A DNA stretch of 64,000 bases from Ktedonobacteria bacterium (GCA_027459705.1 DAIDHM010000123.1:2538-66537), one strand, 5' to 3'. Counted from the first letter of the stretch, positions 1-64,000 are shown. Numbers and translations: made by a program. The notes: a model not told the origin generated them from the letters alone.

Positions 1-294
1 AACGCGGACCATTTCCGCTTTCTGTACGCCTACTCGCCATTGCACAATGTCCGTACCGGTGTCCCCTATCCACCGACGTTGATCCTCTCGGCTGATACCG
101 ATGATCGGGTGGTGCCGGCACATGCCAAGAAGTTCGCGGCGACTTTGCAATGGGCACAGAATGGCCCCGCGCCGATTCTTTTGCGGGTAGAGACAAAGGC
201 GGGGCATGGTATGGGGAAGCCTACAGCCAAAGTGATCGAGGAACTGGTAGATAAGTTCGCGTTTCTTTTCGCGATCTTCGCGATGACCGCTTGA
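1..294 (+). CDS. Prolyl oligopeptidase / S9-family serine peptidase, C-terminal fragment (5' end outside window)
   Basis: Frame 1 is open from base 1 to TGA 292-294. Translation ...[35 protein letters not shown]...[11 protein letters not shown] carries the catalytic Asp and His contexts of S9A prolyl endopeptidases. Confidence 0.85.
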
Positions 295-330
295 GGAATC
301 TGCGACATGCCAAGACTGGACAACAAATAA

Positions 331-364
331 CCGGGGATGGCGGATTCTTATCCGCCATCCCCGG
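331..364. terminator. Perfect 14-bp stem / 6-nt loop hairpin between convergent genes
   Basis: CCGGGGATGGCGGA-TTCTTA-TCCGCCATCCCCGG, located between the S9 peptidase stop (294) and the stop of the minus-strand ORF (390). No clear U-tract. Confidence 0.55.
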
Positions 365-389
365 CTTGAGGGTAGAGATCAACCGGCGC

Positions 390-659
390 TCAGGACATGT
401 GTGTACGCTGTCGGGGGGCTTTCCCGGCAGCCACTGAGCGTTTCTTACGGGTCGTGGCAGACGCAACGCCAGGGAACCGCAGAATCTGCGCTTTGCGGGG
501 ATGTGGCGGTGGCGGGGACGAAGGCAATCGCGTCTCGTCTGGGTCCACAAGGAGATCCGGACCGCATTCCTCACAATATCCCGGCAGACCGAGGTCCGCG
601 AGGAGGGCTTCGAGGCAACGGCGTTTCCTGAATTCCTCAATTGAAATCACTATACCCAT
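390..659 (-). CDS. Hypothetical small protein (89 aa)
   Basis: ATG at 659 is preceded by AAGGAG with a 6-nt spacer on the minus strand. Contains a CEEC pair and a basic C-terminus. No family recognised. Confidence 0.45.
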   Translation of the reverse strand: MGIVISIEEFRKRRCLEALLADLGLPGYCEECGPDLLVDPDETRLPSSPPPPHPRKAQILRFPGVASATTRKKRSVAAGKAPRQRTHMS

Positions 660-794
660 GACGAACTCCTTGCGGGCTTTTTAGGCATTTCTTATATGCT
701 ATTGTACCTGGGAAATGCAAAAAAGACCAAGGAACATGACCATTCGCGCGCCATCCCAGCGAATTCTCCACGAACACCGTGGCACATGCTGGAT

Positions 795-1913
795 TTACCC
801 CTCGGCGATGCCACGCCTCATGGCGGCGACTCCCAAGCTCAACGCTACTATGACCGTACCAACCAGGACCAGTAAGTCGCGTCCTAACAAATCGGCTGAC
901 TGATAAAAAACCGCCATCTGCAGCGCATGCACGCCATAGGTCAGCGGATCGAAGATGGCGATAGTCTGCAGCCATTGTGGCTCAAAGGACAACACTCCTG
1001 TACCCCCTGCCAGGAAGAAAAGATAGAGCGCCGCATTGACCGTGATGGCGATGACCGGTTGCACGCGTTGCGCGAGCGCGCCTAACATTACTCCCAAACC
1101 CGCACTCAAGAGCGCCACCAACGCAATCACGAACAGTCCCGTCAGCCAGAAGATCCCCGTTGGTGTGATCCATCCGAGCAGCGCGGTCAGCATAAATATC
1201 AACAGACCCAGCCCAAAGGTAGTAGTGAAACCCGCCAATACCTTGCCCGTAATGACATCCGTATGCGTCGTGGGAGAGAGTAACATCTCTTTGATGGTGC
1301 GCGCCTCCCATTCGCGCGCCGCCGCCACACCGCCGCTGATCAGCCCCGCCACCATCAACAGCAGGATGAGCGTCGGCAAGACCGTGTATTGAAAGAGTTG
1401 CACGTCGTGTGGACGCAGATTATATTGCTGCATGGTCACTTTGATCGGGCTGGTGGGTCCCTGGGTCTGGTAATATTGTGTTATAGTATCTGGCACCGCC
1501 CGCCGGATGTCGTTGGTGAAGTCTAAATTCAAGTTATTCACCGTCACGTCGACCGTCGCCTTCTCGCCAGCCTGGACTGCCTGGCTGAAGCCCGCAGGCA
1601 CCGTGATGATCGCGACCACCTGCAGGTCATGCAAGAGGATCTGCGCGCGCGTACTGTTTGTAACTGTCAATCTGAAGACATCGGCATGCTGTATGCTCGT
1701 GGCAATCTGCGCGGCCTGGGGACCCGGATCCGCCACGACCAATGCAACCGGACTGCGTCCCACCGCCGCCGATCCCAGCGCCTGGATTAGCAAGAGCGCC
1801 AATGCCGGCAAGATCGTAGCGGCGATATTCGTCGGAGTGCGCAGCCAGATCAGGATATCTTTACGCATGATCGCCCAGATAATTCGCTTGTGCATCGCAT
1901 TCGATCTCCTCAA
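795..1913 (-). CDS. ABC-2 family transporter permease
   Basis: 372 aa with an N-terminal TM, a large extracytoplasmic loop and a C-terminal multi-TM bundle. Paralog of the upstream permease, with a 4-bp overlap at 1910-1913. Confidence 0.85.
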   Translation of the reverse strand: MRRSNAMHKRIIWAIMRKDILIWLRTPTNIAATILPALALLLIQALGSAAVGRSPVALVVADPGPQAAQIATSIQHADVFRLTVTNSTRAQILLHDLQVVAIITVPAGFSQAVQAGEKATVDVTVNNLNLDFTNDIRRAVPDTITQYYQTQGPTSPIKVTMQQYNLRPHDVQLFQYTVLPTLILLLMVAGLISGGVAAAREWEARTIKEMLLSPTTHTDVITGKVLAGFTTTFGLGLLIFMLTALLGWITPTGIFWLTGLFVIALVALLSAGLGVMLGALAQRVQPVIAITVNAALYLFFLAGGTGVLSFEPQWLQTIAIFDPLTYGVHALQMAVFYQSADLLGRDLLVLVGTVIVALSLGVAAMRRGIAEG

Positions 1914-3028
1914 TGTGCCGCTGTTGTACGCCGCAACACGAAGGTCGCCAGCGTCAACAAACCGATAGCGTAGATGACCAGCACGAGCACATTACCACCC
2001 AGACCCAGGGTATTCAGGGTGAAGCCATGGAAAGCGTGCTGCTGTAATACGATTGCGTAGTAGACAGGAAAGACCTGTGCCAACAGCTGGATGGCAGGTG
2101 TCTGAAACGAGATTGGTCCGAATGGTCCACTGAGGAAGAACAGTGGGATGGCAATGCCCATCGACAGCGCCACAACCGCCATGCGCTGTTTGATAAGCGC
2201 GCCCAAAAGGGTGCCAGAAGCCACGCTGATGATCAGGAAGAGGAGAGTGAATCCGACGACCTCACCCCAATACACCGGGTGGACACCAATGATGCCGATT
2301 AAAACAGCCAGCACCAACACCACACCAGCCAGGCTCACCGACGCCGCCGCCAACATTTTGCCCACCAGGATTGCCCAACGACTGGCCGGCGCGAGTAACA
2401 ATTCTTTCACGGTCTCGCGTTCCCACTCACGTGCCATACCGGTGCCAGATTGTAAAAGCCCACCGATCAGCACTCCCACAACGAGGATGGAGACCGCCAG
2501 GTAAGGAATATAATCTGTGTCGAATCGATAGAGATCGTGCTCGCTGGGAACGATGGTGACGACATCAGGATAGGCCTGGGCATAAAAGAGCGTGATGGAG
2601 AGTGGCACGGCGCGTCGAATGTCATTGGTAAAATCCTGATTGAGGTTGTTGATGCGCACCTCGATCTGGACGGGTTGCTGGGCGGCGACGCGTTGATCAA
2701 AATCCGCTGGAATCGTGACAATCGCGACAATCGCCCCACTGTTGAGCAGATCTGTCGCTTGTGAAGCCGTGGCATGGCGTAGGCTGAACGAATGGGCATG
2801 ACTCATGGCTGTGTAGAGATCTTGCGCCAGTGGCCCCTTATCCGCCATGACCACCGCCGTAGGCGCCTTGCTCCCCGCCAGCACGAAGAGACTGAGCAAG
2901 ATCAAGAAATTCAGCGGTACAAAGACGCCGACAATGGTAAATATCCGATCGGTGAGGGCGATCTTGATATCATGTCGCACACAGGCCCAGATGACCCGCA
3001 GATCCGCTTGGAGGTTCGTCATACGCAA
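1910..3028 (-). CDS. ABC-2 family transporter permease
   Basis: 372 aa with the same architecture as the downstream paralog. Sits directly after the ABC ATPase gene. Confidence 0.85.
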   Translation of the reverse strand: MRMTNLQADLRVIWACVRHDIKIALTDRIFTIVGVFVPLNFLILLSLFVLAGSKAPTAVVMADKGPLAQDLYTAMSHAHSFSLRHATASQATDLLNSGAIVAIVTIPADFDQRVAAQQPVQIEVRINNLNQDFTNDIRRAVPLSITLFYAQAYPDVVTIVPSEHDLYRFDTDYIPYLAVSILVVGVLIGGLLQSGTGMAREWERETVKELLLAPASRWAILVGKMLAAASVSLAGVVLVLAVLIGIIGVHPVYWGEVVGFTLLFLIISVASGTLLGALIKQRMAVVALSMGIAIPLFFLSGPFGPISFQTPAIQLLAQVFPVYYAIVLQQHAFHGFTLNTLGLGGNVLVLVIYAIGLLTLATFVLRRTTAAH

Positions 3029-3060
3029 TTATCCTTTTCGCGAGAAGGGTGATCCCTCTC

Positions 3061-4047
3061 TCAGTCGCGCAGATCTTTGCCCGTCAACAACAGGAAAACG
3101 TCGTCCAGGTTGGGCTCGCGAATGAGTATTTGCGTCAGATCGCCTTCGCGTGAGAGCACATTGACGATTGCCGGCACCGCGTTGCCGCAGCCATCCGTCA
3201 CGATATGCAAGCGGGTTCCGTCGAGTGCGACGGTTCGCACGCCTGGCAGGGCGCGGAGTTCGGCCAGCGCTTGCGTCGGGACGGTCGTCTCAATCTCAAC
3301 AACATTCCCGCCATAGGTGGACTTCAGATGGGCAGGGGTATCGATAGCGATGAGTTTCCCATGGTCGATAATCGCCAGCCGATCGCAGAGTTCCTGCGCC
3401 TCTTCGAGATAGTTGGTGGTCAGTAATACGGTGCGCCCCTGGGCCTTCAAGGTGAGGATATAATCCCAGATCGCGCGGCGCGATTGCACATCGACACCTA
3501 ACGTTGGCTCATCCAGATAGATGACCTGCGGCTCATGCAGCAAAGCGCGGCCCAATGCCAGGCGACGCTTCATACCACCGGAGAAGGCGCTAACGCGCGA
3601 ATCTTTGCGGTCGGTCAACTGCACCAGATCTAATGTGCGGGCGATGCGCGCGCGTTTCTCGCGAGGTGGTATGCCATAGAGATCAGCATGGAAATCGAGA
3701 TTATCCCAGGCACTCAGCTCTTCATAGAGCGCGGTCTCTTGCGCGACAGCTCCCAGGATGGCGCGGACCTGACGGCTCTGGTGCCGCACATCCAGGCCGA
3801 GGATGGTGACGGTGCCACTGGTAGGACTGCTCAGGCCGCTGATCATATTGATGGTCGTCGTCTTGCCAGAGCCATTCGGTCCCAACAGACCAAAGATTTC
3901 GCCCGCAGCAATCTCCAGAGTGAGGTCGTCCACGGCACGATATGCACCGAATTGCTTCGTGAGATGCTGGATGGCGATTGCGGGTTGCGCTGCGTCAGCC
4001 GCTGGTGAACCTGCAGGTATACCAGCGCGAACTGTTGGTTGTGACAT
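3061..4047 (-). CDS. ABC transporter ATP-binding protein
   Basis: Walker A GPNGSGKTTT, signature FSGGMKRRL, Walker B VIYLDEPTLGVD. Start moved from the ORF-track 4131 to ATG 4047, which has a GGAAGGGA SD 7 nt upstream and avoids overlap with marR. Confidence 0.9.
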   Translation of the reverse strand: MSQPTVRAGIPAGSPAADAAQPAIAIQHLTKQFGAYRAVDDLTLEIAAGEIFGLLGPNGSGKTTTINMISGLSSPTSGTVTILGLDVRHQSRQVRAILGAVAQETALYEELSAWDNLDFHADLYGIPPREKRARIARTLDLVQLTDRKDSRVSAFSGGMKRRLALGRALLHEPQVIYLDEPTLGVDVQSRRAIWDYILTLKAQGRTVLLTTNYLEEAQELCDRLAIIDHGKLIAIDTPAHLKSTYGGNVVEIETTVPTQALAELRALPGVRTVALDGTRLHIVTDGCGNAVPAIVNVLSREGDLTQILIREPNLDDVFLLLTGKDLRD

Positions 4048-4096
4048 GACTATTTCCCTTCCTGGTCCATCGTCTATGGCGCCATTGACGCCCAGT

Positions 4097-4573
4097 TCAT
4101 GGTTCAGCGCGTTCGGAAGCGACGGTTCCAAGGGTATCGTGGAGGATAACCATAACCCGCTTCAGTGCCTGCAGATCTTCCGGCGCAATAGCGCTTGTCA
4201 GACGAGCGAAGAAGCTATCTACTTCTCCAGCCAAGCTGGCCAGGACCATACGACCCTCTTCGGTCAAATAGACGTGCACTACCCGGCGATCAACGTTGTC
4301 GTGAACGCGGGTTACCAGTCCATTGCGCTCCATCCGCCCGACGACATCTGTGACCGTCGGAGCATCGACAGCGAGGCGTTGCCCGATGACCCCGATCGGC
4401 AAACCATCTGCCAGGTTCAGGTGTGTGAGCAGGCCCCATTGGGGTGGCGTCAAGGTGTAATCCTTGGCATGTTTCTGGCACCAGCCGCGTAAGAAATCAC
4501 CGAAGGTAGCGGCAATTAAACGGTGGATGTGCGCGATCCACTGCCCCAGAGACGAACGTTGTGGGTCCAACAT
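4097..4573 (-). CDS. MarR-family transcriptional regulator
   Basis: Winged-HTH pattern LTPPQWGLLTHL...IGVIGQRLAVDAPTVTDVVGRMERNGLVTRVHDNVDRRVVHVYLTEEG. First gene of the ABC-2 exporter operon. Confidence 0.9.
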   Translation of the reverse strand: MLDPQRSSLGQWIAHIHRLIAATFGDFLRGWCQKHAKDYTLTPPQWGLLTHLNLADGLPIGVIGQRLAVDAPTVTDVVGRMERNGLVTRVHDNVDRRVVHVYLTEEGRMVLASLAGEVDSFFARLTSAIAPEDLQALKRVMVILHDTLGTVASERAEP

Positions 4574-4587
4574 ACTGAACCTCCCAC

Positions 4588-4599
4588 GGAATATATTCC
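4588..4599. promoter_or_regulatory. Perfect 12-bp palindrome GGAATATATTCC, candidate MarR operator
   Basis: Lies 15 nt upstream of the marR ATG (4573), immediately 5' of its GGGAGG SD, within an AT-rich promoter region. Confidence 0.4.
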
Positions 4600-4816
4600 T
4601 TACCTTATATTTTGAGTTCTAAATATTTGCCTCTGTAGTTAATACCAGATCCGAGACGGGGAGGTCAAGAGGAACGTCTCAAGCGGCGACTGCATCGGGA
4701 TATGGCTGAGCCATGCGGCAGAGATATCTCTGAATCGCACATACGACCAGCAAGCGTATCGGTCTGGCCGATGCATCCATTGTTTCAAGATGGACGAAGC
4801 GATGGCACGCGCATCG

Positions 4817-6154
4817 TCATCGGATCAACTCACCCAGGACAGCATCCGCGCCGTTGTTTTCGTCACCACATCGGGTCAGTAACACCGGGGTGCGTTGGTG
4901 ATGGAGATTGATAGCTGCTGGTGGAACGGCATCGCCGCGCAACTCAACCCGCAGATAATTATCCGTCAGCCCTTCCCAACCCCAGGATCGCCGAGCTTCC
5001 CAGAGAACTTCCACATGCTGTCCAAGAAAACGGGCGCGGAATTGATCTCCTAGCAGACCGTTGAGTTGGAGTAATTCCGCGGCACGGGCTTGCTTTATCG
5101 CTTCAGGCACCACCGGACGCATCCGGGCGGCGGCCGTCCCCGCGCGTGGCGAGAAGCGAAAGACATGCAGTTTGGCGAATCCCAGTTCCTCGGCGAGCGC
5201 CATTGTGCCCTGATGGTCGCTGGCCGTCTCGCCAGGGAAACCGACAATCACATCGGTCGTTAACGCCATCCCCGGGATGCGCGTTTGCGCTGTCACCGCA
5301 ATCTGGCGATAGCGGTCTGTAGTGTAGCGCCGTGCCATGCGTCGCAGCAACGCGTCGCTCCCACTCTGCAAGGGTAGGTGCAGGTGACGGCAGAGGCGCG
5401 GATCAGCCCAGAGATCCAGCCATTCAAGCCGAAAATCTTCCGGTTCCAGCGACGAGACTCTGATACGCGGAATGGTGGTCCCGCGCAAGATATCCGCCAA
5501 CAGGTCACCCAGATCCCCACCGCCCTCAGGGTGATAATCACCAAGGTGTACCCCCGTCAGGACAACCTCCTGGATGCCCGCCGCCGCTTTGCGCTGGATC
5601 GCTGCGACCACATCGGCGATGGGCCGACTGCGTGAGCCGCCGCGCGCCATTGGCACAATACAATAAGTACAGCGGTTATCACAGCCATCCTGCACCTTAA
5701 TCTGTGCCCGTGTCCGCCCCAGCCAATCGGCCAGCGCCATCTCAGGATTCTCTGGTGTGGGAAAGGGAGCGACCGGCAACGCATGGCCCGGGGCGAGCGG
5801 ATCAAGTCGGTCGCTGATAGCATCGGCAATGGCATCCTTGGCGGTGTTTGGCACCACGAGATCCACACCGGGCAAGGCTGCGACTGCTGTCGGTGCCACC
5901 TGCGCGTAGCAGCCAGTGACGACCACCAACGCCTCCGGCGAGTTGCGCCGTTGACGCGCCACCATCTGACGCGAGGAGCGGTCTCCCAGGTGCGTCACAG
6001 TACAGGTATTGATGACGATGACATCGGCGCCCATCTCACCAGGCGCGGGTGTCATTCCGCGCGCGACCAGCGCCTGAGCGATCGCCTCACTATCGGCCTG
6101 GTTGACTTTGCAGCCAAGCGTTGCAATCGTAAAAGTCGGGACCCGTGGTCGCAT
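4817..6154 (-). CDS. mtaB: Radical-SAM methylthiotransferase, MiaB/RimO family (MtaB-like)
   Basis: N-terminal TLGCKVNQADSE, radical-SAM CDNRCTYC, and a C-terminal TRAM-like region. Start set at ATG 6154 (MRPRVPTFTIATLGCK); the ORF-track start 6340 adds 62 non-homologous residues. Confidence 0.85.
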   Translation of the reverse strand: MRPRVPTFTIATLGCKVNQADSEAIAQALVARGMTPAPGEMGADVIVINTCTVTHLGDRSSRQMVARQRRNSPEALVVVTGCYAQVAPTAVAALPGVDLVVPNTAKDAIADAISDRLDPLAPGHALPVAPFPTPENPEMALADWLGRTRAQIKVQDGCDNRCTYCIVPMARGGSRSRPIADVVAAIQRKAAAGIQEVVLTGVHLGDYHPEGGGDLGDLLADILRGTTIPRIRVSSLEPEDFRLEWLDLWADPRLCRHLHLPLQSGSDALLRRMARRYTTDRYRQIAVTAQTRIPGMALTTDVIVGFPGETASDHQGTMALAEELGFAKLHVFRFSPRAGTAAARMRPVVPEAIKQARAAELLQLNGLLGDQFRARFLGQHVEVLWEARRSWGWEGLTDNYLRVELRGDAVPPAAINLHHQRTPVLLTRCGDENNGADAVLGELIR

Positions 6155-6460
6155 AGCCGTTGCCTCTCGTCTGGTTCCGCATGGGGAGAATCTGGAGCGT
6201 TTGGGCTGATTATCGCGTGTACTACGCAACAAGATCAAGTCAGTAGGGCAATCGAACCCAAATCTGCGAGACGCGCACGCACCACACCCGGGCACACTGC
6301 GGTGGCATCCGCAAAGGAGGGGAAGAGTGTATTCGGTCATTCCGTCCGCGCGATCTCCTCGTGTAGGCGCCAGTTAAGTCATTCGCTTCCTCTGGGCAGC
6401 GCGGGGCGCTGCGTGCTACAATGGATGGCGGAGACAAGGTGCGATGACGGAGGACAGGCG

Positions 6461-6877
6461 ATGCTGTGGGAAGACACCCTGGCGGGCTGGCTGATCGAGG
6501 GCGCGGGCCTCGCATTGGTGGGCGTCCTGACGACGGGCATCCTGGCAATCCTCGCCAACCGCCAGCGACTCATCGCGGGTATCGCGCTGGGGATGGCCCT
6601 GGCGCTGCTCGTGCTACCCTTTGTCGCCTATGTTGTCGCGGCGCTGACCCATCATCTGGCAACCGACGCCGACCTCACGCCGCCGACTTTCATTGTGGTA
6701 ACCTCGATCGTCTGCGCGGTCTTCAGTCTTCTGGGTTTGCTTGGTGGACTGCTGGCTGAGCACCGCGCGTCGCGCCGCCCACTGCCATTGCCGCCCACCA
6801 CGCCACCCGATCTGCCGGAGTATGATGGCATCGACGATCCCAAGCGTTGGTTGCCCTGGCACGCCACACGTCGTTGA
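6461..6877 (+). CDS. Hypothetical membrane protein (138 aa, about 4 TM, Pro-rich tail)
   Basis: This is only the 3' part of ORF 5783..6877; the rest is antisense to mtaB. ATG 6461 has GGAGG 8 nt upstream, and a TGcTACAAT extended -10 sits near 6413-6421. Confidence 0.6.
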   Translation: MLWEDTLAGWLIEGAGLALVGVLTTGILAILANRQRLIAGIALGMALALLVLPFVAYVVAALTHHLATDADLTPPTFIVVTSIVCAVFSLLGLLGGLLAEHRASRRPLPLPPTTPPDLPEYDGIDDPKRWLPWHATRR

Positions 6878-6935
6878 ACCCATGAGCTTCGTACGGCCTT
6901 GCACGATCAAACCTGGCTGGAATACCCCTGCGTCC

Positions 6936-6963
6936 TTGACGACGCCCAGTCGTCTGTTATAAT
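6936..6963 (+). promoter_or_regulatory. Sigma-70-like promoter upstream of the peptide-permease genes
   Basis: TTGACG (6936-6941), 16-nt spacer, TATAAT (6958-6963). Confidence 0.5.
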
Positions 6964-7068
6964 CACTTTACCGCATGCGGCCCATCGTGGCCTAGTCACC
7001 ACACAAGCCCTAGAAGACCCAGTATCTCGCTATGCCGACCCACCGATCGCACGAAGGAGGGGTGCACC

Positions 7069-8040
7069 ATGTCGCAGGTCTCCGCTCCGCCGCCCGCTGA
7101 TGATATCTCCACCCTGGAAATTACCCGGGAAAGGCGCGCCGCTGGGCCCTGGCGGCAGATCTGGTGGCGCTTCCGCCGTAATCCGCTTGCGCTCCTCGGA
7201 CTCATCGTCTTCATCCTGATTGTGGTGATGGCTGTCGCCGCGCCGCTCATCACCCCAGGGGTCAATGTCAACACAAACTACTCCACGCAAATCTACCTGG
7301 GCATTACCACCTGGGCACCCAGTACCGATCAATTCCCGGCATTGCTCTTCGGCCTGATGGGACCGCAGGTACCCCTGGGCGGATTGGTAGCGATACAGAA
7401 TCATAGCGTCCTGGCGTTGGTGACCTACGGTGCGCGGCCCTCGCTCATCATCGGTGTGGGCGCGGCATTGATCTCTACCACGATCGGAATTGTCCTGGGA
7501 GTGATCAGCGGGTATTTTGGCGGCACGTTGGACGATCTGATCATGCGCGTCACCGATCTGGTATTGGCATTTCCGTTCTTGCCTCTGGTGATCGCCATCG
7601 CCATCGCCTCCCACCAGCACCCCACCGTCACCTCATTGCTGATCACCTTCAGTCTGGTGGGGTGGCCTGGAACCGCGCGCATCATGCGCGCGCAGATGCT
7701 CGTGCAACGTGAGCAGGCTTACACCGAAGCGGCCTATGCCGCTGGGATCAACGATTGGCGCATCATCTTTCGTCACCTCTTACCCAATGCTATTGCGCCT
7801 GTCATCGTCGCTGGTGCGCTGGCCGTCGCCACCTTCATCCTGGCAGAGTCGACACTGGATTATATTCAACTGGGGATCACTACTGTCGCGACCTGGGGTA
7901 ACGAGATTGCTTTCGGGCAGGATTATCTCGCCTCTGGCTATTGGTGGGATGTCTTCTATCCTGGACTCTTCGTCGTCCTGACAGCGCTCTCCGCCACCTT
8001 CATCGGCGAAGGACTGCGCGACGCGCTCGATAGCCAATAA
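7069..8040 (+). CDS. Peptide/nickel ABC transporter permease (OppC/DppC-like)
   Basis: EAA loop YTEAAYAAGINDWRIIFRHLLPN. N-terminal WRRFRRNPLALLGL is typical of OppC-type permeases. Confidence 0.9.
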   Translation: MSQVSAPPPADDISTLEITRERRAAGPWRQIWWRFRRNPLALLGLIVFILIVVMAVAAPLITPGVNVNTNYSTQIYLGITTWAPSTDQFPALLFGLMGPQVPLGGLVAIQNHSVLALVTYGARPSLIIGVGAALISTTIGIVLGVISGYFGGTLDDLIMRVTDLVLAFPFLPLVIAIAIASHQHPTVTSLLITFSLVGWPGTARIMRAQMLVQREQAYTEAAYAAGINDWRIIFRHLLPNAIAPVIVAGALAVATFILAESTLDYIQLGITTVATWGNEIAFGQDYLASGYWWDVFYPGLFVVLTALSATFIGEGLRDALDSQ

Positions 8041-8087
8041 CTCGCCGCCGTTGTGGTGGCGTTTGGAGAGGTGAGGCCCACGGACCG

Positions 8088-9653
8088 ATGTTACGATTTC
8101 TCTTACGTCGTCTCCTCATCACCCTGGTGATCAGTTTACTGCTGGCTTATTTGCTCTGGCTCTTGACCACCATTCAGGGCACTGCGGTGCTGGAGCATCC
8201 GACGATCTCCCTGCTCACGGTCGGCCCTTTCTGGCCGTGGCTCAACCAAATATTGCATGGCGATTTCGGCTATTCGATACGATTACATGGAAGTGTCTTG
8301 CCTGGGATACGTGACCACCTGCTGGCCTCGCTCTTGATCATCATTCCAGCTTTTCTCCTGCAAGAAGTGCTCGCGGTCGCTATCGGTATCATCAGCGCGG
8401 CCCGCCAACGATCGGTCGTCGATCGCGTAGCGTTGATCTTTGTCGCCGTCTGTGCTGCCGTACCGCCTTTCTGGTTTGGGTTGACCATGTTGATTGTGCT
8501 GGCGGTCAACACCCATATCGTTCCGTTCGGTGGCCTGGTCAGTCTGCAAACAACGGGAACAGAGTTCAATACTCCGCAGTATTGGGTCTATTTTCAGTCT
8601 CATACCTGGGCAGCGATCCAGGGATTGGCCTGGCATTTAGTGTTGCCGGTCATGACCCTGGCTCTCTTAGGTTTGGCGAGTGATAGCCAGTTGGTGCGAG
8701 CCTCCATGATCGACGTCTTGAAACAAGAGTATATCCGCGCAGCCCGCGCGCGCGGTTTGCGTCGCCGCACGATCCTTTGGAAGCATGCCTTCCGGAACGC
8801 CGTTCTGCCTGTGATCAGTAGCATCGGCACCCAATTGCCACGCCTGATCTTTGGGGCAGCCATCATCGAACTGGTCTTTCAGATCCCAGGACTGGGGAAC
8901 CTCTTCATCGTCGCCGCGTATACGCCACCACGTGAATCAATCACGGGCAGCGTTTCGTCCATACCTCAGGATCCTAATCTTGTCACCAGCTATTTCTTGA
9001 TCCTGGGTGTCGTGACGATCCTCGCCTCGCTCGTGACGGACATCGCGTATGCCCTGGCCGACCCGCGCATCCGCGATTCGGGAGGGAACGCCGTCATCCA
9101 GTCGACGGCACGCCAGACAAGCCTGCGCACTGTGCGGTTGGTTGGGAGGTCGATCCCAGTGCGGACGCTGAGCGGAGGGCTCGTGACAGCGACGCTCGTG
9201 ATCATCGCTGGTGTTTTGCTCATCAGCAATCTGCTGAATCGCGCCCGCACTTCCCCCACCGCGATCATCCAAGGAAGCTGGGTGGGTCAGGTCAAGTATA
9301 AAGATGGATTTTTTAGCAGTGGGACAGATTATCTCTATGTCGATATCCACGTGGGTCAGGACGGCAAAATTAGCGGGCAAGCGATAGAGTGCGCTCAGGC
9401 GGCCTTTCAGACGCCATTAGAAACCTATACCCTGGGTGGGCAAACCGATAGCTCAGGGGCGGTACAGCTCCTGATGACCACTCAGACGGATGTCGTGAGC
9501 TATACTGCGTTGGCCCCAGACACAGGGAAGCCGTGGCCGATGCAAGGAATCGCCAATCGCATGCAACAGCAATCCGCCGTCAGTGTGGTATTGCAACACG
9601 ACACACTGGCGAAGTTTCAGCAACTCTGCCAGACGCCGCCGCCTCAAGGGTGA
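8088..9653 (+). CDS. Peptide/nickel ABC transporter permease (OppB/DppB-like) with a ~190-aa C-terminal extension
   Basis: EAA loop YIRAARARGLRRRTILWKHAFRNAVLPV. The canonical end ...ALADPRIR falls near residue 330. It is followed by an extra TM (LVTATLVIIAGVLLISNLL) and a ~140-aa non-membrane domain. Confidence 0.85.
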   Translation: MLRFLLRRLLITLVISLLLAYLLWLLTTIQGTAVLEHPTISLLTVGPFWPWLNQILHGDFGYSIRLHGSVLPGIRDHLLASLLIIIPAFLLQEVLAVAIGIISAARQRSVVDRVALIFVAVCAAVPPFWFGLTMLIVLAVNTHIVPFGGLVSLQTTGTEFNTPQYWVYFQSHTWAAIQGLAWHLVLPVMTLALLGLASDSQLVRASMIDVLKQEYIRAARARGLRRRTILWKHAFRNAVLPVISSIGTQLPRLIFGAAIIELVFQIPGLGNLFIVAAYTPPRESITGSVSSIPQDPNLVTSYFLILGVVTILASLVTDIAYALADPRIRDSGGNAVIQSTARQTSLRTVRLVGRSIPVRTLSGGLVTATLVIIAGVLLISNLLNRARTSPTAIIQGSWVGQVKYKDGFFSSGTDYLYVDIHVGQDGKISGQAIECAQAAFQTPLETYTLGGQTDSSGAVQLLMTTQTDVVSYTALAPDTGKPWPMQGIANRMQQQSAVSVVLQHDTLAKFQQLCQTPPPQG

Positions 9654-9905
9654 TGCCCGGCCTACCCAGGGCCAGACGCGCGGCAACGCACGCATGCGGT
9701 GAACTGGAATAACCCGCGCCTGTCCTCTCATTGCCATCACAAACGGCGGTCTTCAAGTGCTATAATGTCACCGTCAAGCAGATCGGGGATTCACCGGCTG
9801 CTCTCTACCCAGATGAAACAATGGGGTTTCGCGGGTTGTGTCGCCAAAACCGCGCACCATAAGCCACCCGCTCCCCATCAACACCGCCCAACAGGAGGAG
9901 CATCG

Positions 9906-11117
9906 ATGGCCGTCGACTTTTTGCCCATCAACGATTGGGACCACATCGAATTCTATGTCGGCAATGCAAAGCAAGCCGCATTTTTTTACAGCCACGCGTT
10001 CGGCTTCCAATGTGTTGGCTATGCCGGGTTGGAGACCGGCGTGCTGGACCATACCAGTTACCTGATGCAGAGCGGTGATATCCGCTTTGTCCTCACCTCT
10101 GCGCTACGTTCCAACCATCCTGTCAGCGAATTTGTCCGTAAACATGGTGATGGCGTCAAGGACATCGCCCTCACCGTCGACGATGCTGAGGCTGCCTATC
10201 GCGAGACCACCAAACGCGGTGCGCGCGGCATCTTGGAGCCGACGATCATTGAGGATCCCAACGGCAATGGATATATCAAGAAGGCGACCATTGCGGCCTA
10301 TGGCGATGTCGTCCATAGTTTTATCGAACGCCACAACTTCCATGGTCTCTTCATGCCGCGCTTCAAAGAGCCGCCATTCATGACCGGGACTCGCCCTGTG
10401 AATGCTGGCCTCTATCGCATTGACCACATCGTCGGTAACGTCGAGCTTGGCCAGATGAACGAGTGGGTCCGCTTCTATGAGGAAGTGATGGGCTTCAAGC
10501 TCTCTGATCATTTCGATGATGAGCATATCAAGACCGAGTATGCGGCGCTCATGTCAAAAGTGATGCAAAGTGGCAATGGATTCATCAAATTCCCGATCAA
10601 TGAGCCAGCAGTCGGGAAACGCAAATCGCAGATCGATGAATACCTGCTCTACAACGAGGGGCCGGGGGTGCAGCACATCGCCCTGCGAACGGACGACATC
10701 ATCAGCACGGTCACCCAACTCCAGGCTCAGGGAGTTCAGTTCTTGCCTTCGGTGTTGCGGTATTATACCGACCTGGAAGACGCGCTCCAGCGCTTGATCA
10801 ATGAGGGGCGTGAGACACTGGGTCCGCTGGGTCATCCGATCCATGGCGAGAGCTATCTGGGCAAGATCCCCGATCTGGGGCACCTGGGTCAACTGGGCGT
10901 GCTGGTCGATGGCGATGACGAGGGTTACCTGCTCCAGATCTTCGCCAAAATCGTCGAGGACCGCCCGACGCTCTTCTTCGAAGTGATCCAGCGCGAAGGG
11001 TCGCGTGGTTTTGGCACGGGAACCTTTAAAGCGCTCTTCGAGGCCCTGGAGCGCGAGAAAGACGCCCGCGTCCAGCCTGATGAACTCCAGGGGTCCGTGG
11101 CCGCCATGGCGATGTAG
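9906..11117 (+). CDS. hppD: 4-hydroxyphenylpyruvate dioxygenase
   Basis: MAVDFLPINDWDHIEFYVGNAKQAAFFY... with two VOC-fold halves and C-terminal ...FFEVIQREGSRGFGTGTFKALFEALE. GGAGG SD lies before ATG 9906. Confidence 0.92.
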   Translation: MAVDFLPINDWDHIEFYVGNAKQAAFFYSHAFGFQCVGYAGLETGVLDHTSYLMQSGDIRFVLTSALRSNHPVSEFVRKHGDGVKDIALTVDDAEAAYRETTKRGARGILEPTIIEDPNGNGYIKKATIAAYGDVVHSFIERHNFHGLFMPRFKEPPFMTGTRPVNAGLYRIDHIVGNVELGQMNEWVRFYEEVMGFKLSDHFDDEHIKTEYAALMSKVMQSGNGFIKFPINEPAVGKRKSQIDEYLLYNEGPGVQHIALRTDDIISTVTQLQAQGVQFLPSVLRYYTDLEDALQRLINEGRETLGPLGHPIHGESYLGKIPDLGHLGQLGVLVDGDDEGYLLQIFAKIVEDRPTLFFEVIQREGSRGFGTGTFKALFEALEREKDARVQPDELQGSVAAMAM

Positions 11118-11139
11118 GCCGAAACAAGGAGAAAATGCC

Positions 11140-12300
11140 ATGCCATACTACCACCGGCTGGGCCAGGTGCCACCCAAGCGGCACACTCAGTTTCGCAAAC
11201 CCGATGGGACGCTCTACACCGAAGAACTCTTCGGCGAAGAAGGCTTCGTCGGGATGTCTTCGCTGCTCTACCACGCCTACCCGCCAACACGAGTCAGCGG
11301 CATGCGCGCCCTGGGGAAGACCGCGCCGCAACCCTGGGAGCAGGACGTGCATCGCCACCACCACTTCAAAACGAAACCCGTGCCGAAGGCGGGAGATCCC
11401 GTCGCGGGTCGGCAAGTGCTGATGTTCAATAGTGATGTGGTGATTGGTGTCGTGCGCCCAGCAGAGCCGATGAACTATTTTTATCGCAACGCGGAGGGCG
11501 ATGAGCTGCTCTTCGTCCACGACGGCCAGGGGACGTTAGAGACGACGTTTGGGCTGTTGCCGTATGAAGCGGGGGATTATCTGATCATCCCGCGCGGCAC
11601 GACCTATCGCGTCCTGCCTGCCAGCGTTGAGACTCGCATGCTGACCATCGAGGCGCGCGGCTACGAGAGCATCCTCCCACCAAAGCGCCATCGCAACAAT
11701 TTTGGCCAGATGTTAGAGAGCTCGCCGTTCTGTGAACGCGATTTCCGGATCCCGGGGGAGTTGCCGCGCCATGAAGAGCGGGGCGAATTCGAGGTGCGGA
11801 TCAAGGTCAATGGTGAACTTGTCGCGTATCAGTATGATTTTCATCCACTAGATGTTGTCGGCTGGGATGGCTATCTCTATCCCTACGCCTTCAATATCCG
11901 CGATTTCGAGCCGATCACCTACCGCATCCATGGGCCACCGCCGACGCACCAGACCTTCGAGGGGCCGGGCTTCGTCGTCTGCAGCTTCGTGCCGCGCAAG
12001 TTAGATTATCATCCACTCTCGATGCCCGCGCCTTACGCGCATAGTAACATCGATAGCGATGAGATGATGTACTATGTGAACGGCAATTATTCGGCCCGTA
12101 AGAACATCGAAGAAGGATCGATAACGCTGCACCCACGCGGCATTCCGCATGGACCGCAGCCGGGAGCCGCCGAAGCCAGCGTCGGCAAGGAGTACACCGA
12201 CGAATTAGTCGTGATGGTCGATACTTTCCGTCCGCTGCAACTGGCGGCGGCGGCGCGTGACTATGACGACGCGGGGTATCCGATGAGTTGGAAAGCCTGA
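11140..12300 (+). CDS. hmgA: Homogentisate 1,2-dioxygenase
   Basis: MPYYHRLGQVPPKRHTQFRKPDGTLYTEELFG... and ...ITLHPRGIPHGPQPG, a cupin-type HGD. Starts 22 nt after hppD. Confidence 0.88.
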   Translation: MPYYHRLGQVPPKRHTQFRKPDGTLYTEELFGEEGFVGMSSLLYHAYPPTRVSGMRALGKTAPQPWEQDVHRHHHFKTKPVPKAGDPVAGRQVLMFNSDVVIGVVRPAEPMNYFYRNAEGDELLFVHDGQGTLETTFGLLPYEAGDYLIIPRGTTYRVLPASVETRMLTIEARGYESILPPKRHRNNFGQMLESSPFCERDFRIPGELPRHEERGEFEVRIKVNGELVAYQYDFHPLDVVGWDGYLYPYAFNIRDFEPITYRIHGPPPTHQTFEGPGFVVCSFVPRKLDYHPLSMPAPYAHSNIDSDEMMYYVNGNYSARKNIEEGSITLHPRGIPHGPQPGAAEASVGKEYTDELVVMVDTFRPLQLAAAARDYDDAGYPMSWKA

Positions 12301-12310
12301 GAGCATGGGG

Positions 12311-12350
12311 GACAGGAGTAGACCGACCGGAGGTCTGCTCCTGTCTTTTT
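12311..12350 (+). terminator. Rho-independent terminator after hmgA
   Basis: GACAGGAGTAGACC / GGTCTGCTCCTGTC stem (14 bp, one G-U) followed by TTTTT at 12346-12350. Confidence 0.8.
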
Positions 12351-12471
12351 CTGCCCAAAGCACTCTTATATGCGTGTCCTCGTGAAACCACGCGGTGCTG
12401 TCACACGTGCATTCAGTGTGTAAACCGGCATGGCCGGACACCACCTACAGACCCCACAGGAGGCCACTGAT

Positions 12472-12903
12472 ATGTCAATCCCCACTCCACCTCCCTCAGA
12501 ATCCATGTATGCCACCCCCGAGTTTTCTCCCCCGCCGCCAGCGAATGAGACCAATGGGCGAGCTATTGCGAGTCTTATCCTGGGCATTATCAGTCTGGGC
12601 TGGTTAATTTTCTTCGCGGGATTGGGGCGTGGCGCCTATATCGTGGCGACTCGCCGCCACGCGCCCAGCCCGCATCCGCTAGCGGCAGCGGCAATTGTCG
12701 ATCTCATCTTGCTCGCGATCGGTGGCATCGCAGCACTGATCAGCGTGATTCTTGGTCACCAGGGTTTACGCTTTGCGCACCGCTCCCCGACGGCGGAAGG
12801 TCGCGGCGTTGCAATCACGGGGCTGGTTTTCGGCTATGCGAGTGTGGCGATCGTTGTCGCGCGCGTCGTGATCCTGGTCACGCTGATTGCGCTGGGTGCA
12901 TGA
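12472..12903 (+). CDS. DUF4190-like membrane protein with a Pro-rich N-terminus
   Basis: AIASLILGIISLGWLIFFAG... and a second hydrophobic pair ...VITGLVFGYASVAIVV. GGAGG lies 8 nt before ATG 12472. The ORF-track start 12430 is an alternative. Confidence 0.65.
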   Translation: MSIPTPPPSESMYATPEFSPPPPANETNGRAIASLILGIISLGWLIFFAGLGRGAYIVATRRHAPSPHPLAAAAIVDLILLAIGGIAALISVILGHQGLRFAHRSPTAEGRGVAITGLVFGYASVAIVVARVVILVTLIALGA

Positions 12904-13055
12904 GCAGCTTGTGGTTTGTGGTGAGATTCGTGTAGATACATGCAGACAGGGTGACGACTGACTGCGCCTGTGTTGGCAGAATGATGGCCAGGTGTTTGGC
13001 CCCGCGAGAGAACTGCATTACATGAGGAGTGAGGACGCGCGCGCCAGAGAAGACT

Positions 13056-13097
13056 ACAGACATCCACCACCATCATCCGTTGGCAGTGGATGTCTGT
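13056..13097. terminator. 12-bp perfect hairpin between convergent genes
   Basis: ACAGACATCCAC-N18-GTGGATGTCTGT, between the stops at 12903 (+) and 13128 (-). Confidence 0.5.
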
Positions 13098-13127
13098 GTC
13101 CGAGCAGGCATGGTCATCACCACTCGA

Positions 13128-13505
13128 CTAACTGAGCATGCGGCGGACATTGCGCGATCCCGGTAACGTGAAGCGCGGGCTGACATAGCCGACGACCATC
13201 ATCACGATCCATAGAATGCCGGTCAAAGCCCAGATGCCACCGCCCACCATGTGAATGAGACCGCCAAGGAGCGGAACCCATCCGAGGATGAAACCCAGAA
13301 AGTTCACCAAAAAGAGCACGACGCTCAGCGTCCCAAACAGCATCACGGATTGCCGAGCATGATGTCGGACATTCGGGTTGCGTTCCGTCAGGAGCAAGAA
13401 CAGGCCAGAGACCCAGAGCAGGGCGTACGAGCCTGCGCGCTCCACTGGTTCTGGCAGACCGAGTGAGGTTGTGGAGGGATAGTTGTTGTTACGATAGTAT
13501 GACAT
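13128..13505 (-). CDS. DUF4870-like small membrane protein
   Basis: ...LLLTERNPNVRHHARQSVMLFGTLSVVLFLVNFLG..., 3-4 TM. AAGGAG SD lies before ATG 13505; the ORF-track start 13670 adds an unlikely extension. Confidence 0.6.
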   Translation of the reverse strand: MSYYRNNNYPSTTSLGLPEPVERAGSYALLWVSGLFLLLTERNPNVRHHARQSVMLFGTLSVVLFLVNFLGFILGWVPLLGGLIHMVGGGIWALTGILWIVMMVVGYVSPRFTLPGSRNVRRMLS

Positions 13506-13754
13506 AGGGTGTGGGCTCCTTTGTGAAGCGGTGGTTCGCTCAATCGCTTCTTCATATAGAGTATACCGCACTGCGTCTTCTGCAATGGTGAAATTGTTCA
13601 CTGCTCTTATCAAGCTGTAAGTTTTGCGCGACATGTTGTACATCGTAATGAATGAAACGGGCACACCCACTATGCGTATACTATCTAGAGGTCTGGCGAA
13701 GATGTTGGCACCGGGGCCAACGTGCTGCGACTGCTACTCTAGAGGAGGAAGGCA

Positions 13755-14474
13755 ATGGATCTCAAAGGTGTTCAGGTCACGTGGTTAGGCCATGGAACTT
13801 TCAAAATGCGCGCGCCGAATGGGACCACGCTCTTGATCGATCCCTGGGTGCAAAATAATCCTGCGTGTCCGGAGGATCAGAAGAACGTGGGAAAACTGAC
13901 CGGCATGCTCATTACGCATGGACATTTTGATCACATCGCGGATGCGGTGACAGTGGCGGAGGCGAGCCAACCTGATCAGGTCGTCTGTATCTTCGAGATC
14001 GGCAATTGGCTCGAGAAGAAGGGCGTCAAAAATCTGGTCCCGATGAACAAGGGTGGAACGATCGAAGTCGGCGGTGTCCAGGTGACCATGGTGCATGCGG
14101 ACCATAGTTGTGGCATCCTGGATGGAGAGCAGATCATCTATGGTGGTGAAGCTGTCGGTTATGTGCTGACATTCCCTGGCGGACCCACTCTGTATGTAGC
14201 CGGGGATACCGCGGTTTTCAGCGACATGCGGATCATCCATGACCTCTACAATCCTTCGATTGCCATATTACCTATCGGCGATTTTTATACGATGGGGCCG
14301 CGCGAAGCGGCGTACGCGGCTGGATTGCTGGGTGTGCAGGGCATCATCCCGGCGCATTTTGGGACATTTCCCGCCCTGGCGGGAAACCCAGCCGCGCTCC
14401 GTGAAGCGCTCAGCGCTCGCGGTATGGCGCATGTCGAGGTCGCCCAGTTGCAACCTGGTCAATCTCTAAACTGA
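13755..14474 (+). CDS. Metal-dependent hydrolase, metallo-beta-lactamase fold (UPF0173-like)
   Basis: VTWLGHGTFKMRAPNGTTLLIDPW...ITHGHFDHI...MVHADHS.... Confidence 0.85.
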   Translation: MDLKGVQVTWLGHGTFKMRAPNGTTLLIDPWVQNNPACPEDQKNVGKLTGMLITHGHFDHIADAVTVAEASQPDQVVCIFEIGNWLEKKGVKNLVPMNKGGTIEVGGVQVTMVHADHSCGILDGEQIIYGGEAVGYVLTFPGGPTLYVAGDTAVFSDMRIIHDLYNPSIAILPIGDFYTMGPREAAYAAGLLGVQGIIPAHFGTFPALAGNPAALREALSARGMAHVEVAQLQPGQSLN

Positions 14475-14486
14475 TGTAATGAAATG

Positions 14487-14522
14487 ACTGGTGATTGGAT
14501 TTCACAATAGCCAATCACCAGT
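14487..14522 (+). terminator. Hairpin terminator after the hydrolase gene
   Basis: ACTGGTGATTGG-N12-CCAATCACCAGT (12-bp perfect stem), 13 nt after the stop codon. Confidence 0.6.
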
Positions 14523-14671
14523 TGGGTTATCGAACAGCAATTGCCGAAATGAATAACTATGTTTATGGGAAATACCCATACTATAATTGGAATACTCTAA
14601 ATAATTGAACTATTACAATATTGTCATATATCTTATGATCGCGTGACGAGATGGCAATATAAACAATTCAC

Positions 14672-14701
14672 TTGCACTACGTGAATCTCGCGTGATATAC
14701 T
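14672..14701 (+). promoter_or_regulatory. Promoter in an AT-rich island
   Basis: TTGCAC (14672-14677), 18-nt spacer, TGaTATACT (-10 at 14696-14701). The motif TCGCGTGA occurs twice, about 50 nt apart, around it. Confidence 0.45.
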
Positions 14702-14783
14702 GTTTAAAGTACTGGATTTGCTGTGCTCGACTCGTCACGTTGAGATGATGAATAGCCAATTGTACGCCATCCTGGAGGATCAC

Positions 14784-15542
14784 ATGCAGGCAATGCTTCC
14801 AACTTTTGACCTCACTCGACCACCGCCTGGGTCGCACTATTTGCACCGTGAAGTCTCTGTACTGCCCAATCCCCCGATGATCGGCTCACCCGCACAGGTA
14901 ACTTTACGGCTCAGCAATCCATCGTCCGAAATAATGATTGTACGCGAGATTGTCTTTTCGGTCGCGCAATTTGGTATGGGTGTAGCCTGGGAACAATTGC
15001 CGGTTGTCGGCCCTTTTCACATCGCTGCTGGCACGACAGAGACCATTACTGTCGAATGGACACCCTATACTGGTGGGCATCGCTGTGTCAAAGCACAGAT
15101 TGATCTAGGTAATGGGCTGACGCTCTCGGCTCGTTGTAATCTGAATATCGTGCGATCTCCCGCAGAACAAGACGCCTGGTTGACACGTTTCCAGATTGGG
15201 AATCCGACGGATGAGCGCGCGGCACTCAGCTTCACCACCGCCGGAGGGGCAGAGCAACTCCAACCTTTCTTGCAGATTAACCATCACAGCCATGCAATTG
15301 ATGCACCCCTTTGGCTAGACCCAGGTGAAATCGCACAAGCAGTTGTTTTATTGCGCGCCAGGAGCATTGATGCGATTGAGACCCTCTGGAGAATGGAAGC
15401 CTGGATGCATGGATCCATGCTGGATGGCATCGGTGTCGCCATCAGTCGGCCTGTCAAAATTTTGCCACCGATTCGTTCTGCATTGACACTACGGTCAAAA
15501 GATACTCCAAGAGCACACGATCTTGTTGGCAACCGTCATTGA
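14784..15542 (+). CDS. Hypothetical protein, two predicted beta-sandwich (CARDB/Ig-like) halves, no signal peptide
   Basis: ATG 14784 has GGAGG 5 nt upstream; in-frame alternatives are TTG 14718 and ATG 14745. Beta-rich sequence ...PAQVTLRLSNPSSEIMIVREIVFSV...TETITVEWTPYTGGHRCVKAQIDL.... No family recognised. Confidence 0.55.
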   Translation: MQAMLPTFDLTRPPPGSHYLHREVSVLPNPPMIGSPAQVTLRLSNPSSEIMIVREIVFSVAQFGMGVAWEQLPVVGPFHIAAGTTETITVEWTPYTGGHRCVKAQIDLGNGLTLSARCNLNIVRSPAEQDAWLTRFQIGNPTDERAALSFTTAGGAEQLQPFLQINHHSHAIDAPLWLDPGEIAQAVVLLRARSIDAIETLWRMEAWMHGSMLDGIGVAISRPVKILPPIRSALTLRSKDTPRAHDLVGNRH

Positions 15543-15766
15543 GTTTCACTCGCGGATCACTTTCGCATAGGATGAGATACTGGATCTCAGGCAGTTTAGC
15601 CTGACTGGACGTGCTCATTGCTGGATCAGCAGTGATAGTTCCAAAAGCACCCGATCATTTGACAGACTTCCCTATCTGTTGCTAGAATGGTCTTGCTTTT
15701 TGAGCGTCCAGACTACCGCTCATGTGTCGGTTGGACACCAGATCTCTGCGATTGGTTGGTCGATTC

Positions 15767-17734
15767 ATGCGAGACAGACATTCGTTCCGTACCTCAACAC
15801 GTACGTTGACATGGTTCGCCACCGTGATTGCGCTCAGCGCAACATTGCTGGCTGGTTGTTCATTCAATAGTACGGCAGGTTCGCGCCTGGCCGCGAATCA
15901 GTCGCTGGTCTTTCCGCTGGTCCCGTTCTATGCCGGGCCCCACGCGACAGTCGTCCCGGCTCTCGTGCTCGATCCAGCTTTTGAAGGCGATGTATACTCC
16001 CTGCAGATCCTGACCATGATTCAGACCACACTTGTCACCTTCGACAGCAATATGAATCTCATTCCGGATGCGGCACAGAGTTGGGCACCCAGCGATGGGG
16101 GCAAAACATGGACCTTCAAGTTGCGTCCCAATTTGAAATGGAATGATGGCACGCCGCTGACAGCGGCGGACTTTGCCGCGGGGATCTTGCATGATCTCGA
16201 TCCGGCGCAATGTAATGCGTCATCAATCTATAACTCAGCGGCTTCTTCAGGAGTGTGCAATCAACTTGCACCATACCTCTCATACATCCAGGGCGCGAAC
16301 CAGCTGGTGCAGAGTGGCGCTACCACCCTCCCACAATCCATCCCTGGTATCGAAACGCCCGATAGTCAGACGCTCATCTTTCACTTGACTGACGCCATCA
16401 CATTCTTTCCGCAACAGATGGCCACAGCTGCGGGCATTCCGCTGGAACGGTCTGTCTTCGCCAAGTATGGCTACAGTTACTTCGAGCATTTTCCCGAAGG
16501 CGTCGCGCAGTCTGGCCCATTCATGATCACGAGCTATAGCAATCCCAGCGATCCTACGATCAAGGATCCCGAGCACGCGACCGTCATTCACATGGTACGC
16601 AACCCCGATTGGTGGGGCAAGGCTCCCGCCCTGACCTCCGTCACGGTACCCTTGTATGATGACCTCAACGCGGAGTACAACGACTATGTGAACGGCAAGA
16701 GTACCGTTGGCACCCCACTCGATTTCGCCACCGTGCCATCCCACGAGTATCCATTCAGTCGCGACCTGGCCGATTTCCATCAGATCGAGACGCTCTCGAT
16801 CGATTATTTTGGCATCGACCAGGTGGATGCGCCATTCACCAGCCTCCGGGTTCGCCAGGCCTTTGATCTGGCATTGAATAAGCAATTGCTGGTGGATAGC
16901 ATCTTCCAGGGCGCGCGGACGCCGACCAACCATGTCATACCGCTCGGTATCGCGGGCTATAACGCTGACCTGCGGAATCCCCCCGATAACTCAGCCACGC
17001 CCTCGTTGACGGGGAATCAGGGCCTGGCGCAGCAGTTCATTCAACTGGTCGCGCAGGGGTGTTTACAACGTTATGATGATAACCTCTGCCCGTACATCAT
17101 CGGAACGACGTTGCCAACGACCTCGGTTCGCAAGGTAGCCGCAGGCGGACAGAATTGTCCTGACTACCTGGTTGGAGTCGCTAAGGATAATCCCGCTATC
17201 AGTTCGCAGAAGCCGATCTATGTCTGGGTAACTCCCAGTAATCCTGATCGAGTCAGCCTCGTCCAGGCCGCTGTGGCGGAGTGGAGCACAATCCTCTGCC
17301 TCAATATTCAGACAAAGATCGATACGACCGGGCATGTCCTGAATACCGTCTTCAATCCCAAGCTTTTCGGCAAACCAACCGATGTAGGTATCTGGACCCT
17401 TGGCTGGGTTGCGGATTATCCCGACGCGCAGGACTTCACCACCAATTTGTTCGACCCAACCAGCACCTACGATTCCTCGAATGTCGGCTATCCGCAAGGG
17501 CAGAACGCCGACCTCATCACCGCGATGCATACTGCTGATAAAGAGCCGAACGTGGCGCAGCGTCAGCAAGATTATGCGCAGATCGAGCAGCAGCTCGTGG
17601 ACGATGTTGCCTGGATACCGTATGATCAACCTAAGTACCTATATCGACTTCGTACCCAAGTGCAGGGATTGGTCATCCCGGCGGGTGAGTTCATTCCTGA
17701 CCAGAGTTGGACGGCAATCTTCATTACGGCATAG
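15767..17734 (+). CDS. ABC transporter substrate-binding lipoprotein, family 5 (peptide/nickel, OppA/DppA-like)
   Basis: Lipobox LSATLLAGCS after a basic n-region. Family-5 SBP features include WAPSDGGKTWTFKLRPNLKWNDGTPLTA and WVADYPDAQDF. Confidence 0.88.
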   Translation: MRDRHSFRTSTRTLTWFATVIALSATLLAGCSFNSTAGSRLAANQSLVFPLVPFYAGPHATVVPALVLDPAFEGDVYSLQILTMIQTTLVTFDSNMNLIPDAAQSWAPSDGGKTWTFKLRPNLKWNDGTPLTAADFAAGILHDLDPAQCNASSIYNSAASSGVCNQLAPYLSYIQGANQLVQSGATTLPQSIPGIETPDSQTLIFHLTDAITFFPQQMATAAGIPLERSVFAKYGYSYFEHFPEGVAQSGPFMITSYSNPSDPTIKDPEHATVIHMVRNPDWWGKAPALTSVTVPLYDDLNAEYNDYVNGKSTVGTPLDFATVPSHEYPFSRDLADFHQIETLSIDYFGIDQVDAPFTSLRVRQAFDLALNKQLLVDSIFQGARTPTNHVIPLGIAGYNADLRNPPDNSATPSLTGNQGLAQQFIQLVAQGCLQRYDDNLCPYIIGTTLPTTSVRKVAAGGQNCPDYLVGVAKDNPAISSQKPIYVWVTPSNPDRVSLVQAAVAEWSTILCLNIQTKIDTTGHVLNTVFNPKLFGKPTDVGIWTLGWVADYPDAQDFTTNLFDPTSTYDSSNVGYPQGQNADLITAMHTADKEPNVAQRQQDYAQIEQQLVDDVAWIPYDQPKYLYRLRTQVQGLVIPAGEFIPDQSWTAIFITA

Positions 17735-17808
17735 GTCTGTGAGCATGGGCCGATTGGCTGTTACCGTCCGACAGCGGCCCAACTCAACTCCTACTCGTCA
17801 TGTAGGCG

Positions 17809-17840
17809 GCGCCGCAAGCATACAGAGCAGCTTGCGGCGC
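17809..17840 (+). terminator. 11-bp perfect GC-rich hairpin after the SBP gene
   Basis: GCGCCGCAAGC-N10-GCTTGCGGCGC followed by TGTGTGT. Confidence 0.45.
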
Positions 17841-17887
17841 TGTGTGTCCAGTTACCAATTCTCAATGCCCGATAAAGGAGCCCGCAC

Positions 17888-19489
17888 GTGTCAGATTTCC
17901 AGAGTTCGGAGCGACCGCCAGCAGATCGGGGACCCGAACCATCATCTCATGGGACGGAGTTGCCAGCTGCAATCAATCCGTTGGCGCCACTGCCACCGTC
18001 GCCCGTCATTCCAGCTGAGTATACCAATGGGTTCGCGCCGCTCACCCCGACCCAGCGGTCCGCTGGCGAGGGCGTCGGACAAATCTTCATCACCGCCATT
18101 CTGGTCGTGTTGGCGTTTACTGCTGGTTGGCTCGGCAATAGCGCGGTCAATGGCGGCACGCAGACCCCCGCCTCCGCCCAGAAATATGCGCCGTTGATCT
18201 GGCAAGCGTGGAGCACTATCGACGGCAATTATGTAAATCAGAGTGCTATCGATCATCAAAAAATGACCTATGCCATGATCAGCGCGATGGTTGACTCGCT
18301 TGGTGATACCGGCCATTCACGCTTCTTGACCCCGACCGATGTCAAAAATCTGAATCAACAATTGAGTAATTCGAGCTTTGTCGGCATTGGGATCTATCTG
18401 CAGCCCATTACGAATAGCCAGGGACAGACCGCCAATATCATCGAAGCCACCATTCCGGGCTCACCCGCAGCCGGTTCTGGGTTACTCCCCGGCGATCAGA
18501 TCGTGGGGGTCGATACAACCGATGTGCGTACAAAATCGGTCAACGATCTCAGCCCATTGATCCGTGGTCCGGTTGGCAGCGAGGTGACGATTGTCGTGCA
18601 GCGTGGCACTCGGACCTTGAGCTTCACGATGAAGCGCGCCGCGGTGACGGCGCCGCTCGCGCCATCCTACTATTTCGCGCAGGACCACATTGGTTACCTG
18701 CAAATTACCGGGTTCGATACCGGAACAGCCGATCAGGTGACTCAGGCGCTCAAGACGCTCCAGGCGGATGGGGCAACCTCGCTCATACTGGATATGCGCG
18801 GCAATCCCGGTGGTCTCGTGGATGAGGCCATCGCCACGGCCAGTGATTTCCTGCCCGCCAACACCACTGTGGTCTATGAGAAAGACCGCAGTGGAACGCT
18901 CACGCCTGATAAGACCAACTCGACCGGACTGCATTTGACCGTGCCGATGGTCATACTGGTGGATAACGGAACGGCGAGCGCCGCCGAGATCGTCAGTCTG
19001 GCGATCAATGAGCAACGGACGAATGTTCCGCTGATCGGTACTCAAACCTTCGGCACGGATACAGTGCTGGTGCCATTCGATCTGCCCGATGGTTCACAGA
19101 TCTTGCTGGGCATCCGCGAGTTCCTCTCGCCAGATAAGCAGCAACTGCAGCCCGGCCATGGCATCGTCCCCACCCGGACGGTGAACTTGCCGAACGGCGC
19201 TTTCGCGGCCGATCCGTTGGTGCTGCAAGAACTCAACCTGACCGAGAATGACATCCTCAACTGTAAAGGATTGACCATCGATACGCAGTTGCAGGTGGCG
19301 ATCGCGACGCTGGAGCCGACACGTGTGGCGACCTGCGCTACCGCGACCGGCCCGACGGCCACCCCAGGGACCACGACCGTAACCCCCGGCGCGGGGTCGC
19401 CAACGCCCGGTGCTGCCACGGCAACGCCTGGCCTCCAGCCGACACCGACGCCCAGCCTCGTGACGCCGACGCCCACAACGAAGCCATGA
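17888..19489 (+). CDS. S41-family C-terminal processing peptidase with TM anchor, PDZ domain and a Pro/Thr-rich tail
   Basis: GTG start with AGGAG 8 nt upstream. PDZ GSPAAGSGLLPGDQIVGVD, S41 motifs RGNPGGL and NGTASAAEI. C-terminal TPGTTTVTPGAGSPTPGAATATPGLQPTPTP. Confidence 0.88.
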   Translation: MSDFQSSERPPADRGPEPSSHGTELPAAINPLAPLPPSPVIPAEYTNGFAPLTPTQRSAGEGVGQIFITAILVVLAFTAGWLGNSAVNGGTQTPASAQKYAPLIWQAWSTIDGNYVNQSAIDHQKMTYAMISAMVDSLGDTGHSRFLTPTDVKNLNQQLSNSSFVGIGIYLQPITNSQGQTANIIEATIPGSPAAGSGLLPGDQIVGVDTTDVRTKSVNDLSPLIRGPVGSEVTIVVQRGTRTLSFTMKRAAVTAPLAPSYYFAQDHIGYLQITGFDTGTADQVTQALKTLQADGATSLILDMRGNPGGLVDEAIATASDFLPANTTVVYEKDRSGTLTPDKTNSTGLHLTVPMVILVDNGTASAAEIVSLAINEQRTNVPLIGTQTFGTDTVLVPFDLPDGSQILLGIREFLSPDKQQLQPGHGIVPTRTVNLPNGAFAADPLVLQELNLTENDILNCKGLTIDTQLQVAIATLEPTRVATCATATGPTATPGTTTVTPGAGSPTPGAATATPGLQPTPTPSLVTPTPTTKP

Positions 19490-20382
19490 GCGCATCAGTA
19501 CCAACATTTGGCGCGCAGGTTTTGGCGATCTTGCGCGCCGATGGCTATCAGCCAGCGGCGTGGGTGCGCTTCCTGGGAAATTCCTGGGAGCAATCCCGCG
19601 CGACGGCGCGCGATGAACGCGGGCTTGTCACAGACTGGCGCGGCATCACCCTGGGGCTGTCCGCGCTGGCAATGGGCGCAACATCCTGGACGGGCCGGCG
19701 ACATGGCGCGCGCGTGGCGGCTCGCGCGGCGCTCCCGCTGGCGCTGGCGACCCTGGCGCAAGCGGTCGACCTCTATGCGCATTTGGGGCTGCATCGCGCG
19801 CCTGACGCGCCGTCATTGGATCGCTACGCCCGGTTGGGGGCGGCAAACGCGCTTTCCGCATCGCGTGGTCTGGCAGCAAGCTGGATCTGGACGCGGCAGG
19901 TCGCTGGTGTGCCGCTTGATGACACTGAGTTCCTGGCGGCGGTCACGTTGATTGTCGCCACGGATATCGCTGATGGGGCGATCGCCCGTCACGATCACCT
20001 GGTCTCGCGACTGGGGGCATATCTGGATGTCGAGGCTGATCTATTCGCCTGGGTCAGCATCGTCCTGACGCAGATGCGACGCGGTGATCTGCCGCCATGG
20101 TTCGCCGCGCTGATCCTGGCGCGCTGGTTAGCGCCCGCCGCTGTGGGGCTGACGCGTAGCTTTGGCACCGCCGCGCCGGTCGCGCTCGGCGCGCAACCGT
20201 TGGGGAAGCTTGCGGGTGGCGCGCAGATCGCCGCCTCAGCCGTCGCCTGGGTCACCACGGCGCGCGCGGACCACCCTGATGCACGCCGCTGGCACGCGAT
20301 CAAGCGCGGCACACTGGTCGGGGCAGGCATAATTCTTGGGATGGCGACCTTCCGGCAACTTACGCGCCTCATACGCCGTTGA
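19486..20382 (+). CDS. CDP-alcohol phosphatidyltransferase family protein
   Basis: Exact family motif DGAIAR-x8-GAYLD-VEAD (DG-x2-AR-x8-G-x3-D-x3-D). ATGA overlap with the S41 peptidase stop. Confidence 0.8.
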   Translation: MSASVPTFGAQVLAILRADGYQPAAWVRFLGNSWEQSRATARDERGLVTDWRGITLGLSALAMGATSWTGRRHGARVAARAALPLALATLAQAVDLYAHLGLHRAPDAPSLDRYARLGAANALSASRGLAASWIWTRQVAGVPLDDTEFLAAVTLIVATDIADGAIARHDHLVSRLGAYLDVEADLFAWVSIVLTQMRRGDLPPWFAALILARWLAPAAVGLTRSFGTAAPVALGAQPLGKLAGGAQIAASAVAWVTTARADHPDARRWHAIKRGTLVGAGIILGMATFRQLTRLIRR

Positions 20383-20516
20383 AGCCATGGACCGCAACGC
20401 ATCAGGCCGACTGTCTCCTGAGGATGCGCGGTCCCCATTCTCAGAAGGAAATACTGGAAAGCAGTGGTGGGTGTGGTTATCATTCGCGATACCCCCCATT
20501 AGCGAAGGAAGCAACT

Positions 20517-20921
20517 ATGAGCACACCGGATCCTCAGATTGTTGATTTAGATCATGTGCAGATCGAAGCCCCACCGGAGAGCGAGGCGGCGGCTCGCTCC
20601 TTCTATGGCGTTGTGCTGGGTCTGCCAGAACTTTCCAAACCGGCGAACCTGGCTGCGTTGGGTGGTGTCTGGTTTGCGGTCGGCGCACAGCAGATCCATA
20701 TTGGCATCGTCGATGATTTTGTCCCGCGCTCGAAAGGACACCCAGCCTTCTGTGTCCACAACCTCCCATTTTGGCAAGCGCGCCTCAACGCCGCTGGCTA
20801 CCCCATTATCCCTGATGATCGCCTCCCCGGCTATCGCCGATTTTACACTACTGATCCCTGGGGTAACCGCATCGAGATCCTCGAACCACTCGACAATACA
20901 TCTGGCACCGACCAACAATGA
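20517..20921 (+). CDS. Glyoxalase/bleomycin-resistance/dioxygenase (VOC) family protein
   Basis: LDHVQIEAPPESEAAARSFYGVVLGL... and ...RFYTTDPWGNRIEILEP. Start set at ATG 20517. Confidence 0.8.
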   Translation: MSTPDPQIVDLDHVQIEAPPESEAAARSFYGVVLGLPELSKPANLAALGGVWFAVGAQQIHIGIVDDFVPRSKGHPAFCVHNLPFWQARLNAAGYPIIPDDRLPGYRRFYTTDPWGNRIEILEPLDNTSGTDQQ

Positions 20922-21170
20922 ACCTTTCGCACGATCGTCGACACGCATAGAAGAAACCCAAGTGATCGAAATCTATCAGCTTGTCAACGGCGCCTGACGC
21001 ATCAGCAGGTACTAGTAGGGCGCTGGATGCTGAATTCGCAGGCTGGCGTGACGACTCAGGAAGGCTGGGCGATTGGTCGCGCGCATGAACCAGGGTGACC
21101 ATATCTCAATTACAACGCCAGATGTGCTCGTCCACTTCGATCTCAATGGTGTTTGGGCTGCGGTAGGTGG

Positions 21171-22001
21171 TTAGGACGCATCATCTGTCTGAGATTGAGT
21201 TGAACCCGGCGTCACGTGTTCGGTACGGGCATTGCGCGTCAGGATAATGACATCGAAGAGATCATCCTGGCGAACGCCGATGCGTCCCTGATGCCAGAGT
21301 TCCAACACGGCTAAAAAGGTCACGACGATAACGATACGGCGGGTGATTCCGACGAGGAGATCCGCCAAAGGGAGATCGGCGGATTCGGCCAATCGCGCTT
21401 CGATTTCGGCGATCTTCTCGGCCACCGTGACGACAGGCAAAGGCAGTTCCGCTGGTTCACGGTCCTGACTGGCTTGCAGAGCGCGGCGGAAGGCGGAAGC
21501 CAGCGCGCCTGGGGTAGACCCCAACAACTTGGGCGGACCGAGCGTAATAGTCGCTTCGACATCTAATGGCGGTGTCTGGCGCGCAAAGCTACGCAGTCCC
21601 GCCTCATCGCGTTGTCGTAACGCGGCGGCGATCTCTTTAGCCAGTTTATACTCCAAAAGATTTCGACGGATGGCCTCAGCGTCCTCCATGGCCTCAGCGA
21701 CCGCGGCTTCATCTTCAGGCATGGGAGAGCGGGGCAGCAATGTGCGCGATTTGATGAGCAGAAGACGCGAAGCCATCGCCACAAACTCAGCGAGATAGGC
21801 CATCGGCGGGTCCGCCCAGGTGCGCAGGTATTCGATGAATTGATCGGCCACCGCCACCAGCGAGATCGCAGTGATCTCCATTTGACGTTTCTCGATCAAA
21901 TGGAGCAGTAAGTCCAGCGGGCCTTCATAGCCGGGCAGATGAATTTGGTAGATCCGCGGTAGCGTCTCGTCTTCATTCACAGGGTGATCCCTTCCGCTCA
22001 A
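21171..22001 (-). CDS. scpA: Segregation and condensation protein A
   Basis: LPGYEGPLDLLLHLIEKRQMEITAISLVAVADQFIEYL..., the kleisin N-terminal signature. 4-bp overlap with the upstream HD gene. Confidence 0.88.
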   Translation of the reverse strand: MSGRDHPVNEDETLPRIYQIHLPGYEGPLDLLLHLIEKRQMEITAISLVAVADQFIEYLRTWADPPMAYLAEFVAMASRLLLIKSRTLLPRSPMPEDEAAVAEAMEDAEAIRRNLLEYKLAKEIAAALRQRDEAGLRSFARQTPPLDVEATITLGPPKLLGSTPGALASAFRRALQASQDREPAELPLPVVTVAEKIAEIEARLAESADLPLADLLVGITRRIVIVVTFLAVLELWHQGRIGVRQDDLFDVIILTRNARTEHVTPGSTQSQTDDAS

Positions 22002-22549
22002 TGTTCCTCGTCCACCGCATGCAGCGCGGCAGCTGGGCCGTGAGGATCATGGTGGGTACGGATTAGTTCGACGACACGCGGCGTCATGCCGACCTGGGCC
22101 GCTAGCAACGCCCCCAGCTCGGCATGGTGCCAGGCGTCGCGGAATGGCCGTCGCCAGCGCGGGACCGACGCCGTGGCCCCAGGCCCTGCCAGCCAGGTCA
22201 GCAAGCCCGGCGCGCCGACGCGCAACAGCACGATCATCGGGCGCATGACAAAGCGGACGCGGCCGCCACCCTTGCCGACATCGTGCAGCAATGCCGCCGC
22301 TAGCAGATCGGGGTCGTCGCATCCCGTCGCCGCCAGCGCGGCATACACATCCAGGCTATGGCGCTGGTCGCCACGCGACATCGTCGCGAAGAGCGCCTGT
22401 CCGGCGGATGGCAAGACACGGCGCATCGGAACCAGATCTGCAGCGTTGACCCGCGCGCGCAAGCGATACAGTGCCTGCCAGACGCGATAGCGTGCCCGCG
22501 CAACGCGCGAACGCGTGACGGTTGGCGATGGGTGATCCAGTGGCGTCAT
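21998..22549 (-). CDS. HD-domain protein
   Basis: H...HD pattern: QRHSLDV...AALLHDVGK. ATGA overlaps on both sides (22546-22549 and 21998-22001). Confidence 0.75.
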   Translation of the reverse strand: MTPLDHPSPTVTRSRVARARYRVWQALYRLRARVNAADLVPMRRVLPSAGQALFATMSRGDQRHSLDVYAALAATGCDDPDLLAAALLHDVGKGGGRVRFVMRPMIVLLRVGAPGLLTWLAGPGATASVPRWRRPFRDAWHHAELGALLAAQVGMTPRVVELIRTHHDPHGPAAALHAVDEEH

Positions 22550-23346
22550 AAACTGAAGAAGAGGTTGAAAGCGCCTGGGAGGCCATGGTCCGCCAGGCTG
22601 GAGATCACATTCAGGCTAGCGCTCTGCAGCAGCCCCAATGGCGTAAATTGCACCGGAAATTGACCAAGGGAAAGGAGGAGTGGCAGCAAGAAAAAGATGC
22701 CGGCGAGGATCAATTCATGCCATTGCTCGCCATTGCGGAAGCTGATCGCGGCGTTGGTTGGCAGAAATGCGAAAAGAATATGGTAGCCATCCAGTGGGTA
22801 GAGCGGGATGAGGTTGAGGAAACCCAGGATCAGATTGACGTAGCCAAAGATATAGACAAATTGTTCAGCACGGAGGAGCCAGCCAGGTTGCCAGGTCGCC
22901 AGACATCCCTGCAAGGGACCGCCCTTTGCTCCGGTGTCGATGCAGTTGACCAATGTCGCCAGATCATGTTGTGAGAGCAAGAAGCGACTGAATACCAAAG
23001 CAATCAACAACCCAACGATAAAATACGTCAGGATGCCAGAGAGCGCCAGAATGACCAGACCGGCATTGGGACCAGTCCGCAAGCGTCGCGCGTCAGGCCG
23101 CACGAGGCGCCCCCAGCCCAACCCCCCTGGCAAAGTGAACGTGAATGAGGTAATCACCGCGACGACCGTGCCAAAGGGCGTCATATGCCGTAGTGGATTG
23201 AAAGTGAGCTTCCCCTCGCGCGCCAGTGAGGTGTCACCCAGAACAGTAGCGATGACCCCCTCCATGCCATTATGCAGACCAATAGCCAGCACAAAGGCGA
23301 CAAATGTCATCAGCATCACAATCGTATTGACTGATAGAAACGGCAT
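22546..23346 (-). CDS. Peptidase M50 (site-2 protease) family homolog with a degenerate active site
   Basis: Family pattern ...VLGDTSLAREGKLTFNPLRHMTPFGT... and NLILGFLNLIPLYPLDGYHIL. The position of HExxH reads HNGME (residues 25-29). Confidence 0.8.
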   Translation of the reverse strand: MPFLSVNTIVMLMTFVAFVLAIGLHNGMEGVIATVLGDTSLAREGKLTFNPLRHMTPFGTVVAVITSFTFTLPGGLGWGRLVRPDARRLRTGPNAGLVILALSGILTYFIVGLLIALVFSRFLLSQHDLATLVNCIDTGAKGGPLQGCLATWQPGWLLRAEQFVYIFGYVNLILGFLNLIPLYPLDGYHILFAFLPTNAAISFRNGEQWHELILAGIFFLLPLLLSLGQFPVQFTPLGLLQSASLNVISSLADHGLPGAFNLFFSL

Positions 23347-23719
23347 CTCAATTCACCATGCGCTCTCAAATGATCTGCCTGACAGGCGGCGTGGTATGCC
23401 ATCGCGCTGGCTCCACATGCTTCACCATGTGCCGCTACGCTTGCCAGATTGGTAATCACGGGATTATTCAGTCACCAGGACAAGGCCCCTGCCAGCATGA
23501 AGGTAACCTCGTCCACGTCCTGCAAACCGCCAACCGCGGATGATCGCCTCGCGCTTCTTTCCATAGTATACTACTTACAGGATTGCCACTCCGCCCGTGA
23601 GAAGCCCCGGTGCTCCAGATACCTCAATATTGCGCTACGCGAAACACTATGAGATCGCGGCAATACGCGCATGTGGCAGAGTTACACCCAGGGCGAGTCG
23701 AGAAGAACCAGACACGACT

Positions 23720-24769
23720 TCAAGCGTTCAGTGCAATCCAGCGTTCGACCATCGAATTATGCGCCCCCGGCACCCAGGATACTAACACCCGTGCCCCATT
23801 CGTTGTCGTCAGCGTATAGGGAAGCGTTTCGGCGGGGACTACGACCGTCTGGCCCAACGGCAGATCCGCCCATTGTTTACCGTCTTGCTCCCAGGCAATG
23901 GTCGTCTGGCCGCCGATGACGGTGATGATGTGACAACTCTTGCTATCGGTCGTATGCGTGAAAGGCCGTCCAGGTTCGACCAACACCTCCGCCATAGCGA
24001 AATGACGGCAGGCGACCAGCAACCTTTCTGGTGTCAGAGAAGTTGCGAGGTTGGTATCTACGAGCGAGAGCGGCTGGGCGATATGACGATTGAGCGGTGT
24101 GTAAGAGAGGACATCAAGGCTCTGCTCGATATGCAGTTGGCGTGGCAGTCCATCGGGGCCGACACGTCCGAAATCATACAGACGATAGGTGACATCAGAA
24201 TATTCTTGAATCTCATAGAGAACGATGCCAGCCCCGGTGGCGTGAAGCGTACCCGCGTGATTCAAAACCACATCACCAGCCAATACGGGAACTTTGGTGG
24301 TCAGATCTTCCAGGCGATTCTCACGGATAGCCGTGGCGACCGCATCGCGTGTCGTCGCGCGAGCGACGCCATGGATGATCTCCGCGCCTGGCTCCGTGCG
24401 TAGAATGCGCCAGGCTTCGGTCTTGCCAAGCTTGCCCTGTTCATGGCGCGCGGCATATTCGTCATCGGGGTGGACCTGCACCGAGAGCCAGGCATGGGCG
24501 TCAATGAACTTGGCGAGCAACGGAAAACGATCCCCATAGACCTCGCGGGCGCGGGTACCATAGAGGCGCACACCATACGTACTCGTCAATTCTCCTAACG
24601 TCACCCCGGCATACGGAGGATTCATAGCGACGCTCTCGACGGATGTCTCCCAGGATTCACCAATCGATTCGCCAGGGGGTAAGGCTTTCCCCGCTACCGT
24701 CGCCAGATGTTGGCCACCCCAGATCGTTGGATGCAAACTGCCACGTAATATTATCGGATCAAGGCTCAC
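23720..24769 (-). CDS. manA: Mannose-6-phosphate isomerase, class I
   Basis: WGG...GESWE..., LSVQVHPDD, GKTEAW and LHATGAG cupin motifs of type I PMI. Confidence 0.85.
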   Translation of the reverse strand: MSLDPIILRGSLHPTIWGGQHLATVAGKALPPGESIGESWETSVESVAMNPPYAGVTLGELTSTYGVRLYGTRAREVYGDRFPLLAKFIDAHAWLSVQVHPDDEYAARHEQGKLGKTEAWRILRTEPGAEIIHGVARATTRDAVATAIRENRLEDLTTKVPVLAGDVVLNHAGTLHATGAGIVLYEIQEYSDVTYRLYDFGRVGPDGLPRQLHIEQSLDVLSYTPLNRHIAQPLSLVDTNLATSLTPERLLVACRHFAMAEVLVEPGRPFTHTTDSKSCHIITVIGGQTTIAWEQDGKQWADLPLGQTVVVPAETLPYTLTTTNGARVLVSWVPGAHNSMVERWIALNA

Positions 24770-24791
24770 GCTTGATGCTCCTCAATGTTGC

Positions 24792-25100
24792 TTATGAGAT
24801 CCGCTGCATCAGTTCGACAATCCGTCCCATCTCCTCGCGTACCGCTTCGGTGGGCAGATCAGCCAGACAGCGGTCGATGTGCAGACGGACGATCTCTGAC
24901 GCGACGCGGTCCATGCCTGAACGCACGGCCATAATTTGCGTGACCAGATCTTCACAGGTCCGGTCGTTTTCAATCATCCGTACAATGCCGCGTATCTGCC
25001 CTTCGATACGCCGCAAGCGGATAACAAGATCTGCCTGGCGGCTCGAGGCGGAGGTCGCGCTGGCATCGTCCAGCACCTCAGTCGCTATGACGTCGTCCAT
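24792..25100 (-). CDS. csoR: CsoR-family metal-sensing transcriptional repressor (C-H-C Cu(I)-type fingerprint)
   Basis: RLRRIEGQIRGIVRMIENDRTCEDLVTQIMAV. Cys49, His74 and Cys78 have the 25/4 spacing of the Cu(I) ligand triad. Confidence 0.85.
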   Translation of the reverse strand: MDDVIATEVLDDASATSASSRQADLVIRLRRIEGQIRGIVRMIENDRTCEDLVTQIMAVRSGMDRVASEIVRLHIDRCLADLPTEAVREEMGRIVELMQRIS

Positions 25101-25250
25101 TATACTGCCCCAATCAAGAAACTCCTAGATGTTCAGCGCGTTGTCCGCGAGTGTCTACTGTGTGGTCGTCACGTCTGCCGGAAATTTCGTGGAAGGAGTC
25201 GCTGCACGGTACTGTAAGGCGATGAGCGCGGCGGTGCGGCACCCAAGCAT

Positions 25251-25316
25251 AGAAAACCACGGGGTAGATCGCGGGAACGGATTGGCCGCTCACTGCTGAC
25301 GAAGCTACCCCGTGGT
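25251..25316 (-). terminator. Terminator after trxA (long-loop hairpin plus U-tract on the minus strand)
   Basis: ACCACGGGGTAG-N37-CTACCCCGTGGT, followed on the minus strand by TTTTCT. Confidence 0.5.
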
Positions 25317-25335
25317 AGGGACCGGAGGCGACTGA

Positions 25336-25689
25336 TTAGACGTTGGCGCGCGCGGTTGACGCCAACACTTCATCAATATGCTGCTTCAAGTCCTTTTTCT
25401 GGCGATAGCCCACCAGGGACTTCACGACTTCACCTTTGTAAAAGAACAGCAACATAGGGATGGCCTGAATCCGATATTGCATCGCCATCTGCTGATTGGC
25501 ATCGGTATCCAATTTCGCGAAGCGCATCTTACCCGTGTATTCACCGGCCAACTCTTCAAAAGCTGGCGCCATCATACGACAGGGACCACACCATGCCGCC
25601 CAGAAATCGACGACCACTGGAACATCGGCTTGTAACACATCTTTCTGAAAGGTACTATCGCTTGTTGTGACATATGCATCTGAAGACAT
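25336..25689 (-). CDS. trxA: Thioredoxin
   Basis: VVVDFWAAWCGPCRMMAP active site; 117 aa. Confidence 0.95.
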   Translation of the reverse strand: MSSDAYVTTSDSTFQKDVLQADVPVVVDFWAAWCGPCRMMAPAFEELAGEYTGKMRFAKLDTDANQQMAMQYRIQAIPMLLFFYKGEVVKSLVGYRQKKDLKQHIDEVLASTARANV

Positions 25690-25719
25690 CGTTTGAACTC
25701 CTGCGTAAATCTGGTTGCT

Positions 25720-25738
25720 GATACCCCCATAGGGTATC
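25720..25738. promoter_or_regulatory. Inverted repeat GATACCC-CCATA-GGGTATC, CsoR-type operator candidate at the trxA promoter
   Basis: 7-bp arms, immediately downstream (minus strand) of a TGcTATACT extended -10 (25749-25757), so it overlaps the predicted trxA transcription start. Confidence 0.5.
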
Positions 25739-25947
25739 TCTATAGGTAGTATAGCACTTTATGGCAAGGTCAACTGGAGGAAAGGTGTCGGTTTTGCGGG
25801 ATCCTGGCATTTCATCCTATATTCCTCGGATCTCCTGAAACATTTACCAGACCAGCGCGCTCATATTGTTCAAAGCATTGCCAGTGGACGATTGAGTTCG
25901 TCCATGAAGATATACCGAGTTGCGTGGGACGTAGAGGAGCGAGACAC

Positions 25948-26817
25948 ATGGCGGGACATCGAGACAGCAAACTGATTGAGGACGCGATCCTCAAAGAATA
26001 CATGCGATTTTTTGAAATCGCCGAAGGTCGTCGACGTTGGAACCTCTTCACGGATATTCCGTGGAACGAGGTGAACCGCGAAGCCTCGGAAAATCTGGGT
26101 GATTTTGTCGAGCAATTCTGCGGCGTAGAACTCTACCTGCCAGACTATACTTCGAAGATTACTCAGATGATCCGGAAGAGTCGGGGTCGCGCCTGGTTCA
26201 TGGCCAATTGGGGCTATGAAGAGAGCAAGCACTCACTATCTTTGGAATCCTGGTTAGTGCGATCCGGTAAACGAACCCAGGAAGGGGTTGAGGACTTCTC
26301 GGATGTCATCTTCGAGAACGAGTGGGACTTGCCTTTCAGTGAGCCGCGCCAGATCATGATCTATGGGATGGTGCAGGAACTCGCGACCCACGTCAATTAC
26401 AAACGTCTCCGGGATATGGCAACTGCCGAGGGTGATAATGCACTCGCGACGTTGCTGCGCTTCATCGCCATTGATGAGATGGCGCACTTTAGCTTTTATC
26501 GCGATATCGTGCGCCTCTACATGGCATTGGACGAAGATAATACGAAAGCGGACATCGCCTTTGTCTTCAAGAATTTCGCGATGCCTGCCCAATATATCGT
26601 CCCTAACGCCCGCGAACGCGCGGAGCGTATGGCGGCGGTCGGCCTCTATGGGCCGCGCGAATATATCAAGCTGGTCAAAGAACCCATCGAGAAGGCGTTA
26701 GGGCTGGGGAATGTCAAGCAACTGCAGCGCCAATACCTGGATGCCGAAGGCCGCCCAAAATCCTTCATTGTACCGGACGCGCCAGGGCTTCCGCTGAGCC
26801 TGAGCTACAACGAGTGA
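25948..26817 (+). CDS. Acyl-ACP desaturase-like di-iron (ferritin-like) protein
   Basis: Two ExxH di-iron motifs (EESKH, DEMAH) in a fatty-acid-desaturase type 2 context. GAGGAG SD lies before ATG 25948. Confidence 0.8.
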   Translation: MAGHRDSKLIEDAILKEYMRFFEIAEGRRRWNLFTDIPWNEVNREASENLGDFVEQFCGVELYLPDYTSKITQMIRKSRGRAWFMANWGYEESKHSLSLESWLVRSGKRTQEGVEDFSDVIFENEWDLPFSEPRQIMIYGMVQELATHVNYKRLRDMATAEGDNALATLLRFIAIDEMAHFSFYRDIVRLYMALDEDNTKADIAFVFKNFAMPAQYIVPNARERAERMAAVGLYGPREYIKLVKEPIEKALGLGNVKQLQRQYLDAEGRPKSFIVPDAPGLPLSLSYNE

Positions 26818-26934
26818 GGTCAACGCGCGCTTAAAGCGCCGCTGGAGCATTGCAGTACGCTCTGTGCGGCGCTGAGTCGCGACCGGTTATGCCAACCTCT
26901 TCATTCCTCGTCCTGTAAGCCACACAGCGCCAAA

Positions 26935-26991
26935 ATAAACAAAAGATTGCCCATCAGCCGCAACAGCGGTGACAGGCAATCTTTTGTTTAT
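26935..26991. terminator. 17-bp hairpin between convergent genes (bidirectional terminator candidate)
   Basis: ATAAACAAAAGATTGCC-N23-GGCAATCTTTTGTTTAT. A/T tracts on both flanks. Confidence 0.65.
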
Positions 26992-27009
26992 GCGAAACGC
27001 TGGCCACGA

Positions 27010-28125
27010 TCAGGCGCGCGCAACCTGGAGGCTGGTGAGCGCTTTCGTCGTTTCTGGATCGAAGACGTGCATATGATCCGTACGCACGCCCAGAGTGATG
27101 TTGTCCCCAGCGCGCGCATGAACGGATGGATCCACACGGGCAAGGACCGTCGCGCCGCTGACCTTGGCATAGACGAGTTGTTCATTGCCGAGATGCTCCA
27201 CCACATCAACCGTGCCAGTGAGGGTAGATCCGGCAGAGGCATCGGCGACGTTGGTGAAGGCCTCAGGCCGTAAGCCCAGGGTCACCTCACGTCCCTCGAA
27301 TCCTTTCACTCGATCCGCGACATCCTGCGGGAGCGTCAGATATTGATCGCCGACGCCGACCCGCACTGTACCATCGCTCCGTGTCACTTTCGTATTGGGG
27401 AAGAAGTTCATGCTGGGTGAACCAATGAAGCCCGCGACAAACTGATTGGCCGGATGGTCATACAATTCCTGGGGAGTACCTAATTGCTGGATGACGCCAC
27501 CGCTGAGGACGACAATGCGATCGCCCATCGTCATGGCTTCGGTCTGATCATGCGTGACATAAACAGTTGTGCGACGGAGCCGCAGATGGAGACGGCTGAT
27601 CTCCGCGCGCGTCTGCACGCGCAATTTCGCGTCCAGGTTCGAGAGCGGCTCGTCCATCAAAAAGACTTTGGGTTCGCGCACGATGGCGCGGCCCAGAGCG
27701 ACACGCTGACGTTGACCACCAGAGAGTTCCTTAGGACGACGTTTGAGATAAGGGCGCAATTCCAGCATATCCGCTGCGGTAGCGACGCGCTGCTCGATGT
27801 CCTGACGCGGGATACCGCGCAGTTTCAAACTGAAAGCCATATTCTCGAAGACGGACATGTGCGGGTACAGGGCATAGTTCTGGAAGACCATAGCGATATC
27901 GCGATCCTTCGGTGGGACATCGTTGACCAGCTTATCCCCGATGAAGAGATTGCCATCCGAGATCTCTTCGAGACCAGCGATCATGCGCAGAATGGTCGTT
28001 TTCCCACAACCAGAGGGGCCGACCAGGACTAAGAACTCGCCATCAAGGATTTCGAGGTTAATATCCTTGACCACCTCTACCGTGCCGAAGCGTTTATAGA
28101 TATGCTCCAGCCGAACCTGTGCCAT
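27010..28125 (-). CDS. Sugar ABC transporter ATP-binding protein (MsmX/MalK/UgpC type), orphan
   Basis: GPSGCGKTT, LSGGQRQRVALGRA, FLMDEPLSNLD, plus the C-terminal regulatory/TOBE-like domain. No permease or SBP is adjacent. Confidence 0.92.
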   Translation of the reverse strand: MAQVRLEHIYKRFGTVEVVKDINLEILDGEFLVLVGPSGCGKTTILRMIAGLEEISDGNLFIGDKLVNDVPPKDRDIAMVFQNYALYPHMSVFENMAFSLKLRGIPRQDIEQRVATAADMLELRPYLKRRPKELSGGQRQRVALGRAIVREPKVFLMDEPLSNLDAKLRVQTRAEISRLHLRLRRTTVYVTHDQTEAMTMGDRIVVLSGGVIQQLGTPQELYDHPANQFVAGFIGSPSMNFFPNTKVTRSDGTVRVGVGDQYLTLPQDVADRVKGFEGREVTLGLRPEAFTNVADASAGSTLTGTVDVVEHLGNEQLVYAKVSGATVLARVDPSVHARAGDNITLGVRTDHMHVFDPETTKALTSLQVARA

Positions 28126-28778
28126 GCTATGTATGTCACTTTCTAGGGTACGAAGACCCTAAACGTCGCAACCACCTGCCCAGTAGCTACGACATGAGCA
28201 TTTCCCGGCTCACCTTGCCTTCTTCGACGAAGAAAGCGATCCTTCTGGCAGAAAGTATACCAGACGGTCAAGTCAAAGTCCAGTGGAAATATGAGGAAAT
28301 TTCCGATCTTTCGGGGTTATGTTGGGTTATTTCATGTGCCGCAGGGTGGAAGGGTGGTACACAGGCGACACGCGGGGGCGGTTTGCCGCCGTCGAGTTGC
28401 CGCCATCGGGTTGCTGGCGAATAAATTCGTGCCTAGAGGCCTGTGGGCCGCGAAATCCGCCTTCGCGGATTGGGTCCTGAGGATCAAGAGGCACGCGTCG
28501 CTAACGGAGGAATGCATCTGACAAATCGATGATCAGGCCCTCTTCTATAAAATCCCTCAATTCTAGGCCTGCGCAGACGGGCTTTGTAGCAAGCAGACCC
28601 TTCGGGGCGTTTTAATCGCCCGCGCTCCTTACCACCTCGCGCCGTGCTTCCTACTACCGCGCGTGCGTGACCTGGAAATGCCATTGATGGCATCAATCCG
28701 CACCAGCTGAATGTGCGCTCCTCCCGCGGCCCGGCATATAATAGAATTCGACACATGGTGAGAGAGGATGTCGGGAAC

Positions 28779-29894
28779 ATGGCGCAACACCGCTTCGTCG
28801 CCGCAGTGCGGCGCGCAATCGCGGCCCATGATCTCTTCCCCCCCACCGGGACTGTCATCGTCGCCTGTTCTGGTGGGGCGGATTCGCTGGCGCTGTTATT
28901 AGCGCTAGATGCCCTCTGTGGCCAGGCGGGGCGGGCCTATCCCGCCGTTTCGCTGCACGTAGCGCACCTGGACCATGGGCTGCGCGGAGCGGAGAGCGCG
29001 GATGATGCTGCCTTCGTCGCCGCTGAGACCGCGCGACTGAATCTGGACGCGACGATTGCAACGCTGACCACTGCGGACCGTGCCGCCTGGCGCGGATCGC
29101 TGGAAGCCGCCGCCCGCCGCGCTCGTTATGCCTTCTTGCGCCAGGTGGCGCGGCAACGCGGCGCGGTGGCGATCGCCACCGGCCATACCGCCGACGACCA
29201 GGCTGAGACCGTCCTGCTCCACCTGTTACGCGGCAGTGGATTGGATGGCCTGGCGGGGATGCGACCCCGCAATGGTGACATCATCCGCCCGCTTCTCGAT
29301 TGCTGGCGGAGCACTACCGAGGAGTTTTGCCGTGACATGGGGCGCACACCGCGCGACGATAGCAGCAATCGCGAACCGCGCTATCTGCGCAACCGGGTCC
29401 GCCATGAACTCATCCCGCTGGCTGAGCAGCTGCAGCCGCGCTGCAAGGCCGCCCTGGTTCGCAATGCCGCGCTGATCGCCGACGACCGCGCTGCGTTAGA
29501 GGCCGCGACCGATGCCGCCTGGCCTGGTATCATTCAGTCGGAGATCATCCCATTGAGCGATCAGGAACGCGCCGCATGGATCCGGCTGAGCGCCGAGCAT
29601 GCTGGTGCGGAGGTGGCAGCTGAATTCATCACCGCGATTACTCGTACGGACCTGCGCATGCTGGCGCCCGCCATCCGCCATCGCGTCATCCGGCGCGCGC
29701 TGGATCATTGCGGCAGCGCCGATCCTGATGCCCAGGTCGATGCCGCGAGCATCGCTCGTATTGAACGCGTCGCGCTGGATGCGCGCGGCACACCGCGCAT
29801 CGTCGAGATCGGCACTGGCGCGGTCATCTTTGTGACGCGGACACACATCCTGTTCGCACCACCCCAACGGCGCGATCCGCGCGCGGAGGTTTGA
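28779..29894 (+). CDS. tilS: tRNA(Ile)-lysidine synthetase
   Basis: PP-loop VACSGGADSLALL, then HLDHGLRG and ATGHTADDQAETVL. Alternative in-frame starts at 28755 and 28713. Confidence 0.9.
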   Translation: MAQHRFVAAVRRAIAAHDLFPPTGTVIVACSGGADSLALLLALDALCGQAGRAYPAVSLHVAHLDHGLRGAESADDAAFVAAETARLNLDATIATLTTADRAAWRGSLEAAARRARYAFLRQVARQRGAVAIATGHTADDQAETVLLHLLRGSGLDGLAGMRPRNGDIIRPLLDCWRSTTEEFCRDMGRTPRDDSSNREPRYLRNRVRHELIPLAEQLQPRCKAALVRNAALIADDRAALEAATDAAWPGIIQSEIIPLSDQERAAWIRLSAEHAGAEVAAEFITAITRTDLRMLAPAIRHRVIRRALDHCGSADPDAQVDAASIARIERVALDARGTPRIVEIGTGAVIFVTRTHILFAPPQRRDPRAEV

Positions 29895-29902
29895 TCATCA
29901 CT

Positions 29903-30817
29903 ATGGGAGCACCTGAGCCACAGACCTGGGGAGATCTGCTCCGCCAGGGCACTGCCGCCTTGCGTCAAGCCGAAGGCCCCACTCCGCACCTCGATGCGTC
30001 AATCCTGCTGGGGCACCTGCTGGATGTGCCACGGACCGCCCTACTGGCGCACCCTACCCGTGAGGCCACGCCTGAGATCATCACCGCGTACGCCGACCTC
30101 ATCGCGCGCCGCGCCGCTGGTGAGCCCGTCGCCTATCTGACCGGACATCGCGATTTCATGGGTTTGGACATCAAGGTCGATCGCCGCGTCCTGGTGCCAC
30201 GACCAGAGACCGAGCTGGTCGTGGAAGCCGCCCTCGGCGCGCTGAGCGATCGGTTGGGTCCACCTCCCGACGCCACCGACACCCCAACCGAGTCCCCGCC
30301 GCACATCGACATCCTGGCGGCCGATATCGGCACCGGTAGTGGTGCCATCGCTATTGCGCTGGCGTCACTGGACACGCGCATTGGCCGTGTTTACGCTATC
30401 GAACAGTCAACGGCGGCACTGGAGGTCGCGCGGCACAATGGCGACCGGTTGGGGGTCAGCGATCGTGTTTCCTGGCTATTGGGGGATCTGCTGGAGGCGC
30501 TACCCGCCGCGGTCGATCTGATCGTCGCCAATCTGCCCTATGTGCCAGATCAACCTGGCGCCGCCGAGCCGAATGTCGTAACCTATGAGCCACACGCCGC
30601 GGTCTTCGGACCCGATGCCGATGGACTGGGACTAATTCGACGCCTCATTGCCCAGGCACCGCCTAAGCTCCGACCAGGAGGCATTCTCGTCATGGAACAT
30701 GGCTATGATCAGCGCGCGGCGATCGCGGCGACGCTGGCGCGGGTGTTCCCGACAGCACGGGTGAGCTTTGGCAAGGATTACGCTGGCTGGGATCGCTATG
30801 TGGTCGTTCATACATAA
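29903..30817 (+). CDS. prmC: Release-factor glutamine N5-methyltransferase (PrmC/HemK)
   Basis: SAM motif DIGTGSGAIAI. The catalytic tetrad reads NLPY (30530-30541) instead of NPPY. The upstream in-frame TTG 29891 overlaps the tilS stop. Confidence 0.85.
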   Translation: MGAPEPQTWGDLLRQGTAALRQAEGPTPHLDASILLGHLLDVPRTALLAHPTREATPEIITAYADLIARRAAGEPVAYLTGHRDFMGLDIKVDRRVLVPRPETELVVEAALGALSDRLGPPPDATDTPTESPPHIDILAADIGTGSGAIAIALASLDTRIGRVYAIEQSTAALEVARHNGDRLGVSDRVSWLLGDLLEALPAAVDLIVANLPYVPDQPGAAEPNVVTYEPHAAVFGPDADGLGLIRRLIAQAPPKLRPGGILVMEHGYDQRAAIAATLARVFPTARVSFGKDYAGWDRYVVVHT

Positions 30818-30894
30818 GGGGCGCTCGCCTTTTCCGCCCCAGCCGCGTTGGTGCGGGCATTGGCAAGCACGCCCGTCGGCGCCTACACAGTCAT

Positions 30895-32862
30895 TCAGTG
30901 CACGATGAAGACCAGGCGCTGTGCGACATCCCCATTCCAGGTGACTGTCACGGTGTACGTGTCAGCTTGCAAGGAGGGGGCGTAGTGATAATAAGCCGTT
31001 GCCGCGGCATTGGGCACGTCGTAGGTCGCCGATCCAGTCTTGAGAATAGTGCCATCACTGCCCGTCACTGTCACTGTGATGTGCCCAGGACCGTATCCAG
31101 CGGCGATGCAGATATTCAGATAGACAGTGCTGCCCACCGGGAAGGTGGTGCGGTTGAGATTCGCACTACAGGAGAGATCTGGTCCATTCGTCAGTGTTGC
31201 CCGCGGAATGGCCAGGGCTGCCATGGTGTTGATAGTGGCAGTTGCCGTTGGGCCGACACTGGTCGCTGTCGGCCCAACGGAGGTCGCTGTCGCCGCAGTG
31301 GTCGTGGGCTGGCTGGTTCCCACGCTCGTCAGCGACGAGCCAGAGTTCCCCTGATTATTGTTGCTGAGATGACTGATGATCAAGAACGCGAGCAATGCAA
31401 CCCCCAACACCGCGACGACGATCGTGGGTAAGCGCCAGCGACTACCCGACGAGAATTGATGGGGTAGCGGGCGCGGCAGGGGCTCTGATGGTCGCCGCAC
31501 CGGGCGACTCTCGCGGCGACCACTGTCGCCACCAAGTGCCGGTGCGGCGATAGGGGTTTGCACGGTGCCCCGGTCGGCGATATCTGGCGTGCCCACCGCG
31601 ACGGACACGGGGGTCATATGCGTCGGCAATTCAGCGACATCGGGCATGCTGGGTCGCGGGTGAGTCAATGGATGGCTCTTGAAGCGGGGTCCGGAAGGAG
31701 TAGGGTGCGTGATGCGAGGATGGGCTGGCTCGGCCATCGGCAGCATCTCTTGGGTTTTACGCGCGGTCATATCGTCGCCACGCTGCGTCGGAACCCTGGC
31801 CGCGTCGGGCAATTGCGACAGATCGAGCGAAGGATGCACTGGCTCTTCACCCATAGGTGGAATTGAAATGCCAGGTGGATTCACTGGCATGAACGGCGGG
31901 GGTACGAGCAATCCCGGCGTCCCGCGGTCGCCATGGTTTTGTAGATTGAGGTCATCATTCGACTCGCGCAGATCGAGTTGAGACAAGGGGGTCGTCAGTG
32001 GCCGCGAACGCCGAATGACCTTATCCGTCGGTTCGATAAAGGGATGGAGCGCTTCAGCAAACGCCGCCGCCGTCGGAAAGCGATCATTCGGATTTTTCGC
32101 CAGTGCCTCTTCGATGATCAGGGCGAGCGCCCGCGGCACCTCGGGGTTGAAACCACGAACATACGCTGGTCGGGTGTGCACATGCTGGTAGCAGATCGAG
32201 AGCGCTGTCGGACCGACAAAGGGCGGTCGCCCGGCCAGCGACTCATATAGTACACAGGCCAGTCCATAGATATCCGCCCGGGGATCGATCTCTTCGCCTT
32301 TGGCTTGTTCGGGCGCCATGTATTCGGGTGTGCCGACCGCGGTGCCAGTCTTGGTTACGCCTTTCTGACCGATGATCTTGGCAATGCCAAAGTCCGCCAG
32401 CAGCAGATGGTGAGGATCACGATCGTCGATGAGCATATTAGCGGGTTTGACATCACGATGGATGATGTCATGGCGGTGGGCATGGTCAAGTGCCTGCGCC
32501 ATCTGCACCGCCATCGAACAGGCCTCCGCAATCGAGAGCGGCTTGCCCAGACGACTGCGATATGTCCCCCCCATGACGAGTTGCATAGCGATGTAAACAA
32601 ACTCATCCGTCTGATCAGTATCAAAGACGCGCACGATGTTGGGATGATCTAAGCGCAAGACCGCGCGCGCTTCATGCTCGAAGCGCCGCGAGAAGCCTCG
32701 CGAATCGCTACTATCGGCACTCGATGCCATAACTTTGATGGCGGCATCTCCGCCGGTGACGGCGTTGCGCGCGCGATACACACGCGACATGCCACCCCGC
32801 GCAATCTCTGCCTCGATGAGATAATCACCAAGGCGCGCGCCAATCAAATCATTCCATCCCAT
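30895..32862 (-). CDS. Membrane Ser/Thr protein kinase (Hanks type) with an extracellular beta-rich domain
   Basis: GGMSRVYRA...AIKV, HRDVKPANML, DFGIA, GTPEYMAPE. Single TM (LPTIVVAVLGVALLAFLII). (GPTATSV)n repeat and a C-terminal Ig-like domain. GAGG SD lies before ATG 32862. Confidence 0.9.
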   Translation of the reverse strand: MGWNDLIGARLGDYLIEAEIARGGMSRVYRARNAVTGGDAAIKVMASSADSSDSRGFSRRFEHEARAVLRLDHPNIVRVFDTDQTDEFVYIAMQLVMGGTYRSRLGKPLSIAEACSMAVQMAQALDHAHRHDIIHRDVKPANMLIDDRDPHHLLLADFGIAKIIGQKGVTKTGTAVGTPEYMAPEQAKGEEIDPRADIYGLACVLYESLAGRPPFVGPTALSICYQHVHTRPAYVRGFNPEVPRALALIIEEALAKNPNDRFPTAAAFAEALHPFIEPTDKVIRRSRPLTTPLSQLDLRESNDDLNLQNHGDRGTPGLLVPPPFMPVNPPGISIPPMGEEPVHPSLDLSQLPDAARVPTQRGDDMTARKTQEMLPMAEPAHPRITHPTPSGPRFKSHPLTHPRPSMPDVAELPTHMTPVSVAVGTPDIADRGTVQTPIAAPALGGDSGRRESRPVRRPSEPLPRPLPHQFSSGSRWRLPTIVVAVLGVALLAFLIISHLSNNNQGNSGSSLTSVGTSQPTTTAATATSVGPTATSVGPTATATINTMAALAIPRATLTNGPDLSCSANLNRTTFPVGSTVYLNICIAAGYGPGHITVTVTGSDGTILKTGSATYDVPNAAATAYYHYAPSLQADTYTVTVTWNGDVAQRLVFIVH

Positions 32863-33141
32863 GCCACGCCTCATTATTCAACAGCTGACCTGCGTTGTCT
32901 GGAGATCGCGCTGCAATTATCCACTGCTAGACTATAGCTATTCTAACCCATGACCGAACCTGCTGTATAGGCAATAGACAAGATGGCGAGAAAATGGCCT
33001 ATCGCCTGGCTTGCGGAGCCTTCAATTGGTCATACGGACTGAGACAAATGTCCCAGTCCGTATGGGGGAGCGCGCAAGTGCACGGTCGCGATATCGCGCG
33101 CGGCCACCGCTCGTCACGACCCAATGGCGGCGAGGCCACCC

Positions 33142-33915
33142 TCATTGGCCGGTGAATTTGGGCTCGCGCTTCGCGATGAAAGCCGCCATGCCTTCTTTTT
33201 GATCGGCAGAGGCAAAGAGCGTCGCGAAAATCTGCTTCTCCATCGCCAGCCCGACCTCCTGCGGCGTCTCGAATGCGGCATTGACGGCGGCTTTGGCGGC
33301 GCGGAGGGCCAGGGGTGATTTTTTGGCGATGCCGCGGGCGATGGTCCTGGCGGCCTCCAGGTGTTGCCCAGCCGGGACCACCTGGTTCACCAGACCCAGG
33401 GCGTGCAATTCGGCGGCGGTGAAATTGCGGCCTGTCAGCACCATCTCCATCGCGATGAATTTGCCCAGCGAGCGCGACAAGCGCTGCGTGCCACCTGCGC
33501 CGGGGATGATACCCAGGTTGATCTCGGGCTGGCCGAAGCGCGCATTCTCGCTGGCAACAATGATATCGCAATGCATCGCGAGCTCGCAGCCACCGCCCAA
33601 GGCAAAGCCACCGACCGCCGCGATCAATGGATTCTTGATCCGCCGGATGCGGTCCCAGGCCGAAAATTCACCGGTTGACATCGTCACGGGCGTCTGATCG
33701 GCCATCTCTTTGATATCAGCGCCCGCGGCAAACGCCCGGTCACCCGCACCCGTCAGAATGACGCAGCGGATGGCGCTGTCGCGATCGAATTCTTCCAGAG
33801 CAGTGGCGATCTCGCCCACCATCTGCCAGTTCAAAGCGTTCAGTTGCTGTGGTCGATTGAGTGTGACGACCGCGATGCCTTCGTCGCGTTCCACCAGAAT
33901 GTATTGATATTCCAT
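33142..33915 (-). CDS. Enoyl-CoA hydratase (crotonase family)
   Basis: VVTLNRPQQLNALN...FAAGADIKEM...GGGCELAMHCDIIVA. Start at ATG 33915. Confidence 0.9.
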   Translation of the reverse strand: MEYQYILVERDEGIAVVTLNRPQQLNALNWQMVGEIATALEEFDRDSAIRCVILTGAGDRAFAAGADIKEMADQTPVTMSTGEFSAWDRIRRIKNPLIAAVGGFALGGGCELAMHCDIIVASENARFGQPEINLGIIPGAGGTQRLSRSLGKFIAMEMVLTGRNFTAAELHALGLVNQVVPAGQHLEAARTIARGIAKKSPLALRAAKAAVNAAFETPQEVGLAMEKQIFATLFASADQKEGMAAFIAKREPKFTGQ

Positions 33916-34170
33916 CGTGGCGCTGATCTCCTCCAAAACTCTGTGCGTGGCATCACCGCCACGCGGACCTGTGCACAGTAGCACATCAGTTTTCGTTTAG
34001 CATTCTATCGGCGTTTCGTTCCCTGATTGAAAGTGGCGTGTGCCGAAGGAACAGATGCCAAACAAATGACGCCAGGCTCTCGTCTGTCACTTGCAGCATA
34101 GGCAGGGCAACGGCGCGGCGTCAAGATCGGTGATGGGATTGCGATTATGACAAAAAAGCTAAAAGGAAGC

Positions 34171-34200
34171 TTGACAAGCACATCATAACCCAGGTATACT
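34171..34200 (+). promoter_or_regulatory. Near-consensus sigma-70 promoter
   Basis: TTGACA (34171-34176), 18-nt spacer, TATACT (34195-34200), preceded by an A-rich UP-like tract. Confidence 0.6.
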
Positions 34201-34427
34201 GTTTGTACCAGGCAGTGAAATAGGCGTGGCTACAGTGGCACATTGCTCAAGCGTCGCTCCGCAGTACTATCAATATTCAGAAGATCTGGGAAACGCCACC
34301 GCATCTTCCGGGGATGGCATCCAATTCATATTCCTCGATGGCCAAGGATGCGGCAATGCAAACAACTTATACTACGAAGATGTTGACGCAGTCTGAGTGA
34401 TGTGTCGTTCACAAGGGAGATCATTCG

Positions 34428-34622
34428 ATGAGCAACGTATCATTAAGGCTTATGCTGAGTGGTATCGCGGTACTGCTCTTCGCAAACATGCAACCGTTCA
34501 AGTACATTGAGGCGTTGTTTTTTAATTTCTCGATCCTCCCCTACTATAACCAATATATCACTTTGATACTCGCTATCGGAGGGTTAGCCCTGGTTCTCGT
34601 CGGCGCTTTCCGCCGGAATTGA
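34428..34622 (+). CDS. Small hydrophobic protein (64 aa, 2 predicted TM)
   Basis: GGGAG SD 8 nt before the ATG. MSNVSLRLMLSGIAVLLFANM...ITLILAIGGLALVLVGAFRRN. Visibly lower GC than flanking genes. No family recognised. Confidence 0.5.
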   Translation: MSNVSLRLMLSGIAVLLFANMQPFKYIEALFFNFSILPYYNQYITLILAIGGLALVLVGAFRRN

Positions 34623-34739
34623 TCGTGTTGCGGCAACGCTTGAAACACTCAGAGCCTTTGACGCAGGCGGATGGCTGTGTTGACGTCGATTTCAGATAGT
34701 CAATGCACACTTGATGATGACACGCGAGTAGCGTGATGG

Positions 34740-34766
34740 GGCCGAGGTATCCTCGGCCTCATTTTT
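34740..34766 (+). terminator. Rho-independent terminator
   Basis: GGCCGAGG-TAT-CCTCGGCC stem-loop followed by TCATTTTT. Confidence 0.75.
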
Positions 34767-34888
34767 CATATGATTGTGAACGAAGCACATTGACAGGTAC
34801 CCTGGCCAGATGCATAGAGTGTGGTGATGGGTCTGCTCGCGATACGTAACCAGGGCGCGATCGTCACCACGCCATCAGGAGGGTTTGC

Positions 34889-35734
34889 ATGGGATATCCC
34901 CAGGACACACCATATTCGTATTCCCCCCAGGCCATAGGCACTCCATCCGCGTCGCCCAGCGATTATTCCTCCTTGCCCGAAAACGGTCCCGCTGAACCTG
35001 CGCGCGGATCGATCTTGCAAGCCTGGTTGATGATTGGCATTCATCCCGCCCGACGACGAATCGCCAGCTGGGCGCAGGGATTGTCGAATAACTGGCTCAC
35101 GCCGACATTGATGGCGATTGGCGTGCTGGCCGCGATCTCCGCGCTGGTGGGCGGTGGTGTCTATTTCGCCACCAACAGCGAGGTGGCGCGCGGCGGTGGG
35201 CAAGCCTTCGGCGCTACAACCCTCGTTCCATATAGCATCGGTCGCCTCATCGCCGCCATTTTCGAGAGCGTGATCACCTCCCTCCTTGCCCCACTTGGCG
35301 CGGCGGCGGGCCTGGCCATCTTCCTGAATCGCAGCTATGGCGACTTCTCCCAACGGTTCATGCGGATCTTAAAGCCTGTCGCGCTGGCGGTGGTATCCGT
35401 CACGGCCGTGGGCATCCTCTTCAATGGCCTCACCACCGGAATCTCGACGAAGATCCTCCCGCAAGTCGCGCAACTCTCCCAATATAGCGGCAAGTCCGAC
35501 CAGGCATCCGTCAATGCGGTGCTCCAGATTCTCCAGAACATTTTGCCGATGATCCTGCTCTCGGTCGGGTTGGGGGGCATATTTCTGGCCTATGCGACCG
35601 TCCAATATGTGCAAGCGGGCGCGATTGGCACCAACTTAAACCGCTGGGCGGTCTTCGGCATCTTATTGCTCACGCTGATCGTCTGGGGCATTGTCTCGGC
35701 GCTCATCAACATCCCCTTCGGGCTGATTGGCTGA
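34889..35734 (+). CDS. Polytopic membrane protein (Yip1-like topology) with a Pro/Tyr/Ser-rich N-terminus
   Basis: GGAGG SD 6 nt before the ATG. About 5 TM segments after a ~45-aa low-complexity head. No confident family call. Confidence 0.6.
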   Translation: MGYPQDTPYSYSPQAIGTPSASPSDYSSLPENGPAEPARGSILQAWLMIGIHPARRRIASWAQGLSNNWLTPTLMAIGVLAAISALVGGGVYFATNSEVARGGGQAFGATTLVPYSIGRLIAAIFESVITSLLAPLGAAAGLAIFLNRSYGDFSQRFMRILKPVALAVVSVTAVGILFNGLTTGISTKILPQVAQLSQYSGKSDQASVNAVLQILQNILPMILLSVGLGGIFLAYATVQYVQAGAIGTNLNRWAVFGILLLTLIVWGIVSALINIPFGLIG

Positions 35735-35762
35735 AAGAAGGTTTCCCTTGGCAGTTTCTGGC

Positions 35763-36686
35763 ATGGACAACATTGTCATTCAAACCCATGCGCTGACCAA
35801 GACTTTTGGCAAGCGCACCGCCGTCAATCAACTGCACATCGAGGTGCGGCGCGGCGAGATCTTTGGCTTCCTCGGGCCGAATGGCGCGGGCAAGACGACG
35901 ACGATCCGCATGTTGCTAGGCTTGATCACGCCGACTTCGGGGTCCATCTCCATCCTGGGCCGACCCGTGACGACCGAACATACAGAGGTTTTGCCGCGCG
36001 TCGGCGCCTTGATCGAAACCCCCGCGCTCTACAATTATATGAACGGCCGCGATAATTTGCGTACGGTCGCCAGTATGTTTGGCCCAGTGGACGAGCGCCA
36101 GATCGACAATGTCCTGACGATCGTCGGGTTAGCAGGGCGTCAACGCGACCGCGTGCAGAACTATTCGCTTGGCATGAAACAACGTCTGGGCGTGGCGATG
36201 GCCATGTTGAACGATCCACACCTGTTAGTTTTAGACGAACCCGCCAATGGGCTGGACCCGGCGGGTATCGTCGAGATGCGCGATCTGATGCGCAATCTCG
36301 CGGCGATCGGCAAGACAGTTCTTATCTCCAGCCATGTGCTGGGTGAGGTACAGCAGATCTGCACCCGTGTGGCGATCATCAACAATGGCATCCTGATCCG
36401 TGAGGCCAGCGTCGATGAATTAACACGCGGCCAGGGCATCTATGTGGTCTTCGTCGAACGCGTCGCCGAGGCGCTGGCGCTGGTGCAGGCCCAGCCCTGG
36501 GGTGCGCAAGCGGTGGTGAATCCGCAAGGCGCGCTGATGACGGCGGCGCCCAACGGTCTGGGCCGCGAATTGAATACCTTCCTGTCGCAGGCTGGCTATG
36601 TTCCCGACGCGTTGTATTACCAGCAAGAGACATTAGAGCAAGTCTTCTTGCGGCTCACGGCCAACCCCGGTGGAGGCATTCGATGA
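35763..36686 (+). CDS. ABC transporter ATP-binding protein (ABC-2 / bacitracin-lantibiotic-immunity type)
   Basis: GPNGAGKTTTIRML, YSLGMKQRLGVA, LVLDEPANGLD. Start at ATG 35763 (MDNIVIQTHALTKTFG). Confidence 0.9.
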   Translation: MDNIVIQTHALTKTFGKRTAVNQLHIEVRRGEIFGFLGPNGAGKTTTIRMLLGLITPTSGSISILGRPVTTEHTEVLPRVGALIETPALYNYMNGRDNLRTVASMFGPVDERQIDNVLTIVGLAGRQRDRVQNYSLGMKQRLGVAMAMLNDPHLLVLDEPANGLDPAGIVEMRDLMRNLAAIGKTVLISSHVLGEVQQICTRVAIINNGILIREASVDELTRGQGIYVVFVERVAEALALVQAQPWGAQAVVNPQGALMTAAPNGLGRELNTFLSQAGYVPDALYYQQETLEQVFLRLTANPGGGIR

Positions 36687-37645
36687 CACAGACACCTGCG
36701 AGTGCGCAACTTACCATGGTCAGTCAGGGCGGCCACGACCAGCCAGCGTTTGGCGGGATGGTGCGATCCGAACTCATCAAATTCACGCGCCAGCGTTTTT
36801 TGTGGTGGTTCGTCGGCGGAATGTTCCTGCTCACCCTTCTGCGCGGGCTGATCATCTTGCCAATCGCGCTCGGCGCGAACAACACTGGCGGCCCTGGTAT
36901 TTTGAATAGTTCGGCACAGGATAATGCTTATCAGGTGATGACACAGGCGATGTCGATCGTCCATGACATCTCGGGCCTCTTCGTGATGGTCACGGCCGTC
37001 TTCATTTTCGCGCGCGAATACCAGGGCGGGACGATCCGCATTGTGTTGGCGCGTGGCGCTGGCCGCTTGCGTTTGCTGGGCGCGAAATTCGCCGCATTGG
37101 CAATCACGAGCTTTGCCATGCTGGCGTTGTTGCTCGTCGTCACGTTGGGTATCATCGCCACCGCTTCCACGCTCGTCCTGCACGATCTGAGCCTGTTGAC
37201 CAATGTTGCCAGTTATTACTGGAGTGATGTCGGCACGTACCTCCTGGGGATCGTCGTCAACCTGATTGCTTCTGGCATATTCGCGGTCTTCCTCTCTGTG
37301 TTGGGGCGCACGCTTGTCTTTGGCATCGGCATCGCCTTGCCGTATTTCTTTGCCGAAAGCATCATCAGCACTATCTTGACGGCTGTCGCGCTCTCAACGC
37401 GGAATGCCGTCTGGTACAACATCACAACCTTTTTCTTCGGCGTCAATCTCAATCAGGTGGCGTCGACTATCACGGGCCCGCGTGTCAATACCCTGAACTC
37501 ACTGACCCAGGTCCTCCTGCGCGCGGCTATTCCAGGTCTGGTCACGGTCGATGGGACCCGCACCCTGATCGTCATTGGTATCTATGCCGCGCTCTTCCTG
37601 ATCGGTGCCATTTTCCTCACCCAACGGCGCGATGTGACTCAATGA
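36683..37645 (+). CDS. ABC-2 family permease
   Basis: 6 TM. ATGA overlap with the ATPase stop, with GGAGG SD. Confidence 0.8.
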   Translation: MTQTPASAQLTMVSQGGHDQPAFGGMVRSELIKFTRQRFLWWFVGGMFLLTLLRGLIILPIALGANNTGGPGILNSSAQDNAYQVMTQAMSIVHDISGLFVMVTAVFIFAREYQGGTIRIVLARGAGRLRLLGAKFAALAITSFAMLALLLVVTLGIIATASTLVLHDLSLLTNVASYYWSDVGTYLLGIVVNLIASGIFAVFLSVLGRTLVFGIGIALPYFFAESIISTILTAVALSTRNAVWYNITTFFFGVNLNQVASTITGPRVNTLNSLTQVLLRAAIPGLVTVDGTRTLIVIGIYAALFLIGAIFLTQRRDVTQ

Positions 37646-38502
37646 ATTCCAGCATCCCACCACTCGTCACGCTGGTCGCCGAGCCACCAGAGGGCGACCA
37701 GCAGCCGCTACCACGGGACCTGGTGACTGCCTATGATGGCAATCTCTGGCTGCCCACGTCGCCGGAAGACCGCCCGTTGGTGCTGATGAATTTTGTGACA
37801 ACGCTGGATGGAGCAATCTCATTTGCGTTGCCTGGCAACGACACCGGAGCGGAGATCAGCGGGCATAGCGCGCAGGACCACGTTGTCATGGGCATCCTGC
37901 GCGCCTGCGCCGACGCCATCATCTGGGGCGCGGGTACCTACACCGCCACGAGTCGCTTCCTGGCGACCCCCGCTGCGATCATGCCGCCGTTAGCGGAGGC
38001 ATACGCCGCGCTGATGCTGGCGCGCGGCGGCGCACCCGCGCCGCTGGCGGTGATCCTCACCCGATCGGGCGAGATCCCCCTGGACGGCGCCCTCCTGACT
38101 CAAGGTCGCCAGCCCACGCTCATCGTCACCACCGCGGCGGCCGCCGCGCGCCTGCGCGGCATCGTAGCGCCCAACGTCTCGATCGCCACAGTCGCTGACG
38201 ACTATGCGCCAGGTACGATCCTGGCGCTGCTGCGGCGCGACTATGGCATCCGCAGCGCGTTGCTGGAAGGCGGCCCGCAGATTGTGGGCGCCTTCCTGGC
38301 AGCGGGCGTCATAGACACCTGTTTCCTGACGATCGCGCCGCAATTTGCTGGTCGATCAGAAGCCATGCCCAGACCTTCGCTCGTCGCGGGGCAGGCTTTC
38401 GCGCCAGCAACGGCACCGTGGGGACAATTGGTCAGCCTGAAGCGCGGCGGTGATCTGCTCTTTACGCGCTATCGTCTCGGGCCAGAGGTCCGCAAGCCAT
38501 AA
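37642..38502 (+). CDS. RibD C-terminal domain / dihydrofolate-reductase-like NADPH reductase family protein
   Basis: LVLMNFVTTLDGAISF...HVVMGILRACADAIIWGAGT...LLEGGPQIVGAFL. ATGA overlap with the permease stop. Confidence 0.75.
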   Translation: MNSSIPPLVTLVAEPPEGDQQPLPRDLVTAYDGNLWLPTSPEDRPLVLMNFVTTLDGAISFALPGNDTGAEISGHSAQDHVVMGILRACADAIIWGAGTYTATSRFLATPAAIMPPLAEAYAALMLARGGAPAPLAVILTRSGEIPLDGALLTQGRQPTLIVTTAAAAARLRGIVAPNVSIATVADDYAPGTILALLRRDYGIRSALLEGGPQIVGAFLAAGVIDTCFLTIAPQFAGRSEAMPRPSLVAGQAFAPATAPWGQLVSLKRGGDLLFTRYRLGPEVRKP

Positions 38503-38621
38503 CCGAGTGTGCCATATTCCATGGCGCGACCCGCTGGCGATGCGCGGCAGGGGCAGATTGATCAGCCAGCAAGAGTGAAACATATAAGTGAAAAATTCAC
38601 AGGACTTTTGGGGACAATTTC

Positions 38622-38650
38622 TTCAACTTTTAACATTCTGTCGGTATACT
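38622..38650 (+). promoter_or_regulatory. Promoter upstream of ppa
   Basis: TTCAAC (38622-38627), 17-nt spacer, TATACT (38645-38650). Confidence 0.45.
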
Positions 38651-38739
38651 TGCTTGGACGGTATGCGTGGCGATGGGATGCGCAAGAAATGCGTTATCAC
38701 AGGAGCGTGCCGATCCCATCATAGAGGAATAGTAGGCGC

Positions 38740-39291
38740 ATGGGACATATGTATCGCGAACGTTTGAACGCGGATTATGCCAAAGGCTGGGTCGAGACTA
38801 TGATCGAGATTCCCCGCGGTAGTCGTAATAAATACGAATATGATCATGAGCGTGGCGTGCTGCGGCTCGACCGCGTGCTCTACTCTGCTGTGCACTATCC
38901 CACGGACTATGGTTTTGTGCCTGGCACATTGGGTGGCGATGGCGATCCGCTGGACATCCTGGTCATCGTCGATGACCCGACCATTCCGGGATGCATCCTG
39001 CGCGCCCGACCAGTCGGCGTCCTGATCACTGCCGATGAGAAAGGCATGGATGAGAAGATCCTCTCCGTGCCGATGGATGACCCCCGCTTTGCGTCCATGA
39101 CCGACTTGCCACATGTCCCAGAACATCGCTTGCGCGAGATCGCCAACTTCTTTGCGACGTATAAAGTCCTTCAGGGCGTCACGACTGTAGTACGCGATTG
39201 GTTGACGCGCGATGCTGCCTGGCACGTGATCGGCGAGGCCGCGCGGCGCTTCGAAGCGGAGATGACCATTGTGCGTGGCCGCGTCGGTTGA
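38740..39291 (+). CDS. ppa: Inorganic pyrophosphatase, family I
   Basis: IEIPRGSRNKYEYDHERGVLRLDRVLYSAVHYPTDYGFVPGTLGGDGDPLDILV. Confidence 0.95.
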   Translation: MGHMYRERLNADYAKGWVETMIEIPRGSRNKYEYDHERGVLRLDRVLYSAVHYPTDYGFVPGTLGGDGDPLDILVIVDDPTIPGCILRARPVGVLITADEKGMDEKILSVPMDDPRFASMTDLPHVPEHRLREIANFFATYKVLQGVTTVVRDWLTRDAAWHVIGEAARRFEAEMTIVRGRVG

Positions 39292-39321
39292 TCTGGGCGA
39301 CGTACTGTACAGCTTCATGAT

Positions 39322-39360
39322 GCGAAATCGGCGGCAGGTGATCCTTGCCGCCGGTTTCGC
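39322..39360. terminator. 17-bp hairpin between convergent ppa and the cytochrome b gene
   Basis: GCGAAATCGGCGGCAGG-TGATC-CTTGCCGCCGGTTTCGC (two G-U pairs). A second 7-bp hairpin sits at 39371-39389. Confidence 0.6.
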
Positions 39361-39396
39361 GTTATATGACGGGCGATTGACTATCGCCCTCACGGA

Positions 39397-40980
39397 CTAC
39401 TTGCTTGACGATTTCGCCAGGGATTGTTCGACACTGCGATAGTGATCGCGCCAGATCAGGCGATGCACGCCGAGGTAACGCGGCAATTGATTGGCGCGGG
39501 GTATGTAGGGGAAGAAGATCATGATGGTCGTCAGGACCGCCATGGTCAACAAGACGGCGACATCCGCGTTAGGGCCATTGAATGGGCCAAAGGGCAACTG
39601 ATACCAGAAGGTGTAGAGCCAGAGCCACGCCTGGCCTGGGTAGCTGCCCGTTTCATTCATCATGCCCCACTGACTCCCCAGCAGGTTCAGGCTCTGGGCC
39701 TGGTTGGGCAGGGCGTTCTCGTTCAAGAACAGCAATGGTTTGGTATAGTTCGTCTGATAGAACTGTCCATCGCTCAGCAGCAAACCATCCAACGCGCCGC
39801 TCCGCGCGATCTGTAACAGGCCATCAAACATCACCGGCAACGGACCGTAATCACCGGTCGGCACGGTCAGATTCCCACTGCTGTCAACGGCCGCGCTGGG
39901 ATCCTGCAGGGCGGTGGAATATGCCGCTTCCCACTTCGCCTGTTGATCGGCCGAAGCGCTATTGAAGGTCTGCAGTGCCGCCTGGACGGTCGCATTCTGG
40001 ATCGTTCCCAGTGGTTGCAGCACGTAGCTCTGAGCGGTATCGATATTGATATGGACACCCGCCAGTTGCTGCAATGAGACCGGGCCAATCGATTGGACGG
40101 AGGATGTCCCAGTATTGTATGGTGGGCCATACTGCGCCAAATTGCTGCTACCGTCCAACTCGTTCAACGCCACCGTCACGAAGCCAACGGGATCGCTACT
40201 GGCGACACTCTGGATCGTCAAAGGTTTGATGTCTGGCGAGGAGAGGACGGAAGCGAAGACGATCACGACGAGGGTGACGATGCCCAACAGCACGGTCACT
40301 TCACGAATCAAGTCGTAGGGGATCATCTTGATGCCACGATAGTAAGCTTCCTGCGTCATGCCATGGGAATACCCTGTGACTTGCTCACCCTTCGCCGGGT
40401 AGGGTCGCACAACGCCGCGCAGTCGGACGAGAATAATGTGGCCCACGATGAGAGCCGCGATCGCCGCGGGGAGTAAGAAGATATGGAAACTGTACATCTG
40501 GCCGAAGTTCAACACGTTGAAGAACGATCCAACGCCGACCGAGTTGATGGCGTCTTTCGCCGAAACGCCGATCCATTGCGAATCGAAATTGCTCTGCGAG
40601 AGATAACCTGTGAAGGCCGTGCCGATGCTCACTGCGAAAGCGATAGCCCCTGTCACCCACGTGCGGCCACGACCATCGCGCCAGGCCCCCATGAAGAATG
40701 AACCCCAGAGGTGGAGCACCATGAAGAAGAAAAACGACTGGACGCTCCAGAAGTGGAGACTATTGAACCAATGCCCAACCGCGGAGGTGTGCCACCATTG
40801 CGGCCCAAAGAGCGCCAGGATGATGCCGGAGACAACGACAACGACGAGGCTCGCGATGGTGACGGCGCCGAAAAGGTAAACAGCGGAACGTACATACGCG
40901 GGTTGCTGATCAGGCAGGATATGTTCGATCGGCAGTTGCGTATTGAGGCGGCGGCGCAGGCTGCCAGTCCAATTACTCAT
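39397..40980 (-). CDS. Cytochrome b (b6/QcrB-like N-terminal domain) with a ~200-aa insertion in the C-terminal half
   Basis: Heme ligand pairs H76/H90 (13 residues between) and H166/H181 (14 between), as in b6/Bacillus-type cytochrome b. After TM5 a hydrophilic segment (about residues 248-445) precedes the last hydrophobic helices. Confidence 0.8.
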   Translation of the reverse strand: MSNWTGSLRRRLNTQLPIEHILPDQQPAYVRSAVYLFGAVTIASLVVVVVSGIILALFGPQWWHTSAVGHWFNSLHFWSVQSFFFFMVLHLWGSFFMGAWRDGRGRTWVTGAIAFAVSIGTAFTGYLSQSNFDSQWIGVSAKDAINSVGVGSFFNVLNFGQMYSFHIFLLPAAIAALIVGHIILVRLRGVVRPYPAKGEQVTGYSHGMTQEAYYRGIKMIPYDLIREVTVLLGIVTLVVIVFASVLSSPDIKPLTIQSVASSDPVGFVTVALNELDGSSNLAQYGPPYNTGTSSVQSIGPVSLQQLAGVHINIDTAQSYVLQPLGTIQNATVQAALQTFNSASADQQAKWEAAYSTALQDPSAAVDSSGNLTVPTGDYGPLPVMFDGLLQIARSGALDGLLLSDGQFYQTNYTKPLLFLNENALPNQAQSLNLLGSQWGMMNETGSYPGQAWLWLYTFWYQLPFGPFNGPNADVAVLLTMAVLTTIMIFFPYIPRANQLPRYLGVHRLIWRDHYRSVEQSLAKSSSK

Positions 40981-41144
40981 CGCCGTTCCTCCGTCTTCTC
41001 GGTGGAAGTCGTCGTCCCCTCGAGTGGGTTTTCCGCTGGCAAACGAACTGCTGTGGCGATGACGAAAGCGACGACCATCAAGCCGATCACGATTAAGTTA
41101 GGCACCGTGATTAAGAAGATGCCGAAGTGAATGTACTGAGACAT
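40977..41144 (-). CDS. Small single-TM protein (55 aa) translationally coupled to cytochrome b
   Basis: GAGGAG SD 6 nt before ATG 41144. The stop overlaps the cytochrome b start (ATGA at 40977-40980). MSQYIHFGIFLITVPNLIVIGLMVVAFVIATAV.... Confidence 0.55.
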   Translation of the reverse strand: MSQYIHFGIFLITVPNLIVIGLMVVAFVIATAVRLPAENPLEGTTTSTEKTEERR

Positions 41145-41304
41145 GCTCTTCTCCTCTACCGATGGCAAACAACATGGATTGTCATGTTGGTTGCCCTGTA
41201 AAACCGTTCTGATCCCTCATGTGCAGTTCCTTCGCTTGTGATTGTATCCTATATGAGAGTATAGTGAGACTACTTTTGCTCACAAACGAGGCACAGTCCA
41301 ATTC

Positions 41305-42645
41305 ATGAAGGATCCTACTCTGACCAGCACTCCTCATATCAATCAGGAGCGGCGGCCAGCAAATGGCACATTGATATCACGCTTCTGGCCAAATTGGATC
41401 AGCCGTGACATGAGTTTGATCCTGTTGGCGCGAGCCGGCATGAGCACCATGCGCGGCCTGGCAGGCGTCCTGACGCCGATCTACCTGGCATTGATCGGGT
41501 TCAGTGCCCTGCGTCTTGGGCTGCTTTTTACCGTAGTTGGCCTGACCTCAACGATCTTCACCTTGATGATCGGCTTCACCTCTGATCGCATCGGTCGCAA
41601 AATCTTCCTGATCGTCTTACCCGTAATGGCGGCAGGAGCGGGGGTCGTTTTTGCCCTGACGACGAATGTGACGGCGATCTTCATCGCCGCCGCTTTGGGC
41701 ACCTTCGGTCGCGGAGCTGGCGCCGGCGCTGGCGCGGTCGGCCCCTATATGCCAGCGGAGTCGGCATTGTTAGCAGAGAAAGTCGCCCCGCGGTACCGCA
41801 ACAGCCTCTTTGGGCGCGCCGCCTTCGCCGCGAACCTCGGCGCGTTGCTGGGGGGTGGATTGCTGGCAACCCTGCCCGATGTATTGCCGCATTTTCATGT
41901 TCCTACGATGACGGCATTCCGCATCGCCTATGGCATCGCGGCGGTTCTGTCGCTGGTGTCTGGGCTGATCGTGCTCCCTATCGCCGACGCGCGGCCCGTA
42001 CGAGCGCCACGGACGAGCCGACAACGCGGCGTGATCTTTTCGCGCGCGACCTGGGGAATCTTGATAAAGTTGGGTGTGACCAATGCCTTCAATGGTACCG
42101 CCGTAGGGTTCTTTGGTCCATTCATCACCTATTGGCTTTTCCGACGGTATGGTGCTGGTCCGGCGGCGATTGGCTTGCTCTTCTCGATCATCAACATCGC
42201 CACACTGGTCTCGAATCTGGGAGCGGCAGGGTTGGCGCGGCGTTTCGGCCTGGTCCGTGCTATCGTCTTTGGCCGCATCTTGCAAGCCATCCTGATTGTG
42301 CCGATGGTGCTGGCGCCGACGTTCTGGCTGGCGGGGATGGTCTACCTGGTCCGCATGCTGGCGCAGCGCGTGGCATTACCGTTGCGCCAATCCTACGTGA
42401 TGGGCGTCATCCCCAATGACGAACGCGCCTCGGCCAGTGCGCTTTCGAATCTGCCGTCGCAGCTCACGATGTCAGTCAGTCCGTCGATTGCTGGGGCAAT
42501 CTTTGACACTGGCCAACTGGCGCTGCCTTTTGAGATCGGCGCCTTGTTACAACTCATCAATGCGCTCCTTTTCGGCGTCTTTTTCAACAAACTGCGCCCT
42601 CCTGAGGAAGATGGCGACAGTGCGCCAGCGGAAAGCGCGTCTTGA
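41305..42645 (+). CDS. MFS transporter
   Basis: 12-TM pattern with the MFS loop motif GFTSDRIGRKIF. Confidence 0.85.
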   Translation: MKDPTLTSTPHINQERRPANGTLISRFWPNWISRDMSLILLARAGMSTMRGLAGVLTPIYLALIGFSALRLGLLFTVVGLTSTIFTLMIGFTSDRIGRKIFLIVLPVMAAGAGVVFALTTNVTAIFIAAALGTFGRGAGAGAGAVGPYMPAESALLAEKVAPRYRNSLFGRAAFAANLGALLGGGLLATLPDVLPHFHVPTMTAFRIAYGIAAVLSLVSGLIVLPIADARPVRAPRTSRQRGVIFSRATWGILIKLGVTNAFNGTAVGFFGPFITYWLFRRYGAGPAAIGLLFSIINIATLVSNLGAAGLARRFGLVRAIVFGRILQAILIVPMVLAPTFWLAGMVYLVRMLAQRVALPLRQSYVMGVIPNDERASASALSNLPSQLTMSVSPSIAGAIFDTGQLALPFEIGALLQLINALLFGVFFNKLRPPEEDGDSAPAESAS

Positions 42646-42695
42646 TGCCACTATCAGATTGCCCAGGTGGCTGTCAGCATCGCCCGGCGTCTGCG

Positions 42696-43940
42696 TCAGG
42701 CATATGGTGGGACGGGCACGCGCCTGAACAGAGCCCAGAGCGTGAGATCGTATCCGCTCTTCAGTGCGCCAGCCAGTATGAAAGGCAACCCGAGGCCCAG
42801 CAAAACTCCGCTGAGCAGCACCCCCGCAATGGTCGGACTGATCCCCGCACCCATGTTGCGCGCCAGTGTTGTCACGCTGGCCGCGGCGGTGCGCTCCGAG
42901 GGTGCTACCAGCACCATCGTATAGGCCTGGCGGGTTGGCACATCCATCTGCGAGAGTGTCTGCCGTAGCAACAGGACGATGCCGCCAATGGCGAAATTTG
43001 GCATCAAGGGGATGAGCGCGAGGAGGATGTTGGATGGCAAGTGCGTGAAGACCATCGTGTTCAGCAAACCAATCCGGCGCGCCAACCGCGGCGCAAGCAA
43101 GATCGATAGCGCCGCCAGGATATTGGCGGCAAAGAAGAGCGCTCCCAGCACAGCGAGCGAGACGCCGAACCGCAAATGAAAATAGAGCGCCATCAACGCC
43201 TGTGAGGTCAACCCACCAGCAAAAGCGTCAATGCTGAAGAGCGCGGCTAACCGTGCCACAATGCCGCGAGATTCCTGCAACGGCGGGAGCGCGCGACGCC
43301 AACCGGTAGCGCGTGTTACCGTCGGCGCTTCGATTGCGGGTGAGAGTTGGGAGATAAGGAAACCCACGATGATCGCGATCAGTACATACCCACCAAACAT
43401 CAGTTGTAGACCCTGATCTAGCGCCAGCCCCCAGCGCGCCAGGAGATCAGGCAGCCCCGCGGCCAGTGCGCCGAGCGCCGTCCCAAGCGAGGCCACCATG
43501 TTATAGCGTGCGAACGCCTCCGCGTGTTTGCCATCTGCCGCGCTCAGTGTCACCTGCGCCAACATCGCCTGATCGATCGCCAGGAAGGGCGCTGTCTCGG
43601 CCGCGGCTGTCCCCAGTGTGCCAGCGAACGCCGCTACCAGCAATAACGGATACCACCCGCTCACGGCAAAGATCGTACCCGCCAGCGCCATGAGGAGCGT
43701 CAGGCCCAGCAGCGTGCGCCGTCTTCCCCAACCATCAGCGCCGATGCCGATGAGATACGTACCGACCAAATCTCCCAGCAGTGCCACGGTGAGGATGCCA
43801 CCGATCGCCAGGGGACTGAATCCTCGGCGCGTCAACGCGACCGTTAACACAATTCCCAGCATGCCATAGGCAAATTGTCGTAACCCGCGTGCCAGGGTTA
43901 TGATCGCCCTGTCGGATACCCACATTTTTCCCTGGTTCAT
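42696..43940 (-). CDS. MFS transporter
   Basis: 12-TM pattern with the loop motif IGADGWGRRRTL. Confidence 0.85.
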   Translation of the reverse strand: MNQGKMWVSDRAIITLARGLRQFAYGMLGIVLTVALTRRGFSPLAIGGILTVALLGDLVGTYLIGIGADGWGRRRTLLGLTLLMALAGTIFAVSGWYPLLLVAAFAGTLGTAAAETAPFLAIDQAMLAQVTLSAADGKHAEAFARYNMVASLGTALGALAAGLPDLLARWGLALDQGLQLMFGGYVLIAIIVGFLISQLSPAIEAPTVTRATGWRRALPPLQESRGIVARLAALFSIDAFAGGLTSQALMALYFHLRFGVSLAVLGALFFAANILAALSILLAPRLARRIGLLNTMVFTHLPSNILLALIPLMPNFAIGGIVLLLRQTLSQMDVPTRQAYTMVLVAPSERTAAASVTTLARNMGAGISPTIAGVLLSGVLLGLGLPFILAGALKSGYDLTLWALFRRVPVPPYA

Positions 43941-44078
43941 GAGATGTGGGCACCAGATGTCATGGCGCGATGGGCAGTGAGGAAACTCATGATGCGCCTA
44001 CGAGCAACCAGGGGCCACTTGTTGCACCAGCGGATATTCTTGAGAAGCGCATCAGTGCTTGCTCCCAGGATCGGATAT

Positions 44079-45185
44079 TCAGTCATGTTGGGCGACGAAG
44101 ATGCTCGCTGGCTGACCAAGGACGACAATGACGATTTTTTTGGTAACACGCCAACCACCATTGCGCAAGGTTACATCCCAAAGACGATCATCGCTGGTAA
44201 TCGTCACGGCGATCCCATTCGGACGCAGGACGCGCGCGAATTCGCTCGCCAGCACATGATACAGTTCCGCATTCTCTTGCGGCGACCCAATCTGTTTGCC
44301 AAACGGAAGGTTAGTGAGGATTCGCGTGACACTATTCGCGTCCATCTTCAAAGTGCGCGCATCACCTACGTACCAGGAGATACCGACACCCGCGTGGCGG
44401 GCATTGCGCCGCGCCAGGGTCACCGCCTCGTCTTCAATATCACTGCCGATCGCGCGATCATAGGTATCGGCCAGTGCGCGTTCAATGAGCAAGGTGCCAG
44501 CGCCACACATTGGATCCAGGATGATGTCATCTGGCTGAGGTTGCGAGAGTCTCACCATCGCTGCCGCGATTGTCGGACGCAAAGACGCAGGCAGATGTTC
44601 GTGCTTGTAAGTACGATGGCGCATGGTCGCGTCGCTCAGTCGCAGGCCGATGAGCGCCTGACTCCCCTGCAACCAGAGCCAGAATTCAACATCAGCCTCG
44701 TCCGCGCTGAACCGCATGCGTTGGGGCATGCGGTCGCGCAGAGCGTCGATGATGGCCTGCCCCGCGTCCATGCGGCGGAATTCATGCTGGCCTTCCAGTT
44801 GGCTCACGACGCGCCACGTCTCGGCGAGCGACATATTATGTAGCCTACGCCAATAGTTCAGCGCCCCCAGCACATCCGCATGTTCTGTCGCGCTATGCAA
44901 CACCCGCAACGCGCTCACCGATCTGCCGAGCGAATGGATTCGGGTCAATAAGAAAAATATATCTTCAGTCGTCCGCAAGGTGAGTAACTCGGCCGGTGCA
45001 GCCATTGTCGTGAAGATCACCACGCCGCGCGCGAAGCGCACCAGCGTCGAATCCGGAAAGCGCTGGTGAATCTCACTATAGGCCGTCGTCTCGATACCCG
45101 GCATCGTCAACGCATAATACGTCGGTATGACGGGTTCATGGCTTTTCTGGGCGGGAGGTTGTGCATCCTGTTTCATGGATATCAT
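44079..45185 (-). CDS. THUMP-domain RNA methyltransferase (UPF0020 / Trm14-RlmL-like)
   Basis: N-terminal THUMP-like region, SAM motif ILDPMCGAGTLLIE, catalytic TNLPFGKQIG. Start set at ATG 45185; the ORF-track start is 45353. Confidence 0.8.
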   Translation of the reverse strand: MISMKQDAQPPAQKSHEPVIPTYYALTMPGIETTAYSEIHQRFPDSTLVRFARGVVIFTTMAAPAELLTLRTTEDIFFLLTRIHSLGRSVSALRVLHSATEHADVLGALNYWRRLHNMSLAETWRVVSQLEGQHEFRRMDAGQAIIDALRDRMPQRMRFSADEADVEFWLWLQGSQALIGLRLSDATMRHRTYKHEHLPASLRPTIAAAMVRLSQPQPDDIILDPMCGAGTLLIERALADTYDRAIGSDIEDEAVTLARRNARHAGVGISWYVGDARTLKMDANSVTRILTNLPFGKQIGSPQENAELYHVLASEFARVLRPNGIAVTITSDDRLWDVTLRNGGWRVTKKIVIVVLGQPASIFVAQHD

Positions 45186-45352
45186 TGTATCACGCGCGAG
45201 TGAGGGATCGCGCCTTGTCGCTTGCGGCACTTTCCGTATATACTGAGGCGACCAGTGATGAGTCCTCAACGCGCACGTCAACTGGTCTCCGCTTTGTTGA
45301 GACAACTCTGAACGGCTGTCCTTAACGCGCTCGCCCGAGAGGAGCATAGCCA

Positions 45353-46306
45353 ATGCATGACGACATTACCGATGTGCCCGGCATATCGGTGGGCCATGAT
45401 ACAAACCAAGCGGCGATGACGGGCTGCACCGTGATTCTCTGTGATCCCTTCGCGATCGGCGGCGTCGATGTGCGCGGTGGCGCGCCCGGGACCCGCGAGA
45501 CCGATCTTTTGGCACCGACCTGCCTGGTACAACAAGTCAATGCGGTCTTGTTAACGGGCGGCAGCGCTTTTGGGCTCGACGCGGCGACCGGGGTCATGCA
45601 TGCACTTGAAGAGCAAGGCATCGGCTATGATACGGGCTTTGCTCGCGTGCCGATTGTGCCCGCCGCGGTGCTCTATGATCTCGGCGTGGGCGACCCCACT
45701 GTGCGGCCAGACGCGGCCAGTGGCGCACGCGCGGTGGGAGCCGCCTCAGCCGGACCGATCGCGCAGGGGAGTGTTGGGGCCGGCACTGGCGCGACTTACA
45801 ATAAGATCGCTGGTCCAACAAAGGCCAAAAAAGGTGGTATTGGCAGCGCCAGCATCGAGATGCCCGACGGGACGATTGTTGGCGCGTTGGTCGCTGTGAA
45901 TGCTTTCGGGGACGTACGCTCCACCTATGCCGCCAGTGATTTCTTGCATCCATCAAGTTGGGTGGAACACCCTTTCACGCGCAGTGATGACGCCGACGAT
46001 GACGATGACGATATGCGACGCGAGGATCCGCCATTGCTAGGAAACACCACACTGGCGGTTGTGGCGACATCGGCGCGATTGGATAAATCGCAAGCCAACA
46101 AATTGGCGCAGATGGCTCACGACGGGCTGGCGCGGGTGATCAACCCCTTGCACACCCCTTTTGACGGGGACGTTGTCTTCGCGCTCTCCATACCGGATAC
46201 GAGTGGAATGCCCGTCCCGCTCTCGCCCCTTGAGTTCACAGAGCTTGGCGCCGTGGCGGCCGATATTCTGGCACTCGCCGTCCTACGCGCGGCCGAACGC
46301 GCATGA
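45353..46306 (+). CDS. DmpA/BapA-family (peptidase S58 / P1) Ntn aminopeptidase
   Basis: DVPGISVGHDT...TGCTVIL...LTGGSAFGLDAATGVM.... Self-processing site context LLGN-TTLAVVAT. GAGGAG SD present. Confidence 0.85.
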   Translation: MHDDITDVPGISVGHDTNQAAMTGCTVILCDPFAIGGVDVRGGAPGTRETDLLAPTCLVQQVNAVLLTGGSAFGLDAATGVMHALEEQGIGYDTGFARVPIVPAAVLYDLGVGDPTVRPDAASGARAVGAASAGPIAQGSVGAGTGATYNKIAGPTKAKKGGIGSASIEMPDGTIVGALVAVNAFGDVRSTYAASDFLHPSSWVEHPFTRSDDADDDDDDMRREDPPLLGNTTLAVVATSARLDKSQANKLAQMAHDGLARVINPLHTPFDGDVVFALSIPDTSGMPVPLSPLEFTELGAVAADILALAVLRAAERA

Positions 46307-46492
46307 ATGGCACGTTTTGGTCAGTTGGCGCTGTTTTTCGCCGCCATTTGGGGAAGTCGCGCGGGTAGGATGTTGGACTATAATAGTTAATAGGCAAGGT
46401 ATCGAATCCGCACCATTGAGGATGTTTCCAGGCGCGGAATTCGCATTGCCAGGTTCGTGCCAAACGAACGATGAGAAATCGAGGGCTTATCC

Positions 46493-47029
46493 ATGCATCT
46501 TACTGAACTTCCCCACATCCTCCACCGGAGTGCACCGCCAGGACGCTGGTATACCCGCTTTCTCCCCAGCCAGGATCACGGACAGCAGCCGCTGGCTGTG
46601 GCGGCTCTGGCCGGAACCGTAGCGGCTGCGGCCTACGCGGCGGAGATGTATGTCGACAAAGCCGTCACCGGGAGCGATTTTGACGATATTCAACTGGTAG
46701 AATCGGCGATCCGAGGACGTATGGCGCGCGTGCCGGTGCTCGGGATGTCCATCCATCTTGCTAACGGTGCGGCGCTGGCTGTCATTTATGATCAGTTGGT
46801 TCGTCCACGCCTGCGCGGCCCTGCCTGGGTACGCGGCCTCACCTTCGGACTGATGTTTCTCGCGGCGGTCTGGCCCCTGACCCCATTGGTCGACCGCCTG
46901 CATCCATTGATACGGCGCGGCGAGATGCCACGCCTCGCGCGCCCTACGCCCTTTGCGCAAAATGTCGCACGGCACCTGGTGTTTGGTCTCGTGGTAGGTC
47001 TCGTGTGTCCTGGCCGGAAGCCGCGCTAG
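46493..47029 (+). CDS. Hypothetical membrane protein (178 aa)
   Basis: ORF with a GAGGG SD-like element. 3-4 hydrophobic segments. No family recognised. Confidence 0.5.
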   Translation: MHLTELPHILHRSAPPGRWYTRFLPSQDHGQQPLAVAALAGTVAAAAYAAEMYVDKAVTGSDFDDIQLVESAIRGRMARVPVLGMSIHLANGAALAVIYDQLVRPRLRGPAWVRGLTFGLMFLAAVWPLTPLVDRLHPLIRRGEMPRLARPTPFAQNVARHLVFGLVVGLVCPGRKPR

Positions 47030-47219
47030 GTCATATGGGGGAAGAGGTCACCGCCACATGCCCTAGCGGGGTTGCCTTACGTGACGGTTTCTTGTACATT
47101 GCGTCTTAGATATCGTACAGACAAGAGGGTGCGGGACCGCGAGAGCGCAACGATTCGCGCTCAACTCGCAGGGAAAGGAGGCGGCGCATAATACCTTTGC
47201 GCGTAAGCTCAGGGGTCGT

Positions 47220-48239
47220 GTGTCGCAATCGCTTGTGGAGACGTTAGAGGGACGGCAGATTGGTCAATACCAGATCGTGCGTGAAATCGGACGGGGATCG
47301 ATGGGCGCGGTCTATAGTGCCTTTGTCATCAAAAATCCCCAGCAGACCGTCGCCATTAAGATCCTGCTGGAGGCACTCGCCACTGATCCGTCATTTATCA
47401 CGCGGTTCATGCGCGAAACCGAAGCGTTGCGCAAGATGCATCATCCCAATATTATCCGCGTTCTGGATCATGGACAAGACGAGTCCATGCTGTATTACGT
47501 CATGGAATATATTCAAGGGCGTACGGCAGGAGCAATTCTCAAGCAACAACAACGTATCACCGTCTCACAGTCGATCGAAATCGCCGCCCAGGTCGCCGAC
47601 GCGCTGGACTATGTCCATGCGACCGGTCAAGTAATCCACCGCGATATCAAGCCAGACAATATTATGGTCGATCGCTGGTATCATGTAAAAGTGCTGGATT
47701 TCGGCCTGGCGCGTATCGACGGTGCCTATACCATTACTCGCGTAGGTATGGTCGTGGGCAGCCTCTACTACGTGCCCCCCGAACACCTGCGCGGTGATAA
47801 AATTGATGGGCGCGCGGACATTTACGCCCTGGGGGTTAGCCTCTATGAGATGGTGACCGGTGAACGTCCATTCCGGGGGAAGAACCTGCAAGATATGACC
47901 CGCGCGATCAGTGCTGGCAACCCCATTCCTCCCAGCTTGCTGGAACCCTCCGTCCCCCCCGAACTCGAGCGCATCATTCTCCGCGCTCTGGCGCGTCGCC
48001 GCGAGGATCGCTATGCTCGCGCGAGTGAGATGCGCGATGATCTTCGGCGGTTGCAGCAACAAACCATCGATATCGCCGAGATCGATGTGCCCAAGACGCA
48101 ACCAATGCCCTCAGTGCCCAACAGTCATCCCGACGCACCGCCCCGCATGCCGCGTTTTTCGCGCGCGTCCGCACCTGGCAACACCCAGCACGATGCCCGA
48201 TTTCCTGCATCACCCTACGAAGATCATTGGAAAGGATAA
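47220..48239 (+). CDS. Soluble Ser/Thr protein kinase (Hanks type)
   Basis: GTG start. GRGSMGAVYSA...AIKIL, HRDIKPDNIM, DFGLA, YYVPPE. No TM segment; short Pro-rich tail. Confidence 0.9.
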   Translation: MSQSLVETLEGRQIGQYQIVREIGRGSMGAVYSAFVIKNPQQTVAIKILLEALATDPSFITRFMRETEALRKMHHPNIIRVLDHGQDESMLYYVMEYIQGRTAGAILKQQQRITVSQSIEIAAQVADALDYVHATGQVIHRDIKPDNIMVDRWYHVKVLDFGLARIDGAYTITRVGMVVGSLYYVPPEHLRGDKIDGRADIYALGVSLYEMVTGERPFRGKNLQDMTRAISAGNPIPPSLLEPSVPPELERIILRALARRREDRYARASEMRDDLRRLQQQTIDIAEIDVPKTQPMPSVPNSHPDAPPRMPRFSRASAPGNTQHDARFPASPYEDHWKG

Positions 48240-48248
48240 TGCCGTCTG

Positions 48249-48977
48249 ATGCCCGTAAGATATAATCCTGAACCGTTTCCTGGTCGTCTCTTCGTTGTCG
48301 AAGGGGTCGATGGATCTGGGAAGAGTACCCAGATCTCCCTGCTGAAGCAATGGCTGGTCAATGAAGGATATACCGTCTTTTTTAGCGAATGGAACTCTTC
48401 GCCACTCGTCAAAGAGACGACCAGTCGCGGCAAGAAAAAACATCTCCTCACCCCCACGACGTTTAGCCTCATTCATGCCACGGACTTCGCTGATCGCACC
48501 GAAAAGTGGATCATTCCGCCTCTCAAGGCCGGGGCGATTGTTCTGGCTGATCGCTATGTCTACACGGCCTTCGCGCGCGATGTGGCGCGTGGCATCGAAT
48601 CCGAGTGGGTCCGCAATCTGTATTCTTTCGCGGTCAAACCAACCGTCGCATTCTATTTTCGCGTCCCCCTCGATATTTCCTTGAAACGCATCCTGGGAGG
48701 TCGCGCGGAACTGAAATATTATGAAGCAGGCATGGATATGGGCCTCGCTAATACCCCGGAAGATAGTTTCCGGATCTTCCAGGGGCGCATTATGGAGCAA
48801 TACGACAGCATGGTGGAGGAGTGTGGGCTGACAGTGATGGACGCCATGCTCGCAATCCCAGAACAACAGAAAATCATGCGTGAATTGGTAAGACCCTATC
48901 TGGAGGGCTTGCACCACCAGCCACACCGCGAACGCAATATCCTCGTACAATCTTCCATCCAGGAGACTCAGGTATGA
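48249..48977 (+). CDS. Thymidylate-kinase-like P-loop protein, paralog 1
   Basis: P-loop FVVEGVDGSGKSTQ, DRY motif LADRYVYTAF. Starts 9 nt after the kinase stop. Confidence 0.8.
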   Translation: MPVRYNPEPFPGRLFVVEGVDGSGKSTQISLLKQWLVNEGYTVFFSEWNSSPLVKETTSRGKKKHLLTPTTFSLIHATDFADRTEKWIIPPLKAGAIVLADRYVYTAFARDVARGIESEWVRNLYSFAVKPTVAFYFRVPLDISLKRILGGRAELKYYEAGMDMGLANTPEDSFRIFQGRIMEQYDSMVEECGLTVMDAMLAIPEQQKIMRELVRPYLEGLHHQPHRERNILVQSSIQETQV

Positions 48978-49666
48978 CGAAGTCGATCTTTTACGGAACT
49001 TCAAATTTCGAGCTCGATCCAGATGAACTGGTACCAGGACGGCTCTTCGTCATCGAAGGTACGGATGGCGTCGGCCGATCTACCCAAATTACCTTGCTGC
49101 GGCCGTGGCTAGAGAGCATGGGCTTCGCCGTGGTCGATACCGGCCTGCGGCGTTCCCCGCTGGTTGGTAAGGGTATCGATGCGGCGAAAATTGGGCATAC
49201 CATGGGGCCATTGACGATGGACCTTTTCTATGCCACCGATTTCGCTGACCGCCTCGAAAACCTGATCCTCCCGGCATTGCGTGCTGGTTTCATCGTCCTC
49301 ACCGATCGCTATATCTACTCATTGATTGCCCGCGCGGTGGTCAGGGGTGCTGAACGCGACTGGATTGAGTCGGTGTATGGGCTGGCACTGGTGCCAGACG
49401 CGGTCTTTTATCTCAGCCTGGATGTGCCGACGCTGGTCCAACGAATTGTGCCGCGCGGTTTCGATTACTGGGAATCGGGTATGGATATGCGTCTCGGCGA
49501 GGATCTGTATGAAAGTTTCGTCGCCTACCAGACCCGTATATTGAAGCAATTCGATCGCATGGCGGCGCATTATCGATTTCAAAAAATCGACGCCAATCGA
49601 TCGATCCCCCAGGTCAACGGCGATCTTCAACGCCGGATTGCATCGCTCCTGCCGACTGGCGGTTAG
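48974..49666 (+). CDS. Thymidylate-kinase-like P-loop protein, paralog 2 (Walker A Lys replaced by Arg)
   Basis: FVIEGTDGVGRSTQ (Arg codon CGA at 49076-49078), LTDRYIYSLI. ATGA overlap with paralog 1. Confidence 0.8.
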   Translation: MTKSIFYGTSNFELDPDELVPGRLFVIEGTDGVGRSTQITLLRPWLESMGFAVVDTGLRRSPLVGKGIDAAKIGHTMGPLTMDLFYATDFADRLENLILPALRAGFIVLTDRYIYSLIARAVVRGAERDWIESVYGLALVPDAVFYLSLDVPTLVQRIVPRGFDYWESGMDMRLGEDLYESFVAYQTRILKQFDRMAAHYRFQKIDANRSIPQVNGDLQRRIASLLPTGG

Positions 49667-49678
49667 CACAGCGTATTC

Positions 49679-49732
49679 CCAACAACGAACAGACCCGTAG
49701 CCTGCTCAGGCGACGGGTCTGTTTGTTGTTGG
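49679..49732. terminator. 20-bp-stem hairpin between convergent operons
   Basis: CCAACAACGAACAGACCCGT-N14-ACGGGTCTGTTTGTTGTTGG (one G-U pair). Confidence 0.75.
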
Positions 49733-49737
49733 AAACC

Positions 49738-50601
49738 TTATAGGATGATTTCATCATCATCAAGTTCTGGCAGATCATCCGTTGGGGTATGGAGGAGGCC
49801 TTCCGCCTTGAGGATGAGCAGGAATTTGGGATTGTACGTGCGGTCGCAGGCACCACAGGAGACAGGGCGCGAATAGCGGCGTACACGGGGATATTCTTTG
49901 CCGCATTCCGGGCAGGCATAGAGATATTTGATCGGTCTTGAAGACCGCAATACTTTCTCACGGCGCGCGGTCTCGTCGCGCAATAACTGTCTGAGCACCT
50001 CAGGATCGCGTTCTGTCAGGGCGGCCTCATCCACCGCAATCGCGTCATAACCATGGCAGTGGTGACGACGTGGCCGACCCCGCACTCGATCAGAAAGATG
50101 AATGAGTTCATGCGCGATGGTGACTTCTCGGCCAAGCGCAAGAAGATCCGATTCGATGAAGATAAGATGACGGTGACGGCTGGTTGACAGGTGAGAGGGA
50201 CTGGATGGCGCGATGACATCAAATCCTGGCAAGGGCAGTTGCGCACCATTTGGCTCGATCGCATGCGGACTGGCGGTATTAGACATACTAACTTGCCCGC
50301 GACCATGTTCGGCTTCTGGGGTGCCAGGAAGATAACAATAGCATCCGAGAGCGAGTGGATTGAGGCGACGACCCGTCCAGCGCGCAAATTCACGACGATC
50401 CTGGGTGAGAGCAATGCGGCCGCGTTCCGCCTGATTGAGATTCAACTTCGCCCAGTAATGATCTAGCCAATAAAGAACGTCGGGATGTGCATGAAGAATA
50501 GGTAAGACATGCAGGGCTGGCGGTTCTATGACCAAAGAGGATTGCGGTTTCTTGGCAGTGTTCTGCATGCGATTGGTGCTCTGTGACCGGAACCGGGTCA
50601 C
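49738..50601 (-). CDS. SprT-like zinc metalloprotease-domain protein with a C-terminal zinc ribbon
   Basis: HExxH in TIAHELIHLSD. CPEC-x15-CGAC ribbon. Acidic tail DDLPELDDDEIIL. Confidence 0.65.
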   Translation of the reverse strand: MTRFRSQSTNRMQNTAKKPQSSLVIEPPALHVLPILHAHPDVLYWLDHYWAKLNLNQAERGRIALTQDRREFARWTGRRLNPLALGCYCYLPGTPEAEHGRGQVSMSNTASPHAIEPNGAQLPLPGFDVIAPSSPSHLSTSRHRHLIFIESDLLALGREVTIAHELIHLSDRVRGRPRRHHCHGYDAIAVDEAALTERDPEVLRQLLRDETARREKVLRSSRPIKYLYACPECGKEYPRVRRYSRPVSCGACDRTYNPKFLLILKAEGLLHTPTDDLPELDDDEIIL

Positions 50602-50908
50602 AAACTCACCATCCTCCCTTCTGACCTGTGGCGCACGATCCGCTGGCTCTCACGCGAAGCGCAGCACCAGAGCGCAGCAACGCCACATCTAGCGCCAGTA
50701 TAGCGAGGCATCTCGCTCGACGCAACAACGGTTCAGCACGCGATGACCTCAAATACCCACCTCTCTCTGAAAGGGTCTCCGTTCAGTATGTGTACAGGCC
50801 ATCGATGCTCTCATCATCATAAACGCGAGGGTGCATACTCGGTCATGACAATCCCCCATCCGTCTCATTTTACCTATTTTTATTGCCCCCAGGAGAGAAT
50901 GCCCCTAT

Positions 50909-51955
50909 TTGGCACGATGGCAGAAGCCGATGATGCACACCAGAACCATTCTTGCGAAAGCGAGGCATCGCCAAGTGACTGCGCAACATCTCACTTCCCA
51001 TTCCTGGACAGCCTACTGGGAAGAGCATGGACAACCGTGGCGTATCGAAGCCGAGATCGAACCAGCCCGTCAGCAACTACTCCGTAAGCATCTCCAAATT
51101 GTCGCGGATGTAACCAAGATGCGTTTTCCATTCTCAGAGGTCGCGCTCTGTCGGGCGGATATCGAGTGGATCCTGGCGAACTATTTCCCTGAATATACGT
51201 TTGCCCACCAGGACTCGGTCTCCCTTTCCAGCCTCCCGACCCAGCCGCTGATCCTGGATTTGCGAGGCGCTCATCTGGAAGGAATCAATCTGCGCGCCTT
51301 GCCTTTGCCAGGGGTCCGCGCGGGGCTGAGCGATGAAGAGGCGCGTCAACTACCTGCCGCGCAACGGCAGGCGGCTGCTGTGCATCTGGAGGGTAGTGAC
51401 CTTCGAGATGCGTTTCTCCTCGGTGCGCAACTCGCGGGCGCGCATCTGGAGCGCGCCAATCTGGAAAATGCCATTCTCATGCGTGCCAACCTCACCTATG
51501 CCTCATTACACGGCGCGAACCTGAGCCTGGCATTTTTGCAAGGCGCGAATTTGCAACACGCGCATCTTGAAGGCACCTTGGTTGCCATGGCCCATCTGGA
51601 TGATGCCAATCTCCTCGGTACGCACTTCGAAGGGAGCGACCTGCAGGAATTGGTGCAGGAAGTTCGCGCGATTGCCTCGCAAGAGCATGAAGATCAAAAG
51701 CACCATGTCACCCATGATGAGGTTTTGCACGAGTTGCGCGTTGCACTCAGTCACCGCTTGCAAGCAATTTCCGATGAGGCAGCGGAGATTACCGCGCGTA
51801 ATATCTTCCATTTCCAGGATCACCGGCAATATTGGGAAGAGATGCAATTTGCGGTCACCTTCGAGCGCCAGCGTCGCCAGGCTGGAAAAAGCGCATTTTC
51901 GTATGGCCAGATTGTCCAAATCTTACACAATGCCCTCCACGAGGAGGCAGCATAA
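50909..51955 (+). CDS. Pentapeptide-repeat protein
   Basis: TTG start with AGGAGA 12 nt upstream. Central run of A(D/N)LXX repeats (...GAHLERANLENAILMRANLTYASLHGANLSLAFLQGANLQHAHLEG...). Confidence 0.85.
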   Translation: MARWQKPMMHTRTILAKARHRQVTAQHLTSHSWTAYWEEHGQPWRIEAEIEPARQQLLRKHLQIVADVTKMRFPFSEVALCRADIEWILANYFPEYTFAHQDSVSLSSLPTQPLILDLRGAHLEGINLRALPLPGVRAGLSDEEARQLPAAQRQAAAVHLEGSDLRDAFLLGAQLAGAHLERANLENAILMRANLTYASLHGANLSLAFLQGANLQHAHLEGTLVAMAHLDDANLLGTHFEGSDLQELVQEVRAIASQEHEDQKHHVTHDEVLHELRVALSHRLQAISDEAAEITARNIFHFQDHRQYWEEMQFAVTFERQRRQAGKSAFSYGQIVQILHNALHEEAA

Positions 51956-52008
51956 GGGGACCAGGGCGCTTGACGCATCTGCCCACGCAGGTGTAGGCTG
52001 ATGGCGAC

Positions 52009-52959
52009 ATGCTCATCTTGCGTTTTCAAGAATGGGCCACGCGTTTTACCGCGATCATCATTACAGCATTCCCGCTGATGGTCCTGGGCGTCCTGGCCTT
52101 CGCGACAGTCGAATATTTCATCCCGCGCGAGCGCATTTTGGGTTGGGTGCCGCGACGTCGCTGGCTGGCGATCCCGGTGGCAGCACTGCTGGGGATACTG
52201 GTGCCGGTCTGCGATTGTGGGGTTGTCCCAACCACGCGGGCCTTCCTCCGCCAGGAGGTAGGCCTCGCGCCCGCGCTGGCATTCCTCATAGGCGCGCCTG
52301 TCATCAACCCGATTGTCCTGATCACGACTGCAGCTGGGTTTGGAGGCAACTATACCATCGCGTTCGCCCGGCTGGCCCTGACCTATGTGGTGGCGGTGGT
52401 GGTTGGCGGCCTGGCCCTGGTGGCCTTCGGAGACGCGCCGATCGATTCACTCCTCATCCCTCCCGCGCCACCGCCACCGATCTCACCCCGTCGTGTCAAA
52501 CGGCAACATCGCCATCAACAAGCGCATGTCGCCATACTGACGCTGCCGCCATTCGCCCGCATTGTCGCGCACATCGCGCGCGATGCTGGCGAAGAATTGT
52601 TAGACCTGGGCCGTTATCTGGTGGTGGGTGCGCTGGTGGCCTCCGCCGTGCAGACCTTTGTGCCGCAAGCGCCACTCATCTCGGTCAGCCAGGGAGTTCT
52701 GACGTCGACCATCTCACTGATGATTCTGGCGAGTATCCTCTCCGTCTGTTCGATCAGCGACGCGCCGATCGCGGCATCATTTCTGGGAGTCTTCGCGCCT
52801 GGCGCGATCTTCGCGTTCATGATCTTTGGCCAGATTATTGATCTTAAGAATACCGCGATGTTGTTGGCGACTTTCCGCCGCAATGTGGTCATCTTCCTGG
52901 CGGTGGCCAGCGCGCTCTGCGTTGTGGCGCTGGCGACATTGGTGAATATTGGGATATGA
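52009..52959 (+). CDS. Permease, UPF0718/ArsP-like family
   Basis: 8 or more TM, conserved LVPVCDCGVVP motif near TM3. Confidence 0.75.
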   Translation: MLILRFQEWATRFTAIIITAFPLMVLGVLAFATVEYFIPRERILGWVPRRRWLAIPVAALLGILVPVCDCGVVPTTRAFLRQEVGLAPALAFLIGAPVINPIVLITTAAGFGGNYTIAFARLALTYVVAVVVGGLALVAFGDAPIDSLLIPPAPPPPISPRRVKRQHRHQQAHVAILTLPPFARIVAHIARDAGEELLDLGRYLVVGALVASAVQTFVPQAPLISVSQGVLTSTISLMILASILSVCSISDAPIAASFLGVFAPGAIFAFMIFGQIIDLKNTAMLLATFRRNVVIFLAVASALCVVALATLVNIGI

Positions 52960-52969
52960 TTTGCAGCGC

Positions 52970-53371
52970 TCAGGGCTGGGGGGATTGCCAGCCGAATTGT
53001 TGAGCTTCCTGGCGAATGGTCTGCGCATCACGCAGATGGGTGATCTGCTGAGCCGTCTGCGTGAGCTGAAGCTGGAGCGAAGTATTCTGCTGGTGAATGC
53101 GCGCGGTTGTCTCATTGATGCTATGCGCGGCGAGAGCTTCACCCGCGGCGCCAAAGAGCAAGATGGTAGCGAAGGCCAACGTCAACGCGAGCATGGGACG
53201 CCGCGCCAGGCCAAGCGCCAGGCGGCCCGCGCCGCGCCAATGACGCACCCGTAAGGAGGATTGCGCGGAAAGAGGTCGGCTACTGCGCCGGGGTTGCGCG
53301 AGCGTGCGGCGTAAGGCTGTATCTCGCGCAACCGGCACATAATGATGGAGTGCAGCGGGTCCATTCCGCAT
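52970..53371 (-). CDS. Putative FtsL/DivIC-like bitopic coiled-coil protein
   Basis: Arg-rich N-terminus, one TM (MLALTLAFATILLFGAAG), then a Gln/Leu-rich coiled coil (IHQQNTSLQLQLTQTAQQITHLRDAQTIRQEA). GGAAGG lies 9 nt before ATG 53371. The plus-strand ORF 52949..53254 is antisense to it. Confidence 0.4.
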   Translation of the reverse strand: MRNGPAALHHYVPVARDTALRRTLAQPRRSSRPLSAQSSLRVRHWRGAGRLALGLARRPMLALTLAFATILLFGAAGEALAAHSINETTARIHQQNTSLQLQLTQTAQQITHLRDAQTIRQEAQQFGWQSPQP

Positions 53372-53654
53372 GACCAGAATCCTTCCTTGTGAGGCATGTA
53401 GTCGTCAACCGGCGTCCCAACCCTGTCCACGACCCGCCATCCTGAGGATCCCATCCCTGGTATCGACGGCGGGTGGTGCATCCTACTCCCCCTGTACCAG
53501 GCCCACGCTTCCTGCGTATCCCGGCTGCCGTGACACACAGCACTATCGCATGACGTATGCCAAAACTGATCAGCGGCGGTAGTGCTGAAATCAGACTTAG
53601 CGTTGATTCGCGCTTAATAGCCGCCATGTGGTGACATAACCAGGTTCTCGGCGG

Positions 53655-53708
53655 CAGAGCAGTGATGCGGTATGATGGCTCATATTGCATCACTGCTCTG
53701 TGATTTTT
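53655..53708. terminator. 14-bp perfect hairpin just downstream of the Lon-like gene
   Basis: CAGAGCAGTGATGC-N18-GCATCACTGCTCTG. The T-tract (TGATTTTT) lies on the plus-strand side, and an A-tract precedes the hairpin on the minus-strand reading. Confidence 0.5.
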
Positions 53709-53711
53709 CGT

Positions 53712-56177
53712 TCAGTTCCCGTACTGCCGAAAGCGGCGGACCCGCTCGGCATAGAGTTGGAGCCGCTCGATGACCAGCGCGTTGATGGTGTTGCTGAGAT
53801 ACTCACCCTGGGGATTGGGTCGGCCCGCTGGCCGCCCCATGAGCAATTCCACCGCCTCATCGACAGCGCGCACCGCGTAAATTTGAAAGGCGCCACGCCG
53901 CACAGCCTCGATAATATCCAACCGTAGCATCAAGTTACGGACATTCGCGGCTGGAATAATGACACCCTGAGTGCCATTCAATCCCAGGATCGCGCAGGTA
54001 TCAAAGAATCCTTCAACCTTGGCTGTCACCCCACCAACCGCCTGCACTTCGCCGTACTGGTTCACCGAACCGGTAACCGCCAGATCCTGACGGATCGGCA
54101 CGTCGCTCAGCGTCGAGAGCAACGCGCAGAGTTCCGCTAGCGATGCGCTGTCTCCGTCGACGCCGTCATAGACTTGCTCGAAGGTGATCGTCGCCGCCAG
54201 ACTGAGGGGCTGTTCCTGGCCATAGCGACCTGCGAGGTAGCCGCTAATGGTCAGGACGCCTTTGGAGTGGATTGGCCCGCTCAACTGCACCTCGCGCTCT
54301 ACATCCACCACACCCGCCACGCCTGGCGCAGCTCGCGCCGTGATGCGCATCGGTCGACCAAAGACCGCACCCAGCGTGGTAATTACCGCCAGGCCATTGA
54401 CCTGTCCCACCGCATGGCCGGCAACTGCGATTTTCAGCGCCCCACGACGGATGCTCTCATCGATACGGTCGGCCCCGATACCCAACCGTCGACGTCGCAT
54501 TTTCGTTGCTTGGTCGATAGTGGCCGCCTCGATCGTCGCCAGGCCAGTCTTGCGCGCCCAGTAACTTGCCTCAATCACCAGATCACGGAGGGTAGACAGC
54601 GAGGTCGACAGCTTGGTCTGATCTTCGGCTATGCGCGAGCCTTCTTCGATAATGAGCGCCACAGCTGTAGGCGTCAGAGGCGGCAGGTCCAGCGACCGCG
54701 CGACATCACCGACGAACTGGGCGTAGTACCCCTCGGTCAGACTGTTGCGTGGCATCTGAGCATCGAAGTCTGCCCGAACCTTAAAGATTTCGGCGAAATC
54801 GGGATCATTTTCATTCAAGATATTCCAGGTCTCATAGTCACCTAGTAGCAACACTTTGACGCGCAGCGGGATGGGCGCGGGCTTGAGCGATGCAGCCAAT
54901 GCCACCGCTTGCTGTGGATCGACGGGATTCTCGATCGTGATCGTCCCGGTACGCAACGATCGTTTCAGCACTTCCCAGGCCTTTGGCGAAGAGAGCAACT
55001 CGCGGGCATGAATGATCAGGAAGCCGCCATTGGCGCGATGCAGTGCTCCAGACTTGATGAAGCTGAAATCTGTGAAGAGGTTCCCCATTCGCGTCCCATA
55101 TTCGAGCCGCCCCGCCAGGTTGTAGTACGTCGGGTTATGCTCATGAATCGCGGGGGCATGCGTCTCGCCAACGCGGTCTACCAGGACGTTGACACGGTAG
55201 CGGATGAGCGATGGGGGCGCGGCCTGGGCATTACGCATCATCTGTTCGATGCCATCGCCGCTTTCCCCAGCGTTTTCGGCACTCTCCTTCTCTTCTCCGT
55301 CCATGCGGAGCCGCGACGCATTGGCGACGACGTCATCCATAACCTGATCGAGATAGTCACGTACTTCCACAGTCTGGGCGAAACGCGCCCGTAGCGCCTC
55401 ATAGACTGGTAAGATGGCCTCGCGTGCGACGCCGGAATCAACTTCGCGTAACAAAGCACGTTCCTGCACCACGAGGCGGCGATTCGCGGCGGCGGCGGCG
55501 GCAAAAGCTTCCTGGACATTATCGTAATTCCCGCGGAACTGCTCCTTGTCAGCATCGGACAGCGCGCTAAATTCTTCGGGGGGATAGGTCTGACGTTCTT
55601 CGCCTTCGACGGCTGGCTTCAGCGGGATGAAATTGGGGCCATCTTCGCCAGGCTGCACCGCGAAGCCAAGTTCTTCCGCGCGCGTCTCGAACTCCTTGCT
55701 CAAGCGCTCGCGCTGTTCTTCGACTTCTTTGACGGCCGCGGCGCGCCGTCTGCGATAAGCTTCGGCGTCGAAAGCGTCGCGCAAAGCCTGGCGCGCGGCG
55801 TCGATTGCGCCTTCGACAGCATGCGCGAATTCTACCGCTTGACCCGCGGGGAACTCGATCGCGCGTGGTTCGTACGGTTTGGCGAAATTGTGGACGTAGA
55901 CCCAGTCACTGGGCACTGCCTGGTTGGCGGCCAGGGTCTCCACCATGCCGACTGTCGAGACGCTGCGTCCCGAACCAGACGGACCAGCAACGAAGATATT
56001 ATAACGACTATCTGGTACTTCCAGCCCAAAAATCAACGCCTCGGCAGCGCGATCTTGTCCGGTCAGGCGTTGCGGTGGTGGAAGAGCAGCGGTATTCGCA
56101 AAGCCGAAAGAAGCGGGATCGCTGCGTGCGCGCAGCTGTTCTGGCGGCACCGCCAGGGTATGAGACGCAGGGTGCAT
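53712..56177 (-). CDS. LonC-type Lon-like protease (degenerate AAA+ module plus S16 Ser-Lys protease domain)
   Basis: Walker A reads GPSGSGRS. The Walker B position reads GGFLIIHARELL. The protease domain has DGDSAS...GGVTAK, with Ser-to-Lys spacing of 43. GGAG SD lies before ATG 56177. Confidence 0.85.
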   Translation of the reverse strand: MHPASHTLAVPPEQLRARSDPASFGFANTAALPPPQRLTGQDRAAEALIFGLEVPDSRYNIFVAGPSGSGRSVSTVGMVETLAANQAVPSDWVYVHNFAKPYEPRAIEFPAGQAVEFAHAVEGAIDAARQALRDAFDAEAYRRRRAAAVKEVEEQRERLSKEFETRAEELGFAVQPGEDGPNFIPLKPAVEGEERQTYPPEEFSALSDADKEQFRGNYDNVQEAFAAAAAANRRLVVQERALLREVDSGVAREAILPVYEALRARFAQTVEVRDYLDQVMDDVVANASRLRMDGEEKESAENAGESGDGIEQMMRNAQAAPPSLIRYRVNVLVDRVGETHAPAIHEHNPTYYNLAGRLEYGTRMGNLFTDFSFIKSGALHRANGGFLIIHARELLSSPKAWEVLKRSLRTGTITIENPVDPQQAVALAASLKPAPIPLRVKVLLLGDYETWNILNENDPDFAEIFKVRADFDAQMPRNSLTEGYYAQFVGDVARSLDLPPLTPTAVALIIEEGSRIAEDQTKLSTSLSTLRDLVIEASYWARKTGLATIEAATIDQATKMRRRRLGIGADRIDESIRRGALKIAVAGHAVGQVNGLAVITTLGAVFGRPMRITARAAPGVAGVVDVEREVQLSGPIHSKGVLTISGYLAGRYGQEQPLSLAATITFEQVYDGVDGDSASLAELCALLSTLSDVPIRQDLAVTGSVNQYGEVQAVGGVTAKVEGFFDTCAILGLNGTQGVIIPAANVRNLMLRLDIIEAVRRGAFQIYAVRAVDEAVELLMGRPAGRPNPQGEYLSNTINALVIERLQLYAERVRRFRQYGN

Positions 56178-56418
56178 GGGCGATCTCCGTTGGTACAAAT
56201 TTGTGGGTGACTCCGCGCCTCACCCCGATGTTCGTGCCAACATATGCGTGACCCCATTGGTTCGCTATGCGATGGGTGGTCACAGCGCTCGTGGCAGGTG
56301 GATATCAGGCGCGGGCACATGTATGGAGTAGTATAAGCTACCAGCGGTGCGATTACCAGCATCGTGAGGACGATAGTGATATGATTGTGAGAAATGCACA
56401 CCGTCGTAGCGTCCTGAA

Positions 56419-57594
56419 TTAGTGCTCTGCCAGCCGTTCGATGATACCCTGGAGGAGCCGGAGTCGCAGAGGTATATGCTCCAGGATGATACATTCCTCG
56501 GGATGGTGCGAATTCTGGCCGACCAGGCCCAGCCCATCCAGTGTAGGAATCCCCATACCACCAGTAGTGTTGCCATCTGAGGCGCCACCGATGCTCTGGA
56601 AGCGCAGACTCAGCCCCAGATCCAGTCCGGCACCGGCCGCGAGATCGCGCAGCCAGGCGAATTCCGGTGCAGGTTCCAATGGCTGATGTGTTGGGCCCTG
56701 GGTGAGGGTGACGGTCGTATCGGGCACACGGCGGCCGTTTGTTACGATCTCACCCACTGCCGCGATGCCCGCCTCAAAGACCGTCCGCGTCGCGGCGCGC
56801 ATCTCGAAGAGAGCGCGCGCGAACTCTGGCACGACGTTGCGACGGCCACCGCCGCTCACCTCACCAACGTTGAGGCTCAATGAGGGCAGGCTGCCATGGA
56901 GCGCCTGGAGGTCGACGATGAGATGGGCGAGCTCCAGGATGGCATTGCGACCCGCTTCCGGCATTACACCCGCATGCGCCGCAAGACCACGCACCTCCAG
57001 CGTGAAAGACGCCACACCTTTGCGGCCGACGGTGATATTGCGCGGGTCGCGCGTCGGCTCCAACACCAGCACGACATCGGCCTCCCCCGCCAATCGGCGA
57101 ACGAGCGGTGTGCTGGAAGGAGATCCAATCTCTTCGTCGCTATTGCAGAGGAAGGTGATCGATGCGAAGCGATCCAACACCGCTGGGCCAGCCAGGTCCA
57201 GGGCTGTGATCCCCGCCAGGACCCCCGATTTCATATCGAAGATTCCCGGCCCGTAGGCTCGCCCGTCGCGGATTGCGAACGGCCTCAGCGCGACATCGCC
57301 CGTTGGGTAGACGGTATCCAGGTGACCAACCAGCAATAAGCGCGTCTGACCAGATCCTGCTCGGCGTGCTACCACATGGTTGCCGAGTGCACTTTCAGGG
57401 ACGACCTCGACGGTAAACCCCGACCGGACGAATCGCGCCGCCGCCAATTCCGCCACCTGATCGACCCCCGCCTTGTCATGTGTGCCAGAGTCGATCATGA
57501 CCCAGCGCTCCAGTTCCGTCAGCAAGGGCGCTACCGCAGCCTCCGCTGCCTGGCGCGCCGCGCCCTCGTTCATGTACATGCTTGCCTCCGTCAT
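56419..57594 (-). CDS. M20-family metallopeptidase (carboxypeptidase G2 / ArgE-DapE-like)
   Basis: LLVGHLDTV, DMKSG, SDEEIGS metal-ligand motifs. GAGGA SD lies before ATG 57594. Confidence 0.85.
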   Translation of the reverse strand: MTEASMYMNEGAARQAAEAAVAPLLTELERWVMIDSGTHDKAGVDQVAELAAARFVRSGFTVEVVPESALGNHVVARRAGSGQTRLLLVGHLDTVYPTGDVALRPFAIRDGRAYGPGIFDMKSGVLAGITALDLAGPAVLDRFASITFLCNSDEEIGSPSSTPLVRRLAGEADVVLVLEPTRDPRNITVGRKGVASFTLEVRGLAAHAGVMPEAGRNAILELAHLIVDLQALHGSLPSLSLNVGEVSGGGRRNVVPEFARALFEMRAATRTVFEAGIAAVGEIVTNGRRVPDTTVTLTQGPTHQPLEPAPEFAWLRDLAAGAGLDLGLSLRFQSIGGASDGNTTGGMGIPTLDGLGLVGQNSHHPEECIILEHIPLRLRLLQGIIERLAEH

Positions 57595-57809
57595 TCTTTT
57601 TTCCTCAGACCATACCATGCGATAGCAAACCTGGCAAGCCTACACAACCACGCCGCGCGCGCTATCAGTGGTAACAAAAATAAACCGAGTAACTTGATCG
57701 GGATTCTTGTACGATGCTACAATGTAAGCGGTAGTGCGTCCAGAGCGTCTGTGCGCCACGATAGTCACTTTTAGTAACATAGTGTAGAAAAGATACGAAG
57801 AGGTTTCCG

Positions 57810-58655
57810 ATGGCTGATACGTACGCGCATCCCGAGTCCCTGGTCGACACACAATGGGTCGCCGACCATCTCAATGATCCACAGGTACGGATTGTCGAGG
57901 CCGATGAAGACCCGCTGCTTTACGAGGTGGGGCACATCGCTGGCGCTGTGAAGCTCGACTGGCATGTCGACGTGCAGGATCCGCTGCGGCGTGATTTCGT
58001 TGACAAAGCGGGATTCGAGGCGCTCTGCAGTCGCTATGCCATCACGCCCGCGACGACGGTCGTCTTCTATGGCGATCGCAACAACTGGTATGCCGCCTAT
58101 AGCTTCTGGCTCTTCAAGATGTACGGTCACGGGTCGTTGAAGCTGATGAATGGCGGACGAACGAAGTGGGAGTTGGACGGCCGACCCTACACCCAGACGG
58201 TTCCCGCCTATGCCCCGACCGATTACACCGCCAAAGCGCCAGATCTGACGATCCGCGCTTTCCGCCGTCAGGTGGAGGATGGCCTGGGCAGTGCAGGTCG
58301 TGGTCTGGTGGATGTCCGCTCGCCCGATGAGTATAGCGGCAAGTTGCTGCATATGGTGAATTATCCCCAGGAAGGCGCAACGCGTGGCGGCCACATTCCG
58401 GGTGCCCGTAGCATCCCATGGGCCAAGGCGGCGCGCGAAGATGGCACGTTCAAGAGCGCCGAGGAGCTCACACAACTCTACGCGAGCGAAGGCATCACCC
58501 CGGAGAAAGAGATCGTCACCTATTGCCGCATTGGCGAGCGCTCGGCGCATAGCTGGTTCGTGCTGACCCAGTTGCTCGGCTACCCTCAGGTCCGCAATTA
58601 TGACGGATCCTGGACGGAGTGGGGCAACCTGGTGGGCGCACCGATCGAAAAGTAG
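57810..58655 (+). CDS. Thiosulfate/3-mercaptopyruvate sulfurtransferase (tandem rhodanese)
   Basis: Two rhodanese domains. Active-site loop [13 protein letters not shown]. Confidence 0.9.
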
Positions 58656-58806
58656 GCGTCGGGAGCAACGCGTCACGCGGCCGTGCGACAACCGATCTGG
58701 AGGAACATGTGTGCACGAAACCTGCGTGACGCGTTATCATTCAGACAGGTGGTCCTCGATCGGCCCCCATCATGTATATCCTCGCACTTCAGGAGGTATC
58801 CCAGCG

Positions 58807-59226
58807 ATGCCGATGACCCGTCAGGAGGCTGTTGAATTCCTCCTCGAACACTATCAGAATCCCCAGCATAAGGGGCATGTGGACGATGCGACCTTTGTGC
58901 GGAGCGGCGGCAATCCTGGTTGCTCAGACCTCGTCGAGATCAGCGCCCATGTCAGCGACGATGGCCATGTCGACGCGATTGCTTTTGATGGCCAGGGCTG
59001 CACCATCAGTATGGCGGCGGCCGATTATGTCGCCGAGATTGCCCAGGGCCTCTCGCTGGAGGAGATCGAGGCACTCTCTGCCGATAATCTGATCGACGAG
59101 TTGGGCCGCGAAGTCGTCCAGACTCGCCCCACCTGCGCCACCGCCGCGTTGAGCATCCTCAAGCAGGCCGCGCACGAACAGCTTATGCAGCGTCGCCGCC
59201 AGGCCAACGCCGCCACCGACGACTGA
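58807..59226 (+). CDS. SufU/IscU-like Fe-S cluster scaffold/sulfur-acceptor protein
   Basis: Three conserved Cys contexts NPGCSD, GQGCTIS and RPTCATAAL. GGAGG SD lies before ATG 58807. Confidence 0.8.
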   Translation: MPMTRQEAVEFLLEHYQNPQHKGHVDDATFVRSGGNPGCSDLVEISAHVSDDGHVDAIAFDGQGCTISMAAADYVAEIAQGLSLEEIEALSADNLIDELGREVVQTRPTCATAALSILKQAAHEQLMQRRRQANAATDD

Positions 59227-59295
59227 AGCGCCTGAGCGTCGCGAGGCCTTGGTCCGCGCTGGTGGCCACGCGACGCGTTCACGATTATATCCTGG

Positions 59296-60405
59296 TCAAT
59301 GCGCTCCATCCAGTTGCCGCACCTGGACCGTCTGCATCGGCATTGGGAGCGCGATTCCCTCGGCCTGGTAGCGTGCGACCACGCGTTTGATGAACTCGTG
59401 GGTGAGCAGGTACTGATCAACGGCCGTCATGCCACGAATGATGACCGAGAAACCAATGCCGAAGTTGGCGATGTTATTAAAGCGAATCAAGGGTTCGTAG
59501 TCTACTACGCCGCCAGGGACCGTCCGCATGACGTCGCGCCCGACTTCCAGCGTGACGCGCTCGACGAGATCCAGGTCAGTGCCGTAGTTTACCACGAGGG
59601 GGATGATCACTGCGACCTGCTGGGCGGGGAGGTCAAAATTTTTGATGATGCCAGAGGTCACCCTGGCGTTGGGGACGATGATGATATTATTGCTGAGTTC
59701 ACGGATGCTAGTGGTGCGCCAGTTGATATCGAGGACATAGCCTTCAGTCCCGCCTTCCAGCAACAAGAAGTCGCCAGGGCGGATCTGGCGCGAGCTGAGC
59801 AGGAGCAGACCCGAGACCAGGTCGGTGAGCGTTGCTTGCAACGCGAGGCCCGCCGCTAACCCACCGACGCCGACAGCGGTCAAGAATGGGGTGATCTGCA
59901 CGCCGAAAACGCTCAAAGTCAGCAGGATCCCCAGGACAAAGAGCGCGAAGGTAATGATATTCGAGACCAATGAGACGCTGCTCCGTGAGCCATCCACCGC
60001 GAACGCGACGATGAAGCCATTGATCAGACGCGCCAGGACCAACGTAAACGAGATCAGGAAAAGCGCCAGCAGGACGTTATGGATTGCCACCAGAAGTTGA
60101 TCCGTGGGAATCTTGAGATTCGCGGCGATATCGACGATATAAACACGGTCAACCTGCTGAATCGCGAGGCCAATCCCCAGCAAGATGCCCCAGATTGTCA
60201 CCTGACCGCGCAATGCGCGCCGTGCGAAGCGCTCTGACTTTCCCGTGCGGCGGCGCGCGCCTTGATGCACCCAAAAGATCGCCAATCGCTCGATGAGCCA
60301 GCCCACGAGGCCGCAGCCGACGAGATAGGCGATGGGGATGATCCAGATCTGGATCTGATCGAAGATGGTCGACGCGATGACATTGTTCATGGTGGTGCGG
60401 CCCAT
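59296..60405 (-). CDS. Mechanosensitive ion channel (MscS family)
   Basis: TM bundle, then the conserved beta domain ...IRPGDFLLLEGGTEGYVLDINWRTTSIRELSNNIIIVPNARV.... Confidence 0.88.
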   Translation of the reverse strand: MGRTTMNNVIASTIFDQIQIWIIPIAYLVGCGLVGWLIERLAIFWVHQGARRRTGKSERFARRALRGQVTIWGILLGIGLAIQQVDRVYIVDIAANLKIPTDQLLVAIHNVLLALFLISFTLVLARLINGFIVAFAVDGSRSSVSLVSNIITFALFVLGILLTLSVFGVQITPFLTAVGVGGLAAGLALQATLTDLVSGLLLLSSRQIRPGDFLLLEGGTEGYVLDINWRTTSIRELSNNIIIVPNARVTSGIIKNFDLPAQQVAVIIPLVVNYGTDLDLVERVTLEVGRDVMRTVPGGVVDYEPLIRFNNIANFGIGFSVIIRGMTAVDQYLLTHEFIKRVVARYQAEGIALPMPMQTVQVRQLDGAH

Positions 60406-61065
60406 GCTCCTTTGTGACGCTCAGCATTCGCTCATATGCTACTACAATTCGCGCTGATGGCAAGGGGGCATGTGTCTGTGCCGATGAGACAGCAGACGGG
60501 GACGAGCCGACGCGCCCACTGCGTCCCGACCGCCAACGGCCTACGCTTGTAGTCAAAAGACCGGGTGTGGTGCATGATAGCGGTATGCCATCTCGTAGGA
60601 GCGCTATCTTCACGCTGAGGTGTACCACATGCGCAGCCTTGCATCGACTTTGCCCTCGTCTTTGTCACTCTGGTCTGAGGTTTCTCGCCGATCATCTTCG
60701 ACATCATCCTGAATCATTTCGATCCGCTGGTCTTCGGGTTCGTCCGGTTCCTGCTACTCAGCGTCGTCACGATCAGCGTCCTGACGATCCGTGGCGGACG
60801 GGCGTGGCGAGTGCGGCGGAAAGATGTCCCCTGGCTGATCGCCTCAGGACGCTGAGACGATATAGTATATATATCAACGCTTCTCTGTCTATGTACCCCC
60901 TAGACAGCTTGATCACTTTCTGTTATAAAAAATAACAGTCAATCTTTGACATCGACGGCGTTGTTGACACAGAGCTAGGGTATTTTTTATTAGGGTATAT
61001 GCAGGAAGGAGCAGTGCGCGCATCTCCGATGAATCTATGACCACATACGGATCGCGCCTTTGATT

Positions 61066-61509
61066 ATGGTCAATTCCACGCCGATCACCGTCTTGATTGT
61101 CGATGATAATCGTACGTTGCTCTCGATCTTATCTGAAGGCCTAGTGCTGGCAGGGCCATTTCGGGTTGTCATGGCGGAAAATGGCATCGAAGGGCTAGAG
61201 GTATTTGAGCGCGAGCACCCAGACTGCGTCATCATCGATGTAAAGATGCCAGACCTCGATGGCTATCAACTCGTACTCGCGCTGCGCGGCGATCCAGCTT
61301 CAGCACAGACTCCGCTGATCATGCTGACCGCTATGACCCAGGATCATGACCGCTTGCGAGGCATGTTTACGGGGGTTGACCTGTATATGTTGAAACCAGT
61401 GAAGCCGCGCGAACTGGCAAATGCTATCTACACCATCCTTGGCCGCACCCCTGACGAACGCTTACAAGCCTATAAGCGGCTCGCCCTTGGTGAAGACCAA
61501 GCACCTTGA
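61066..61509 (+). CDS. Single-domain response regulator (CheY-like receiver)
   Basis: VLIVDDN...DVKMPDLDGY...LTAM...KP. No output domain. In-frame TTG 61060 is an alternative start. Confidence 0.9.
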   Translation: MVNSTPITVLIVDDNRTLLSILSEGLVLAGPFRVVMAENGIEGLEVFEREHPDCVIIDVKMPDLDGYQLVLALRGDPASAQTPLIMLTAMTQDHDRLRGMFTGVDLYMLKPVKPRELANAIYTILGRTPDERLQAYKRLALGEDQAP

Positions 61510-61574
61510 AGCGCGGATCATCACCGTGTTGTGATCGCGTCGTACTCACCTCAGAGACCCAGAACTGACACGGC

Positions 61575-63065
61575 ATGAAGAAATGCCTACGGGGGGAAAC
61601 TATGGTACAAGATCCGTTGCTTGCCAAGAATAGCCTGCAATTGTATCAGCAAGCCGAACGGCAGCGGCGGGTTCGCCTCTCATTCTGGTTCAGCATTACG
61701 AACACGCTGGCATTCATAATGTACTTCGGCATCGATTTGGTGCCTGTTCTCACTGGGAATCAGCCTGTCACGTTGGGCTACCTGCTAACGTTGCTGGGTC
61801 TGGGGCTATTCGCGAGCATTTCACTGCTCGGCCATTGGCTGAGTCGTCAGGGCCGGTCGGTCGCGGCCGCTCTCTGCATCCTCATACCCATTTTTATTAT
61901 CATCACCCTCTTCGTTATCTCCTGGATCAATGAGCATGGCCTGGATATTAGAGCCTACCTGGGCATGGCGAGTTACCTCATCATGATCCCTTTAGCAGGG
62001 TTGCTGGGCAACTTGATCCTGATGTTTATCACCGTGACCCTCGCCAGCGCGGCAACCTTGTTCATCGCGTTCGTCCAACCATTCAGCCTCGCCACCTTCC
62101 GGTCGCCTGGAATGAGTAGCGTGGAGATCAGTAATGTTGTGACATTGATCGTGTTGGAATGGGGGCTGGCTATGCTGATGTGGTTTGCGTTAAGTGGCTA
62201 TCGGCGTACACTCCAGGAATTAGGCGATATTCAGGTACAATATGAACGCGCGAAAGCGTTGGATGATCTCAAAGATCAGTTCATTACCAACGTCAACCAC
62301 GAGTTGCGCAATCCGGTGATGGCCATGCAGGGCTATCTTGACATCCTGGAGATGAGCATCGATTCTGCATCACATGCGAAGATTCGCCAGTTGATCTTAC
62401 AGGCTGTGCAGACGGGAGATTCACTCCGCAATCTGCTCACTCATATCCTGGATGCCCGTCGCCTGGACCAGGGAGCGAGTGATTTCACTCCAGAAGCCGT
62501 ACGGATTCGTCCGGTCATCGACGAAGCGATCTCACTGATCGATCCCAACGAAGCCAACGGCATACGCGATCTCACTCTATCAGTGACGCCCGATGCCATG
62601 GTCTGGGGAGAAAAGACGCGCCTCCTGCAGATTTTGACCAATCTGCTCTCGAATGCAGTTAAATATTCCTCGCCTGGCACTCCCATTGAACTGGTGGTGC
62701 GGCCAGTGCAGGAAGCCATCTCTCAGCAACAGAAGCGGTTGATCGGAAAAACCGAAATGCGCACGATGATTGAAATCACGGTGCGCGATCACGGTCTGGG
62801 GATCCCTCCAGAACAGATTCCCTTGCTCTTCCAGCGATTCGTCCGATTACCCCGCGATTTGGCATCAACGACAATCGGTAATGGGATCGGACTGTTTGTC
62901 TGCCGCGCACTCGCCGAGGGGATGCAGGGCAAGATCTGGGTCGAAAGCACTGGCGTTCCTGGTGAAGGATCGACCTTTTTCCTGCGACTGCCCCCGCCAC
63001 CAACTGAGGCTGTCCCTGCTACGGAACCCACCGCCTCTGTCCCACAACCTGTCACGCTGGCATAA
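61575..63065 (+). CDS. Sensor histidine kinase with a ~6-TM N-terminal sensor
   Basis: H-box FITNVNHELRNP. HATPase N/G boxes LLSNAVKYS and RDHGLGIP...GIGLFV. ATG 61602 is an alternative start. Confidence 0.9.
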   Translation: MKKCLRGETMVQDPLLAKNSLQLYQQAERQRRVRLSFWFSITNTLAFIMYFGIDLVPVLTGNQPVTLGYLLTLLGLGLFASISLLGHWLSRQGRSVAAALCILIPIFIIITLFVISWINEHGLDIRAYLGMASYLIMIPLAGLLGNLILMFITVTLASAATLFIAFVQPFSLATFRSPGMSSVEISNVVTLIVLEWGLAMLMWFALSGYRRTLQELGDIQVQYERAKALDDLKDQFITNVNHELRNPVMAMQGYLDILEMSIDSASHAKIRQLILQAVQTGDSLRNLLTHILDARRLDQGASDFTPEAVRIRPVIDEAISLIDPNEANGIRDLTLSVTPDAMVWGEKTRLLQILTNLLSNAVKYSSPGTPIELVVRPVQEAISQQQKRLIGKTEMRTMIEITVRDHGLGIPPEQIPLLFQRFVRLPRDLASTTIGNGIGLFVCRALAEGMQGKIWVESTGVPGEGSTFFLRLPPPPTEAVPATEPTASVPQPVTLA

Positions 63066-63123
63066 CGCGTGACACCGAGCAACTGTACCCATGTTCGATT
63101 AGTTATCTTGTTAAGGAGACGCA

Positions 63124-64000
63124 ATGACCATCGACCAAGTTACCACGCCCCCGCCGCCACTCGTGCGCGGACTTCCCATCCTAGGCAGCGCACTCGATTT
63201 AAAAGATCGCATGATTCCTTTTCTCGTCGAGAAATACAAAGAGTACGGCCCGATCTTTCGGGTCCGAGCGTTGAATCAAGAATTGGTCATCATGGCCGGC
63301 TCAGAAGCCAATGCCTTCGTTACGCAGGCGGGCGCACCACTTTTCAGTTCCTATGAGGCCTGGACTGACTATGGCAAGGAATTTGACGCCGATCTTACCA
63401 TGCAGAACGTGGACGGGGGGAGACACGCGGCGCTACGCAAATTCTTCAAACCGGGCTATTCCGCCAATGCCTTGATGGCCGATATCCCGTTACTGGTCGA
63501 TATTGCGCAGCAGATGATCGATCGGCTCACCGTTGGCGAAGAGATCGTCGTCCTCGACTTCGTTCGCCCCATTGTGACCGACCAATTAGGACGCGCCCTG
63601 GCATCATCTTCGCCAGCGGAGTACCTCGACGACATTATCACCGTCGTCCGGACATCTCTGAACACCCATGTAGTCAAACAATGGCCGAAATCGGCTTTGC
63701 GCAAACGGGCATATCAACACGCGAAAGCACGTTATCAGGAATTTGGCCGCAAGATTGTCGAACTCCATCGCACGAGCCAAAGATCGCGGTCTGATCTCAT
63801 CGATCTTACGATTGCCGCGACCAAGCAACCAGAACTCCAATTTGCCTTTGAGACAGAGGCGCAACTTATCCAGATGACCCTCGCACCATTTGTCGCTGGC
63901 CTGGACACAGCGTCCAACGAGTGTACCTTCGCGCTGTACGCGTTATTGCGGCACCCAGCGATCCTAGAGCAGTGTGTGCAAGAAGCGGATCGCCTCTTCG
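63124..64000 (+). CDS. Cytochrome P450, N-terminal ~292 codons (3' end outside window)
   Basis: Not in the ORF track because there is no stop before the window end. AAGGAG SD lies before ATG 63124. Frame open to 64000. I-helix motif FVAGLDTASNE. Confidence 0.8.
   Translation, partial: MTIDQVTTPPPPLVRGLPILGSALDLKDRMIPFLVEKYKEYGPIFRVRALNQELVIMAGSEANAFVTQAGAPLFSSYEAWTDYGKEFDADLTMQNVDGGRHAALRKFFKPGYSANALMADIPLLVDIAQQMIDRLTVGEEIVVLDFVRPIVTDQLGRALASSSPAEYLDDIITVVRTSLNTHVVKQWPKSALRKRAYQHAKARYQEFGRKIVELHRTSQRSRSDLIDLTIAATKQPELQFAFETEAQLIQMTLAPFVAGLDTASNECTFALYALLRHPAILEQCVQEADRLF

What the first reader, a model, noticed from the sequence alone, without database searches (positions are those of the whole stretch)
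47220..49732. Ser/Thr kinase followed by a tandem pair of divergent thymidylate-kinase-like proteins: a compact three-gene unit of unknown function
Seen:
- A soluble 339-aa Hanks kinase (HRDIKPDN, DFG, no TM segment) stops at 48239.
- Nine nt later a 242-aa Tmk-like protein starts (EGVDGSGKST P-loop, ADRYVYT).
- Its stop overlaps (ATGA, 48974-48977) the start of a 230-aa paralog (EGTDGVGRST, TDRYIYS).
- The paralogs share extra motifs absent, as far as I recall, from housekeeping Tmk: ...SPLV... shortly after the P-loop helix and Y[YW]E[AS]GMDM[GR]L.
- Neither shows the TREPGG-like segment I associate with dTMP binding.
- A 20-bp-stem hairpin (49679-49732) closes the unit.

Knowledge: tmk is normally single-copy and linked to holB and replication genes, not to a eukaryotic-like kinase.

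Inference: this is a kinase-controlled, probably heteromeric P-loop phosphotransferase acting on an unknown nucleotide or other acceptor. I know of no described system with this architecture.
Basis: partly seen in the sequence, partly recalled or inferred. Interest (0 to 1): 0.6.

Follow-up and report, generated by a model that had tools for sequence, protein, structure and literature searches.

The report
Polyphosphate kinase PPK3 pair plus kinase
The two odd "thymidylate kinase" genes are the bacterial form of the recently described two-subunit polyphosphate kinase PPK3, and only the Ser/Thr protein kinase in front of them, which recurs in one group of Ktedonobacteria, is unexplained.

Summary
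Its claim that no such system has been described is out of date.

- **Identity of gene A.** A (48249-48977) is 55% identical to Saci_2019, the catalytic subunit cPPK3 of the Sulfolobus acidocaldarius polyphosphate kinase PPK3 (PMC12995831). It keeps every cPPK3-type residue checked.
- **Identity of gene B.** B (48974-49666) is the obligate downstream partner, found next to A in about 80 genomes from at least 8 phyla.
- **Genomic context elsewhere.** In 53 of 73 non-Ktedonobacterial loci the pair sits beside Ppx, CHAD, SixA, PPK1, PPK2 or PstS genes.
- **How B differs from archaeal rPPK3.** B keeps the DRY arginine and has an invariant Walker-A Lys-to-Arg change (79/79). Its orthology to Saci_2020 was not resolved.
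- **The kinase.** It is not part of PPK3 generally. In one Ktedonobacterales clade, kinase-A-B is kept in 6 of 8 kinase-ortholog loci inspected, with three different sets of flanking genes. Two orthologs lack the pair.
- **Limits.** Regulation of PPK3 by the kinase is plausible but untested. No polyphosphate gene and no canonical tmk lies in the 64-kb window.
- **Hairpin.** It is real and is most likely a terminator between convergent genes.

Verdict: a member of a known family, with a lineage-specific kinase added.

The parts
47220..48239 (+). Soluble Hanks-type Ser/Thr protein kinase: kinase domain at residues ~15-283, followed by a ~55-aa Pro-rich tail containing an RMPRF-like motif. It is a clade-specific upstream operon partner of the PPK3 pair.
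   Evidence: - Pfam Pkinase 8.9e-52.
- Catalytic motifs are present and no TM segment is found.
- Orthologs at 62-76% identity, 322-344 aa long, occur in Ktedonobacterales.
- The kinase lies directly upstream of A-B in L082/83, L084/85, L086, L088 and L091. It does not in L089 and L092.
- The public gene call (P0240, 312 aa) starts later, inside the Gly-rich loop.
48249..48977 (+). cPPK3-type catalytic subunit of a family-3 polyphosphate kinase. It is annotated as thymidylate kinase in public sources.
   Evidence: - 55% identity and 211 bits to Saci_2019.
- E = 4e-59 to PDB 2plr/5h70, the S. tokodaii cPPK3 homologue.
- Walker-A Lys, EWNSS, DRY, R152 and K156 are invariant in 85/85 orthologs; the basic triplet at 62-64 is invariant at K62 and K/R in nearly all at 63-64. 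All are shared with Saci_2019.
- Below the TIGR00041 cutoff.
- An SD-like GGAAAGGA lies 12-19 nt upstream, inside the end of the kinase gene.
48974..49666 (+). Partner subunit, equivalent in position to rPPK3. It has Walker-A Lys-to-Arg (GVGRST) and an intact DRY, and it lacks the cPPK3-specific EWNSS, KKK, R152 and K156.
   Evidence: - It is always immediately downstream of A in the same orientation, in about 80 loci.
- 42% identical to A. 33% identity and 107 bits to Saci_2020.
- Walker-A Arg in 79/79 orthologs and DRY in 81/82.
- The same signature appears in every B-type 50%-cluster representative with a readable P-loop.
48974..48977 (+). ATGA stop/start overlap of A and B, consistent with translational coupling.
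   Evidence: Read directly from the sequence. The same 4-nt overlap is the commonest A-B junction across the other loci.
49679..49732 (.). Long perfect-stem hairpin in the 71-nt gap between the convergent genes B (+) and 49738-50601 (-). It is most likely a bidirectional transcription terminator or an RNA-end stabiliser.
   Evidence: - Minimum free energy -44.4 kcal/mol, z = -7.1.
- Single copy in the window.
- The relative L084 has a different-sequence hairpin at the same place after B.
- The simple terminator scan picks up only the inner part, followed by TTTGTTGTTG.

Best explanation
**Core claim.** Genes A and B encode the two subunits of a bacterial family-3 polyphosphate kinase (PPK3).

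**A.** A is the catalytic subunit. It transfers phosphate reversibly between ATP/ADP and inorganic polyphosphate. By analogy with the Sulfolobus enzyme it probably favours making ATP from ADP and polyphosphate when the energy charge is low.

**B.** B is a non-canonical paralog. It assembles with A, probably as A2B2, and activates it. B's Walker-A lysine is replaced by arginine, so it probably cannot catalyse transfer itself. Most of its other phosphate-contacting residues are kept, so it probably still binds a phosphate-rich ligand.

**Transcription.** The three genes are probably transcribed together, up to the hairpin terminator.

**The kinase.** The Ser/Thr kinase is an addition specific to one Ktedonobacterales clade. 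In that clade the usual neighbours (Ppx, SixA, CHAD) are absent. It plausibly couples PPK3 activity, or the cell's polyphosphate state, to protein-phosphorylation signalling.

**What is shown.**
- Family identity.
- Conservation of the pair.
- The polyphosphate gene context in other phyla.
- The clade-limited link to the kinase.

**What is inferred.**
- The enzymatic activity and the oligomer, both by homology to SaPPK3.
- Co-transcription.
- Any regulation by the kinase. I put that sub-claim at about 0.3.
For: **Family identity.**
- A against Saci_2019 (experimentally a polyP kinase with no dTMPK activity, PMC12995831): 55% identity, 211 bits.
- A against the cPPK3 crystal structure 2plr/5h70: E = 4e-59.
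- The S. acidocaldarius locus fetched here reads SixA-Ppx-Saci_2019-Saci_2020-CHAD, with the same c-then-r order and overlapping genes.
- In an NJ tree, A, B and the archaeal PPK3 subunits separate from three canonical Tmks in 100% of 200 bootstraps. A groups with archaeal cPPK3 in 72%.
- cPPK3-type residues are invariant in 85 A orthologs and lost in B.

**Pair conservation and context.**
- The A-then-B tandem is found in essentially all 80 loci from species genomes of at least 8 phyla.
- Neighbour gene clusters were verified by Pfam as CHAD (38 loci), Ppx-GppA (37), His_Phos_1/SixA (27), PPK1 (4), PPK2 (4) and a PstS-like protein (4).
- At least one of these is present in 53 of 73 non-Ktedonobacterial loci.

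**Kinase.**
- Kinase-A-B is confirmed in the window, L082/83, L084/85, L086, L088 and L091.
- The kinase-to-A gaps are 6-81 nt, and there are three different flanking contexts.
- 14 kinase-ortholog clusters share a contig length with A-type clusters. That they lie on the same contig is my inference.
Against: - No Ppx, CHAD, SixA, PPK1, PPK2 or PstS gene lies in the 64-kb window, or next to the pair in 8 other Ktedonobacteria-type loci. Support from genomic context is therefore borrowed from other phyla.
- B does not match the published rPPK3 signature of a replaced DRX arginine. B keeps DRY.
- In the NJ tree B groups with Saci_2020 in only 10% of bootstraps. B's role as a regulatory subunit therefore rests on its position next to A and on the residues it has lost, not on demonstrated orthology.
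- No bacterial PPK3 has been assayed.
- Two close kinase orthologs (70% and 72% identity) have no A-B next to them.
- Outside this clade, no comparable small kinase sits directly upstream of the pair.
- No Ser/Thr position in A or B is specific to the kinase-linked clade.
- Ktedonobacteria carry many such kinases. The window alone has a second one.
Confidence: 0.8

Rival explanations
1. The pair is PPK3, but the kinase is a passenger. It was captured into the operon in one clade and has been retained by operon inertia, and its substrates lie elsewhere. PPK3 is not under kinase control.
For: - The kinase is absent upstream of the pair in 80 other loci, including other Ktedonobacteria such as K. 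rubrisoli and Dictyobacter alpinus.
- The orthologs P0254 and P0246 have no A-B next to them.
- No clade-specific Ser/Thr site appears in A or B.
- There is no FHA domain or other docking domain.
- Kinases of this type are numerous in these genomes.
Against: - Kinase-A-B persists at 62-76% kinase identity through at least three different flanking contexts, with short gaps.
- In L005 a second, unrelated kinase lies directly after B.
- In L088, PP2C phosphatase genes lie close downstream.
Confidence: 0.5
2. One reading: a heteromeric (d)NMP kinase for an unknown or modified nucleotide, not polyphosphate.
For: - Both proteins hit the Thymidylate_kin profile, and public sources name them dTMP kinase.
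- The S. tokodaii homologue was originally published as an unusual thymidylate kinase, as cited in the preprint 10.1101/2024.08.28.610084.
Against: - Saci_2019 and Saci_2020 form no dTDP from dTMP, whereas Saci_0893 does (PMC12995831).
- The dTMP-site segment is replaced.
- The neighbours in other phyla are polyphosphate genes, not nucleotide-metabolism genes.
Confidence: 0.06
3. An anti-phage defence module made of a kinase and nucleotide-kinase-like effectors.
For: - The kinase matches PADLOC PD-T4-6 and mad6 kinase profiles (E down to 8e-89).
- B weakly matches PDC-M51B (9.4e-8, 30 bits).
Against: - The PADLOC kinase hits are generic kinase-domain matches.
- A and B are 61-87% and 55-85% identical across phyla, with housekeeping-like conservation and polyphosphate neighbours. 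Defence islands do not look like this.
- No other defence genes are adjacent.
Confidence: 0.03
4. In bacterial PPK3, B is not an inert regulator. It is a second ligand-binding subunit, or even a catalytic one, that uses the Walker-A arginine. It could, for example, hold the polyphosphate chain.
For: - B is under strong purifying selection at positions equivalent to the active site. R25, R50, R83, D101-R102-Y103, R110, R114, R147, E159 and D163 are nearly invariant in 82 sequences.
- Arg replaces Lys in 79 of 79 sequences rather than being lost or varied.
- Unlike Saci_2020, B keeps DRY.
Against: - Walker-A Lys-to-Arg usually abolishes phosphoryl transfer in P-loop enzymes. This is general knowledge and was not tested here.
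- B lacks the basic residues conserved in cPPK3 (KKK, R152, K156).
- The only assayed r subunit is inactive (PMC12995831).
Confidence: 0.25

Closest known systems
SaPPK3 of Sulfolobus acidocaldarius: Saci_2019 (cPPK3) plus Saci_2020 (rPPK3). Hofmann et al., J Biol Chem 2026, PMC12995831; preprint 10.1101/2024.08.28.610084.
   Same: - Two adjacent Tmk-superfamily paralogs in the order c then r, with overlapping genes.
- A is 55% identical to Saci_2019 and keeps Walker A, DRY, EWNSS, KKK, R152 and K156.
- The partner lacks the c-specific basic residues and has a damaged catalytic motif.
- Orthologous pairs in other bacteria sit with Ppx, SixA and CHAD genes, as in Sulfolobus.
   Different: - B's defect is Walker-A Lys-to-Arg with DRY intact. 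Saci_2020 keeps the lysine and has DGY.
- B was not resolved as an ortholog of Saci_2020.
- This locus has no Ppx, SixA or CHAD gene and has a Hanks kinase upstream instead.
- The host is a mesophile-type bacterium, and no biochemistry exists for it.
Canonical thymidylate kinase (Tmk; TIGR00041, PF02223)
   Same: P-loop kinase fold, DRY motif and LID arginine. Both proteins pass the Pfam family threshold.
   Different: - Below the TIGR00041 equivalog cutoff.
- The dTMP-binding TREPGG-type segment is replaced.
- There is an insertion of about 11 aa with E-x-G-x-D in the LID region.
- They form a separate clade with 100% bootstrap support.
- The characterised homologues lack dTMPK activity (PMC12995831).
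Two-domain class II PPK2 (e.g. P. aeruginosa PA3455)
   Same: An active P-loop kinase module is paired with a degenerate paralogous module that drives oligomerisation. The enzyme is reversible and polyP-dependent. This analogy is drawn in PMC12995831.
   Different: - A different P-loop family: PPK2, not the Tmk superfamily.
- The modules are fused domains rather than two genes. Fused c-r PPK3 proteins do exist, however (P0360, P0403, P0503).
Stand-alone bacterial Hanks-type Ser/Thr kinases (PknB-like kinase domain without PASTA or TM)
   Same: A full catalytic core. The best NCBIfam match is PknB_PASTA_kin, over the kinase domain only.
   Different: It has no TM segment, PASTA repeats or FHA partner. 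It scores below every curated family cutoff. Its ortholog group is restricted to Ktedonobacterales.

Membership tests
PPK3 (family-3 polyphosphate kinase, PMC12995831) | Both subunits belong to the dTMPK superfamily and fold. | tested here: met
   PF02223 at 2.4e-19 and 7.3e-20. Full-length matches to 2plr/5h70 at 4e-59 and 8e-35.
PPK3 (family-3 polyphosphate kinase, PMC12995831) | The proteins fall in a clade distinct from canonical dTMPK. | tested here: met
   [quoted passage not shown] Both proteins are below the TIGR00041 cutoff.
PPK3 (family-3 polyphosphate kinase, PMC12995831) | Two adjacent paralogous genes, catalytic then regulatory. | tested here: met
   A then B with a 4-nt overlap here. 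The same order is seen in about 80 loci and in S. acidocaldarius L087.
PPK3 (family-3 polyphosphate kinase, PMC12995831) | The catalytic subunit has an intact Walker A and DRX, and conserved basic residues that the partner lacks. | tested here: met
   K25, DRY, R152 and K156 are 85/85 in A orthologs; in the basic triplet 62-64, K62 is 85/85 and 63-64 are K/R in nearly all. All are shared with Saci_2019. B has K-E-G at 62-64, a deletion at 152 and D at 156. The paper's exact list of cleft residues (Fig. S16) was not available to me.
PPK3 (family-3 polyphosphate kinase, PMC12995831) | The dTMP-binding residues of dTMPK are not conserved. | tested here: met
   SEWNSS (A) and TGLRRS (B) align with the E. 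coli TREPGG segment.
PPK3 (family-3 polyphosphate kinase, PMC12995831) | The regulatory subunit has the DRX arginine replaced, as stated for rPPK3s. | tested here: not met
   B keeps DRY, as do 81 of 82 B orthologs. The Walker-A Lys is Arg instead (79/79). Saci_2020 has GKT and DGY.
PPK3 (family-3 polyphosphate kinase, PMC12995831) | B is orthologous to the characterised rPPK3 (Saci_2020). | tested here: inconclusive
   Saci_2020 scores best against B (107 bits) rather than A (89 bits) or Saci_2019 (78 bits). The NJ tree, however, unites B with Saci_2020 in only 10% of bootstraps, and Saci_2020 sits on a long branch.
PPK3 (family-3 polyphosphate kinase, PMC12995831) | Operon association with polyP genes (Ppx, SixA, CHAD). 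| tested here: not met
   No such gene lies in the 64-kb window, and none lies next to the pair in L001-L008. The feature is met for orthologous pairs elsewhere, in 53 of 73 loci.
PPK3 (family-3 polyphosphate kinase, PMC12995831) | Reversible ATP:polyP phosphotransferase activity and an alpha2beta2 assembly. | not testable with these tools
   This needs purified proteins.
PPK3 (family-3 polyphosphate kinase, PMC12995831) | A canonical dTMPK is encoded elsewhere in the genome, and PPK1 and PPK2 are usually absent. | not testable with these tools
   Only 64 kb of the genome is available. Within it there is no canonical tmk, PPK1 or PPK2.
Canonical dTMP kinase (TIGR00041 equivalog) | Score at or above the curated cutoff of 83.25 bits. 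| tested here: not met
   76.4 bits for A and 75.1 bits for B.
Hanks-type Ser/Thr protein kinase | A complete catalytic core: Gly loop, VAIK Lys, HRD catalytic loop and DFG. | tested here: met
   Pkinase at 8.9e-52. The motifs lie at residues 24, 44, 140 and 160, and the catalytic residues (K47, HRD, DFG and the loop glycines) are invariant among 12 homologs.
PD-T4-6 / Stk-type anti-phage kinases (PADLOC) | A defence-island context and a specific family match beyond the kinase domain. | tested here: not met
   The hits cover only the generic kinase domain. The neighbouring genes are not defence genes.

The most novel reading that the evidence does not exclude
In one Ktedonobacterales clade, PPK3 has exchanged its usual Ppx, SixA and CHAD partners for a dedicated soluble Hanks kinase. 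That kinase phosphorylates the c or r subunit, or senses polyphosphate, and so switches the enzyme between polyP storage and ATP regeneration. This would be the first link between Ser/Thr signalling and a polyphosphate kinase of this family. In addition, the bacterial partner subunit, with its invariant Walker-A arginine and intact DRY, would be a ligand-binding pseudo-kinase that works differently from the archaeal rPPK3.
Probability: 0.25. Interest if true: 0.55.

Novelty: new variant of a known kind. Interest (0 to 1): 0.38.

Why it matters
- **Annotation.** Public databases call these genes thymidylate kinase. Recognising them as PPK3 corrects that for a large set of soil bacteria: Chloroflexota, Acidobacteriota, Deltaproteobacteria-type lineages, Armatimonadota, Eremiobacterota and others. 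It also identifies a likely polyphosphate enzyme in lineages where phosphorus-cycling surveys look only for ppk1 and ppk2.
- **Distribution.** The published description speaks of a few scattered bacteria. The scan here found at least 590 hits in species-representative genomes.
- **Testable questions about mechanism.** The bacterial partner subunit carries a different conserved lesion from the one characterised archaeal regulator. The conserved kinase-PPK3 operon gives a concrete handle on how polyphosphate turnover might be regulated.
- **Limits.** None of this is a new kind of system, and the role of the kinase is unproven.

Tried and rejected
- **Sole canonical tmk.** Rejected. Both proteins are below the TIGR00041 cutoff, the dTMP segment is replaced, and they form a separate clade.
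- **Defence system.** The PADLOC kinase hits are generic, and the PDC-M51B hit for B is weak. Rejected on conservation and neighbourhood.
- **Kinase link as a general feature of the family.** Rejected by the genome scan.
- **Kinase link as mere synteny among close relatives.** Weakened. L088 and L091 keep kinase-A-B with different flanking genes.
- **Clade-specific Ser/Thr sites in A or B as candidate phospho-acceptors.** None found.
- **Hairpin as a repeated element or a known RNA.** The arm is unique in the window, and the window has no Rfam or tRNA hit.
- **Exact-sequence look-up of A.** The window's own A and its identical cluster representative P0001 are not on record.
- **Supplementary files of the PPK3 paper.** Not held, so its list of polyP-cleft residues and of bacterial taxa could not be compared.
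- **Structure prediction.** Not run.
Full report
**1.

- 47220-48239 (+), 339 aa from GTG.
- 48249-48977 (+), 242 aa.
- 48974-49666 (+), 230 aa.

The kinase-to-A gap is 9 nt, and A and B overlap by ATGA.

The first protein is a complete Hanks-type kinase.
- Pfam Pkinase scores 8.9e-52.
- GRGSMG, VAIK, HRDIKPDN and DFG are all present.
- No hydrophobic segment is long enough to span a membrane.

The other two proteins hit the Thymidylate_kin profile.
- Both fall below the curated dTMP-kinase cutoff of NCBIfam: 76.4 and 75.1 bits against 83.25.
- They are 42% identical to each other.

The second paralog has arginine where the Walker-A lysine should be (GVGRST).

The hairpin at 49679-49732 is real.
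- It folds at -44.4 kcal/mol, with z = -7.1 against shuffled sequences.
- It is unique in the window and lies between convergent genes.

**2. What the pair is**

The best solved-structure match for both proteins is 2plr/5h70, the "probable thymidylate kinase" STK_15430 of Sulfurisphaera tokodaii. The E-values are 4e-59 for A and 8e-35 for B. Canonical Tmks match only at about 1e-14 or worse.

A literature search on that protein led to Hofmann et al., J Biol Chem 2026 (PMC12995831; preprint 10.1101/2024.08.28.610084). They report the following for S. acidocaldarius:
- The two adjacent "thymidylate kinases" Saci_2019 and Saci_2020 have no dTMP kinase activity.
- Together they form an alpha2beta2 reversible polyphosphate kinase, named PPK3.
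- Saci_2019 is the catalytic subunit (cPPK3).
- Saci_2020 is an inactive activator (rPPK3).

I fetched the S. acidocaldarius locus. It reads SixA-Ppx-Saci_2019-Saci_2020-CHAD, as the paper describes.

| Comparison | Identity | Bits |
|---|---|---|
| A vs Saci_2019 | 55% | 211 |
| A vs Saci_2020 | 28% | 89 |
| B vs Saci_2019 | 34% | 134 |
| B vs Saci_2020 | 33% | 107 |

**3. Conservation and context in other genomes**

I scanned one genome per species with an alignment of the family.
- The best 80 loci come from Chloroflexota (Ktedonobacteria, Anaerolineae, Limnocylindria), Acidobacteriota, Deltaproteobacteria-type lineages, Binatia, Armatimonadota, Eremiobacterota, Melainabacteria and others.
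- A-type identity in these loci is 61-77%.

In essentially every locus the A-type gene is followed at once, on the same strand, by a B-type gene. The junction is often the same 4-nt overlap.

I clustered the four ORFs on each side of the pair and checked cluster representatives against Pfam:

| Neighbour family | Loci |
|---|---|
| CHAD | 38 |
| Ppx-GppA | 37 |
| His_Phos_1 (SixA-like) | 27 |
| Metallophosphatase | 13 |
| PPK1 | 4 |
| PPK2 | 4 |
| PstS-like | 4 |

At least one polyphosphate gene accompanies the pair in 53 of the 73 loci outside the Ktedonobacteria-type group. This is the neighbourhood that defines PPK3 operons in the paper.

**4. Residue patterns**

I compared 85 A-type and 82 B-type sequences column by column.

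A-type proteins share with Saci_2019 an invariant:
- Walker-A Lys,
- EWNSS segment, which sits where E. coli Tmk has its dTMP-binding TREPGG,
- DRY,
- R152 and K156.

They also share its basic triplet at 62-64, where K62 is invariant and 63-64 are K or R in nearly all.

B-type proteins differ as follows:
- They lack EWNSS.
- They have K-E-G at 62-64.
- R152 is deleted, and position 156 is D.
- Arg replaces the Walker-A Lys in 79 of 79 sequences.
- DRY is kept in 81 of 82.

Saci_2020 is damaged differently. It keeps the lysine (GKT) and has DGY.

A full-library search with B showed the same pattern in every B-type 50%-cluster representative with a readable P-loop: G-R-[ST]-T with DRY intact. 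It also turned up fused c-r proteins, some with a DGY-type second domain.

An NJ tree gave these bootstrap supports over 200 replicates:
- All PPK3-type proteins separate from three canonical Tmks: 100%.
- A groups with archaeal cPPK3: 72%.
- Bacterial B forms its own clade: 91.5%.
- B joins Saci_2020: only 10%. Saci_2020 sits on a long branch.

So A is securely a cPPK3. B is the positional and functional-type equivalent of rPPK3. It does not carry the published rPPK3 lesion, and its orthology to Saci_2020 is unresolved.

**5. The kinase**

No comparable kinase sits upstream of the pair in the 80 scanned loci. It is also absent next to the pair in K. rubrisoli and Dictyobacter alpinus.

The picture changes among the closest relatives of this window.

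| Locus | Arrangement |
|---|---|
| Window | DUF6789 - kinase - A - B |
| L082 / L083 | kinase - A - B (short contigs; upstream gene not identified) |
| L084 / L085 | DUF6789 - kinase - A - B |
| L086 | DUF6789 - kinase - A - B |
| L088 (kinase 62% identical) | kinase - A - B, unrelated flanks, two PP2C phosphatase genes about 1.2 kb downstream |
| L091 (kinase 69% identical) | MarR - kinase - A - B - M42 peptidase |
| L089 (kinase 70% identical) | no A-B beside the kinase |
| L092 (kinase 72% identical) | no A-B, but the same ArsP permease downstream as in the window |

The kinase has a well-defined ortholog group of 62-76% identity, 322-344 aa, with a variable Pro-rich tail carrying an R-x-P-R-[FY] motif. 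L092 suggests that A-B was lost or moved in that genome.

A further 14 kinase-ortholog clusters share a contig length with A-type clusters. I take that as probable co-location on the same contig, not as proof.

The kinase-A-B operon is therefore a conserved, clade-specific arrangement that has survived rearrangement of its surroundings. It is not universal even within that clade.
- I found no Ser/Thr position in A or B that is specific to the kinase-linked clade.
- Regulation of PPK3 by the kinase remains an inference, which I put at about 0.3.

**6. Local context**

The 64-kb window has no Ppx, CHAD, SixA, PPK1, PPK2, PstS or canonical tmk gene. The eight other Ktedonobacteria-type loci also lack polyphosphate neighbours.

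The assignment of function here rests on two things:
- orthology to the assayed archaeal enzyme (55% identity), and
- orthology to pairs embedded in polyphosphate operons in other phyla (61-72% identity).

Whether the genome has a separate canonical tmk and lacks ppk1 and ppk2, as the paper reports for PPK3 carriers, cannot be checked from this window.

**7. The hairpin**

The hairpin sits 13 nt after the stop codon of B and 6 nt before the stop of the convergent gene 49738-50601.
- The related contig L084 has a hairpin of different sequence at the same position.
- The simple terminator scan catches only the inner stem, followed by TTTGTTGTTG.
- The most economical reading is a bidirectional terminator or a protector of the RNA 3' end.

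**8. Comparison with what is known, and verdict**

The pair belongs to the PPK3 family.
- **Tested and met:** superfamily and fold, a clade distinct from canonical Tmk, c-then-r gene order, the residue pattern of the catalytic subunit, and loss of the dTMP site.
- **Tested and not met:** the loss of the DRX arginine stated for regulatory subunits, and a polyphosphate neighbourhood at this locus.
- **Could not be tested:** enzyme activity and oligomeric state.

It was wrong that no such system is described. It over-read the kinase as a defining part of the system.

What is new is modest:
- a kinase-linked operon variant in one Ktedonobacterales clade;
- a bacterial partner-subunit signature (Walker-A Arg with DRY intact) that differs from the characterised archaeal regulator;
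- a bacterial distribution much wider than the "few scattered bacteria" stated in the paper.

Interest: 0.38.

Noticed in passing
L002-L081 (genome scan): PPK3-type pairs are much more widespread in bacteria than the published "few taxonomically scattered bacteria". The catalytic subunit is unusually conserved, at 61-77% identity between phyla. A full-library search with B gave 223 clusters (50% identity) at E <= 1e-30.
   Followed up: partly
P0360, P0408, P0403, P0503 (representative library): Single polypeptides that fuse a cPPK3-type domain to a partner-type domain. P0408 carries both GKST and GRST P-loops. In P0403 and P0503 the second domain has DGY, as in Saci_2020.
   Followed up: partly
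L005:3814-6093: In a Ktedonobacteria-type Chloroflexota MAG, an unrelated, much larger protein kinase (about 760 aa, about 33% identical to the window's kinase) lies directly downstream of B on the same strand. This is a second, independent kinase-PPK3 adjacency.
   Followed up: no
L088:8609-10969: Two PP2C-family Ser/Thr phosphatase genes lie about 1.2 kb downstream of kinase-A-B in the most divergent kinase-linked locus.
   Followed up: no
window 47220-47300: The public gene call for the kinase (P0240, 312 aa) starts at the Met inside the Gly-rich loop GRGSMG. Orthologs of 322-344 aa align from about residue 5 of the 339-aa ORF, so the longer start is the right one.
   Followed up: partly
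L092:4001-7187 compared with window 47220-52959: A 72%-identical kinase ortholog has no A-B pair after it, but the same ArsP_1 permease family lies downstream as in the window (52009-52959). This suggests that A-B was deleted or moved in that genome.
   Followed up: no
window 49738-50601 (-): A 287-aa protein with a C-terminal zinc ribbon. It gives only faint matches to the SprT zinc-ribbon profile and to Cas12f/TnpB zinc-finger profiles (E about 1e-3). It is 61% identical to a protein at the same convergent position in L084/L085. Function unknown.
   Followed up: partly
window 46493-47029 (+): A DUF6789-like protein of 178 aa, below the Pfam cutoff. It is conserved directly upstream of the kinase in L084/85 and L086, but not in L088 or L091.
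   Followed up: partly
window 30895-32874 (-) and 53712-56198 (-): A second, larger Ser/Thr kinase homolog (32% identical to the first) and a LonC/LonB-like AAA protease lie in the same window.
   Followed up: no
window 1-64000: No tRNA gene and no Rfam family at gathering threshold anywhere in the 64 kb.
   Followed up: yes
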